Shown one piece after another: positions 1-64,000 of a stretch of DNA of 64,000 nucleotides. The first letter of the stretch is position 1, and each line of letters starts with the position of its first letter. The DNA comes from Selaginella moellendorffii (taxonomy: Eukaryota > Plantae > Lycopodiophyta), in the NCBI RefSeq assembly GCF_000143415.4, contig NW_003314320.1, forward strand, positions 734,819-798,818, read 5' to 3'. A program made the translations under genes and the position numbers. Under the pieces are notes generated by a model, which saw nothing but the letters and a program-made list of their open reading frames with translations, searched no databases and was not told the origin of the DNA.

Positions 1-395
1 CCAGAGACTAACTCCTGTACTAGGGGGAGCTTTGGGTGAAAGCCCAAAGCGTGTGTTCCTCAGGGGGTATAGGGGGTTCCAAATGTATAGTAGGGATAGT
101 CGTTGGAATGCTTGTCCAACCACCTAAGACATTAGTTTGGCTCCCGCTAGGTTGTGTGGTTCTTTATTCTACGTCCAGCTTGGGTCTAAGCCCAAACTCC
201 ATGCTGCTCTAGTCGGTGGGGTACCCTTCTCCTCACATTAGGCCACTGGTATGCCAAAATTGTGCCAGACTCCGTCTGACACCATTTTGCATGTATGTGC
301 TGGATACAGGGATCTAGTGCTCGTGGGATTGTATTGAACCCTCATTTCGTAGTGCAACAGATTTAGAGTTTGGCTCCAAATTCAGGTGCGCTACA
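1..395 (+). repeat. 3' part of the 5' LTR
   Basis: Ends ...gctaCA directly before the PBS and aligns with the 3' LTR, with roughly 15% differences by eye. Confidence 0.9.
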
Positions 396-397
396 TT

Positions 398-408
398 TGG
401 TATCAGAG
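398..408 (+). promoter_or_regulatory. Primer binding site for initiator tRNA-Met
   Basis: TGGTATCAGAG, 2 nt after the LTR end. Confidence 0.9.
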
Positions 409-3046
409 GAATTGTCTCAGCAATTCCTATCCAACTTTTGTCGGATTTTCTTACTCAAGTTGCATATACAGAGACTTTTGTAATAGATCCGAAGCGACCT
501 GTGTAGGATTAGTTAGATTGCACCATTCGGTAAGAATGTTGTATGCATGTTTAGTTACTGATAGAGGCATACATGCAACTAGCAGGATGGTGAAAAGGAA
601 CCGTGTTGACGATGTTGAAACCTCCAGACGGGCGAATTAAGAGGAGAAAACTCTTGCTAAAGATGCTGCAGAAGAGGCTTAGGCTGAGTCAGAAGAGGAA
701 GAGCCAGAAGCTGCGGTGCTGTAGCGCACAGCTCATGAAGTCGAGATCAAGAATTTGCGAAGGGAGATTTTCAAATTGAAGAAGGACAACAAGAAGAGGA
801 AGAAAGAAGCTGAGGCAACTAAACTAGCTAAACCTAAGCAACCAGACTCCTCTTCAAGTTCTAAGGATGATAAAGTTTTGCAACCACCCCCAGTTGCACG
901 AGTTTCAAAGTTCAAGCCTCTAAAACCACCCAATTTAAGAGGCATGTGGGACTATCAGATTTTGGAAGACTGGGTCTACAATATGGAAAATTATTTCACA
1001 GTGGCAGACGTAGATGATCGTACGAAAGTTGTGTGCACGCAATCCTTTCTCACCGATCATGCCAAAATTTAGTGGCACCAGGTGTGTGCTGAAAAAGAGC
1101 AGACTAGAAGTTGGACCAAGATGCAATCTCATATTCGTAAGGAATATTTGCTGGATGATCTTGGTTTGAGACTTCATGCGGAGCTGCGACAGTTAAAGCA
1201 ACAAAGGGACCTCATGCATTATGTTAATGTGTTTGCTCAAAAGTGCATTATGATTGTAAATATGAATGACGAAGATGCCCAGAGTTATTTCCTAGAGGGT
1301 TTAAGTTCACTTTCTTGCAATGAGATTTTGAAGTTTAAGCGAAAGACGTACCTGGAGTGTAAGGAGGCAGCGCAGCAAGTTGCCTTTAGCCATTCACTCA
1401 TGGAACAATATCAGCAGCCGCATGTTGGTACCTCGAACAAGAATAAGAATTCTAGGAATAAACAAGGTGACTGGAAATAGAGGGTGGAAGGCAGATACTG
1501 CCCTAGAGGCTCACAAGCTATAGTTAACAAAGGTGGTGGTGGTTGGAGACCACTAGCAGCTTCTTCTGATCCTAGGCCCTCTGTTCCTCCTCCTGGTGGG
1601 TACAAGCAACAACAACCTATGAAACCTACTCCTAGCGGAATGGGTAGTGTGGGCCATTGCTTCCATTGTGGAGAGTCAGGACATAGGTCCTCAGAATGTC
1701 CCAACAAGCATAATACTAATGTCATGAGGGAAGACAGTGGTGGTGAAGCTGAAGGGGTTGACGAGTTGGTCAATGTAGACTATGAGGAAGAGGAGGTGAG
1801 TTACTTTCGTTGCTTTCCTCAAGCTTTTCTCGCAGTTAATGCAAACACTGATCCATTGATGTATCTGGTAGGCTTTGTCCGCAGACACCGAATGCGAGTG
1901 ATGATTGATACAGGAGCTATGTACAGTGTGATATCCAAAGACGTAGTTAAGTTGTTAGGATTTAATGCTGAGCAAATGTTCGCCTATACACTTTCCGGTT
2001 TGCAGAAGGTGGGCAAGTAGCCCGAAAATTTGTGAGTGATGTTTCCATAAAAATATTTAAGTGGAAAGAAAGAGTGGACTTGGTAGTGTTGAAGATACCA
2101 AATTTTCAGATGGTGTTTGGTATGGACTTTTTCCACAAATACATAAAAGTGATTTATGGTGTTGGACAAAGTTGTATCACATTGAAGTCCAAAGGATATT
2201 CCTAATGTATCCTTCCAATTGCAAGTGCTCCTTCAAAGGATTGGGATGCAAAGTTCCTAACTGCAAGGGCCACTCAAAAAGTAGCTAAGAGGGGATGTCG
2301 GACTTTTTGGGTTCAAGTGATGGAAGCTGACGCGTGTTGGTGACTCAGTTCGAATTAGTGACAGAGTTGATGCTGTACCAACTAAGATATTGGAGTTGTT
2401 GGCAAGGAATTAGGATATTTTTTTGAAGGATTTACCACTAGGGCTACCTCCTAGCCATGATGTTGATCATCGGATTGAGGTTATTCTGGGTTTTAAACCA
2501 CCTACAAAGGCTTTATATCGATTGAACATCAAGGAAATGGCTGAACTCAAGAAGCAACTCACAAAGCTTCTTGACAAAGGTCATATCCGACCAAGCAAAT
2601 CACCTTATGGAGTGTCGGTCCTTTTGTTATGAAAAAGGATGGAACCATGAAGATGTGTATTGACTATTGGGCACTCAACAAGATCACAGTTAAAAATAGT
2701 TATCCTTTGCCTCACAGCGATGACTTATTTGACCAACTCTTAAAGGCTAAGTATTTTACGTGACTTGATTTGCGGTCTGGGTATCATTAGATACGGGTGG
2801 CAAATCAGGATGTGGAGAAGACAACCTTTAAGACTCGGTACGGATCTTATGAGTTCCTTGTCATGCCGTTCGGGTTATGCAATGCTTCAGCAACGTTCAG
2901 CACTATGATGGATAAAATATTCGAAGATTATTTAGACACATTTGTTGTCCTATACATCGACGATGTTCTAGTCTTTAGTGAAATGTTGGAGGATCATTTG
3001 AAACACTTGGAACTGGTGTTTCAAAAGTTATGCGAACATAAACTGT

Positions 3047-4824
3047 TGTAAGTGACTAATTTTTCCATTCTACTTTAGTCACTTAACCATACCTTCAACC
3101 ACTTGGAGGAGTCTCACTCACAACCTCCATAAATTCCATTCTGGACTTAGGGACTTGCTAACCCTAACAATGACATCCATGCCACTCAATCATTACACTT
3201 GGTGCAAGTGCTCCACGTGTCCGATCCCAAGACTGACACCCAAAGGTACCACTAACATATCAGCCTGTTATGCTAAGGCCATGCCCATTCACCTTTGCCA
3301 CACTCGTGGTCCAATACCACTTGCATCACAGTCCCGTCTCTCCAAGACTGGGCCATCCTAGATCCACTCCTTAGCATCCTTAGGATGCCCCCAGATATGG
3401 GGAATAACCTTCTCCAATATCCCTTTTGTCAGTTCCTACCAAGTCCCTTTTCCGTCCATGGCTATATTCGCCAACACTGCCACTAGATCAAGGCCCGCAG
3501 GCCCGGCCACTAAGTCTCATTGTCCTCTAGGACTTCCTCACCATGTGACCGTATCCTTAGTCACTACACTAGAGGACTGCTCCTCCTCCTTTCCCTCGTT
3601 TGGGACTTCGGGACACATTTCGGAACACCGAGGCCCTACGCGAGCCCCATGGGTACTCTTCCCACCTTCCGCCTTTAGGTGCTCTAGCCATGGGCTTAGA
3701 GCAAGGTTATGTTGAGCCACACTAGGTATCCAAGTAGGTAGTGCCACCCACACTTGGACTGGGAGCATTGACCATTCAATCTCCCGAGGGAACTAGAGTT
3801 GGCTCTTGAACACTTCACCAAGCTACCCCGCTTGACAGTCCATATTCACTCTAGTCTTGGACCTCTCAATGGTTATCCTATCACTCAACACCTACGTACA
3901 GCCTTCTTGGGCCAAACTGGCCTTTCCTGGCCAAATTGGCTCCACTGGAGTCCTCCCCCTTACTATACTTTTGGAGCTCACCAAACCCCCCAGAGTCTGG
4001 GAGACAAACGCTTTTGGCTTTCACCCTCTCAGACTCAAACTCGGACTCGGACTCTAACTTCGACTCAGACTTGGACTCGGACTCCGACTCAGACTTGGAC
4101 TCGGACTCCGACTTAGACTCGGACTCGGACTCGGCCTCGGTCTCAGTCTCAGTCTTGCTGAATCTTGTAGAGAATAGAGCCCCGATCGAGCCAATGGAGG
4201 AAGGAGACGCGGAAAGTTTCAGCTGTTTGCCTGTCTTGCTTCCTAAGTACTGGGACAAAGATGGCGATTCGATGACGATCCAAGAACAGGATTCAGGTTG
4301 TTATCTCTACAGGCGTTTTGAGACACTTACTTAATTCGTCCTGATCTCGGTCCCAATCTCGGTCCCGGTCTCGACTTTGGACTCCATCTCGAGTCCTTCT
4401 CGGACTCCATCTCGGTCCATCTTGGACTCCATCTTGGGTCCATCTCAAACTCCATCTCGGGTCCATCTCGAACTCATCTCGGACTCCATCTTGGACTCCA
4501 TCTCGGGTCTATCTCGGACTCCATCTCAGGTCCATCTCAGACTCCATCTCAGACACCATCTCAGACTCCATTTCGGACTCTATCTCAGGTCCATCTCGGA
4601 CTCTATCTCGAACTCCATCTCGGGTCCATTTCTTAAAGACTCACTTATTGCTTGCTCCGTGCTTGTTCCTTGAGCACTTCATTGGGACTTCCACTCCCGC
4701 TTTCAACCCTTCAAGTTGGAGCTTTTAGTCCAAACGTGTTACACTCGTTTGGCTTTTGCTTCGGCCACTACCACATGGCAGCCTTTTGGCTCCACTTTGG
4801 GGCCTAGGGATTTTGTGTCTCACA
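3047..4824 (-). mobile_element. Solo LTR of a tandem-repeat-rich family inserted in the host RT
   Basis: TG...CA ends and 5-bp TSD ACTGT (3042-3046 / 4825-4829). Removing it restores RT EHKLYTKESKCAFG. Strand is inferred from the motif shared with the host LTR. Confidence 0.9.
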
Positions 4825-5398
4825 ACTGTATACTAAGGAAAGTAAATGTGCTTTTGGACAATTGCGCGTAAACTTTCTCGGACATATAGTTAGTGGTGGT
4901 GTAATTGAGGTTGATCCAAAGAAGGTGGAAGCGGTGAAGTCTTGGGAAGTCCCGACCACTGTATTAGATGTTTGTTCCTTTCTCGGTTTGGTGGGATACT
5001 ATCGTAAGTTTGTTCACAATTTTACAAGAATTGCTCTTCCATTGACTAAGTTGACAAAGAGTAATATTCCGTTTCATTAGACACCAGCTTGTTAGTGTGC
5101 TTTTGTATGATTGAAGGAGATCTTGACTACAGTTCCTGTTCTCAGGATCCCAGATCTTGATAAACCCTTTGAAGTGCATTATGATGCATCTGGCTATGTT
5201 ATTGATGCCGTGTTATAGCAAGATTGTGACAAAGAAATTAGTGTTACGCTAAGGCAATATGGTTATCCCGTTGCGTTCTATTCCAAGAAATTGGATGAAA
5301 CTCAATGAAGATGGCCAATGCATGAGAAAGAGATGTTTGCTATAGTGTCGGCCCTGAAACACTGGAGACATTACTTGGGTGGACACACCAAGGTTTAT

Positions 5399-6403
5399 AA
5401 CCTCCATAAGTCCAATCCAGGGCTTGGGACTTGGGACTTGCTAGCCCCGAGAATGGCATCCATGCCACTCAACATTTGCACTTGGTCCAAGTGCTCCACG
5501 TGTCCGATCCCATGACCGACACTCAAAGGTACCACCGACATAGCAGCCCGTTACGCTAAGGCCATGCCCAATCACCTTTGCCACACTGGTAGTCCAATAC
5601 CACTTGCATCACCGTCTTGGCTCTCCAAGACTAGGCAAACCATCCGTGAGTGGTCATCTCAGATCCACTCCTTAGCATCCTTAGGATGCCCACCGACAAG
5701 GGGAATAGCCTTCCCCAATATCCCTCTGTCAGTCCCCACTAAGTCCCTTTTTGCCCCTGGCCGTGTTTGCCAACACTGCCACTGGATCGAGACCCACAGG
5801 CCCGACCACTAAGTCCCACGGTCCTCTGGGACTTCCTCACCACACGACTGTGTCCTTGGTCACTACCCCAGAGGACTGCTCCTCTTCCTTTCCACAGTCT
5901 GGGCCTTTGGGACAACATTTCGGAACACCGTGGCCTTACGCGAGCCACCTGAGTACTCTCCTCGCCTTCTGCCCTTGGGTGCTCTAGCCATGGGCTTAGA
6001 GCGGGTTCCGTTGAGCCACACTAGGTATCCAAGTAGGTAGTGCCACCCACACTTGGACTGGGAGCATCGGCCAGTCGATCTCCCGGGGGAACTAAAGCCG
6101 GCTCTTGAACACACCCCGCTTGTCGGTCTGTGTTCACTCTAGTCTTGGACTTCCCAGTGGGCAGCTCATCACCCAACACTGGGTCTGGCCTTCCTGGGCC
6201 AAACTGGCCTTTCCTGGCCAAACTGGCTCCACTGCAGTCCTCCCCCTACTATACTTTTGGAGCTCACCAAACCCCCCAGGGTCTGGGAGACGAACGCTTT
6301 GGGCTTTCACCCTCTCAGGCTCCGGACTCGGACTCGGACTCGGACTCGGACTCGGATTCGGATTCGGACTCGGCCTCGGCCTCGGTCTCGGTCTCGGTCC
6401 CGA

Positions 6404-6438
<35 letters not shown>

Positions 6439-7016
6439 ACTTCGGACTCCATCTCGGACTCCATCTCGGACTCCATCTCGGGTCCATCTCGGGTCCATCT
6501 CGGACTCCATCTCGGGTCCATCTCGGACTCCATCTCGGACTCCATCTCGGACTCCATTTCGGGTCCATCTCGGACTCCATCTCGGACTCCATTTTGGGTC
6601 CATCTCGGGTCCATCTCGGACTCCATCTCGGACTCCATCTCGGGTCCATCTCGGACTCCATCTCAGACTCCATCTCGGGTCCATCTCGGACTCCATTTCG
6701 GGTCCATCTCGGGTCCATCTCGGACTCCACTTCGAACTCCAACTCGGGTCCACCTCGGACTCCACTTCGGACTCCATCTCGGACACTCCCACATGTCATG
6801 TGTTGGTCCTTTTGGGTCCCTTTTTGGAGCCTCGCCTTTTGCTCGCTTCGTGCTCGTTCCTCGAGCACTTCATTGGGAGTTCCACTCCCGCTCTTGACTT
6901 TTCAAGTCGGAGCTTTTGGTCCAAACGTATTACGCTCGTTTGGCTCTTGCTTCGGCCACTACTATGTGGCGCCCTTCCGGCTCCAATTTTGGGGCCTAGG
7001 GATTTTGTGTCTCACA
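5399..7016 (-). mobile_element. Second copy of the same LTR, one end deleted
   Basis: Aligns with 3122-4824 and ends ctcaCA. The other ~75 bp and the host RNase H-to-integrase segment are missing. Confidence 0.88.
6323..6785. repeat. Compound tandem repeat (GGACTC)n, (GGTCTC)n, then 12-mer GGACTCCATCTC/GGGTCCATCTC
   Basis: Directly visible. Decayed equivalents lie at ~4031-4630, 52400-52650 (reverse) and 55290-55700. Confidence 0.95.
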
Positions 7017-8436
7017 CTTCGTTGAAAAAGGGATTTTTCTAGTATGGAAGGTGATGTGGTGGACTATGTCTGTTCCTACCCTATATGCCAGCAATGTAAA
7101 CGCAAAGCTGAGAAGCAGGCTGGAAAGTTGCAGTGCATTCCAGCATCGGCATGGCCATTTTAGAGTGTGACACTTGATTTCATCACTTGCTTGCCGAAGT
7201 CTAAGGGTTATAATACTTTGATGGTGGTTGTGGATCGGTTGTCGAAGATTGCACACTTCATTCCAACTGTGGGAACAGTAAATGTGAAACAAGCAGCAAA
7301 GCTCTTTTTCCATGAAGTAGTGTGGGTTTGTGGTCTTCTTAAAGAGATGATCTCGAATAGAGATTCAAGATTTACGGGGAAGTTTTGGGGCACACTATTC
7401 CAATTGTTTGGTACTAAGTTGAAGTTTAGTACAGCTTATCATCCTCAAGCTGATGGGCAGACTGAACGTGTGAATGCTCAAGTAGACGATTATCTACGAT
7501 ACTATATTGCAGTGGACCAATGCGACTGGGTTGAGCATTTGGACATAGTAGAAATCTATTATAACAACACATTTCATAGCGCTATATGCTGTTCTCCATG
7601 GGAGATGCTGCAAGGGAATGCTCGTGGGGTGCCTCAACAGATTGTTGTACCGAAACCAATGTCCGAACTGTTGGTCCCGGCTATTGAGACTTATACAGAG
7701 CAGCTACGCCAAGGTTGGTCTAGAGCTACTGAGGCGATGGGCAAAGCTCAAGATAGGTATCAGTGTGATAAGGATCAACATCATCAGGATGTATCCTATC
7801 AAGTGGGAGATCAAGTGTGGCTATCTTCCAGAAACTTGAACATTAAGGGTTTTTTGTCTCGAAAGCTTTTGCTAAGATATGTTGGACCCTATCAGATATT
7901 AAAACGCATTGGTGATGTATCCTATTAGTTGGATCTGCCTGCAGAGATGTCCAATGTTCATAATGTATTTCATGCCAATCTATTGGCTCCTTATGCTATG
8001 GATGTTGCATGTCAAAGGGAGATTCGTTCACCACCAGACGTTGTGGACGGTGAACCAGAATACGAAGTTGAAACTATCTTGGATTCCCGGTTTCGGAGAC
8101 AAGCTCATGCAAAGGAATACTTAGTTAAATGGAAAGGTTATCCGACTTGTGAATCAACTTGGGAACCTCTTAGGAATCATACACATGCTCATAAGCTTGT
8201 CACGGAGTATGAGAATCGTAATAAAGAATAGTTTTGTAACTCTTATAATAAATCTTGCAAATCAATAAAGTAATATCTTTTTTTATAAATGAAAGTTTCA
8301 TTTTTCTCATTAGTATTTAGGTCAGTATTGGCAGGCTGACTTCGGCACTTCGGTGCATGGGTCCAATCCATAACCATGGGGATACCTATTATAGACTGAT
8401 CACAAGTCCTTGCCTCTCTCTCGATGACTCATTTTT

Positions 8437-8450
8437 GAAAAGGGGCATGG
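8437..8450 (+). promoter_or_regulatory. Polypurine tract
   Basis: GAAAAGGGGCATGG just before the inferred 3' LTR start TGTAAAC. Confidence 0.6.
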
Positions 8451-8453
8451 TCG

Positions 8454-9751
8454 TGTAAACAACTTAATCTGCCAATTTATAGTAGTTGTCTAAATCTTCC
8501 CGACAGGGTTAATTTCTTGCTCAGGGGCAGTTAGGCCTCTAGCCTTCTCTCTATGTCTCTATGGGTAGGGATCTATCATTCCTTTGTAAGCCGAGTGGTA
8601 CTTGGAGCAGCAAGGGTGGCTAACTCCATTAGTCATTTCCTTGTCGGCGACGGCCGGAGGATGTCTGAGTCTTAACGTCTTTGGACGTAGAGGAGAGGTC
8701 ATTCCATAACTCATTTAAGTTGCTGTGTTTCCCATATAGTGTGCTTTCCATTAACTTTCGGAGTTGTTTCCTTGATGGTTTGCTAGACTCAGGTATGCAT
8801 CGACGAGGACGTCGATCTTCCCTAACGGGGGGAAAGTGTCGCGAATGTGACTTCAGGTATTAAAAGATACTTGTCGGCCAATCCTTATGGACACTCTTTC
8901 CTTACTGTTATGACGGCAGGAGGTCGGTAAAGTTGGATCGCTTTGGTAGCCCCTCTTGTGCTAGTGGAGTTAACTAGGTATTTCGAGTGTACTTAGACCA
9001 AACGAGCATAAGGACGGAATTCTTACGTCTATTAGCTAAGCATATTTAGCCCGATAAGGAGTTCCTGTCTTGTTATGTCTTGCATTGGCTAGTGACAAAA
9101 ACCCTCGCGTATTGAGACTAGTCCCTCAATATCACTGAATGATAGTTTACTGTATCTGCCAAACACCCTTGCTATCATGCCCTTTATATTAGTCTCATTT
9201 CGGTCCCAAATGCTATTTATGGAAAGTGTTTAGATTCGCTCATTTGGCATATCTACAAAATATAGAGATCAGCCTGAACACAATGGTGTTCGTCTTGTGT
9301 CTAAATTTGCAATCTAAGGACATTTCATATTTAGTAAGTTTCAAGCTTGTCCCAGAGACTAACTCCTGGTACTAAGGAAGGCTTAGGGTGAAAGCCCAAA
9401 GCATGTGTTCCTTAAAGGGGGGTTATAGAGGGTTCCAAATGTATAATAGGGATAGTGGTTGGAATGCATGTTCGACCACCTGAAACATTAGTTTGGCTTT
9501 CGCTTGGCTGTGTCGCTCTTTGTTCTGCATCCGGCTTAGGTTTAAGCCCAAGCTCCACATTGCTCTAGTCAGTGGGGTACCCTTCTCCTTGCATTAGGCC
9601 ACTGGTATGCCAAAATTGTGCCCACCTTTGTTTGACACCATTTTGCATGTAGGTGCTGGATATGGGGAGTTGGTGCTTATGGAATTGTACCAAACCCTCA
9701 TTTCGTAGCACAATGAGCTTGGAGTTTAGCTCCAAATTCAAGTGCACTACA
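8454..9751 (+). repeat. 3' LTR (~1.3 kb)
   Basis: TG after the PPT; ends actaCA. Its last 400 bp match 1-295 and onward to 395. Confidence 0.8.
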
Positions 9752-10299
9752 CTTAGGCTAGATATTAGGAACAATCATTTAGTTCTTTTACTTCTAAATT
9801 CTAAGAGAGCTTGGATTCTTTAGATGTTAAGAAATAAATTTAAACATAGTGTTGCAAGGGAATCTGAGATTATATGAAAATCAGTCTTTAATTAGAATTG
9901 CCAACGCCTGTTATATCCAATCTCAATAATAAATCTACACTAAACACTTGAAATAATCTCTAAATATACCTAGAAATATGCCTAAAATCTAAATTCAACA
10001 AAGGGAACACCCAAACTCTAATGCGGCAAGAACCCCTAGGCTATGATGTGGAAAAAATGCATAGGCTGCAAGCTAGAGAAGAAAAACCAAGTCTTATATA
10101 TAGATAAAAGAATATGAATTGATGTTGAGAGCTAAGATGCTAGCAAGAATTAAAAACCAAAGAAGAGAAATAAGAATAAGGTATTAAGTTTAAAAATACA
10201 AAAAAAACAATAAGGGAAAAACTGTGGGATCAAACTAAAGTCTAAACCTAAGAAAATGGAGAAAATAGGAAATGACAAAAGATTAAAAAAAAAAAAAAC

Positions 10300-12030
10300 A
10301 AGATAAGGAAGATAGTCCCAAACTTTTTAGCCTTTAAACATATATAGCATTGCACTTTAAATACTTTTGTCCTATGAAATAAAGGAGAAAAAGAAGGGAT
10401 GTATTGTCTAAGGATGTAAATGGATAGATAGAAAAGTGAGAGAAATGCCACTTTTAGTGATGACTAAAGCCTATGATAAATCCCTATAAATTAAAAAAAG
10501 AGGCAAATTATTAATACAAATAGATTATCTACACTAAAAACTAATGCTCATTAAGAGAGGTGGAATGGGATAGAAGCCACTCTGAAAGATAAACTTAGGT
10601 GCTTCTAACCAACCACTATAAATCTGAACTTGTTGTTAAGTTGAAATTGCTATGCTAATCAGGTTATGGCTGTAATTTATATAATAATTAATATTTAGCT
10701 GGAACTTAGATGAGTAAGCTGAATATGGAAAACCATTGAATAAAATGTCAAGCAAGTTGTGGTGTCATAAAAATGAATGGAAGTGGCAATGCTATAGACA
10801 ATGATTAGAAGCAATAATAATGAGAGAAATGGTAAAATTAATGAAGAGGAAAAACCAGTTTTCTCACTTTATTTTTATGCCCTTCACTTCAAGTAGTTCA
10901 ATTATAGGAATGCTCTTAAACCATGGTTCTTAGCCTCAGATTATTTTTATTTTGATAATCTGTAAGATTTGAGTTTTTTAGATCATGCTAAGAGTTTCTA
11001 GCCTAGCTCTTGTTTGGTTTTTACAAAAAATCTTGCTTGGGGTTGAAGAGCACAATGAGGTTGATAATCATAAATAACCTCTTTAGCAATCCCACTGCTG
11101 CAGTAGTGCTCAAAAGTAAAGAATTAAGAGGAAAACAAAAAAAGCATAATGAAAAAGAAAGGGGAAGAAAGCATACAATGCTTGATTGTTTAAGGTGATA
11201 ATAATGCATACAAAAGATCATGTTATATCTAAGTTTCCAATTGTTAAATATCATTTATAGCTTGAGGTTGATAACTGCCCCTTCACTGATTATAGGCTCT
11301 TCCATGGCATGGGATGCATGAAAAAGGGCATTGTTACAAATGTGACAAAGGTGTGCATAAATTGCATCCACCATCTTTGTTACTATGAAACTAAATTTTA
11401 CTCTATATTTAAGACAACATAAAAGTTGTTGCTCCTCAAAATCCTTAATCTTATGTTTGCTTTTGCAATCCAGAAACTTACATGCAACAAACCTAATATC
11501 TTGTCTAATGGATGAAGAATCTGTAAAGGAGTCCCCTAAAGGCTATTCTAAAAATCTATTTGTCAAAAAGCCAAAGAAAGTGAACTTGCAAGTGAACTAC
11601 CACAGAAAGTGAACTTGCATTGATAAAGGTCATGGAACCCAAAAGAATTCCTAAAATAACAAGTCAACACCTTGGGATGGATAGATCTCTTCCAAAAGTC
11701 TCCAAGAGTTACCTCTAGGGAAGACTTTCCTACCATCAAATACTAGCAAACCAAACTTATGAATTTTGATTTGCTCCAAAGGTTGAAAATCCTCCTTAGG
11801 CCTCTTCTGTTTGTTGTATATAGTTAGATCAACATTAGAATCTTGGGAATTTTTGTGATTGGTTGATCTTGACTAGGTTCTAAGAGTTAATATAGGAGGA
11901 GTAATATGAAAATATTATCTAGTCAGATTCCAAATAAGTGATAAAATTGCAATCCATAACCTTGGTTTTTGACAACCATGAGAATGCAATTAAACCTAAG
12001 TTGTAAAGTGGAATTTGTGGAGTCATGAGA
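10300..12030 (-). mobile_element. Possible highly decayed LINE remnant
   Basis: AT-rich. The minus strand near 10890 can be read as a broken (W)(N)VKGIKNKVRK, resembling the start of an APE endonuclease. Weak. Confidence 0.25.
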
Positions 12031-12813
12031 AGGTGATGAAAGACTTCTAAAAACGAAAAAGGATAAATGTAATGGGAGGGGAATAGATAGATTGTGTAAG
12101 GAATGGAAAATTATTTTTTGGAGGATAACTAAAGCAATCTATGAATATAGAACTCTTGTTATAAATCATATCTAGAAAAATGAGTGGTAAATCTAGAGGC
12201 TATCAAACATGTCAATCATCATTATACTTCTTTGCCAATAATTTGTACAAACTCATACAAAACTAGCAAAGAAATTCTAGACATATGGTAAGGCTCAGCA
12301 AGTTGGGAATGTATAACTTTTTACTTGAGGTGTAGCTACATTGGGTGTGAGTTTGATCAATGCAAATGCTTTTGTGGCGATTCTGGCTCATCTTACATAG
12401 TAGCATGGATTATGCCTGAGCTTGACAAGTTTCGAGTGAATGCCATGGTGGTGCTTATAGCTCTCTCTTGCTTAGGTACATAGAAAATTGCTACAGGCCA
12501 CAGGGATGATCAGGGAACTAAAAATCCAATAATCATAAGAATTTAAAAGCAAAAAAGATCTAGAGACTACAAAAACATGTAGATCAAATAAAAAACTAAA
12601 TGTTGTTTGCTATGAACCTTTTCATTTTCTCTAGAACTCACTTTGGAATTCAAATACTCCATAGCTGAAAAGTGAGGCATCAAGATTGCAAGCAACCTAT
12701 CTTTACTTCAATAATGAATTTATTCTAAACACTTAGAGTATATTCTAAAATACTAAATGTCCCACATATCAAAGTAAGTGTAAGACTGAAATGCTCTTTT
12801 TTCTTGGCAGAAT

Positions 12814-14505
12814 ATGAAAAAAGAGATTATTGAGTGTTTAGAAGCACTCAAGTCATCAGAGTCTACAAGCTTTCAACAAGTAAAACAAGTTCACTCTCGT
12901 ATTGCAGAATCCCATGTTTTATGTAGAGACTCTCGTATAGTAAATCTTCTAATTCAAATCTATGGTAGCTTGGGATGCCTTGGCGAGGTATATTGCATTT
13001 TCAAGACCCTACACCGACCTAGCATATTATCCTGGAACATTGTCCTTGCGGCATATGCTCAAAATGGGTATCTTGAAGAAACAAAGTCTGTGTTTGATCG
13101 AATGCCCGAAAGAAACATTGTTTCCTTTACTACAGTCCTTTCGACATTTGCTAGTGCAGGCTTTATTGACTCAGCCAAGGAAGTCTTTGAGACAATGCCT
13201 GAAAGAAACGTAGTCTCATGGAATGCAATGCTGACTGCATTTTCCCAACAAGGGCATCTTGAGGATGCGCAGATTCTTTTTGAAAAGATGCCAGAACATA
13301 CTGCTGTGTCATGGAATGTGCTTATCAACGCTTATGCAGAGCGAGGAGTTTTAGAACGAGCTCAACTGGTGTTTGAAAACGTTCCCCAAAAGGATGTTTA
13401 TTGCTGGACTATTATGATCACTGCAAATGCCATCAAAGGAAATCTGGATAGCGCTTCTAAGCTCTTTCGAGATATGCCGCAACACAGCATTGTGACATGG
13501 ACGGCCATGGTACAGGCATTTGGAGAGAACGGGAATATCCAAGAATCTCTAAATTATTTCTCCAAAATGCCCGAGAGAAACTCTTTTGCATGGACGGCAT
13601 TGATCATAGCTCACATCCACGGGCGGGATTTGGATGGCGCTACAAGGACATTCCGGAATATGCCCGACCACAACATTGTCTCGTGGACGGCGATGATCCA
13701 CGCGCACGCGGAATGCGGCAACATCGACGGCGCCAAGGCCGTGTACGACACCATGCCTGAGAGAAACGTGGTGTCGTGTACGGCCATGCTGGTGGCATAC
13801 TCCCAGGCCGGACACGTGGACACGGCGCGTCGAGTGTTCGATTCCATGCCTTTCCACAACGTCGTGGCGTGGAATGCCATGGCGGCGGGATATGCCTGCC
13901 AGGGGGACCTTTGGACAGCCAGGATGATGATGCGCAGCTGCCCGGAGAGGAATGTGGTGTCGTGGACGGCTATGATGGCGTCGTACGCCCAGTACGGTCA
14001 CTTCAACATTTCGGAATCTTTCTTCCAGCGCATTCCGGGGCGGAATCTTGTCACCTGGAACGCGTTGATCGCCGCCGCCGCCCAATCCGGCCACGCACGC
14101 CTTGCGATCGAGCTCTTTCACGAGATGATCGTGGAATCGGTCGAGCCGGACGAGATCTCCTTCATGATCGCGCTCGCGGCGTGCGCCCACCTAGGGCTGC
14201 TGGATCTCGGGCGCAGCTACTTCGCGTCGATGCTGGTCGATCACGGCGGCGGCCTGGCGGCTTGCAAGGAGCACTACACCTCGATGGTGGATCTCCTGGG
14301 ACGCGCGGGCCAGATCGATGCGGCGGCGGAGCTGATCGACACAATGCCGTTCGTGCCCGGCGGAGTCTCCCTGGTCGCGATCCTGGGCTCGTGCCAGACG
14401 CAGCGAGATCTGCCGCGAGCGACACGGGCGGCCAGGAGATTGCTGGAGATTGATCCGCGCAACTCCAGCTCCCACGTCCTCCTGTCGAGCTCCCTCAGGA
14501 ATTAG
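12814..14505 (+). CDS. PLS-class pentatricopeptide repeat protein with E domain, no DYW
   Basis: Tandem ~31-aa repeats (MPERNVVSWNAML) and C-terminal HYTSMVDLLGRAG...MPF...P..SSSHVLLS. Confidence 0.92.
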   Translation: MKKEIIECLEALKSSESTSFQQVKQVHSRIAESHVLCRDSRIVNLLIQIYGSLGCLGEVYCIFKTLHRPSILSWNIVLAAYAQNGYLEETKSVFDRMPERNIVSFTTVLSTFASAGFIDSAKEVFETMPERNVVSWNAMLTAFSQQGHLEDAQILFEKMPEHTAVSWNVLINAYAERGVLERAQLVFENVPQKDVYCWTIMITANAIKGNLDSASKLFRDMPQHSIVTWTAMVQAFGENGNIQESLNYFSKMPERNSFAWTALIIAHIHGRDLDGATRTFRNMPDHNIVSWTAMIHAHAECGNIDGAKAVYDTMPERNVVSCTAMLVAYSQAGHVDTARRVFDSMPFHNVVAWNAMAAGYACQGDLWTARMMMRSCPERNVVSWTAMMASYAQYGHFNISESFFQRIPGRNLVTWNALIAAAAQSGHARLAIELFHEMIVESVEPDEISFMIALAACAHLGLLDLGRSYFASMLVDHGGGLAACKEHYTSMVDLLGRAGQIDAAAELIDTMPFVPGGVSLVAILGSCQTQRDLPRATRAARRLLEIDPRNSSSHVLLSSSLRN

Positions 14506-15075
14506 CGTTCCTGCGGTGAGAAGGAAATCCTCGTTGTCAATCCTGCCAACGTGGCACCGAACCGCGTCTCCACGTGGACACCATCGCTCTTTCCCACTTA
14601 CGTGTTCCTTCCTTCACGTATAAGCCAATATGTCTGTCCATTTTCAAGTAAGAATAGAGACAGGACACCGGATCGACTCCTGTCCGATTACGTAAGAAAA
14701 AGACGAGCTCGGGTAATGACATGGGCGGGGGAAAAGCGATAAAAATACGAACAGCATGTCATATCCGTTTTATCACAAAGGGCTTGATGCGAAGCTTCCC
14801 GGTGGTTTGAGGGATTTTCCCCGGACAAAGGGTGCCACGGAGGGTTTTTCCCTGCCACATCAGCATCTTCCCCAAGGGAAATCCCCTTGGAAATAATAGC
14901 TGGCAAAGGGAGGGGGGCAAATATACACACACGCGAGAGAGCCGAGAGAGAGAGAGGCGATGGCGCTGACGATCGGCAATGGCGCCACACCGCGCCGGGA
15001 GTGGCAATGCCAGTAGCTAGGCGTAGCGGCAGATCACAGGGATTTCTACGCGGGCGGCGCCATAGATCAGCCAAA

Positions 15076-17159
15076 ATGCAGGTCCACATCTCGCCTAGTA
15101 TGCGGCGCATCACGATTTCTACATCGAATGGCTTCCTGGATCCCTTGAAGATCAAGGTCGCGGCGCGCTACCTCTCGCATCGATGCCTCTTCTGGTCGAT
15201 TCTGTTCCTTGCCTTTTTGCTGCCTTTCATCTTCATTACCACGGCGCTCATCACGCTCGAGGAGGTCAACAAGTGCTCGTCAATGTGTAAGCTCCTCGAT
15301 CCTTTTCTTGCGCCAATCCATCGTTCTCCCTCTCTTTTCTCTCTCTCTCTTTCTATCTTTCCAATTAGCTATAGAAAACGCGTGGTGCTGCGATGGATTG
15401 GCTCTTTCCCGGCGCAACGCTTGGATCTTTCGATCGACTGATTGGCAACGCTTGGATCTTGGTTTTGCAGATTGCTTAGGGAGGAAAATAGGACCCAAGC
15501 TTCATTGGAGGAGCGATCCCACGGTGAGTTCTTGTCGAGCACTCTCCTTTTTATTATTCGCGGCCGCTCGGCCGTGGTCAAACAGTAGAGACGCGTAGTA
15601 ACGGGATTTTTTTCTATGTGGGCAGAGGCAATCCAGACATGTCCACTCCATCGTCATGCAAGCGTCAAAGTCGGATCTCCCCGCGGGCGAAAACGTGCCA
15701 GAGAGTTTTAGTGAGTTTGTGGCCGAGGTGGAGGCGAATCGCTACGATGGCAAGACGTGCATTCTAAAGCTCAAGGCTATGGTAAGTTCTTTCTCCATGA
15801 TTTTCCTCTAGAAGTTCTTCATGTCTTTGTTCTCCCTCTCACAGTTGGAACTTCAAGAGCAACGAACGAGAACTGCTAAGCTGCAAGAAGCAGTATACAG
15901 GCATTTTGCTTCTAGCGGGATTCCAAAGAGTATGCACTGTCTTGCGTTAAAACTTACTGCCGAGTACTCGTCCAATGCTAATGCCAGAAGAGAGCTGCCA
16001 TCGCCCGAGCTTACGTACAGACTGACCGATCATTCTTTCCACCACTTTGTCCTGGCCACGGACAATGTGCTCGCGGCCTCTGTGGTTGTATCGTCGGTCA
16101 TTCGAAACAGCGCGCAGCCTCAGAAGGTGGTGTTCCACGTTGTGACTGACAAGAAGACGTATGCTGCGATGCATGCGTGGTTCGCTTTGAATCCGCTGCC
16201 TCCTGCGATCGTCGAAGTGAAGAGCTTGCATCAGTTCGAGTGGCTCACCAAGGACAACATTCCGGTTCTGGAGGCTATGGAGAATCATAGCGACATTCGC
16301 AGATACTACCACGGGGATCATACTGCTGGTGCCGACTTAAATGTTTCTCCGACCATTTTAGCATCGCGGCTGCAGGCTCGAAGTCCCAAGTATATCTCCA
16401 TCTTGAACCACCTGAGGATATATCTTCCAGAGGTAAGCTTTTGCTGCGAAATTGAGATCATTTATTGACCGGTTTCTTCTTTTGTTCTCGGCAGCTGTTT
16501 CCTGAGCTTGACAAAGTCGTGTTCTTAGACGACGATGTCGTGGCTCAGAAGGACTTGTCTCCATTATTTGGAATCGATCTCAATGGCAGAGTTAATGGAG
16601 CCGTAGAAACCTGCCGAGGGGAGGACCCGTATGTTATGTCCAAGAGGTTCAAGACTTACTTCAACTTCTCGCATCCTCTCATAGCAAATCACTTCGACCC
16701 GGAAAAATGCGCCTGGGCGTATGGGATGAACGTATTTGATTTGCAAGCTTGGAGGAGAACGGACATAACCAAGACATATCACTACTGGCAAAAGCAGGTT
16801 CGTTTGTCTTGCCATTACAGTTTGTTTTTTTGTTTTTTTCTTCTCTAACGCATGCTGTCTGACGTTGTTTATAGAATCTCAACTCTAACTTGACACTATG
16901 GAGACTAGGTACTTTGCCTCCGGCACTGATTGCTTTCGATGGCTACGTATATCCTATAGACTCCCAATGGCATATGTTGGGCCTGGGTTACCATGTCAAG
17001 AGCAACCTGGACAGCGTTCAAAAGGCCGCTGTGATTCACTACAACGGGCAAGCAAAGCCGTGGCTGGACATCGGGTTCTCAGTGCTAAGGCCGTTTTGGA
17101 CGAAGTATGTAAACTACTCGAACGAGTTCATTAGGCGGTGTAATATTTTGGAAACTTAG
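15076..17159 (+). CDS. GAUT: Galacturonosyltransferase, GT8 family (GAUT12/13/14-like), multi-exon
   Basis: MQVHISPSMRRITIS N-terminus, TM helix, HCLALKLTAEY, VFLDDDVV (DxD), LGTLPP, VIHYNGQAKPW. GT-AG introns. Confidence 0.93.
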
Positions 17160-18103
17160 GACGAGATGCCATCTCTGTTCATACCATTCTTTGGAGGAGA
17201 GGTACCGCAGCAATTATCATCGTCATCTTCGTCATCGTCATCTCATCCACACGGGAATAAAAGGATTTAGCAGCAACTTTTTTTTTAAGCTCGGTCCATC
17301 GTCGTCACGGTGAAAGAGGGTCGTTACTTCAGTGCTACTGGCTGCCGCCATCACGTTTCTTTGCTTGGTTTTAAGAAGCGAGAGGCAGGCACGCAAAGCA
17401 TCGAAGATTTTGAGATATATTTCAGTGAAAGAAAAGAGGTGAAGTTACTGGTTTCCAGGTAACCAAAAGAGAGGTCGCTCAATTATTTCGGTTCGGTGCA
17501 TTACTTTGATACTTTCTCCTTTCTTTAACGACTTGATAGTGCTTGCAGTGTCTTAAAAGAGTATTTTAAGGACTCTCGTTACTTTTAAGTTGCGCTTCTA
17601 CTGGACAGCACACATGAAAAGAGGCATGGCACGGCAGCATTGTGGGCGCAAGGCAACGGGCTTAATGACGAGAATCCAAGGTGCGTGAGTGAGCTTTACT
17701 TTTCTTTCCAGTTGCCAGGATGTAAGATAACTAGTAGTGGCGAGAGACCGCGACACATATTTTATGCTGCAATAAGCAGACAAATGTGTACTGGGACCAG
17801 CCTTTCAGGATTCTGATTGCAGCAGCATGTTCACATCACGACGACTTAATGGTCTCGAGGAAACGTTTTCTCACCTTTATCTTGGAAGCTCCGTACAACA
17901 GTCTCCCGGAATGCAAAAGTAGGGAGCATCAGCAAGCACAGGGCAGAGAAAGAATGGGCTCGAAAGGAAAGATTTGTGGAGCAATTTGTCCTGGCGCTAC
18001 TTACCAGTACTTTTCCTTTAGGACTCGGATGTGCTGGTGTTGCTGTTCTTGCTGGATGGGATGGAACAAATTCTCAAGGTACTCAAAACAAAACATATCT
18101 TTT

Positions 18104-19901
18104 TTATTTGCGACCTTTCTCATTATCTTGCTGCTTAGGTGGTGACGGTGCTGTCGGTGCTGCACCACCTGTTGTAGGCCTGCAAAAGGAAGAAGGTTGT
18201 GATCATGAGACTATCAAATCAATGGGATGTAGTGTATAGTAAAGGGATGAAGGAAACAGGCAGACAGGCAGGGGGGCAGGCAGGCTCGAAGAAAATTCAA
18301 GGCTCAGCAAAGCTCAGTTCAGCAGGGATCAGGGGAACTTACAATCCAACAAAAACTTTGAAGGCGTCGTAGATCCCCCATTGTGCTCCTGTCAGCGTCC
18401 CGACCATGACAATCCGGAGAGGGAGACCTCTGGTCATCAAGCCAACGAGTCCCATCTTTTTAATAGCCTGCAAGCGAGCAACGTGACAAGAATGATTGGT
18501 GGTTTTATACCACAGGTGTTGAAGCAGCAGTACCAGCAGCAGCAACAGGTAGTTTAGAAGGATTTTCTAGCGACAGGATTATTTAGGATAAGCTGACTTA
18601 CGTCGCCGACTGTTCCGCCTTTGGTGCTGTTGAGGAAGGAGACGAGATTGTCTGCCGGATGGGAAACTACTGCACAGAAAATACCAGCAATGTATCCGGC
18701 TGCGAAGCTAACTTCCAGTTGCGTGAGCTTGGAGCATTTCTCCTTTGGTACCGGGACGACGTACTTGTAGAGGGCCTCCACCGTGCCTTCGAAGCAAGCA
18801 AACTTCATCATCGTGTCTGCGAGGAGATGAAGGGAAAATAAGTTATGGTCAGGATTCAACTCAGCAGGTGGAAAGAATGGATCATTACAGGGAATTTGTC
18901 GACCCCACAGTGGCGCAAGTCCCTTGTACAACCTGCGATACATCCAAAGGACACTCACGAGGTTAGTCGCAACTTTATATTATCATTTTAAGGTGTGTTG
19001 TGACTTTGCTTTTAATGTTTAGTTGGAAGCCGCAAGAATGTACCCGCCGTATCCTTCTTGTGCCACAAACTTCGAAAACCCATCCCTCAGTCCGTTAGCA
19101 AAGCCGGGCTTGGTCTGCACACGGACCTTGATCGCTTCGAACGGGCACAGAGCGATATCGGCGAAGAACTCCGCGGATGCTGAGCCGGCCAGGTAGACGA
19201 ATGTCTTGTAGTCGTGGGCGACTTCCTCTCCAACCATGTCAGCGTAAAACTTTTTGAAAAACTCGTACAGCCCGAACTTGCAGGCTCCCTGTGCGCTGTA
19301 GCCGATGAGAGTCGGCCCCCAGCCTTTGAACAGGCCCTTGGGACCTTGCTCCTGTTTGATGATGGAGAAGCCGGTCCCTATGCTCTTATACTTCTTCGGA
19401 TCAATCTGTAAGTGGTTTTGAATTGTTTTTTTTTTTAGTTTCTCCATTCGTTGTTTTAACTCCTTTTCAGGCTCGTACCTGCATGTTACACTTGACGATG
19501 TCCAATGGCGTCACGAAAGTGTGGGTGAGGCCACAACTTAGAATCCCTCCGGCGGTGCAAGCAGCGTAAAACTCGGCCGAGTAGAGTGGGATCTTCCCCG
19601 GCTCGCTCGCCGCAGGTATGAAGAATCCTCCTCTTTGTCCATCCGCTGACACCGGTGGTGCGTTCTTTCTCTCCCCGCCAGGACGCAGCATCGCTCTTAT
19701 GCTTCTCGGTGGCGAGAAAATCCCGGACAAAGATTTCCGCCATGAGGAGAGCCGAGTGGGACTGGACGATGGAGGAGAAGGCGACAGCAAGTCCGAGCTT
19801 GCGGAGGGTCTCAGGGAAGAGAAAGCGCTGCCGTGGTACAAATGCGTGGGTAAGTACGGCCTTCTCGTCGTCTCATCCCTGTGAGTTATAACTCCCAACA
19901 T
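18104..19901 (-). CDS. PHT3: Mitochondrial phosphate carrier, multi-exon
   Basis: [62 protein letters not shown]; last exon PTTGG...RK*. Confidence 0.93.
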
Positions 19902-20184
19902 TCTTGGAATTCTCAGGCTGCCAGCGTCTGGGCCCCTCCTGGAAGATTTGCCATGGAATCGTCCTCACCTCTCTGCCTCGCGAATCAAAATTCTGTGCCA
20001 TCGATCGCCACCAAATCCATCGCCCATGTCGAGAAAAATTTGTTCCACTTGCCCGGACACGGGTCTCTTAACCGCCAATCTAGGTTAACATAAAAACTCA
20101 AAACTCGTTTAAGTTATTTGAAAATCTCCCGCGCAAAAATTGTCCACAGCGCTAAAAAAAGTTTATATACTGTGATGACGCTTC

Positions 20185-23182
20185 TCACGAGGATAGCTTC
20201 CGTGCCGCCGCCTTCCTCTTTGTACTGTCCAGATACTTTTTACGAAGTCGGATTGCTTTGGGAGTCACCTAGAAAAAAAAAATGCAAAAAAAGAAAAAAG
20301 ATTTTTCCAAGAAAGCAATTACCTCAATCAGCTCGTCCGCTGCAACGTATCCAATAGCTTCCTCCAGAGTGACCTGACCAACAAAACAATTTGCGTGTAA
20401 GTGATCTCTAGCGAAACAAACGAAAAGCTCTTGTTACCAGTCTCGGGGGAGTGAGCTTGACGTTTTCATCTTTCCCAGGAGCACGTATGTTTGTCAGCTC
20501 TTTCGCTTTCACAGGATTCACCTGCAAGTTTAGTGGCTGTTAGCGGCGGAAATTTTTCGAAGAAGAGCGCAGTGATTTACGTCGAGGTCCGCGTCTCTAC
20601 AGTGTTCTCCTACGATCATGCCTTCGTATGCCTGTGGGCGTTTTTGCCAGAGAAGGAAGTCAATCTCGAGTTTGTTTAAAAAAGTACCTCGTCCCCCGGT
20701 GGAACAAACATGGTGCCTCGAGACTCTAGTCCCATTAGAGCATACGCGGTGATTACTCCTTGTGCAGTGGAGACCTGTGTAAACAAAGACGAGCTGATTA
20801 AAGCGCGTGGTAAACTTCGAGAAGACTTACCAAAACTCCTCGCCTGACATTTCCAACTGGACCTCGAAATTTGTCATAAGCTACAGGAAGCCAGGTACAG
20901 AAAGTCAGAAGAGAAAAATGTTAAAAGAAAATGGCACTGACATAAGAAAGCCCGATGCATGAAACCTGTGCCATGGGTGATGGTGCTAAACGAGCTTCGA
21001 TAGCCGACCAAGCCTCTGTTTGATTTTTTACGACAAATTTTTAGTCAAAGCTCAAACCATGAAATATTTTACCTTGATGGACAAGTGAAAGTCATTGTAG
21101 TGCGACCAACAGACTCGGGGCATGGCGACATGTCAAGAAGTTCCGCACGCCTATGAGTAAGGGACTCGATAACTGTTCCAGAATGTTCATCGTTCACCTG
21201 AGGTGGTTTAAGTCAATCTCTATAAACACTGTTCCACATTTGAAATACCTCGATTCGAAGTTCTTCTATAGGTTCTAGTTTTTGGCCGTTTTCAGTCTTA
21301 TAGCTGCAGGAAATACACAGGATAAGAACCGTTTATATAACGAGGACGAAGTATCGCTTACAGAACTGCGGGTGGCGAAACAGATAGCTCAAAACCTTCT
21401 CGTCGCATGTTTTCTATCAAAATTCCTGCACCGGGAATCATCAAACCATTCTTAAACCATTCTTAAAAAGAAAAGAAAATTACCGAGTTGCAGCTCGCCT
21501 CTGCCCTGTACTTCATAAGCGTCATTCGAGGTTGATCTGAGAACTTTAATGGACACATTGGATTCTTCTTCAGCCTTTAGACGATCGCCAATCTTGGGTC
21601 CTGTGAGCTAACAATGAAAAGCTAGTATCAGCCAAATCAAGCAAATCTTGGCAGCTTACTTGTTTTCCATCCTTCCCCGCAAGCGGTGAATCATTAACAC
21701 TGAAAGTCATAGATATTGTCGGCGGGTCCACTTTCACCGCAGGTAAAGCTTCCTTTACCTACATTGTGCGTGCACTGGCATAAAAAGCTTGTCGAGAAAA
21801 AGTAGCAACTAACCTCCACTGAAGCCACAGTATTCCCAATATATGGTTGAGCAAGACCCGCAATAGACACAATATCTCCCGCGCCAGCGCAGTCGGCCAC
21901 TTCAGATGCAACGCCTTTCTTTTTCAAAATCTTGACAATCTGCTCGTAAAAGTGTAAGTCACAGCTCTTTAAAACCAAAGGACTTACTTTCCCTTCGTTA
22001 AATGTTTCGCTGATATCAGTGTCTTCCTTTTTGCGTATTCCATGGACTCTGTCACCCGGTTTCACAGTCCCTGAGTAAATCCGTCCAGTCAATATGCGAC
22101 CAAAATATGGATCATGCTCCATCATTGTGACCTGCGCTACTTGTGAAATAAAGGAAAACATCTGAAACTACACTGCCTCTTACCACCATTTGAAATGGCG
22201 CATGTAGATCACACTTTGGTGGAGGAACATATTTTACAATTGTATCGAGAAGCGGAGCCATAGTGGGTTCTCCTTCTGGTGCCTTTGTGAACGTAGAAGA
22301 AGCCCATCCCTCCTTGGCAGAAGCGTACAAAACTGGAAAGTCTAGTTGCTCCTCTGTAAAACAAGGAAGAAGAAAAATTAAACGAGTGAAGGCTGGGAAA
22401 AATTACTGCTTACCGGTAGCACCAAGGTTTGCAAAGAGATCAAAAACCATGCTTTCCACTTCTCCGCACCTTTCTTCCGTAACTAGAGAATGAAAAAACA
22501 AAAGCATCACAATTTTTCCAAGGAGTCGTATCTACATACCTGACGGACGATCGACCTTGTTGAGCAGCAATATAGGACGAATCCCCGACTTTAGAGCTTT
22601 GGCGACCACAAACTTTGTTTGTGCAAGGGGCCCCTCGCCAGCATCGACAACGAGCACAGCTCCATCAACCATGCCAATAACTCGTTCAACCTGTCAAAAG
22701 AAGAAGGAAATTTCTAAACAGGAACGACGAAGAAACTTTCATACCTCTCCACCAAAATCTGCGTGACCAGGAGTATCAACAATGTTGAGAGAACTGGTTC
22801 CCCAGATCATAGAAGTATACTGCCAAGAGCACACACTCTTAGCGCAAGAAGAAAAAAAAAAAAAAAAACGAATGCATACCTTGGAAGCAATTGTGATACC
22901 ACGCTCCCTCTCGAGCGTGATGGAATCCAAAGTTCTATCTCTGGCGACAATTGCCCCGCACTGCCTGAGAAGCCTATCCATGAGAGTCGTCTTACCGTGA
23001 TCGACGTGCGCAATCACAGCCAGATTCCGGATCAAAGAAGGGCTCGTCACTCGCTCCGCCGGATTCGAATCCGCGGAGGAGGCGGCGGCCACGGCGAAAT
23101 GCCTGCTCCAGCGCCACAACGCCGCCGCCCTGGAACCGCAGAATCCATCGGCAGTGGCGCTCCACAGCGCCCTGCGCAGCAT
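20185..23182 (-). CDS. TYPA: TypA/BipA translational GTPase, probably organelle-targeted, many exons
   Basis: [42 protein letters not shown] and C-terminal [10 protein letters not shown]. Arg/Ala-rich N-terminus. Confidence 0.92.
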
Positions 23183-23639
23183 TTCTCTCCCGCCGAGAGA
23201 GAGATATTTCCCACCCTAGGGTTCTTGGCAGGGTTTATGGACGAGAGAAGAAAGAAGAATGGCGCGATTAGTGAGAAGCACGGATCCTGAGCTGCCGATT
23301 CGAGCAGCGCGCAGGTTATGCGAGGCGCGAGCTCTGCCAGGGATCGAAATTGACCATCGTTGACTCTTCTCGGTCAAACCCCAGGAATTTTTCTAAAGGC
23401 CAAAAGTTAACCAAAAGTTTAATGTTTTGTTCCTTTTTATGTTTCTACTTAACTCTGATCTGTGAAGTTATATTTCCAATGTCCTTGCGAGAAAAGCTCT
23501 AATAATGTTTCTAGATGATTTTACTTCCTTGGTGGGACAGAGAACTTTAATGAGTTTTATTTGCTTTGATCTGTGAAGCAATGATCTTATTTCCTTGATG
23601 AGAGAGATACTCCAACTTATTGGTTGTGAGGACTTTAAC

Positions 23640-24124
23640 TCAATTGCCCGATCGGTGAGTCAAGCCGGAGGCGTGCGTTGCCGTTCGCGTGCTCACCTCT
23701 GGACGCTGCTCGTTGGCCTTGAATCGCCCCACGGCCGAGTCCATGGTGGTGCTTACATGCTCGCAGATGGCCACCATGTCCAACAACGCATCCTTGAAAA
23801 CCTCCTTGCCTGGCGCACCTTTTCAACATTGAAATGATCAAAAGCATCACTCTCGTGATCAAGAACTATGGTTATAACATGAGAAACAATCTACCTGTTG
23901 TTTGGACTCTCACATTCACCTTGTTCTCGGACGGGTGAGGGACGCTGTAGCCACAGAACACCACCCTAGGGCTGCACACAGAGAAAACAGAATCAAGAAA
24001 TTCATTCCTTTCATGGCTATTCAAACTCTTTGTTGAGGAGGAATCGCAACGAGTTGCCCAAGGTGTGATCTTCGCCATTGAAGCAGAATGTAGATGAATG
24101 GGACTCCTCCGAACCAAGCTCCAT
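23640..24124 (-). CDS. RPAC2: RNA polymerase I/III shared subunit AC19, 3 exons
   Basis: TFCFNGEDHTLGNSLRF and FCGYSVPHPSENKVNVRVQT. Confidence 0.88.
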
Positions 24125-24369
24125 GGCCGAAAGCGCTCTAATTCAAGAGCTAAGGCTCCAATCTCACAAGCAAACCAAGAATATTTTAATTGTCATGAGA
24201 ATATGCTGGACGTAACTCTCGAGTAGATCGTTGATGCAAACGCTTTGCCAATACTAGCAAAACTTGTTTGACCAAATGAGAGGGACATGGGTCTTGATCA
24301 ACGATAATGACATACATACTTATTACATAACAATAGACGTACAGACACAGATAAATGGTAGATTTTTCG

Positions 24370-26170
24370 CTACTCCTCCAGCAACGACGACCGGGAAATC
24401 CTAGCGTGTGCATTTTTCGCCTACACTACAATTGCATAAGCTTTCGAAACAAAAGGTGTGAATGATTTTACCTGGTTTTCCCAGTTCATAAAAAATGTGA
24501 GGAAGCAAAGGATTATCGTCTGAGTCGCATTTCCGCAAGCTATTCCAATCCACAACCCCTGAACATATATGTAGAACACGAATATTAAGGATCACAAGTT
24601 TGTGTCGTCTTACCATCCCATAGAACTTAAAAACAAAACCAAGAACCACGGCTGTCGGCAAGCCAACAACGTAGAAAGCCGTGAGATTTGCCAAAGCTCC
24701 CACGGCTTGCCATCCGCAACCTCTGACGACTCCTATATGTAAAAAGGTTGATCACAAGCGAGGATTACTTGGAAGCATAAATTACCTCCAAGCACGCATT
24801 GGATGGGATCACAAGCTGCGATGAGAAAGGCCACCTTGAGCAAGCTTGCAATGTGTTCGACCACGTCCGTTTCGTTACTGTAGACCCATCCGATGCTTTT
24901 CCGAAATGCTAGAAACACTACCACCGACAGAATCGAGTTCAAGGCCGCCATGCACAAAGTAACTCCCACTGCTGATTTTGCGACCAAGTGATTTCCAGCT
25001 CCAAGCTCATTTGCAACACGAGTGCTGGGTCGAAGAAAAAATAAATTTGCTTGTTTGTTGAAAATGTAGAAATTTACCTGACAGCTGCACTGAAACCCGA
25101 AGGGATCATATAAAATGTGACTAACGTGCTCATTCTGAACGCAAAGCAAGGTTAATACGTAAGTCACAGAGATATTTCTTACATGCTAGCGAATGACGAA
25201 GTCTCGAGTTGAGGATTTGGCAATAGTCCCGATAAGAGAGTCAAGATTTCAAAAGAGCAAGCTTCAAAACTGCATAAGCAAATGAAGTTTCAGCTAGCAT
25301 CTCCTTGAAGCCCTACGTACCATATCATCACAGTCGCTGGGATCGCAAGCTTGAAAAACCCTCTAAAATCGTGGAGAGCATTCTTCGTGATCCCTGTGAA
25401 AGTTGTTTTGCAAGTCGAGGAGAACTTTATATATGCCAGTAGCATTAGAGCGTTGAGCCAGTATGAGATGCTCACACATATAGCAGCTCCTTTGGCACCG
25501 ATGTGAAGCTGGTAGATGAAAATCCAGCACAAAAAGACGTGGACGATCGCTGTGATCAAGGAGAATATTGCCATGGGGGCAACTACATATTGGGCCTGTA
25601 AAAACTTCACGGACGGCCATACGAGCGCAGATCCAAACAGGCCTGGCACCAAAAACCTTGCATACTCTTCAGTGTGGGAGGAAATAAGGGGATCTTGTCC
25701 AAGAGCTCGAAGAACATCTCCAATGTAAAACCACAGTATTGAGATTGGTATGCTTATGAGCAGTAGAACAAAGATTGCTCTTTGTAGATAAACTCCAAGC
25801 AAGCTATGCTGCTTTGCACCATATGCCTGGCCACAAAGTGTCTCCAGCGCAGCCGACATTCCCATCTATAGAAATTACTAAAAATCATCAGAAAACCCTG
25901 CTCATGAGACAAAGTGGACCTTACAAGGATAATGAATCCTGTGACATTGCAAGATGAGCTCGCTAGCGATGCACTAGCGAGTGATAACTTGCCCAGATGC
26001 CCCACGAACATCACCGATGAGATTGGGACAATGAAATTGAGAATACCCACGACAATCATGGGTCCTGCGATCACAACTTGCATCTTTACTTCTCTCCATA
26101 CCTCAAACTTTGCAGGATCACTGCGGGATTGAGCCTCCGGATCATCCAGCAGCGGCTGCTGGAGCGCCAT
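24370..26170 (-). CDS. MATE/DETOXIFICATION efflux transporter, multi-exon
   Basis: [51 protein letters not shown]. Confidence 0.93.
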
Positions 26171-26498
26171 TATCTGGATATGGAGCGCCTTGTATTCACA
26201 ACTGGGCCTCTATGTAATGTGACCCATTAAAACGATTTTGTTTTTATTCTTTTTTGGCTGTGTCCTTCGCCTTCGCATTTATATAGTTCTGAGGCTGATA
26301 ATTTACTCTATATTCTGAAGAAACTACGTGCTTTGTATAAAATTAATATATTCTATTTTGTAGGTTATAATCTAAAATTCAAATTTAAATTATGTAGCTA
26401 TCAAGGGTCCCAGAGAAGAGCACAACAGGCCAGAGTTTGGAGAAATTTCTTCTTCCCCTGGACAGAAAGAGGAGAGAAAAAGAGCCACAAGAAACACG

Positions 26499-26502
<4 letters not shown>

Positions 26503-26558
<56 letters not shown>
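26503..26558. repeat. (AG)28 microsatellite
   Basis: Directly visible. Confidence 0.97.
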
Positions 26559-26560
<2 letters not shown>

Positions 26561-26988
26561 AATTTGACGACTATTGAGTGCTGGCGGACCATGCACACTC
26601 TATGATTTCCCATTCATTGCTGGAAAACAGCATGATTTTGAAGTAAATATTATCAAATTTTGTGTTGATGCAACCACAATTCATGAGCGCTGCAATGGCG
26701 TATTGTTACGAGCTCATTCTGCCTCAAGTGATATAGCTTAGGTCATGGCCATGTTACGTTGTCAGGCATGAGAAAGATGGGAACTAAAGGATCTCCAGAT
26801 GGTGGCTCGTTTTCATCTCTCTCTAGAACCTGAGAATTCAATAATGACAAACTGAACTCAGCCTTAGTCTGCCTCGTGCTGCTCGTTGAGTTGGCAATGG
26901 CTACTCTTTAACACTTTCTGGGTCCCTCTAGTGTTCTGCTCGAACATCCCTATCCTCACTTAAAAAATATATCAAGTGGAGTAGATTA

Positions 26989-27030
26989 GTGATAGGAAAA
27001 CACGTATGCGTGATAGGAAAACACGTATGC
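26989..27030. repeat. 21-bp tandem duplication GTGATAGGAAAACACGTATGC x2
   Basis: Directly visible. Confidence 0.85.
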
Positions 27031-27781
27031 ATTGTAAACATTGGCAAAGTCTACCTTATTATTTAATCATTTGCTAGGCCAGAAAATGGACTTCAAAGTT
27101 CAGACAGTTGACTCGCTCAGAGCTGATAGTAAATAATATTTAACTACGTGAAGTTTTAATTCGGGTTCCACTTGAGGAGATGCTAACAATCAGTGAATTG
27201 TCAACAAAAGCAAGCATATATTTGAATGTTCGATCTTAATAAACTTTGCCATTGTTATGTACCATACATTTCAAGCTTGAAAATTCTAAAGAATCTTATT
27301 CTTGCAGTGCATGCAGGTTTAAGTGTCACTAATTCATTTGTTAGTGGTTTTGTTTGGCCGCTTCTGTTCCAGTAATCTAGGAAGGTACATAAAGACAAGG
27401 ATTCGCGTACCTCTTGCACTGCCCTAAAGGTCAACAGTAAATTGAATAGTTTTTTAGCACTTTCCCAAATAAGTAAAGGCAGGGGTCCATCTAGGGTCTC
27501 TATTAGGGTTTACTTGGTAGGCGCGCGGGGATCGAAATTTCGTAGAAATCTTTGGCGCGATCGCCCCTTGTCCTTCCTCTCGATTCTAGTCTTGGAGATG
27601 ATCAGCAGCGGCGGCGGTAGTAGCAAGCAACAGTAGCAGCCTGCGAGTCTCTCCAGGACTTATTTCCTCTGTCGGTGGTCTTTATTAGCGGCAATGGAGA
27701 CTGGCCTCCTCGCCTAGGCTGTGCGTGCATTGGACGATCGGCGAGGAGCTGCCAAGGATCGAAGGATTCTCTACTGGAGGA

Positions 27782-29438
27782 ATGACCAAGGGAAGCCTGC
27801 GCCGCCTGGAATTGGATTGCCTATGCCAGCCCGGGGCCGTGAGATGGATCGAGGTCTGGTTTGGCGATTGCGTGTACAGCCCGTGGGAGATTTTGGGATT
27901 TTGCGTGGGGATGTCGTCAGTGTTCTTCTGGATGATCGCCCAGATGCCTCAGTTCGTCAGTAATTTTCTTCGACAGAGCGCCGATGCTCTCTCGCCTTGG
28001 TTTCTCTTCCAATGGCTTGCGGTACGATTCCTTTCTTTCTTTTTGTTCTTTTCTTTGCCAGTTTTGTCCTGAAGATCTCCCATTTGCCAGGGCGATTCGT
28101 TAAATCTTTTGGGCTGTCTTCTTACTGGCGACCAGCTTGCGACTGAGACATTCACTGCGTATTACTTTATTTTTGCCGATGGTTTAATTATCTCACAGGT
28201 TAGTGTGTGATAAAATCGTTTTTTTCTTTGTCTCTGATCCATCTTTCTCAAATCGGTAGTACTTATACTACCGCGCTCGTAACAACAACTTCGATGAATC
28301 TGTACATAAGCCTACGAATGGTTATCAAAGCGTGCTACAAATAAACTCAGAAGATGGAACTTCCAGACCGGGTATGGGAACGAGTTTTTGTTTTCAAGCA
28401 GAAAACTCCTTGCTAAGTTCAGGCATTGTTGTTTCCAGCGGATCTTCCGACGCCTGGTCATGCAAGCAACAGCAAAGGAAAGAAGAAGCAGGATTCTAAT
28501 CGCCAGAATCAGCAAGTGCTCCAACATTCCAACGGCAGCCAGCTTGGTATTTTAGCTAGAGGGGAACGGTTCCAGGATTTCGAGGAAGAAAAGCTGCAGC
28601 ACCTTAAGTATCAAGTTGCCAAAGCTTCACAGCAGCATGCGTGTCCTTCTCGGCGCCAGTTACGAAGAGTTGTGATGGAATACGGGCTGGAGTACGGGCC
28701 TCCATCCATGTCCAAGTTCACCACACAGCAGGCGTCGCGATTGCCAAAACTTGATCTAAAGCGCACAAGCGGGAATAACAAGACCTTAAACCCGGGCTTG
28801 AAGAAAGCGCTATGCTTGGCTGGTACGGTAATGGCAGGAATCCCTGGAGGCGATGCTCTCCAGGCAAACCGGAAGCTTTTGAGGCATTGTAGTGAGAATC
28901 AAACCCAGAGCAGGCTCCAATGGGTCAAGCAAACTGGAACTTTCTTCGGGTAAGTCGTGGAGTTTTCATTTCCAGGCCTAACTTTTAGAGCTCTTCTCCA
29001 GGTGGATTTCTTCTGGACTTTACTTGGGCTCCCGGATTTCCCAGCTCGTCAAGAACAACCAGAGAAAATCAGCGGAAGGACTGTCGCTGGCGATGGTGTC
29101 GTGCGCGGTGCTCGCGAATCTCACGTATGGAGCGGCCATTTTGATGAGAGCAAAGACAATGTAAGCACGGCTTCCCGGTTTTTGTTTGTTCCGGTTTTCA
29201 GACAAACTTACTGTTTGCGTGACAGGGACGATTTGATAGGAAAAGCTCCGTGGCTTTTGGGAAGTTTGGGAACGGTGTCTCTGGACATCACCATTTTCTT
29301 ACAGGTGACAAAAAATGCCTCCAGATTTGACCGCTTCTTAACGTGTTCTTTCTGATGAAACAGGCACAATACTTGAGCTCGAGGTGCTCGAAAAAAGACG
29401 ACGAGCCAAACGAGACAACTCCGTTGCTTCCAGCGTAA
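27782..29438 (+). CDS. PQ-loop vacuolar amino-acid transporter (YPQ/PQLC2-like), multi-exon
   Basis: AQMPQFVSNF...LSPWFLFQWLAGD, APWLLGSLGTVSLDITI and a C-terminal ETTPLL dileucine-type sorting motif. Confidence 0.85.
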
Positions 29439-29613
29439 CGTCAAAGGCAAGCTTTTGGACGAGGCCCCCGTTTTTTTTCCCCATTTTTAATTTTTCTTTT
29501 GTGAATATTTTGTATGTATCGAACTCCATTCTTTGCAGTTTACAGGCTTGTGCACAAAAATTACAAGAAAAAAGAGAGAGAAAAAAACAAAGAACATGAA
29601 ATATTTTCATAGA

Positions 29614-29904
29614 TCACTCATCTTCGTGCTTCTTGCCATCGCCCTCTTGCGACTGCTTGCTACCATCGTCCTCCTCGATCTTCTCCAGCGTCTCGCCTTT
29701 CCTGATCGCCTCCTTGCCCGTCTTGTCGATCTTGAGAAGATACTTGGGCTCCTCTGGGCTGGCCTTGAAAGTTCTAGCCCCCAATTTCCTGTCCTGGGTC
29801 AGCTTCTCCACTATGTGCCCGCGCGCTTTCCCTGCGCCATAGCTCCACGCCACGCGATCGCCCACCTCAAACTCCACCTCCTTGTGCTCTTGTTGCTCGC
29901 CCAT
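29614..29904 (-). CDS. DUF2945 / Hva1 Tudor-like small protein, 96 aa, intronless
   Basis: FEVGDRVAWSYGAG...G.I.E...KASPEEPKYLLK.DKTGKEAIRK.E.L matches the family pattern as I recall it. Confidence 0.8.
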   Translation of the reverse strand: MGEQQEHKEVEFEVGDRVAWSYGAGKARGHIVEKLTQDRKLGARTFKASPEEPKYLLKIDKTGKEAIRKGETLEKIEEDDGSKQSQEGDGKKHEDE

Positions 29905-29959
29905 TGTGATCAAGCACGAAGAAGGAAGAGGGGCCCTAATTGACAAGTGTCAGTTTGTC

Positions 29960-30062
29960 AGTGACGCCGCGTGCCAAGTGTCTTAAACCGACACGTGCTC
30001 GCACCAGAGATTTCCACGTCATCGACGTCATTTAGCTGGAAAAATAAGGGTGACACGTCAGC
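29960..30062. promoter_or_regulatory. ABRE/DRE cluster in the bidirectional promoter of the DUF2945 and C2-GRAM genes
   Basis: CCGCGTG, ACCGAC overlapping CACGTG, CCACGTCA, GACGTCA and GACACGTCA within ~100 bp. Confidence 0.6.
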
Positions 30063-30309
30063 CTCTCTTTCTAGTATGGCGTCTCACGCTGCATCGCTCT
30101 CCATTGACTCTTGGCCGCGGAAGGACCTAGGGTTTTGCTATGGCGGTTTAGCATAGGATTTCCACGCCATTTGTCATATTTTGCGTTCTTGGACAGATCC
30201 TTGCGCCGCAAGATATTGCGCTCGTCATCGCGACGCAAGCTATCGGGGATTCCAGCTCCAATCGAGGCGCCGCCATGGCATTGGCTAGAATCAGTCGATT
30301 CCAGGTAGA

Positions 30310-33300
30310 ATGAAGCTCCAGGTCAATGTGTTCGAGGCGAGGGGTTTGGCCGCCAAAGATCCGAATGGCTCCAGCGATCCCTATGTGAGGTTGCAGCTCG
30401 GCCGCACGAAATCCAGCACCGGCGTCATCCATGCGTGCCTGAATCCGGTGTGGAACGAGGAGTTTGATTTCCGGGTCGATGATTCCGGGGCCGAGATTTT
30501 GATATCGGTGTGGGACGAGGATTGCTTCGCGGATGATTTCCTTGGCCAGGTCAAGCTTCCAGTGTCGAAGATTCTCGATGCGGACAAGCTAACGCTGGCA
30601 CCGGCGTGGTATAAGCTTCAACCACGCGGCGGCAAATCAAAGTCGGTTGTCACAGGTATGAAGAATTTTGCTTTTCACCACTGCTTTATAAACATTCGCT
30701 TCCAGGTGAGATTCTTTTGGGCTTTTCTCTATATGGAAGGATCAGCAATGCGGCCGAGGCCGATGTAGAGCCTGGCCTAAGGGATGGATTGCTGCATACT
30801 CCAAGTAGCTCCGCTCCAAGTTCTCCACGCACAAAGTCTTCTCCCGATACAGAGAGGCTTAAGGTTCGTTCTCGACTTGGTCAAAAGGTGACATCTCTCT
30901 TCAAGAAAAGTGCTAGGATCCATCCCAATTCGAATTCGTCACCCAGTGTTTTGTCGGATCAATCGACGGAAGAATGTGAAAGCGAAGAGGAGGAAGGCCA
31001 AGTCCCTCTATCCTTCTTTGAGAAAGGTGGTTTACAGCTCTCGACATCTGGCGACAGCGTGCCACCTCCATTATCGGGAGGTTTTCTAGCGAACCAGACG
31101 TATGCGACGAAGCTCCAGACTCTCAACTCGGTGCTGTTCAAGCCCCACTCTCCGTTCTTTGAGGAGCTGATTGCAGTGCAAAAGACAACCGATCTGGTGG
31201 AGGGGATGTGGAAGAAAGTTGGCAACGAAAACCCGAAACGAGTTCTTACGTACACGAAAGCTGCTACCGCAGTGGTAAAGTCGGTCAAGGCAACAGAAGA
31301 GCAGACTTATCTACGAGCAGATGATCGCGCCTACGTTGTTTTAGCGGTAGTCAGTACGCCTGATGTGCTCTACGGCAGCACTTTTAGAACTGAGGTGCAG
31401 TACTGCCTGACGCCGGTCTCCGAAGAGCGCTGCAACCTTTCCATATCATGGAGGCTCAACTTTATTCAGAGCACCATGGCGAAAAGGCTGATCGAAAGCG
31501 GTGCGAAACAGGGACTCACGGACAATTTCCGGCAGTATGTGGAGGTTCTTTCAAAGTATGTCGAGGAGGCTGGGGAGGACGCCGACCCCGCACCAGCAGA
31601 AGAGCAGGATGAACCCGAGAATGACATTAGCCTCACACAGGAGTACTTTTCCAGCTCGATATTCATCGTGGTGTCCTTGCTGTTCTTTCTGGTGGTACTA
31701 CTCCACATTCAGCTTGCACAGCCAACTCCGACAGTCGGGTTGGAGTTTTGGCAACTCGACTTACCGGATACTTTTGGCGAGCTATTGACATCTGCCGTGA
31801 TCACCGTCCACTTCGTTCAGCTTGGAAAAATGGCGCTGAAAAAGCTACGAGCCGCATCTTTAACAGCCGGCGACCATGGAAAGAAAGCAAAAGGTGAGGG
31901 CTGGCTCTTGACAGTGACTCTTGTGGAAGGAGAGAACCTACCTATCCGGCCAAACACAAACTGCTTGGATCCATACGTGGTATTTACATGCAGTGGGAGA
32001 ACTCGAACAAGTTCTGTGAAACTTCAGACAACTAATCCAAAGTGGGGAGGTAAGTCACTTGCAACTTTTTCTTCTGCATGTTTCTCATGGGTTTTCTGAA
32101 CAGAAATCTTCGAGTTTGATGCCACGGAGGATCCTCCATCAACCCTGGACGTAGAAGTTTTTAACTATGACGGGCCTTTTCCTGAAGCGGTGTCTCTCGG
32201 TTACGCGGAAATCAATTTTCTCAAACTCAGCCCGGATAATCTGGCCGACTTATGGATTCGTTTGGAAGGGTCGCATGCACAGACCTCTTACTCCCGTTTA
32301 CACCTTCGGATCTTTTTGACTAACACGAAGGAGGCTGATACGTTTGTTGAGTATGTGAAGAAAGTTGAGAAAGAAGCAGGAGCGAAGGTACATGATTTGT
32401 CTTATGAAGCGAAGCTAAGACCAAACCCCTGTGCAGGTCATCAAGAGCTCGAGAAAGAACGCTTCATTTCAAAAGCTCTTCTCACTTCCGCAAGAGGAAT
32501 TTCTCATTAACGACTTCGCTTGTGCTGTCAAGCGAAAGATACCTTTGCAGGTCCGTCCTTTTTTTTCCAGTTGTTCCTTACGACATTCTCGAATTACAGG
32601 GCCGCTTATTCCTCTCGCCCCGGATGCTGGGATTCTACTCAAACATTTTTGGACATAAAACCAAGTTTTCTCTTTTATGGGAAGACATAGACGAAGTCCA
32701 GGAGTTACCTCCATCGATAGCCAATGTTGGTCCCTCGATTGTGCTTTTTGCCCGGAAAGGAAGAGCTCACGACGCAAATCAAGGCTCCAAGGGCATGGAC
32801 GGGAAAGGTCGGCTTAAATTTCAGTTCCAATCCTTTGTCCGCGCTGGCCCAGCGTTTAGGTACATTTCCTTTGTTTTCATTGATGATGTAAATCACTCTA
32901 TTTTTTTCTCGCAGGACATTGATGGTACTCTGGAAAAATAGAGCCCTGACCCCGGAGCAGCAACTGGAAATGGTCGAAAATGTAGATACCGAAAGCAAGC
33001 TTTATGAAGATGGCGAGTTTATAGGCGTTGGGGACGTAACGCTGTCGGAGGTCTACTCCACTGTCTTGCCTTTGACGGTATGTTGGTTGGATCCTGATAT
33101 CTGGATGCTTATTTCCGTTGTTCGATGCCAGGCTGCTTCCATGGTGCTTTTGTACGAGAAAGAAAATCTGGAAGAGAAAGTCATGGAAAAGCTGGGATGC
33201 ATGAACTACACCGTGTCTCCCTGGGAAAACGAAGGTCCCGGCCAGAGGCGGCAAGTGAACTACAGGCTGAACCGACAGATGTGCCAATTCGGGAGCATTG

Positions 33301-33678
33301 TGAGTGGCGTTCAGCAGAAGGTGGTGTCGAGCAATCACTTAACTGCATCCGTGGACGAGATACTGACACTGCACGACGTCCCGTTTGGAGACAACTTCCA
33401 GGTTTTGTTATTGGCTTTCGGAGATGGTTTCTGGTTTTAAATGTGGTGTTTCTACGCAGATTCACGTGAGGAACGAAGTACGAACTCTATCGTCCAAGCC
33501 AGCGATGAGCGAGTGTCGCGTGCTTCTGGGCACCTCGTGGCAAAAAGGCACTGCGATGCAAGCACGGATTACTTCCAACGTCCAAGAGCACTTCAGCAAG
33601 CATCTAATTGAGAAAGTCAAGTTAGCTGCCAAGGAGATATCGTCCTACAAAGATCACCACTCTTATATCCTCGTTTGA
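30310..33678 (+). CDS. C2 / VASt / GRAM domain lipid-transfer protein, multi-exon
   Basis: MKLQVNV.EARGL...SDPYVRLQL C2 domain, VASt, TM, second C2, GRAM (EEFLINDFACA...QGRLFLS) and a second VASt (HDVPFGDNF). Confidence 0.92.
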
Positions 33679-33948
33679 TGTATAGCTCAAGGTATGGTTA
33701 GAACATTTCATCCATTGCATTGGTAACGGTATTTTACTTGCGCAGGAACTCTTGGAGAAAAGCATCCCTCAAGAACGTAAGCATCGCGTTTTGGATGCTA
33801 AAATTGCTTCAATTGCTTTGTAGATGAAGTCGAGAAAACTGCGAGCGTTAATATCCTGTAAAGTTTTTTTTGTCCCGAAGGTCAGCCAGAGGAACATTCA
33901 TGCTCTTTGGTAGATCTTCGTTTGATTTTTGGGAAGAACTAACCATTT

Positions 33949-35047
33949 TTATACAGTGTTGTCTGATCGCTCGCTACTAAATAGCTCCTGCTGCTTCTCT
34001 TCCTGGCTCACCTCTTCGTTGAGACTCTTCCAAAACCATCTCGAGAGCTGGGGATGGCTGGCGAGAGTGAGAACTGCCCTTTGAGCTTGGAGCACTGCCT
34101 GCCGTGTTGTCTCTGCCGCATTCGCCACCACTGGCTTGACTGCTTGCACTGGAACGGTCGCTCGCTCTTGTAGCATCGCTGGGAAGAGAAACCAAAGAGT
34201 TACAATCGAGCTTCGAGAGAGGATTTACGTACCAAAGACTTGAGACGCTGCGACAGCTCCCATTCGACGAATTCCCACCTCCGCAGCCTGGACTGCTCGA
34301 GCGGAGGTTCTAACACCATCGGATATCTCTTGACTGGGAGAGGTGAAAGAAAAAGAGCTGTAGTGAGTGAGTGAATGGAGAGCTTGGAGAGAGCTTGCCT
34401 CAGATCGTTAAGTTCTAGTGTGAGATCACTGATTTCCATGCTCGAGAGTCGGATTGCGCATCGTCCCGGGTAATTCTTCCCGTGCCATGTCCGAGAGCTT
34501 CTCCAGTGATACCGATGCTCGGTGAATTGCCTGAAAGGGCTATAGATCTTAGTACGAAGAAAAAAGAATCGTACTGGTACTACTGTAATTAGAGAATTTT
34601 TTTTAGTTTGCTTGCCTTCAAGGTTGGAATCGCTGCCACTAGCGCCGTAAGCAACGCTCCAACAGTCTAGAAATTTGGCTGCGATATTAGATAGATCGAT
34701 CTCTGCGAATGGAACGAGAGATTCTCACCAGGCATGATAGGACGCCCAGCACCACGAAGAGCTGATCGGCAATCGAGAGCCTGTTGAATTGTCCCAGAAA
34801 ATTCGAAGGCGCCAGCATCAAGGACGAAGACGACGACGCCAGGGAGGGCCTGGACCGAAGTGTGGCGGATTCGGGAAGAGACGACGATGACCTCCCGTCT
34901 AACGATGGAGAGGAGGCCCGCGACTTGAGAAATCTGATCGATACTCCCCCGGTAATTGCTACTGGCAACGAGAAGGCTCACCCGGCTGCCGGGATTTCGG
35001 AGCTGGATCGAAAATGCAGGGAATGCCGGCGCCGCTGGAGGCCTGTG
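33949..35047 (-). CDS. Membrane protein of the cyanobacterial/plastid DUF948-like type; 5' end lost in the assembly gap
   Basis: TM helix followed by ...EELPGTMRAIRLSSMEISDLTLELNDL. GT-AG introns. Confidence 0.65.
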
Positions 35048-35147
35048 NNNNNNNNNNNNNNNNNNNNNNNNNNNNNNNNNNNNNNNNNNNNNNNNNNNNN
35101 NNNNNNNNNNNNNNNNNNNNNNNNNNNNNNNNNNNNNNNNNNNNNNN
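35048..35147. other. Assembly gap (100 N)
   Basis: Run of N. Confidence 1.
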
Positions 35148-35324
35148 AGAGAAAGAGAGAAAGAGAGAGCGCTATCGGCTCATGGAATGGATCGATCCTT
35201 CTTGCGTGTTCCAAGCCCTGACCTAAAGAAAAATGAGAAAGAGACTTGTGCTTAGCGCGTATTTCCATTCTCATGGCTCCAAATAAGCCACGCTCCCTAC
35301 CAGGGCTTAGCTAGGGTTTTAGAA

Positions 35325-36627
35325 ATGGGGACGCTTGTTGCGACGATCGTCGCTCCATCTGCTCTCGCGCCTCGCGCCACCGCTTCCAAGATCTGCTGTG
35401 GCGCTGGGAGCGTGGATTCGAGCAATGCAGCCTGTTTGAGGAGCGACTCTAGCGTGGATTCGCGGAGCGGGGGCGGGGATTTGCGATTTCGGACCGCATT
35501 TCTCCCCAGCATCAGCGTAAAGAAGAATATTTCGGTGAGAAGGCAAAGATCAAGAGCTAGGCTGGGTGTTCGTGCTATTGCATTGAAGCAGTTAGAGCTA
35601 GGAGCTCCACCACCAGATTTTGAGGTACCGGGAACAAACGAAAATCCTTGCTGATCTTTGTGAATTGTTCTTTAGCTTGGAGAGCCCGCGACTGGCAAGG
35701 AGTGGTGCCTCAAAGATTTCCAGCAGTATCCAGCTCTTTTGGTAAAGCTTTTGTGGCTTGTTCTTTCGCGTGACAAACTTTCGTGCTTTACAGGTGATGT
35801 TTATTTCGTATCGCTGCCCATTTGTAGTGTTTTTGAGATCTGCTCTCATCCAGCTAGTGGAAGAGTATATGGAGGTATGTTTGGAACTTCTATCGTGGTT
35901 CTCATAGTGGAAAAATCTGCGCAGAAAGGTCTCGGGGTCGTGGCTATATCGCCGAATTCTGTCGTAGTTTTTCCAGAGGTAAGAAACTTTTTGGAGTCCT
36001 CTTTCTTCATGTCTTTGGCTCCTTCGTCATTTTAGGACGGACCGGCTGAGATGCAAGAGGAAGTCGAGAAGTACGGCTACAAGTTCCCCTATCTCTACGA
36101 CGAGGTTGGCTGCTAGTTCTTTGTTGATTAAAGCTGTGTTTTCTTTTTGGTTCCAGACTCAAGAGGTTACTCAAGCGTACGCACCACTTGGCACTCCCGA
36201 TTTTTTTGTTTTCAGAAAGGTAAAGTCAAGCAAATGCTTTACGTCTGATCGTTGCTTGCATCACCAGAACGAGGAGCAAAAGTTTGAACTCGCGTATCAC
36301 GGCCAGTTTGACGACGCAAGGGACCACAACCCAAACAAAATTCCCATCACTGGAAGGTACTAAAAATCAAAGGTAACGAGAAATCTTAACGCTCGTTCTG
36401 GCACAGGGATTTGAGATTAGCACTAGATGCGGTTCTCACGGGTAAACCGGTCGATCCACACCAAAAGCATAGGTAGCGTCGGCGTCTGGACTTGGATCTT
36501 TCATCCATCTCTCTTTTTGTTGTGCAGTATGGGCTGTGCCATTCAATGGCATCCACATCTCATCCCAAAACTCTATCCAAAGCCCAAGTTGGAGAAAGAC
36601 GACACCAATCTTCTTTGGCATGCCTGA
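35325..36627 (+). CDS. AhpC/TSA thioredoxin-fold protein with transit peptide; SxxC variant
   Basis: LGAPPPDF, VMFISYRCPFV, FPYLYDE, TPDFFVF, YHGQFDD, SMGCAIQWHP. Confidence 0.85.
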
Positions 36628-36718
36628 TAAGATCACAACAGCGATGCAGAGAGGTAGTTTGCATTGACGATACCTTTTTGACAATATCAGTGAATTGCAG
36701 GCAGAAACTTCCAACTTT

Positions 36719-37881
36719 TTATGGTTCCGGGTGCCATTTGATACTACATCCCATGCTGAAACAGGTACGAGTGAGACGAGGGAAAAAGGAAAAAAATGAG
36801 AGAACGAACCTGGGTTTTTGCAAGGGACTCACGGGTCTTCCTGAAAGCACACAGTCGATAGCCATTCTCAAATCTCTGCATTAACATGAGTGTCACAGTG
36901 AAAACGATCGACTGATAGTCATTGCAAACCTTCCAGTGACTGGCCTCCCATTGTTGGGACGAGAATCATCGAACTGGCCGTGATAAGCTAATTCGAATGG
37001 CCTCCTTCCATCCTGAATGTGCCACTAGAGTGTGTAGGAAAACTTCCTTTTCTCTCTTTGAGCTAAGAAATACCTTCTTGAACAGGAAGAACTCTGGCGT
37101 GCATACTGCTCCAAACGCCCGTGCAGCCTCTTGTGTCTGGAAGGAAGATCACGATCACCACTTTGGAAAGTTAAGGAAGGAATGTGATGCTCACTTCGTC
37201 GTAGAGGTATGGGAACTCGTATCCAAGCCTCTTCGCTTCCTCTGCCATCGCCGCTGGGCCGTCCTGCGAGCTCGCAAAACTCGATTCATCGATCCAAGCA
37301 AGTATCGCAGACTGTAAACACCTGAGGATGTGTTCTCACTGAATTGGAAGAGATGCCAACAACACTGAGGCCTTTCTGTTCCATGCAAGAGAGTAAGAAA
37401 AAAAAAAGTCTTTGGACTGAGGAGAAAGAAACGAAGAAATGTTTTTCATACGTACTCTCATGTACTGGTTGGTTAGCGTCACGATCCCTGGCTTGAGATG
37501 GATGACGAATGGGCAATGGTTGCAAATAAACATGACCTGGATGGAGAAGGATAAGGGAGCAAAAGATTCTTCCAAAATTCTTTTAGCTATGGTGCTGCTA
37601 TATACCAGTAATCCGGGAGCTCCTTCAAACTCGTCAAGCGACCATTGTTTCGCAGTCAGAGGCTCAACCAGCTGAGAAAGAAAGGCCTGTTTAGCACAGA
37701 GATAGAAAGAAGTATTTACCTGGAAATCTGGAATGCGAGTAGTCAGCTGCAATTTCTTGGCCTCCGTGCGCGCGGCTCTCACAACAATCCTCGGTGCCGT
37801 GAGAAATCTACCGCTCTTCGTCGGGGAGAATGCGCCGATCGAGCCCTTGAAGCTGGAAAACGTGGAAAACCTCGCGGCCAT
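36719..37881 (-). CDS. AhpC/TSA thioredoxin-fold protein, canonical CxxC paralogue
   Basis: VMFICNHCPFV, FPYLYDE, AVCTPEFFLFK, YHGQFDDSRP, SMGCSIKWHP. Confidence 0.9.
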
Positions 37882-38087
37882 AGAAACTGAGGAGCTGCAA
37901 TGCCTCAATCACTATTTCAAATAAGTTTTTACAAAACTCTGTAACCTGAGAAGTTCTTGTAGCTTTCTCAGTGTAATACTTACACAATTATTCTGATAAA
38001 ATAATATACAAAGATTTTAACTATCGTTCACTTCCCATTTTGGCAACGTTTGAGGCCTGACTGAGGGAAATAAAATGTGTTATTCGG

Positions 38088-38172
38088 TGGGGTGAGAGAG
38101 GCTTGAACTCTCGACCTCAGGATCACTCAAGAGCTATGAGACCTACGCGCTGACCAACTGCGCCACCACCCC
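38088..38172 (-). tRNA. Elongator tRNA-Met(CAT) with 11-nt intron
   Basis: Reverse complement GGGGTGGTGGCGCAGTTGGTCAGCGCGTAGGTCTCATA[GCTCTTGAGTG]ATCCTGAGGTCGAGAGTTCAAGCCTCTCTCACCCCA. Confidence 0.95.
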
Positions 38173-38612
38173 TGTTATATCTTATCGAATAACAGGTTCC
38201 ACCAACTTCATAATATAGCTCCTTTCGTATATATGATTCTCTTTTGCTTCCAAACTTAATTCCAAAGCGGGGATTTGGTTAGTTTTTTTTCTTGGTTTGT
38301 ATTTCTTCATATTTTCTGCTTCAAGCTTGCTGCTGCCTGATTGAGCGATCCAATCATTCTTTGCGGCTGTCAAAGAAGACAATTAGAATTGAGAATGTAT
38401 CATCGAAAAATTCAAATTCGCTCAATTTTAATTATTTTTAGTTTTTCTTGCTTGACTTTCTGCCTTTCTTCTAGAATTCTCTGGTTAAAGAAAAAGAAGA
38501 CTTTTTTAGAAATCTAGGATGAAGGCATAGATGAATTTAGTCATCTGGCGTGGTATAAAACGCAAGAAAATGCCACAGATTAAAAGCATCAATCCATCAA
38601 TTCTTCTAAGAA

Positions 38613-39216
38613 ATGGCAGTGTTCTTGTCAGCTGTGGTTCTCTCCTTGTGCTTGTTGTCATCTCATGCTAGTCTTCTCATAAAGTACGGTTCCACCACAG
38701 TCAAGGAGAACAGCTTCCTCCCATTGCACATGACTGACAGGGCTCCCACTATTGACATCCAAGGATATGACGACCTTCGCGGTTTACACCCTTCTTACTT
38801 CTCAGTGGTGATGTTCACCTGGTTGGACATGATTGGATTCCAATTCTATGAGTCCTACATTACCTACTGGGTAGCAAACATTCCAGCAGGCAGCTTTGGT
38901 AAGAAACCGAGTTCCATTTGAGTTTGCAAGACTTTTTGGTTGGAATTTTGAGGTTGATTGATTTGGCTTTGCAGGACCCGGGAAGGGCAAAGTTGTCTTG
39001 CCTTACATGTCTCCTTTAGCCACCAACAAGTTTTTGCAATTCAGTGCACAGAACAACTCGTACTCTTTTGCGCTTGTTCCACAGGGAAGTAACTTGGTGG
39101 GGCCAATCTTGGACAACCGTAGAAGCCCTGCGCTGGCAAAGACCCTCCAGCATTACAACTGCACTGGAGACTTTATCGAGATCATCGACTTCACCACCTC
39201 GACCTCTCAAAGCTAA
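38613..39216 (+). CDS. Secreted, divergent PEBP-like protein, 175 aa, intron 38899-38974
   Basis: Signal peptide, PEBP-like motif order (LLIKYG..TV, P.I.I, YFSVVM, YWVANIP, GKVVLPYMSP, YSFALVPQ), frame-preserving GT-AG intron, TATAAAA at ~38554. Confidence 0.7.
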
Positions 39217-40433
39217 ATAGTTGATTTTTAATAATATAAGAAATCTGTTTTTCCGAAGACCAGAACTTCATGATACATCCAAGAGTTTGAGGGCGTGCTC
39301 GACATACCCAGAGCTGGCACAGCATGAGTTCCAGGTAATGACAAACACACTAGCAGAGTCTTAATGAGTTCCAGGACACCAACGTGTTAATAACTCTTGA
39401 GCATGAGATCCACCATTCCATATGGACCGAGTTTTTTGAGCATGAGACCCGTCCAGCGATTCCATTTCACCATTTGATCTAAGTGTTTCCTCGTCTTGAT
39501 GATATGAAGAAGGGCTGGGTCGCCACTGATGACAATGGTGAATAACAAAAATAAAAACGGGTTCCATCTCAACCACTTTGCGTACTCCCACCAAAGTCTT
39601 TGGAATCTTTGGTGTTGTAAGCTTGTCTGAGGACAAAGCTGATAGGAAAAAACCATGAAAAGGGATATGAGGCGGGATCAACCTGTTCTTAACATAGATA
39701 AAGTTTTTAAAAAAATAGACAGAAATAACAACAATGATTAAAATTTGTTATGTGTTGCATATTGTTATTTCTATTTATTAATCCAATTGATCAAATGAAA
39801 ATTTATATTATAAACATGTTTATAATTTATAAACACAAGAATATTAACAAACTTATTAAATATCAGTAAACTAGAACATACTAGGAAGTGTTTATAGATT
39901 ATAAATATTTTTAAAAATTATAAATAAAAAATTAATCTAAATGAATAACAACCATTAGATGGTAGAATATCCTAGAATATCCAAGCATATTTTAAATATA
40001 TCCACTACCATACAGTTTGGCTTAAGTAAACCAATAAAATCAAACACTGTGAGGGCCAAGTGTATGGCTACGATGCCGTATACTAATATTAGCGTAGTGG
40101 ATTTTGGTAGCCATCGGATTGATTTCAATCCGGACCACTCGCTCCTGTATATAAGCTAGGGTTTTTGGGCTAATTGATATGCACATTTCTGTATTCCCTT
40201 TCCGTATTCCATGCACTCACATTGGTGGAGGTGAGGGGCACTTTTGATTGTCCCTGGGGAGTGCTTGGATTTGGGATTTTAGTTTAGATCTAGCTTTTTC
40301 CATTTCCTTTCTTTTGTTCTTTCTTTTCAGGATTTTGGTTTCGATCTAGCTTTTTGCATTGTCTAGATCTACCATTTCTTTCCAGCTTTTTTGTCATTTC
40401 TCTTCTTTTACTCTTTTTTTTTCGTTCATCTTC

Positions 40434-41366
40434 ATGGCCGATCCGCAATCTCCTCCTTTGACTTTAGAGCAGCAGTTGGTTCAATTGCTTGATGCTATGC
40501 GCTTGCAATTGAACAATCAAACTCAGTTGATGGCGGCGTTCACGGCACGTGGTACAACTCCTCCTGCTCTTGGTGCCAATCCTCGCGTTCGGCCGGAGTT
40601 CTTTCGCGGGAACCCTGGGGATGATGTGTACCATTGGTTTGATCACTTTACGGTGATTGCCACATATCATTCTTGGGATGATGTTCGACGGTTGCGTGAG
40701 TTTCCCATGTGTCTCCAAGGGACGGCGTTGCAGTGGTACAATGGTTTGAGCGTAGCTACTCGTGGGGATTGGAGTGTTCTCCCGGACGTCTTCAAACGCG
40801 CCTTCGGACATGCCGATGATTGTGATGATGCTTTCCAACAATTGCATCGTCTTCGCCAAGGGCCATCGGAGTCGGTGATGCAATTTAGCGTTCGTTTCCG
40901 AAGTCTTTTGCTTCGTGCGGAGCCAAATATGTCGGAGCGGATCAAGCTAGGAATGTTGTGGCCAGCACTTCATCAAGATCTTGTCGGACTTGTGCATGCA
41001 CTTGCTCCTGCCACCCTTGACGATGCTCTTCGCTTGGCACAACGTTATGAGACGTCGCCTCTTCCACTTCTCGCTACACGTCCTTCCGCTCCACTTCCTA
41101 TGGGTGATGGTCCTGTTCCAATGGAGGTTGATGCTGCTGCTGCTCGAGTCCAAGGACAAGCGCGAGGACGTGGTCGTGGCCGTGATGTTCGCTGCTGGGC
41201 GTGTGATGAAGTTGGTCATACTTATCGGCGTTGCCATCGTTTTCCGGATTGGCGACCTCCATTTCCTGGGTGGAGACCTTGGCGTCAGCAACGTCCCCTG
41301 GGTGCTGCTGCAGTGGAAGGTCTGGACACCGAGATCCATCCGGGAAACGAGGAGTCGCGCGAGTAA
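40434..41366 (+). CDS. gag: Gag of element A
   Basis: PEFFRG...W, LQGTALQWY, LRQGPSESV, PVPMEVD, zinc knuckle CWACDEVGHTYRRC. Confidence 0.88.
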   Translation: MADPQSPPLTLEQQLVQLLDAMRLQLNNQTQLMAAFTARGTTPPALGANPRVRPEFFRGNPGDDVYHWFDHFTVIATYHSWDDVRRLREFPMCLQGTALQWYNGLSVATRGDWSVLPDVFKRAFGHADDCDDAFQQLHRLRQGPSESVMQFSVRFRSLLLRAEPNMSERIKLGMLWPALHQDLVGLVHALAPATLDDALRLAQRYETSPLPLLATRPSAPLPMGDGPVPMEVDAAAARVQGQARGRGRGRDVRCWACDEVGHTYRRCHRFPDWRPPFPGWRPWRQQRPLGAAAVEGLDTEIHPGNEESRE

Positions 41367-44300
41367 CGGAGGGACCTTGCGTAAATAAATCAGTGACCCC
41401 TCAATCTTTCTTTCGGGAGTATTATTAAGGGGTTCACTCGGCACCAGTTCATCCAGTGTTTACTTTCCAAGCTCGTTTTTATAACAAGAAGTCTCCTATT
41501 ATTCTCTCCGTGTTGGTTGATACAGGTTCGAGTTTATCTTCTATTGCTCGACCTGTTGCCACACGTTGTCGTCTACACTTGCGTCGTGCGGTAGAACCAG
41601 TTTTCATTCTTTATGGCAACGACCGTACACATGCATGTACACGGGATGAGGTGGACCTGGTTGTGCGTGTGGGCGATCTCGAGCTTGAGTTGCAGTCGTT
41701 GCGGGTGGTGCCGAGTCAAGCTTTTGACCTCATTCTTGGTATGGATTGGTTGCAACGCAATCACGCCAAGTGTGACTTTGAGGCTTCTCCCCCTTGTCTC
41801 ATACTTCCTTATGTTTCATCCATTCCTCTCACTTCCATACCTCTTTGTCCCTCTACTTCTACCTCTGCTTCCATTATTTTTGTTTCCCCACTCTTTCCTT
41901 CTGTGTTTCCATCTTGTTCTGCTTTTCCCTTTTCCGATCCCTCCGACGATTTTTGTGTTGTAGCAGTTGACCGGCTCATGAAGGAGTATTCTGATCTCTT
42001 TGAATTTGACCTATCGTCTGGGGCCAAGATTGCCACACGTCATCCAATTCCAACTGGGGATGCTCGTCCAATCAAAGTTCCTGTTCGTTGTCGGTCACCT
42101 AAGGAGATCAAAATTTTACGAGCAAACATCAAGGAAATGTTGAAAAAGGGTGTTATTCGGAAGTCGCGGAGTCCTTGGGCATGTGAACCTCATCTTGTGA
42201 CGAAACCTGATGGGAGTATTCGTTTCTGCATCGACTATCGTCTGTTAAACGAAGTGACGATCCCAGATGTGTATCCTCTTCCTCACACTACTGATCTCTT
42301 GGATCATCTGGGGCGAAGTCGTTGGTTCACCAAGCTAGATCTTGCTTCTAGGTATTGGCAAGTACCGATGGCCGAAGAAGATATTCCTAAGACTGCTTTT
42401 CGTACACCATTTGGTTTGTACGAGTTCTTGGTGATGCCGTTTGGTTTGAACAATGCTCCAGCAACTTTCCAGCGGATGATGGATGAGGTTCTTTGCGATA
42501 TGCCGGAGGTGACTGTTGACTTCATTGATGATGTCTTGATCCACTCGGAGGGGACGTGGGAGGAGCACGTTCGTGATGTTTGTAAAGTGTTGGATCGGCT
42601 ACGCGACGTTGGTTTAAAGCTGAAGCGGTCGAAGTGCGTGTTTGGGTCCAAGGACACAACTTATCTTGGGTACCGTATTTCTCGTGAGGGTTTGCAAGTT
42701 GATCCTGACAAACTTGTGGCTGTTCTAAAGTTCCCTACTCCGAAGTGTGTGAATGATGTGCAGCGCTTTTTGGGTAAGGTGCAGTATCTTGGTCTTTTTG
42801 TGGATCATCTTTCCAATCGCACTACACCATTGCGAGCGTTGTTGAAGTCATCAACGTCATCTTTCATCTGGTCTCCGGATTGTGAGCGGGCGTTCGTGGA
42901 TCTCAAGGAGCTATTGACAACTCCTCCGGTTTTGGCATATCCTGACTACACTCGACCTTTTATTTTGCGCGTGGATGCTTCTGACATTGGTCTTGGAGGT
43001 GTGTTGATGCAAGAGAGCTTGAGTGTGCCTGGTCAGTGCCATCCCATTGCATATATAAGCCGTACATTACAACCAGCGGAGATGAACTACTCCACAACGG
43101 AGAAGGAGTGTTTAGCAGCAGTCTGGGGTTTCGAGAAACTTCATGCATATCTACATGGTTCTCGGACGTTACTTGAAGGTGACCATGCTGCTGTTACTTC
43201 ATTATTGAAGCGGAAGAACCTGGTTGGTCGTACAGCTCGATAGTCTTTGAAGCTTCAGATATATGATTTCGATGTTGTTCATCGCCCAGGGAGTTCTATG
43301 GCTGAGGCTGATACTGATGCCCTTTCTCGAGCTCCTCTTCCTTCTCCACTCACTTCTCATTATTTTGACGAACCTGTTGTTCCAGCATCTGTGGATTTTC
43401 TAGATGAGGATTCTGTGCCGTTGGTGGTTGCTGTCCTTGACATTCAGTGTCCACAGGGTGCAGAGCAAGATTTGCCTTCTCTTGAGGAGGTTCGCGAGGC
43501 TTAAAAAGTTGAGCCGTGGATTCGAAGGCTTCGAGATGGGTTTGAGAATCTTGCATCACTTGCTGATGACTTGCCTTTCCGGCATTTACATTCTCAATAT
43601 CGCCTTGAAGATGGCCTTCTTTATTTTGTGGGGACGGATCCTGATGGTCATTTACGACTGGTGGTACCTTCGGTGTTTATTCCGCGGTTTCTCCATGCCT
43701 ACCATGATTCTCCTGTTCTAGGTGGGCATATGGGACACCGTCGTGTCACCGAGAAGCTGCACAGGTCTTTCTATTGGCCGGAGATGTGACGTGATATTAT
43801 CCGGTATGTGCGTAACTGCGTTTGGTGCCAAGCTCGTAATACTCCCCCTTGTGCTGCGGAAGGACGGTTGGAGTCAATTGCAGTTTCCCGTCCGTTTGAG
43901 TTGGTGGCGTTTGATCTTATGGGACCTTTTCCACGATCGACTGCTGGCAATGAGTATGTTATTATTGCTTCTGACTACTTGACTCGTTGGGTAGAAGTTG
44001 GTGCTCTTGCTAGCACCTCTGCAACTGCTGTTGGATACTTCCTCCTCAATCGAGTGGTGTTCCAGCATTCTTGTCCAGAGCGGATTCTTTCGGATAATGG
44101 TCCTGCATTTATGGCTGAGGTATTTCATGTTTTGACATCTCGGTTGGGGATACGCCACACTTTTACGAGTGCTTATCATCCACAATCAGACGGTCTGGTG
44201 GAACAGCTCGTTCGGACATTCAAAGGGATGATTTCGAAGTATGTGAACTTTCAGCATTCAGATTGGGATGGTTATTTGCCGTCTCTTCGGTATGCCTATG

Positions 44301-44836
44301 TCACAGGGGTGCAGAGTTTTGTTGGTGCTTCACCATATAAACTTCTATATGGTCATGATCCAATATTACCAACAGAGTTGGGTTTACCTTCGCGATTGCC
44401 ACGAGCTCCTAATGCTAGGTCATGGGATCAGTATTTGACAAGTATTCTTCCACTTGTCTGAGCAGAGTCTGCCGAACACTTAGGCCGTGTACAAGTGGGA
44501 CAACAACGGCGCTACAACTCCCATCATCGTCCACCTGTGGAGTACAAAGTGAATGATTTGGTGTTAGTTCGTTTTCCCCATCTTACGGTACGTGGTTTAT
44601 CTAAGGGGCTCCTTGCGCAGTGGAAAGGACCGTATCGGGTGTTGCGGCAAGTTGGACCGCAAGTTTATGAGGTTTGGCATGACGTTCAGCAAGCCGATCC
44701 TCCAGAGATTGTGCATGTGCAACGGTTAAAACGCTTCATACAAAGGGATCAGGAGCAGTTAATACCGTCTACAGATCCGCCGATGCCTCCTCTTGACGTT
44801 CCTCCAGATCCCGGCCCATCTACAAGAGAACCCTGA
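41342..44836 (+). pseudogene. pol: Pol of element A (PR-RT-RH-IN), -1 frame relative to gag, with several stops/frameshifts
   Basis: VDTGSS, YEFLVMPFGL, FIDD, VDASDIGLGG, GHMG..C..C, ILSDNG, YHPQSDG. No chromodomain. Confidence 0.9.
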
Positions 44837-44916
44837 CGGCTTTCCATTATTCCGAGAGGAGGGGATGATGTGAGGGCCAAGTGTATGGCTACGATGCCGT
44901 ATACTAATATTAGCGT

Positions 44917-45064
44917 GAGCATGGTAAGATCGTTGACATTCAGGACATCACAAACCCGTTGCTATATGTGATTGGTATGTGGTGTTTACTCTCAATGAAG
45001 GTGACCTCGTGCTCGAAAAATTTGTGGCTTACAATTGCAATACTAAAATCTTGCAAACTTTCCT
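44917..45064. other. 148-bp foreign insert in the 3' LTR of element A
   Basis: Absent from the 5' LTR; flanked by GCGT on both sides (44913-44916 / 45065-45068). Confidence 0.8.
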
Positions 45065-45071
45065 GCGTAGT

Positions 45072-48000
45072 TGTCAGGAATCCCCCAATTCTTGCCACAT
45101 TCCTAACTCTCACCAGATTCCTGACCTGCAGACCACATTCCTGACTCTCGAGACACTTCCCTATTCCTGACTCTCGAGACACTTCTCGATTCCTGAGTCT
45201 CGAGCCACATTCCTGATGATGATGTGGCGCCTCCTCGACCTTAGCTATATTTAGGCCGTCCTCTATCCAAGAGTGGTGGAGCTTCATCAACCTATAGTAT
45301 ATATAGGTTAGCCTTGTTCCATTTCTCCACAATCTGAATCAACGCCAGTCTAAGGCCTTTTCTTTGTTTTCACTAGTTTTTCTCTTTGTCTTTTTGCATT
45401 TTCCAGTCTTGATCTTGTTAGGGGTCTTGACAGTGGTCTTGACAGTTTGATTCAGATTTGTGTTTTTTCGTTTTTTGATTTTTGTTTTGATTGTTTGATT
45501 ACCTTTGCCTTTTTTTCCCCCTTTTTTTCTTTCTTCTTGCCAATGGAGTCTCCAAGCCATCCTGATTTCTTTGCTGAAGTCCTTGCAAAAATCCAGTATG
45601 AGAATACCGAGCTGAAGGCGACCCTTCTTCACATGCAGCAGGAGCTTGCTTCACTTTCGGCTCAAGGATCCAGCAAAGTTCCTGAACCGAAGGTGAGCTT
45701 CCCAGCGAAATTTTCAGGCAAGCGTTTGGAGCTTCGTGGATTCCTGAACCAGATGGAGTTGATCTTCGCACTTCAACATCGGCGGTACCCTACTCCCGAG
45801 TCTCAAATCGGCGCGATTGGGACGTTGCTCAAAGGTGCAGTTTTGTCATGGTTTTCTCCTCTTCTGGAGAAGAGCATGAAAGGGGTTGTGGTTCCAGAGT
45901 TGATGGATCTTCAATTGTTCAAAGAGAAGCTCGAAGCATGTTTTGGCGAGACGGATCGGGTTCGGGCTGCTACCACAAAGATGAGACGTCTCTCTCAGGG
46001 GTCTCGTCCTGCCTCGATCTACGCTGCAGAGTTCCAACTCCTTGCTTTGGACACTCAGTGGGATGAGCGGGCCCTGATTGACCAATTTCGTTTCGGCCTC
46101 AATAACGGTGTCAAGGATTTGTTGCTCACCATGGAGGATCCCAAGGACCTGTCGGATGCCATCAACAAAGCTGTTCGATGTGACAATCGTCTCTTTGAAC
46201 GTCGTCAGGAAAGTCGCCGCGCCGCTGTTTTTCCGTCCCAGACTCAGGAATCCCAGCTTGAGTCTTCGGGGCATACTCCTGAACCTACTGCTCCGGTTCC
46301 GATGGATACTTTTGGTACTCCCCGACTCATTAGAGGGAAGTTGAGTCCTGCAAACAGAGTAGGAGCTGTCTGTTTGGACTCCCCGAATAAAAATCACTTT
46401 TCTTCTTTATCAAGCTCCTCACCACCTTTCATCAAAGCCACCACCAATTCCCGCAACTTCCGCGTCCCATGTCTCCTTTCTTTCACTGGACAATCAGGAC
46501 TCAAGGCTCTGGCGTTACTAGACTCGGGTGCAACTTCCTGCTTCATGGACACGGACTTTGCTGCCCGACATCACGTTCCTCTTTCTCCTACCATACGGGA
46601 TTTGAGGGTTGAAGGCATTGGCGGGCATTTTGTGTCTCCATCTTCTGGACTTAGGGAAACGTTGCCCGTTCGAGTACACATCGGGTCCACCGTCACTGAT
46701 ATCGCCTTCAACATCATCAACAGCAAGTCCTCCTCTGTGGTGCTCGGTCTTCCTTGGTTCCAACTACATCAGCCTCAGATCTGTTGGAAGGAATTACAGC
46801 TCATCTCTCCCACGGCTTCCCCTGCTGTTTATCGAGTCCGAATCAGGAAAAGTTCCCTAAACTCAAATCGGGGTTCTGTTCCTGACTCTATAAAGTTTTC
46901 ACCCTCTTCTTTTTCCTCTCTTCCATCTTACACTGGACCGTATCCTCGTCTCATCATTCCATTTAGTCGTACGCCTCCTCCTATCTCCACAATCACTATG
47001 AAAGAACTCCTTCATGAAGAACCTCTTTTTCTTTTTGCTTTGCATGTTTCTCCTGTCAGTCTTCCTGAGAAGTATCATGATTTTGGGGATGTGTTTGACA
47101 AGAAAAAAGCTAGTGTACTGCCTGTTCATCGGCCTTATGATTGTCCCATTGATTTACAGGAGGGAGCGTCACCTCCATGGGGGCCTATCTACAGGTTATC
47201 CCCGTCCGAGCTTAAGGCCCTCAAAGAGTACGTGGATGAGAACCTTGCCTCGGGCTACATTCAGCATTCGCAGTCCCCGACTGGAGCACCTGTCTTCTTT
47301 GTCAAGAAGAAGGATGGGAGCTGCCAAAGTCAAGACTATTCTCAAATGGGAGCCTCCACAATCAATGTCGGATGTTCAGGTTTTCCTTGGCTTCGCCAAC
47401 TTCTACCGCAAATTCATTGATCACTACTCTGACATTGTCCTTCCTCTCACACATCTCACTCGCAAGGATGTTCCCTTCTCTTGGTCTGCTGCTGCCCAGC
47501 AGGCTTTCGACACACTCAAGGCGGCTTTCAGTTCTGCTCCTGTCTTGATCCATGCTGATTCCTCACAACCTTTCTTCATCGAGGTTGACGCCTCCGACTT
47601 TGCCATTGGTGCTGTGTTGTCTCAACTCGGAGCGGATCATGAACTTCATCCGGTCGCTTTCCATTCTTGGAAATTCCAGCCTGCGGAGATCAATTACGAA
47701 ATCCATGACAAGGAGCTCCTTGCCATCGTGGATTCCTTTGGAGAGTGGTGCCGTTTCTTGGAGGGGGCGAGCCTCAAACAACAGTCTGGACGGATCACAA
47801 AAATCTCGAGTACTTTGCCACTTCCCGAGTTTTAAGCCGTCGTCAAGCAAGGTGGGCACAATTCCTGAGTCGGTTTGACTTTGTTATCAAGTACAGACTT
47901 GGAAAGTTTCAAGGCCTTCCTGATGCTCTTTCAAGGCGCTCCTATCTCAGTCTCAGGCCTGGTAATCCTGCCTTCGATCAACAGGATCAAGTTATCCTCA

Positions 48001-50013
48001 GTCCTGATCAGCTTCAAGTTATGGCAATTTCCCTGGCCCCTCAGGACTCCTCCTTGATGGATGCAATCAGAAACGATCTTCAATCTGATGATCTCGCTAG
48101 CGACATCTTCCCCCATCTTCAGGCTGGACACCCAGTGACTCCCGACTGCTGGCGATTTATGAGTTCGAGTTCTTAGATGGCTTATTGTACCGTGGGGAGC
48201 AACTTTACGTTCCTGAAGGTGATGCTCGAAGGTTGGTCCTGATGGCGTGCCACGATAGCCCGACTGCTGGTCACTTCGGCATTGCGAAAACCTATGAGCT
48301 AGTTGCACGGGACTTTTGGTGGCCTCACATGGACGACTACATCAAAGCTTTTGTTACCTCCTGTGACACTTGTGCCCGGAATAAGGTACCTCGCCACCTT
48401 CCTTCAGGTTTGCTTCGTTCCCTTCCGGTCCCTTCAGGTCCTTGGGAATCCATCTCCATGGATTTCTTGAGTGATCTTCCGAGTTCTGGAGGCTTCAACA
48501 GCATTTTAGTCGTGGTGGATTGCTTCACAAAGATGGCGCACTTCTTGCCATGTACCAAGGAGTTTTCGGGCGAGGACATGGCAAAACTGGTATTCAGGGA
48601 AATTTTCCGACTTCATGGGATTCCTACAGATGTGGTTTCGGATCGGGGGCCTCAGTTCATCTCTCATTTCTGGCAACGGTTTTTGCAGCTGCTTGGAGTG
48701 AAGGCCAACCTCTCTTCGGCATATCATCCTCAAATTGATGGGCAGTCCGAGCGAACGATTCAGACGTTGGAACAATTCTTGAGGTGCTTCATCAACTATC
48801 ATTAGGATAACTGGTTCGATATCCTTCCCCTTGCTGAGTTCTCCTATAACAACTCTGTTCACTCCTCTCTTCGAGTTTCCCCCTTCTTTGCGAACTCTGG
48901 CCGAAATCCCCGATTCAATCTCTCACTTCCTTCTCCATCTGAATCCTCTCGTTCAAATCCCCGCTCTGAGGCATTTATCTCCAACCTCCAGGAAATCCAC
49001 AACTCCATCTCCTTCCACCTCCATCGTGCTCAGGAATCTCATAAAACATTTGCCAATGTCCATCGTCAGGATTGTCCCCTTTACAATATCGGGGATAAAG
49101 TCTGGCTCCTCGGGCGAAATATCTCCACCACCAGGCCCTGTCCAAAACTCGATTTCAAACGCCTTGGTCCTTTCCCTATCACTGCCATCATTAATCCTGT
49201 GACTTATCGCTTTGCACTTCCCTCCTCATATCAAATTCACCTTGTTTTTCACTCCTCTCTCCTTGAGCCTTATATTCCCAGTCCTATTCCAAATCGGGTC
49301 ATTCCTCCGCCTCCACCAGTGCAGCTCGAGGATGGGTCTGAGTACGAGGTTCAGGACATCCTTGATTCCAAGATTTCACGGTCTAAACTCTACTATCTGG
49401 TGGACTGGAAGGGTTACGGACCTGAGGAACGCACTTGGGAACCTGCGGACAACCTGATTCATTCCCCTGACCTTGTTTAGGACTTCCACCGCTGCTATCC
49501 TTCTCGTCCCAGTCCTCATTCTTTTTCTCCATCTCCCATCCCTCGCCGCTCATCTCATCCTCCTCTTCGTTCTCGTTCACATCCTCGTTCCACTCGTTCT
49601 TGAGGAGGGGGTGCTGTCAGGAATCCCCCAATTCTTGCCACATTCCTAACTCTCGCCAGATTCCTGACCTGCAGACCACATTCCTGACTCTCGAGACACT
49701 TCCCTATTCCTGACTCTCGAGACACTTCCCTATTTCTGACTCTTGAGACACTTCTCGATTCCTGAGTCTCGAGCCACATTCCTGATGATGATGTGGCGCC
49801 TCCTCGACCTCAGCTATATTTAGGCCGTCTTCGATCCAAGAGTGGTGGAGCTTCATCAACCTATAGTATATATAGGTTAGCCTTGTTCCATTTCTCCACA
49901 ATCTGAATCAATGCCAGTCTAAGGCCTCTTCTTTGTTTTCACTAGCTTTTCTCTTTGTCTTTTTGCATTTTCCAGTCTTGATCTTATTAGGGGTCTTGAC
50001 AGTGGTCTTGACA
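45072..50013 (+). mobile_element. Tcn1/Tf1/sushi-like chromovirus B nested in the 3' LTR of A, RT core deleted
   Basis: LTRs 45072-45444 and 49615-50013, TSD GTAGT, PPT TGAGGAGGGGG. Gag-PR from 45543 (FPAKFSG, LLDSGAT), then RNase H, integrase and chromodomain EYEVQDILDS...YLVDWKGYGPEERTWEP. Confidence 0.95.
45447..45458 (+). promoter_or_regulatory. Self-priming PBS of element B
   Basis: TTGATTCAGATT is the exact reverse complement of AATCTGAATCAA (45331-45342) in the LTR, ~30 nt after TATATATA. No TGG-type tRNA PBS is present. Confidence 0.85.
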
Positions 50014-52316
50014 GTAGTGGATTTTGGTAGCCGTCGGATTGGTTTCAATCCGGACCACTCGCTCCTGTATATAAGCTAGGGTTTTTGGGCTAATTGATAT
50101 GCACATTTTTGTATTCCCTTTCCGTATTCCATGCACTCACAACACAAATTTGTTAAAACAAAAAATATTGAGAAAATAATATATATTTATAATAATAAGG
50201 GGGAGTTGCCAAACTTTTTGGGCACCAAATCTAGCCGTTGGATGGGGGTAACTATCACAGTGTTATTTCCTTAACCAAATTTTAGCGAATAACTACATTA
50301 ATGTTTGCTCTCAATCAATGGGAGATGGTTAATTGCCTGGGGTGAGAGAAGAAGGTGTTGTGATGCATGTTACATGCAAAGTGTGACTGGTATGGGCACT
50401 TAACCTTTTGTAGTGGAGACTCACTATTGTGTCACCTTCCTTATAATAAATTTGATAATTTCCTTTGAGGAAGCACATTTTTATAAATAATTTTTCTTTC
50501 AAAGTGAAATTCGATATTTGTTATTTTGATATTATTCCAATCTAGTTTTCAATTTAACAAAATTATGATAATCAAAACAATGAGCATATGATCCACATTT
50601 ACTAGATGGTTAAAGTTGGCACTTAACATAACTAGATGAGCTATTGCCCAGCAAAGGGAAGTTCAAGGGTACTTAATCTATCCTAGGGGTTATAGTGGTG
50701 TAGTAGAGTTTTTGAGCTAGCTTGGGGGTGGTTAGGTGGTGAGGAACCTCAATAAAAAGTGTAACATAGTCTAAAGAGACAAAATCTTTGTCTTTTAGTA
50801 TTGAATTTTAATATTGGTATTAGAGGAGTTGGTTGCAATGGTCAACCAAGATGAACATTGAAATCCTATTATTGATGGTGGTGTTGATGATAGTACTAAC
50901 GGAGTTATAGAGGTTTGGACCATTCAAAGTGTTGTTCATGAGTTGCAAGCCCTTAATCAAAATCAACAAAAGATGTAAATGAAATGCATAGTAAGTAAAA
51001 CTTCCTTGGTGGATTGACTCAAGATTTCAACTTTTTCCAGTGATGGTGGTGTGGATGAGTGTTTGGTTTAACTAGCTAATGAAAAGAAGTTTTTGGTTGC
51101 TAGAGAAACTCTAGATATAAAAGCTTTAGTATTGCGAATAAAAAACCATTAATATCTACCATAAATGAGTTTGAAGTTATTTTTCATTTATGTTTTGCCC
51201 TTCATTATGACATAGAGAATGTTTGCACCAAACTTTGACATTTCCAGTAATGGAAAATAACACTTAGGGACTATACTCACTTGATTAGTCATGTTTCAAC
51301 AAAGGATTTAGATCAAAATAAGTCCTAGCCTTCATAATGAGAATATGTGACAACACTTGCGTTATTTCTTAGCCTATAAAGAGTTTGGAGGAGTTATTTG
51401 ATGTGGCTCGTCAACTTGATAATGATAATCACAAGTCTTGCAAATGTTTAAGAAATCCTTTTGTTAAGAATCTTTGTGATAATTGCCGTGGACATAAGGA
51501 TGGGAACAAACATCACAAGCTTGGCTACTTCAAATGCAAAGGGGTCAAAGAAGCAAATGTTCTTTGTAAAGAATTATTAACAAGGTTGTTATCATTATGG
51601 TGAGCTTGGACATTACAAAATTGATTGTCCACAGCTAAAGAACAAGCAGTAGAGCAAAAAGAATGGCCAATCTTCTATTGATGGTAAGTCAAATATTAAA
51701 AAGTTGCAAACTTTACAACATAAGGATGATGGGGGAAACCATTTTAGTCGAAGAAAGAGACTTTTGATCGTGGCTTATTAATTCAACTATGTGTGGAACA
51801 AGATGGAGTTTGAAGACATTTATACATCAGCTTTAATGCTAAAGGGCATGTTTCGTGGCAGTCCAATGTGGATTTTATTAGATAGTGGGAGCAATAATAA
51901 CTTTATTTCAACAAAGTTTATTAAAGAGTATGGCCTAGTGACATGAGGAGTTCTTCCATACATAGTGGAAAGTGCAACTACCCTTGCTCAACATTTTGAT
52001 GGTTGTGTAGAGAGGTTTGAAATGTTAGTTGGCAAAACCACACTTGTGGAGGCTTTTTATTTCATGGATATCCATCATATAGATTTCATTTTTGTGATGT
52101 TATGGTTGGTGAAGGTGGATCTAGAAATAAAGTGGGGTATTAAACATGTCTTGTTAAAGTATAATAGCATTAGTTTGGAGAGGGAATTCAGTCTTCAGTT
52201 GTTATATTTTTTGTTACATCTTTGAAGTGAGTTTTTCATAGACATAAACTTTCTAGTTACTTACTATTTGTTTATGACTTAAGGGACCAAGGCATGTGTG
52301 GGGGAGAGGTCACAAT

Positions 52317-53425
52317 TGTAAAGAACCAACTCCCTGAAGTGTTGTAGGCTAAAGGATCCTTAAAAGCATGACCGAAATGATAAAGAGTTCATCGGATGAA
52401 ACTGAGTCTAAAATCAAATTCGAGACCGACTTTAAAACGAAGCTCGAAACTAAAATCGACTCCAAGACCGAGTTCAAAACTGAGTTTGAGACCGAGTTTG
52501 AGATCCGAGATCGGGTCCAAGATTGAGTCCAAGATTGAGTCTAAGACAGAGTCTAAGGTCAGGTCCAAGATCGAGTCCAAAATTGAGTCTGAGATTGAGT
52601 CTGAGGTCGAGTCCAAGATTAAGTCTGAGATGGAGTTTGAGATAGAGTCTAAATACTAATATAGATTGTGGGGTGAAAGCCCAAAGCATGTGTCTCCTAG
52701 GGGGGGCTACAAAGGGTTCCAAAAGTATAGTAGGGATAGTGAAGTCCAAGAATCAGTTTTGAAGGAATTCTTTAGTGGTGCTTCCAAACTGACTTGAGGT
52801 TGAGGTTGGGTTTAGAGTGGGAGTGAGCATGGACTTGGGTGGTGTTGGAGGGGCCACTCAAGGAAGTGCTCAAGAGCAACTTTTACTAGAAACCAGCTGC
52901 AATGCTCCTGACTCATATAGAGTGTTGCCCCACTTAAGTACCTTGTGGCTCATTGGTCCTCACCCTTTTTAGGGGCTTGAACCTTTTATTCAGGATGGAA
53001 GTGGGGGAGTAGAGATACCTATACCGGGCCATTAGGCCACAATGTTTCCCCTCAATGTCCTGAAGTAAGTGTTGCACCCAAGGTTTGGGATTTAGAGGGT
53101 CCCATGATCAAGTCTTGTTATACCAAGGGATGTAAAAAAGTTGGAGGCTTGATATGCTTGGTTGCTTGTGCTTATGGGGAGTGTAGCCGAACCTTAAGTT
53201 TAATTTAACCCAAAGAGGGGGATTATGAGAAAATTTGGGAATTCGTGAATGGATGACTAATGCTTTATTGCTCGTGCAGTGAGTTGCTAAAATCAAGTAA
53301 TACCAAGTAGGAGTTGGTACAATAAGCAGGAACTTTGGCGAGGGAATTTAATTAAGGCCAAGGGTGTGGTGATCGGATAAATGAGGTAAGCTAGAAAATT
53401 GGAAAAAAAAAATTAATGCCTTACA
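52317..53425 (+). mobile_element. Solo LTR related to the tandem-repeat LTR family
   Basis: TGTA...TACA ends, perfect TSD ACAAT (52312-52316 / 53426-53430), decayed 12-mer array and the shared GGGTGAAAGCCC motif. Confidence 0.85.
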
Positions 53426-54316
53426 ACAATGTGGGATAATTTCAAGGAGTTTTTCAATGTTATGCAAAGGAGCAAAAGGTTTAATGACAAATCAAAGAGT
53501 TACTTAAGTTTAAATTTATTCAGCAAAATAAATTTTCATTTGGTGCCCCAATCTTGCTTGTGAGGGAAAAAGACGGTTTAATATAGATCTATATTGACTA
53601 TTTGTAAGCTCCTGAGTTTGGACTTCCTAAGAGGTCACCTAGCTCAATACTATTTAAACCCAAAAACACTTAACCCCAAATATCACAAGACCCTTAACCA
53701 ATTGGAAAAGGGGGTGCATTTTTGTTCATGGCCTTTTTTTTCTATACTTGAACCTTTATGGATTGCTTCTTGAGTCGTTCTCTTTAATTGCTTACACTAC
53801 TATGCCTTAAACAAGAAAATGGTGAAGGATAAGATGTTAATGCTACATGTGGGTCATATTAAATCAATTGACATAATATGTGTAATTATTGGCTCTTCAG
53901 AAGAGTGTCACTGCCTCTAACTTGGCTAAAGCTCTTGAGTAAAGATCATCTTTAGACAAATGGGTAGACCAAGCATGTGAATTAAGATATGTTACATTAT
54001 AGCATTGGTCAAAGGATCCTAAATCTTAAATTCTATTTATATCTTATACTGGTGCAATTTGCCCATAACAATAGCCAACATAGTGGAACCAAATTAAATC
54101 TTTACTTTGCCATGTTTGGAAGGCACCCTCAAATAACTGTAGAGTTGGGATTGCATTTGAGCAAGGATGTTTAAAATAAGTTTAATTTAGAAGCTAAAAT
54201 CACTTTCATATGGTTTGCAAAGTTTTTCTGCTACTGAACTTTGAGCCTCAATTACTAATGATGTCTTTTGGTAAACCAAAATCAGGAAATACTTCTTCAA
54301 AGTAGACTGAACTAAT

Positions 54317-55948
54317 TGTAAGCGATTAAATTTTCTATTCTACTTTAGTCACTTAACCACACCTTCAACCACTTGGAAGAGTCTCACTCACAACCTCCAT
54401 AAGTCCTATTCCAAATTTGAGGACTTGCTAGCCTCGATAATGGCATCCATGCCACTCAATCTTTGCATTTGGTCCAAATGCTCCACGTGTCTGATCCCAT
54501 GACCAACACCTAAAGGTACCACCGACATATTAGCCTGTTACGCTAAGGTTATGCTCATTCACCTTTGTCACACTGGTGATTTAACACCACCTACATCACA
54601 GTCCAATCTCTTAAAGACTAAGCCATCCGTTCATGAGTGATCATCCTAGATTCACTCTTTAGCATCCTTAGGATGCCTATAAATATAGGGAATAGCCTTC
54701 CCAATATTCTTTTTTTGGTCCCTTTCATCCACAACAGTGTTCACCAACATTGCCATTGGGTCAAAGCCCACAGGCTTGACCACTATATCCCACTGACCTT
54801 TGAGACTTCCTCACCATGTGACCATATCCTTGGTTTCTACACCAAAGGACTACTCCTCTTCCCTTCCATCGAAATAACATTTTGGAACACTATAGCCTTA
54901 TGTGAGCCTTGTGGGTACTCTCCCCACTTTCTACCTTTGAGTGCCCTAGCCATGTGGCTAGAGCAAGGTTTTAATGAATCATGCCAAATATCCAAGTAGG
55001 TAGTGCCACCCACACTTGGATTTGGAGTATCAACCATTTTGATTTCCTAGGGAGCTAGAGTCGGTTCTTAAACATTTCACCAAATTACCCTGTTTGTCTA
55101 TTCATATTCACTTTAACCTTGGACTCCTCAATAGATATATCATCACCCAACAAGTAGATATAACCTTCCTTGGTCACATTGGCCTTTTTTAGCCAAACTA
55201 GCTCCACTTAAATCCTCCCTCTACTATACTTTTAGAGCTCACCAAACCCCCTAGGGTTTGGGAGACAAACGCTTTGGGCTTTCACCCTTAGACTTGGACT
55301 TAAACTCGGACTCAATCTAGGTCTCAAACTCAGTCTCAAACTTGGACTTAGTTTTGGTTTCAATCTCAATCTCGGTCTCGGTCTTGGTCTCGGTCTCAAT
55401 CTTGGTCTCGGCCTTGGCCTTGACCTCACACTCCATCTTGGGTCCATCTTGGACTCCACCTCAAACTCCATCTCGGGTCCATTTCGAACTCCATCTTGGA
55501 TTCCATCTCGGATTGCATCTCGGGTCCATCTTGGACTCCATCTCAGGTCCATCTCGGGCTGCATCTCAAGTCCATTTTGGACTCCATCTCAGGTCCACCT
55601 CAGACTTCATCCCGAACTCCATTTTAGGTCCATATCAGGTTCATCTCGGGTTCATATCAGACTCCATCTCGGACTCCATCTCGGACTCCTTCTCAGACTC
55701 TTTTTGGGACTTGTTCTTGACACTTCCATATATCATAACACTTGGCATATGTCAATCCCTCTTGTGTCCCTTTTTAAAGATTCATTCACCAATTGTTTCG
55801 TGCTCATCTCTCGAGCACTTTGTTTAAAATTTCACTCCTACTCTTGACTTTCCAAGTCAGAGCCTTTGGTCCAAGGACTTCTGCTTCGACCACTACCATG
55901 TGGCACCCTTTTTACTCCACTTTAGGGCTTAGGGATTTTTGTCTCACA
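54317..55948 (-). mobile_element. Solo LTR, third copy of the 3047-4824 family
   Basis: End-to-end similarity with 3047-4824; TSD CTAAT / CTGAT (one mismatch). Confidence 0.88.
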
Positions 55949-56559
55949 CTGATCTGGCCACAAAATTTAATGAGATTCTAATGGTGTGTAAATAGAATTT
56001 GTAGGCTGTTCAAGATAGAGCAAAGAAGTTTACTAATGAGCATCACCAATTCCAAAAATATAAGATGGGTGATCTTGTCTTTACGAGAGTAATCATTTAA
56101 TCAAATGAGTGGGTGCCATTGTGGAATGGGAAAAGTGATAAACTTTCTTATCGATATGCTAGTCCATATGAAGTGTTGGAGTGCATTAGTAAAGTTGCTT
56201 ATCGAGTGCAACTACCAACTGGGGTGAAAATTCATCTAGTATTTCATGTCAACTAATTGAAAAATATATTATCTCAAAGTGAAGGGCCTAATGCCTTTTT
56301 GATGTATACAACTGTGGAAAATGAACCAAAAGCTTAAGTAGAGTTCCCCATAAAGGGTGATCATCAATACAATTCATCTTTAGGATAAGGACTTTGTTGG
56401 GGGGGGGGGGGGGGGGACGAAGAATTTTTAAGAGCTAACTTTAAGGAGACTAGATATTTGTTTTTTTAGCATTGGGCCTTAATAAGTTATAACAACATGA
56501 AAAGAAGAATCATGTTTTATATTTCATCTAATTAGCTGCCAACTATTAAATGTTCATGG

Positions 56560-57260
56560 GGGAGACATCACCTTTGCCTCCACTCCACCACCTTTGTGCT
56601 ACAATCTTATAAAAGCTTTGTATGTGGTGGGTGCTATCAAAGTACATGTAGCTATCTGGACAAAGGCAAGTTCAAATATTCACCCCATAAAACATTCTCC
56701 CTATGCAGCATCCCCGAGCAGTGTTGCTAAACTTATACTTGCTTGGGTTCTTCATCATCTCAGGCCATAGTAGTTTGGCTTGACCATTGCCATTCTATCT
56801 AGGCTTTTGCACAATCCATCTAGCATCTTGTTCAAGGCAACATTAAACATGACCAACATCTCATTCGTGTGTTTGTCATATTGGCCATTCTTGTAGTTCA
56901 TAGGGATGCATCCCACTATCGAGAGCCCAATGATCACAAACGTCCTTGTGTTGCAGCTGTGCATCTGCATGATCTGCTATGCAAACCTGGCCAACAAGCT
57001 CACTTGGAAGTCTATTGGGAGTAAGGTGAGCCTGTTCTTGTTCATGCTGCTCCAAAAGAAGTTATTCAGATTGTTGTTCCCCATGCCGATGTAAAAGATG
57101 GAGTTAGCAAAGAACTATGAGGTAGCATGACTACCTATCATGGCACATAGAATCTCTACCACCCTTTCAAAGTCATCAAGCTACTGGTCCATGATGAGTG
57201 TGCCATTGAGGCAAGTGGTGGGTAGGATCTCGGAGCTAGCAAATGTGACATTCACACCTA
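56560..57260 (-). pseudogene. GDSL esterase/lipase fragment
   Basis: GVNVTFASS, MGNNN, FVIIGLSIVGCIP...N...FNVAL..ML and PDSYMYFDSTHH (DxxH block). Contains stops and lacks the N-terminal GDS block. Confidence 0.75.
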
Positions 57261-58207
57261 GGATCTTGTCTAGAATAATAAGGAGGAGTTGCCAAATTTT
57301 TTGGGCTGCCGGATCCAGCCAATGGCAGCCATCTGATGGGAGGGCAGGGGGGAGGGGGGGAGGGGAGGGGGAGGGGAGTAATTGTTAAAGGATTATTTTT
57401 TTAACCATGTCTTAGCAAAATAATTGCATTGATGTTTGCTCTCAGCCAATGGGAGGTTGCTAATTTCCTAGGGCGAGAGAAGAAAGTGCTATGACTCGTG
57501 TCATATGCATGTGTTGACAAGCTTCACTAGCACCAGGAAATCCTTCTCACTTTGCCAAATGTGGATGATTTGCTTTGTCAAGTTCTCAGCTTCAAAAGGG
57601 TTCTCCAGCTCAACTCCTAAACATAACACCTAAGTCCCGGCACAACAATTCACCCAATCCTTGTTGCAATGCTTCTTTCCTCTCCTACAAAGAGGAAACT
57701 TTGTCAGAGATTTGATCCAAAGGAGGAAAGATTAATGAACTTGGGCATCAGATTCTCTAGTTTCTTCTTGAGCTGCTGGATCAAAGGGACACATATTGGC
57801 CTGGTTTACGTTGACAATGCTAGACATTGGAAGGATTTTTTGTGTGAACCACCAGTAGATGAGCCAAGGCATATAGTGTGAGACACTGAAGAAGAAGTGG
57901 TCACCCAGCAGCTGCTTGTTAAACACCAATCAACCCTTAGACATGGACATGCTTAGCCAGAAGTAATTTAGCACTGGAATGATTAGAGTCACATTGGCAA
58001 GCCCAAGGGAACAAGATCACTCGTAAAAGCAAGCAAAACAAGTTTATGATCAATAAAGGAAAAAAATTGAGTAGTAAAAATTAAATTGTGTTAGTTGAGT
58101 GAAGAAGACATTATGATGAATGCATGTACTTGATGATGCATTGTTGACTAGCATTAACACTCAACCTTTTGTAGTGGAGACTCATAGGGTTTTACAATTC
58201 CTTTTAA

Positions 58208-58548
58208 GGGCAGAGTTCCATGTGTCCCCTAGGGGAAGTTTTTCAAGGGGGGAAACTTTTAACCCCTTGTTCCATGCACCCCATTAGTGATATGGCAATG
58301 GAATTGGGGGAAAGGAGGGAACCTAGTGTCCCCTCCGAAAATTTCTCCTAGTGCTTGGAAACTGGTAGAACAAGTCAATAAAATAGTGCCACATATAATA
58401 GTAATTATTACTTAAAAAATACAAAACAAATTTAGCTGAGTTGGCAAAACCTATACTAATCATTATATAACCTTAAATTTTTAGAAGGGGGGATTTTTTT
58501 ATCTGGGGTGGAGAATTTTTTAGGTGGGGGACACATGGAACCCCGCCC
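58208..58548. mobile_element. Tourist/PIF-Harbinger-like MITE
   Basis: 22-bp TIR GGGCAGAGTTCCATGTGTCCCC / GGGGACACATGGAACCCCGCCC (2 mismatches); flanks TAA / TAT. Confidence 0.8.
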
Positions 58549-59311
58549 TATGGACTTTAATAGTTTCTTCGGGGGAAACATATGTTTACAATTACTTCCT
58601 CAATTCATTTTTCAAAGTTATTCTAATTTTGTTTTCAGTGTAACAAAATTATAAAAATCAAAACAGTGTTTGCTAATTAGGCAACATATGCTGGGCAATA
58701 GCTATAAAAATAAGGAGGAGTTACTAAACTTTTTGGACTGTCAGATTTAGCCAATGGCATCAATGTTGACATTTGCTCTACTTTTATCCAATGGGAGGTT
58801 GCCAATTGCCTAAAGCAAGTGAAAGTATTATAACACACATCACATGCAATGTGTTAACTAGCATTGACACTCAATCTTTTGACTAATAACTAATATATAT
58901 ACAAATATAATGTAGTCTGTTATAGTCTTAAAACATGGATAAGTTTTTTGAGCATGAACTTATTTTTATTTTTATTATTCACCATTGTCATCAGTGCTAG
59001 CCCAGCCCTTCTTCATATCATCAAGACGAGGAAACACTTAGATCGAATGGAGAAATGGAATCACTAGGCGGATCTCTATCTCAACCATACTCCCACAACT
59101 TCATGTAAGTCTTTAGGATCACTATCCTTTTTGGTGTTGTCAGCTTGTCTTGATCCGATAAGGACAAAGCTGACAGGAAAAAACCATGAAAAGGAAGAGG
59201 AGGTGGGATCTTAACATGGATAAAGATTTTAAAAAATTATACAGAATGATAATAAAATGAAATTTGTTAGAACAAAAAATATTGAGAAAATAATAAACAA
59301 AAATAATGTAG

Positions 59312-59384
59312 TCCGTTGTAGTCTAGTCGGTCAGGATACTCGGCTCTCACCCAAGAGACCCGGGTTCAATTCCTGGCAACGGAA
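59312..59384 (+). tRNA. tRNA-Glu(CTC), one anticodon-stem mismatch
   Basis: TCCGTTGTAGTCTAG...CTCGG CTCTCAC CCAAG...CCGGGTTCAATTCCTGGCAACGGAA. Confidence 0.88.
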
Positions 59385-59461
59385 GATTTCGTGAGCTTGC
59401 ATTTCATACATATCTACGTTAAATTTATGGTTTCATGATCTTGAAAAACAGAATCCAAAGC

Positions 59462-59546
59462 TGGGGTGAGAGAGGCTCGAACTCTCGACCTCAGGATCAC
59501 TCAAGGGCTATGAGACCTACGCGCTGACCAACTGCGCCACCACCCC
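59462..59546 (-). tRNA. Elongator tRNA-Met(CAT) with 11-nt intron
   Basis: Near-identical to 38088-38172. Confidence 0.95.
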
Positions 59547-59608
59547 TGTTATATCTTATAGAATAACAGGTTCCAACAACTTTATAATATTCGTTAATTT
59601 TTACCATC

Positions 59609-61514
59609 TCACGCAACTATCGTGTTTCGCCTTCCCATCTCTATGACTCGAGCTTGCTCCTCCCACATCCCGGCAAATCCATAGATATTGGACATGAGCA
59701 CATACGCAGCAGCGTGCTTGGGATCCATCGCCACCACCGCATCAAACGCCACCCTCGCCGCCTCCACATCCTTCCACTTGTGACACGCCCCGAGGATCGT
59801 CGTCCAAGTCACCAGGGTCGCCTCAAACGGCATCTCTCTCGCCATAGCCACCGCTTCTTCCAGATGGTTAGCTCGTCCCAGAAGATCCACCATGCAGTTG
59901 TAGTGATCCAGCCCCGGCCGGATCCCAAACACCCCAGCCATCTCCTCGAAGCACTCCTTCCCCCTGTCCACCATCCCGGCGTGGCTGCAAGCCGTGAGAA
60001 TCGTCCGGAAAGTTATCTCGTCCGGTCGGATCCCCGGCTGCTCCCTCCGCATCCTCTCGAACAGCTCTAGAACTCGTCCAACGTTGCCTTGGAAGCTATA
60101 CCCGGCCATGAGAGCGCTCCACGAGACCAAGTTCTTCGGGGAGATGGTCTGGAACACCTCCTCCGCCTCGCCCATGCTCCCAACCTGGCCGAAGAAATCC
60201 ACCAGCGCGTTGGCCACGAATACGTCCCCCTGGAGACCCGCGCTGGAGATATCAGCCTGGATTCTTCTCCCTCTCTCCAGCGCACCCAAGCTCCCGCAGG
60301 CCTTGAGCGCAGCGACGTAAGTGAAGGCGTCCGGGACGCAGAAGCGCTGCTTCATCCGGGCGTAGAACTGGAGCGCGAGCTCGCATTCCCCAGTCTGAGC
60401 GTAGCCGAGGATCACCGCCGTCCAGGACACCACGCTGGGCTCCTCCATCCTCCCAAAGACACTGCGAGCTTCGGCCATGCAGCCACACTTTGCGTACATG
60501 TCCACCAGCGTTGTCGCCACGAACAAGTCCGACTCGTCCCCTCCCTGAGAAGCCTGCCTGTGGATCCTTCTCCCGGTCTCAAAACTCCCGGCCTTGACGA
60601 GCTTCCCGTCTAGCCCCGGGGCTTCCGCCTCTGCCTCTGCCAAGCTCGAGCAAGCCTTGAGAGCCGCAACGTAAGTCACCGAGTCTGGAACACAGCCCTC
60701 CATCTTCATCCTCTCGAAGAGCTCTAGGGCCAGGCTTCCATCCCCGGCGAGAGCATAGCCAAGAATGATGCAGTTCCATGACACCGAGTCCCGCCGTTCC
60801 ATCTTCTCGAAAATCCCGCGAGCTTCCACCATGGCACCACACTTGGTGTACATATCCATCAGGCTCGTTGCCACCGCCACCTCGAGATCGTCTTGGCTCC
60901 TGGCAGCTTGCTCGTGGATCAAAATGCCTCGGTCCAGGCATCTGGATCTCACGGAAAGATCTCCCTTTTCCGCCAGGCTAGCGCAGGCCTTCAAAGCCGC
61001 TAGAAGCGTGACGCGGTTTGGAGAGACGCCTTCTTCCTCCATTGCCGCGTAGAGCTCGAGAGCAAACTCCCCATCTCCGCTCTGCGCATAGCCAAGGATG
61101 ATACAATTCCAAGAGACAACGCTGTGGAAATCCATACCTCGAAACACCGCCAGAGCCTCCGCCATGCTGCCACACTTTGCGTACATATCCACCAGCGTGT
61201 TGGCCACGACCACGTTTGCGTTGTCGCCGCTGGCTACCAGATCGCTGTGGATCTTCCTGCCGCTGCCAAGGTCCCTGGAATTCTTGCAGATTTTCAATGC
61301 CGCGAGCACGAGTCCGATGCTGAACGATCGCATTCCTTGTTGCACCATTGCATTGTATCTCCGGAGGATTTCCCTGTCTGATCCAGCGAAGCGATCCTTG
61401 CGCGGAGCTCTGGCGCGGCTGTGCAACACACGAGCTATAGCCGAGGTTGGAAACAAAGGGAGACTTACATGGGATTGGAGAGCGTCGCGCCCAGCGCCAT
61501 GGCCGCGCTTCCAT
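59609..61514 (-). CDS. PLS-class PPR protein with E domain (start uncertain: 61514 via a tiny intron, or ~61348)
   Basis: Repeated LVDMYAKCG / VVSWN / PD..TYVAALKAC triplets; HYNCMVDLLGRA...AAYVLMSNIY. Confidence 0.9.
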
Positions 61515-61615
61515 TTAATGACTAGGGCTCTTTTTACTTCTTCCAAATAGCTAAGAGCCAAGTGCGTTGGCGCTAAAACACAATTTAAATTTCTGCTGAT
61601 TGCGATGGGCGATCG

Positions 61616-63448
61616 ATGCTCCACTGTCGCAGCGGAGGCGTATGGATCATCCCCAAGTTTCTCATCCGTGGAATCCAGTTCTCGGCACAAAATGCGAGAA
61701 TTTCCCAGGACAGCGTCACGGCGGAGCTGCAAGCTTGCGCCGAGGCCAAGAACCTGCGAGAGGGGCGACGAATCCATGCCCAGATCGCGCAGAGCCCCCA
61801 TCTCTCCGCCAACAATTTCGTGATGAATCAGGTGATGCGGATGTATGGCAAGTGCGGCAGCCCCGAGGAAGCGCGCGGGGTTTTCGATTCGCTCGCTTGC
61901 CCCAACCGGTATTCGTGGAACATCCTCATCGCGGCATTTTCCCAGAACGGGCATTTGGAGGAAGCCAAGCAAATGTTCGACCGCTGCCCTAACAAGGGCG
62001 TGGTGACGTGGAATGCCCTCTTCCAGGCATATGCTCAGAAAGGGCATTTTCTGCAAGCCAAGAATGCATTCGATTCCATGCCAGAGAGGGACGCCATCTC
62101 GTGGAACTCGATGCTCGCCGTGGCCTCGCACCACAATCGCGTAGAGTATGCCAAGAAGATCTTCGATTCAATGCCGGCACTGAGCGTGCGGGCGTGGAAC
62201 ACGATCTGCCAAGCATTTGCCTTAGCGCGGGAATTGCCCGATGCCAAAGAGGCGTTTGATTCAATGCCCGAGAGAGATGTGATCGCGTGGACGACGATGC
62301 TCAATGCGTTCGCCGAGGAATCGGAGGTGTCATGGGTTAGGTTTTTGTTCGATCGAATGCCGGCGTGGGACACTCCCGCTTGGAACGCGCTCGCGCAGGC
62401 ATATGCCCTAGCCGGTGACGCCGCGGGTGCCAAGCGCGTGTTCGATTCCACGCCCCAGCGCGACGTGGTGACATGGACGGGGCTGCTCAACGCCGTCGCT
62501 CAGGGCGGGAATGTCCAGCAGATTGAGTTCCTGTTTGAGAGAATTCCATTCCGGAATGTGGTGACGTGGAATATCCTTGTTCAGGCATATGCCCACTCTG
62601 GGTATCTGGAGAAAGCCCGTGCTACCTTTAACGCGATGCCTACCAGCAACATTTCCTGGAATCTCATGCTAAACGCTTATTCCGATAGCGGCCACGCTAG
62701 CGAAGCCAAGGAGCTGTTTGATAGGATCCCTGACCGGGACGATGTGTCGTGGACGGCGATGCTAACTGCATATGCCCAGAATGGGCATCTGGACGAGGCT
62801 CAAGGGATTTTTGACACGATGCCCCGCCGGAATGTTGTGGCTTGGACGGCCATGATCACGGCGTATGCGCAGCGCGCTCGTGTGGATATATTCGAGGGAA
62901 TCTTCCGGCGTATATCCCAGAGGACCATCTTCTCTTGGAACTCTATGGTGGCGGCATATGCCCAGAACGGGCACGCAGTGGAGGCGGTGATGGTGTTTAG
63001 GGCCATGGCGCTCGAGGGCATCGCGCCAGATCTCATTGGCTTCTCCACTGCGCTGACGGCGTGTAGCCATGGCGGATTGCTTGCCACAGGCTGGCAAATC
63101 TTCGTGTCGATGCGCTGTGATTACGGATTGAAGCCCGGGAAGGATCACTACCGGTGTATGATCGACATTCTTGGTAGATCGGGGAGGATTATCGACGCGG
63201 AGGAGCTGATTCATAGCATGCCCTTCCTCCCCGACGAGATCGCGTGGGCGAGCTTGCTCTCTTCTTGCAAGATCCATCGCAATGCCGCAGCTGGGGCTCG
63301 TGCGGCGGCGGCAGCGCTTCGATTTGATGCCAGGGAGCCGGCCACATTCGTGCTGATGCAGGATCTCTACGCCGCCGCGAGCATCAAGAAAGAAATCGCG
63401 GATCCCTGGATCGGGGAGATTAATGGGGAGTTGGAAGAATATGGATGA
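61616..63448 (+). CDS. PLS-class PPR protein (S-repeat rich) with E domain
   Basis: MYGKCGS, tandem FDSMPERDV..W repeats, HYRCMIDILGRSG...MPF.PD..AW.SLL. Confidence 0.92.
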   Translation: MLHCRSGGVWIIPKFLIRGIQFSAQNARISQDSVTAELQACAEAKNLREGRRIHAQIAQSPHLSANNFVMNQVMRMYGKCGSPEEARGVFDSLACPNRYSWNILIAAFSQNGHLEEAKQMFDRCPNKGVVTWNALFQAYAQKGHFLQAKNAFDSMPERDAISWNSMLAVASHHNRVEYAKKIFDSMPALSVRAWNTICQAFALARELPDAKEAFDSMPERDVIAWTTMLNAFAEESEVSWVRFLFDRMPAWDTPAWNALAQAYALAGDAAGAKRVFDSTPQRDVVTWTGLLNAVAQGGNVQQIEFLFERIPFRNVVTWNILVQAYAHSGYLEKARATFNAMPTSNISWNLMLNAYSDSGHASEAKELFDRIPDRDDVSWTAMLTAYAQNGHLDEAQGIFDTMPRRNVVAWTAMITAYAQRARVDIFEGIFRRISQRTIFSWNSMVAAYAQNGHAVEAVMVFRAMALEGIAPDLIGFSTALTACSHGGLLATGWQIFVSMRCDYGLKPGKDHYRCMIDILGRSGRIIDAEELIHSMPFLPDEIAWASLLSSCKIHRNAAAGARAAAAALRFDAREPATFVLMQDLYAAASIKKEIADPWIGEINGELEEYG

Positions 63449-63524
63449 AGAAGCTCCTCGCGCCAAAATTTCAAACAAAAGTAGCTGTGTTCTAGGGTTC
63501 TTCTTCCTAGGGTTTTTCGGCGCG

Positions 63525-64000
63525 ATGGGGGAGCTGCTGGTGATGGCGGCCATCGCGACTTGCGTGAAGATCCTACTTGTTCCATCCTACCACAGCACGG
63601 ATTTCGAGGTGCACCGCAACTGGCTGGCGATCACGCACTCGCTCCCTGTCGATCGGTGGTATGTCGATGAGACCAGCGAGTGGACGCTGGACTATCCCCC
63701 ATTCTTCGCGTGGTTCGAGCGCCTTCTGTCGGCATTTGCAGCGGTGTGGGATCCCAGGATCGTGGATCTCAGCGCAGGGAAGAATTACGCCAGCTCTTCG
63801 TGCGTGTTGTTCCAGAGGGGGAGTGTGATGGTAGCAGACAGTGTGCTCTACCTTGGACTGTGGAGCTACTGCAAAGGTATGGCACCAGATAAGAGGAAGT
63901 TGGTCTATGCAGTGGTCGTGTTTTCTCCCGGGCTCTTGATCGTCGATCACATCCACTTCCAGTACAATGGATTCCTTCTGGGGATTTTGCTGCTGTCTCT
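63525..64000 (+). CDS. ALG8: Dolichyl-P-glucose alpha-1,3-glucosyltransferase, 5' part
   Basis: YHSTDFEVHRNWLAITHSLP...WTLDYPPFFAWFE...IVDHIHFQYNG. Open to the window edge, so absent from the ORF track. Confidence 0.93.
   Translation, partial: MGELLVMAAIATCVKILLVPSYHSTDFEVHRNWLAITHSLPVDRWYVDETSEWTLDYPPFFAWFERLLSAFAAVWDPRIVDLSAGKNYASSSCVLFQRGSVMVADSVLYLGLWSYCKGMAPDKRKLVYAVVVFSPGLLIVDHIHFQYNGFLLGILLLS

Follow-up and report, generated by a model that had tools for sequence, protein, structure and literature searches.

The window analysed here, a stretch of 64,000 nucleotides (64 kb) from contig NW_003314320.1 of the lycophyte Selaginella moellendorffii, carries a small gene of the Hva1_TUDOR (DUF2945) family on its minus strand. 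The open reading frame (ORF) runs from an ATG at 29904-29902 to a TGA at 29616-29614 and encodes a protein of 96 aa. It is set between a convergent gene for a PQ-loop repeat membrane protein and a divergent gene for a protein with C2 and VASt domains, and a cluster of ACGT-core elements lies upstream of it (Table 1).

Table 1. Features of the Hva1_TUDOR locus, in positions of the window.
Feature	Position	Strand	Evidence or remark
PQ-loop repeat membrane protein gene, 3′ part, convergent	28090..29438	+	short GT..AG introns; PF04193, E 6e-10; reading frames
3′ UTR	29472..29613	-	adjoins or overlaps the PQ-loop gene at its 3′ end; contig ends at 29472 (X11) and 29492 (X4)
Hva1_TUDOR/DUF2945 CDS	29614..29904	-	96 codons plus TGA stop, 0 introns; ORF, Pfam match, RNA contigs
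Acidic C-terminal tail, residues 77-96	29617..29676	-	9 D/E, 3 K/R, net charge -6; pLDDT 54-62
Hva1_TUDOR SH3-like/Tudor-like beta-barrel, residues 11-76	29677..29874	-	hmmsearch envelope 11-76
5′ UTR and probable transcription start zone	29905..29998	-	contig ends at 29912, 29935, 29944 and 29998
ACGT-core cluster, four elements in sense orientation	29990..30060	-	ABRE/G-box-type
C2 and VASt (VAD1-like) gene, 5′ part, divergent	30310..32000	+	C2 PF00168, E 4e-28; VASt PF16016, E 7.5e-33

The gene, its transcripts and its upstream region

RNA assemblies (Logan contigs from four runs, each of a different study) span 29614-29904 without any joint, their extents over the ORF being 29492-29912 (X4), 29360-29935 (X2), 29360-29998 (X1) and 29614-29944 (X11). 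The same contigs lack GT..AG introns, 50-67 nt long, of the two flanking genes and are therefore assemblies of RNA, and the unbroken cover of the ORF by such spliced assemblies shows it to be both transcribed and intronless. A preliminary description of this DNA had presented an intact, highly charged and intronless ORF of 96 aa, which is borne out by the ORF coordinates, by the 42 charged residues among the 96 and by the unbroken contigs; its expression is now documented by the assemblies of the four studies. In two of the contigs (X1 and X2) the gene is joined to the final exons of the PQ-loop gene. Five variant sites fall within the ORF among the runs, four of them synonymous changes at third positions and the remaining one T36I, a pattern compatible with a coding sequence under constraint.

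In the PQ-loop gene, the CDS of which ends at 29438 on the plus strand, the RNA joints are located at 28196/28258, 28370/28438, 28948/29001, 29160/29226 and 29300/29360. Transcripts of the C2/VASt gene begin at about 30062-30211, and its CDS starts at 30310 with an intron at 30652/30703. Flanked on one contig by these ordinary spliced nuclear plant genes, the Hva1_TUDOR gene therefore stands in a genuine plant nuclear context and is not contamination, and the GT..AG joints confirm what had earlier been read from its intron-rich neighbours. The gene neighbours differ in Marchantia, and the Diphasiastrum gene has none within 10 kb, so that synteny is uninformative. The GC content of the ORF is 0.58, where the neighbouring exons have 0.51-0.56, and its GC3 of 0.77 lies near their 0.55-0.71. 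Repeats flanking the gene were looked for and none were found, nor were traces of mobile elements, and tblastn within the 64-kb window gave no paralogue. The searched protein collections held no protein more than ~67% identical and none from a source naming Selaginella, so the gene seems to be unannotated. An exact look-up of the window protein also returned no record, which says little on annotation because a PPR protein from the same window was likewise absent.

The start context of the gene is CACAATGG, a TATA-like TTTAAG occurs ~80 nt upstream of the ATG, and the transcription start is placed by contig ends, which are not mapped starts. The ABRE-type cluster that had been noticed upstream is real, with four ACGT cores packed in 63 nt, namely CACGTGTC at -92, ACGTGGA at -115, TGACGTCG at -124 and ACGTGTC at -154 from the ATG. 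ACGTGTC occurs twice among them, and two or more ACGTG-core ABREs lie close to the inferred transcription start. ACGT elements are frequent in plant promoters. In the 64-kb window, two of the seven ACGTGKC sites fall in this cluster, groups of at least four ACGT cores within 120 nt are found in only two places, and at least three ACGTG[GT] sites are present in only 1% of 250-nt windows. Among the orthologues, those of Marchantia, of the plant-like contig L007 and of L088 have ACGTG[GT] within ~210 nt of the ATG, and neither Diphasiastrum copy has it within 500-600 nt upstream. The short promoter with its ACGT cluster is common to the Hva1_TUDOR gene and the divergent C2/VASt gene, and by its position the cluster may have the C2/VASt gene as its real target. 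Nevertheless, so tight an ABRE/G-box cluster 92-154 nt upstream of the ATG makes ABA control of the Hva1_TUDOR gene plausible as far as motifs can tell.

The Hva1_TUDOR domain and its relatives outside plants

The window protein (10.9 kDa, pI 5.5, GRAVY -1.35) is a member of the Hva1_TUDOR/DUF2945 family, to which the preliminary description had assigned it from its motif pattern. A Pfam scan matched PF11160 with an E-value of 5.7e-16 and 58.8 bits, the gathering threshold being 24.1, residues 15-73 covering the full model (profile positions 1-59 of 59), and no other Pfam family was matched; a scan against NCBIfam gave no match. In a 26-sequence alignment including the window protein, G15, V18, W20, G29 and P53 are invariant, while D16, T36, A48, Y55 and L73 are conserved in at least 90%; the conserved aromatics of the domain are W20, Y22, F46 and Y55. 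The AlphaFold2 model has a pLDDT of 82, with block means of 90-94 for residues 11-70 and 81 for residues 71-80, and forms six strands between residues 17 and 69. The predicted structure is an Hva1-like barrel, in agreement with the Tudor-like fold expected earlier, and the first PDB match in Foldseek is 4p5n_A, the Hva1 of Cryptococcus (TM 0.61 by target, rmsd 2.9 over 71 columns), at an E-value of 0.024, a weak figure on an absolute scale but one to be expected of a 70-residue barrel. After 4p5n, Foldseek lists Tudor, PWWP and SH3 domains. Royal-family Tudor domains read methylated lysine or arginine through an aromatic cage, in a chromatin or RNP setting; the similarity of the model to Tudor, PWWP and SAWADEE domains is one of general fold only. 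By sequence, 4p5n was reached at E 1.7e-4 with a profile, which was required, a single-sequence PDB search with the window protein having found nothing. Residues 77-96, which follow the barrel, are probably disordered judging from the model. Acidic tails are a feature of most plant-clade members, measuring 41-221 aa in 13 of 16, 20 aa in Selaginella and 3-6 aa in two, whereas the bacterial-type members, whose median length is 70 aa, comprise nothing beyond the domain.

Hva1 of Cryptococcus neoformans (CNAG_02591, PDB 4P5N), the founding member of PF11160, is a small single-domain protein like that of Selaginella. It is 22% identical to the window protein, the conserved W is missing from it, and its AS..EP.Y segment is shortened by a gap of 4 residues; its gene has two introns, and the protein is without an acidic tail (PMC5008624). 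The structural neighbours PHF20 Tudor 2 (3p8d, 3qii) and plasmid R67-type DHFR (2gqv) are common to our model and the Hva1 paper. A metabolic role linked to NADP(H) was proposed for Hva1, on inference and not on established biochemistry (PMC5008624). The phenotype of Hva1, hypervirulence with TCA and NADPH changes, is specific to a fungal pathogen and does not carry over directly to plants.

Beyond plants, bacteria account for the great bulk of the family, with members in soil Verrucomicrobiota, Nitrospirota, Acidobacteriota, Actinomycetota and Alphaproteobacteria, of which a search with a tight bacterial alignment labels one bacterial subgroup only. In these DUF2945 proteins (~70 aa, widespread in soil bacteria) the domain extends over the full length and has the same motif, GDxVxW ... 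G.V ... AS.(D/E)EP.Y ... SG..A.HKP..L, and they are 37-41% identical to the window protein, the named ones being 39-48% identical to that of Ginkgo. The plant proteins differ from them in the added acidic disordered tail, in forming their own clade and in having eukaryotic promoters and UTRs. To our knowledge, no function has been assigned to the bacterial proteins. Among other eukaryotes, the family is present in Amoebozoa (Balamuthia, Thecamoeba), in fungi and in several multi-domain proteins. The Amoebozoan proteins, the “Nitrogen starvation-induced glutamine rich protein” of Balamuthia mandrillaris and a Thecamoeba transcript, carry the same domain in a eukaryote, but as two to four tandem copies with Q/G-rich linkers. 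The Balamuthia name, itself an annotation transfer, hints at induction by stress or starvation; a literature search under this name turned up nothing about plants.

Land-plant distribution and origin of the gene

An exhaustive HMMER search over 1.84 billion representative proteins returned only 23 proteins at E <=1e-10, most of which belong to the plant group. The named members come from Diphasiastrum complanatum (2 copies), Ginkgo, Cryptomeria, Ceratopteris (2 copies), Adiantum capillus-veneris, A. nelumboides (2 copies) and Marchantia polymorpha, and nearly all of them sit on chromosome-scale contigs of 27-934 Mb, so that the other plant sequences are very unlikely to be contaminants; some further plant-clade sequences are from metagenomes or Logan assemblies. 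UniProt and NCBI automatically name land-plant members [quoted passage not shown], as is the case for the orthologues of Marchantia (Mp4g11650, MARPO_0011s0150), Ceratopteris (KP509_13G075400) and Adiantum (GOP47_0009102); those of Diphasiastrum (O6H91_12G016500, O6H91_07G112500), Ginkgo (Gb_40008) and Cryptomeria (SUGI_0537340) are without such a name. A literature search for plant members by family names and Marchantia gene ids found no paper. The nearest relatives of the window protein are land-plant proteins, those of lycophytes and gymnosperms being 54-66% identical to it over the domain. The profile search likewise leaves a gap between plant-clade matches at E <=4e-19 and the bacterial 70-aa proteins at E >=2e-16, the latter being 39-51% identical to the Ginkgo query. 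Land-plant orthologues share the intronless CDS and, in nearly all cases, the acidic C-terminal tail, that of Selaginella being among the shortest. The CDS is also intronless in Diphasiastrum_a, Marchantia and L007, as well as in Ceratopteris, Adiantum and Cryptomeria as judged from gene spans only, and in one plant-clade group an intron follows SDKGK. A single-sequence word search, too insensitive for the purpose, gave only two relatives, both intron-interrupted.

No named angiosperm, moss or alga was among the matches of the exhaustive HMMER search and two profile searches, and the gene is apparently absent from flowering plants, as had been suggested earlier. The absence from angiosperms, mosses and algae rests on clustered or word-indexed searches, in which 50% clusters could conceal members, and one profile word search missed several of its own query members, which makes its negatives weak. 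Small ORFs such as that of Selaginella also escape annotation, and this weakens any absence drawn from proteomes. Since Ginkgo and Cryptomeria carry the gene, any loss lies in the angiosperms; of the earlier alternative of an ancient gene lost in seed plants, the antiquity stands and the seed-plant loss does not.

In a maximum-likelihood tree (IQ-TREE, LG+C20, 69 rows, 71 columns), the land-plant proteins form a clade with a support of 99/98. Vascular plants are recovered at 94/86, gymnosperms at 98/83, ferns at 93/41 and lycophytes (the window protein and Diphasiastrum) at 96/70, with the window protein and Diphasiastrum_a joined at 100/82, and Marchantia is found with organism-unassigned sequences on the opposite side from the vascular plants. 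At weak nodes, the lycophytes stand beside the gymnosperms and not outside ferns and seed plants, and the second Ceratopteris copy, on a long branch, is placed with the bryophyte-side group. Distribution and branching thus broadly follow the species tree, and we therefore consider it highly probable that this is a functional nuclear lycophyte gene, the Selaginella member of one old and vertically inherited land-plant lineage, and not a recent acquisition.

The preliminary description had favoured a horizontal transfer, and its refutation was to be sought in a distribution matching the species tree, which is what the land-plant clade now gives. A recent transfer into Selaginella from a bacterial or fungal donor may still draw on the microbial look of the family, on the intronless ORF and on the absence of a Selaginella family protein from the collections, but it is contradicted by that clade and by the nearest relatives, which are land plants with Diphasiastrum as sister, while bacterial proteins are less than 50% identical. 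The exon-like composition and the normal spliced neighbourhood free of mobile-element traces also speak against it, and we hold it to be very improbable. We give slightly less credence still to a chance ORF, contaminant DNA or a pseudogene without protein product, in favour of which only the small size and the missing annotation can be named; as far as sequence data go, it is refuted by the full-length HMM match, the confident fold model, the mostly synonymous variants and a position on the same contig between spliced plant genes, with transcription in four studies.

A domain of only 70 columns leaves two accounts of the source of the land-plant gene, an ancient transfer from soil bacteria and an old eukaryotic gene with patchy retention. 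The former refines the account of an old land-plant gene and is the only surviving form of the transfer idea: a bacterial 70-aa DUF2945 gene would have entered the ancestor of land plants or streptophytes once, gained its acidic tail and thereafter been inherited vertically. It is a reasonable possibility, somewhat short of probable. The bacterial predominance of the family outside plants favours it, as do the identities of the window domain (37-41% to bacterial-type proteins vs 22% to Cryptococcus Hva1), the retention in plants of the bacterial-type W and AS.(D/E)EP.Y motif, unlike in Hva1, the intronless CDS across plants and the lack of a named green alga in any search. However, the plant clade is nested in no bacterial clade, its sister group being a polytomy, the intron lack is weak evidence for a 300-nt gene when one plant-clade group does have an intron, and algae were not searchable by name. 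Amoebozoa, fungi and multi-domain eukaryotic proteins also have the family, and a single clade of plants and Amoebozoa is not rejected by the AU test (p = 0.44). The presence of the family in three eukaryotic supergroup-level lineages and the outcome of the AU test favour an old eukaryotic gene, already there in early eukaryotes, with patchy retention among fungi, Amoebozoa and the land plants that do not flower. This account is nonetheless doubtful; it requires many independent losses, including one in angiosperms, the free tree leaves the eukaryotic groups apart, with the Amoebozoan tandem proteins in a clade of their own (98/94), and Hva1 is far more divergent from the plant proteins than the bacterial proteins are.

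A possible role in non-flowering land plants

The Selaginella protein is predicted to be small and soluble, its one Hva1_TUDOR barrel (residues 11-76) leading into a short tail that is acidic and disordered. If Cryptococcus Hva1 is taken as the analogue, the barrel would most likely be a small module that binds a ligand or a protein and tunes metabolism under stress, possibly acting on the nicotinamide cofactor pool, and the acidic tail of the plant proteins would be an added hydrophilic part. Transcription would proceed via the upstream ACGT cluster, probably by means of bZIP/ABRE-binding factors. In being small, hydrophilic and charged, with a disordered acidic tail and a compact ABRE-rich promoter, the protein and its gene resemble hydrophilins and LEA-type ABA-induced proteins. 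Unlike LEA proteins, however, it has no sequence relation to any LEA family and is mostly a folded barrel in the AlphaFold2 model. One could go further and propose an undescribed class of stress proteins in non-flowering land plants, made of a bacterial-type barrel and an acidic tail, acquired once near the origin of land plants, switched through ABREs in an ABA/desiccation programme and lost in the ancestor of angiosperms; taken as a whole, this is a speculative and rather unlikely proposal.

What the locus offers at present is a correction to an attractive transfer reading, as a family of microbial appearance proves to be an old gene of land plants, inherited vertically. The short expressed ORF was seemingly missed in a reference plant genome, which weakens claims of absence or transfer that are based on proteomes. 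It belongs to an unstudied lineage of small proteins kept in liverworts, lycophytes, ferns and gymnosperms and seemingly dropped by flowering plants, and genes so distributed are candidates for traits retained by seedless plants and gymnosperms, for instance desiccation tolerance in vegetative tissues. Because only one clear orthologue (Mp4g11650) exists in Marchantia, genetic tests of the function are feasible there, and any functional result would be informative for the bacterial DUF2945 proteins and fungal Hva1 as well.

Transcription and neighborhood of the Hva1-type gene

The preliminary description had assigned an intronless ORF between two plant genes to the DUF2945/Hva1 family, and the suggested HMM check confirmed this: in a Pfam scan the product matched the entire 59-position model PF11160 (Hva1_TUDOR, formerly DUF2945) at an E-value of 5.7e-16 and 58.8 bits, well above the curated cut-off of 24.1 bits, while NCBIfam gave no model for it. 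The 10.9-kDa protein has a pI of 5.5, a GRAVY of -1.35 and 42 charged residues out of 96; the start context is CACAATGG. Coordinates are collected in the table below.

Logan contigs from four public sequencing runs, which belong to four studies and carry three coded organism labels, were aligned to window 28000-32000. They are RNA assemblies because GT..AG introns of 50-67 nt are spliced out of both neighboring genes, and they cross the ORF without a joint (29492-29912 in run X4, 29360-29935 in X2, 29360-29998 in X1 and 29614-29944 in X11), so that the gene is transcribed and, as had been proposed, intact and intronless in a plant nuclear setting. Between runs five sites vary within the ORF, four being synonymous third-position changes and the remaining one T36I. 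Its GC3 (0.77) is near that of the neighboring exons (0.55-0.71), and we found neither flanking repeats around the gene nor a paralogue within the 64-kb window. An expressed, joint-free ORF between spliced genes, with exon-like composition and no repeats or paralogue, therefore excludes contamination, already thought unlikely, as well as a chance ORF and a transposon passenger. This is a transcribed, constrained gene, and its product folds into an Hva1-type barrel and carries an acidic tail.

Features of the window around the Hva1-type gene and elsewhere
Feature	Position	Strand	Basis
Hva1_TUDOR ORF, ATG to TGA, 96 codons	29614-29904	minus	sequence
PQ-loop repeat gene, convergent neighbor	stop 29436-29438	plus	reading frames and Pfam
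C2 and VASt gene, divergent neighbor	ATG 30310	plus	reading frames and Pfam
Four sense-orientation ACGT-core elements within 63 nt	29990-30060	minus	sequence motifs
Intronless PPR ORF	12814-14505		pentatricopeptide-repeat match
Intronless PPR ORF	61616-63448		pentatricopeptide-repeat match

Every one of the seven introns seen in the two neighbors (28196-30703) is of this 50-67 nt, GT..AG kind, as is typical for plants with very compact genomes. The convergent 3′ ends of the PQ-loop gene and the Hva1-type gene (stop 29614-29616) abut or overlap within 29360-29613, and since RNA contigs of two runs merge both genes into a single record, their transcripts may overlap tail to tail across the 175-nt intergenic stretch. 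In X11, which carries a different organism label, 76 nt of 3′ UTR past the stop are exchanged for 72 other letters (29537-29614) beside a nearly identical ORF; either the UTR allele has diverged or the contig comes from a close relative. The two long PPR ORFs match with E-values of 1e-81 to 1e-86, and the exact product of the one at 12814-14505 has no record in the gene-position collection.

Fold and relatives

Structure prediction, also suggested earlier, gave an AlphaFold2 model (26-sequence alignment, mean pLDDT 82) whose six strands fall within residues 17-69; block means are 90-94 for residues 11-70 and 81 for 71-80, and confidence is low at both ends. The top Foldseek match in the PDB was the crystal structure of Cryptococcus neoformans Hva1 (4p5n; TM 0.61 by target, rmsd 2.9, 22% identity), followed by Tudor, PWWP, SAWADEE and SH3 barrels and R67-type plasmid DHFR, the same structural neighbors as given in the Hva1 paper (PMC5008624). 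A sequence profile found 4p5n at E 1.7e-4; the single protein sequence as PDB query did not match it. Cryptococcus Hva1 lacks the conserved W of the family, and a gap of 4 residues interrupts its AS..EP.Y segment; judged by sequence, the Selaginella protein is therefore of the “bacterial” DUF2945 type and not of the Cryptococcus type.

When 1.84 billion cluster representatives were searched exhaustively with HMMER, 369 proteins reached E ≤1e-3 and only 23 reached E ≤1e-10. Look-up of these matches, together with profile searches, identified land-plant proteins as the closest relatives: the lycophyte Diphasiastrum complanatum (two loci, 60-64% identity), the gymnosperms Ginkgo biloba (54%) and Cryptomeria japonica, the ferns Ceratopteris richardii (two copies), Adiantum capillus-veneris and A. 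nelumboides (two copies), and the liverwort Marchantia polymorpha (Mp4g11650). Apart from Ginkgo, a EukProt gene model, every named member was located on a genome contig, nearly all of these chromosome-scale (27-934 Mb). Metagenome, metatranscriptome and Logan-assembly sequences belong to the group as well; its MTKPEF... subgroup has an intron after SDKGK, and one member, on the 11.5-kb contig L007, adjoins plant-type genes (DIOX_N, zf-A20/zf-AN1, Fe-SOD). In the last profile search a clear step separated plant-clade matches (E ≤4e-19) from bacterial ones (E 2e-16 or weaker), and no angiosperm, moss or alga was named among its matches.

More distant relatives are large numbers of ~70-aa bacterial proteins from soil phyla. 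Among the bacterial DUF2945 members, some appear to be fused to additional modules or annotated with them: the 205-aa P0240 is named (2Fe-2S) ferredoxin, and an MS_channel_2nd domain is additionally present in 17% of the members of one cyanobacterial Atlas cluster. Other eukaryotic relatives belong to Amoebozoa (Balamuthia, Thecamoeba); in the amoebozoan and other eukaryotic proteins P0003, P0013, P0016, P0027 and P0058, Q/G/N/S-rich linkers connect two to four tandem domains, which is very different from the single-domain architecture of the bacterial and plant members. Whereas bacterial-type members consist of the domain alone (median 70 aa), most plant-clade members add an acidic C-terminal tail, of 41-221 residues and net charge -11 to -45 in 13 of 16 measured. 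That of the Selaginella protein has 20 residues (net -6) and is modeled with low confidence; the second copies Diphasiastrum_b and Ceratopteris_b have only 3-6.

The gene seems unannotated, since the protein collections searched contained no Selaginella-named protein, nor any more than ~67% identical. Exact look-ups of the Hva1-type protein and of a PPR protein from the window were likewise negative, but by themselves say little about annotation. The family is known, and its plant members are auto-annotated in public databases (UniProt names the Marchantia and fern proteins [quoted passage not shown]); our literature searches found no papers discussing them. New here is the Selaginella member of this family, which is probably unannotated.

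Probable vertical descent within land plants

In an IQ-TREE phylogeny (LG+C20+F+G4 PMSF; 69 domain rows, 71 columns; support as ultrafast bootstrap/SH-aLRT), the plant sequences (11 named and 6 unnamed rows) form one clade (99/98), comprising vascular plants (94/86) with lycophytes (96/70), gymnosperms (98/83) and ferns (93/41), and Marchantia with unnamed sequences on the other side. The Selaginella protein groups with Diphasiastrum_a (100/82) inside this clade and not with microbes; this sister position, the very short introns and the PPR genes all fit a lycophyte genome. Such a broad vertical pattern had been listed beforehand among the outcomes that would refute the horizontal transfer first suggested, which gives way here as far as a lineage-specific event is concerned. 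We regard it as highly probable that the gene belongs to the family and was inherited vertically among land plants. The coding region is also intronless in Diphasiastrum_a, Marchantia, Ceratopteris_a, Adiantum, Cryptomeria and L007. For Diphasiastrum_b (O6H91_07G112500, L090:5001-5786) the annotation begins with an extra 23-aa exon, separated by an intron from an intronless MAEGQK... ORF (L090:5544); this exon is probably a model artefact.

Deeper in the tree, the plant clade, the bacterial groups and an Amoebozoa clade (98/94) form a polytomy, and constraining plants and Amoebozoa to one clade, as old eukaryotic ancestry of the gene would have it, costs 2.9 log-likelihood units (AU p = 0.44). 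Therefore neither this ancestry nor an ancient bacterial donor is favored, and horizontal transfer shrinks to a possible ancient event.

Promoter and proposed function

The ACGT-core elements lie at -92 (CACGTGTC), -115 (ACGTGGA), -124 (TGACGTCG) and -154 (ACGTGTC) from the ATG, followed by a TATA-like TTTAAG, and RNA contigs end at 29912-29998. Of the seven ACGTGKC sites across the 64-kb window, two fall in this promoter, which is also one of only two places there with at least four ACGT cores per 120 nt; the other (14501-14690) is just beyond the end of the PPR ORF at 12814-14505. Three or more ACGTG[GT] sites occur in only 1% of 250-nt windows. Because the short promoter is common to the divergent C2/VASt gene, whose contigs start at 30062-30211, it is ambiguous which of the two genes the cluster targets. 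The same promoter contains a 14-nt direct repeat, GATTTCCACG(T/C)CAT, at 30009-30022 and 30157-30170, 148 nt apart, and in one run a 4-nt insertion (GGAC) behind 30123.

Of the orthologues whose DNA was available, those of Marchantia (-206), L007 (a G-box, -148) and L088 (-155) have an ACGTG[GT] site no further than ~210 nt from the ATG, and both Diphasiastrum copies lack one. Such sites are common in plant promoters generally and occur in ~11% of random 250-nt windows; taken as a sign of ABA control, this is suggestive only.

For Cryptococcus Hva1, the authors proposed from structure neighbors and metabolomics that it interacts with NADP(H) and influences the TCA cycle (PMC5008624). By homology, the plant barrel would be a small binding module; a nicotinamide-cofactor-linked role appears unlikely. 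The promoter and the physical character of the protein may point to ABA-type stress induction and a hydrophilin-like contribution of the acidic tail; induction by ABA or dehydration is possible though less likely than not, and the ABA link a reasonable hypothesis for this Selaginella gene.
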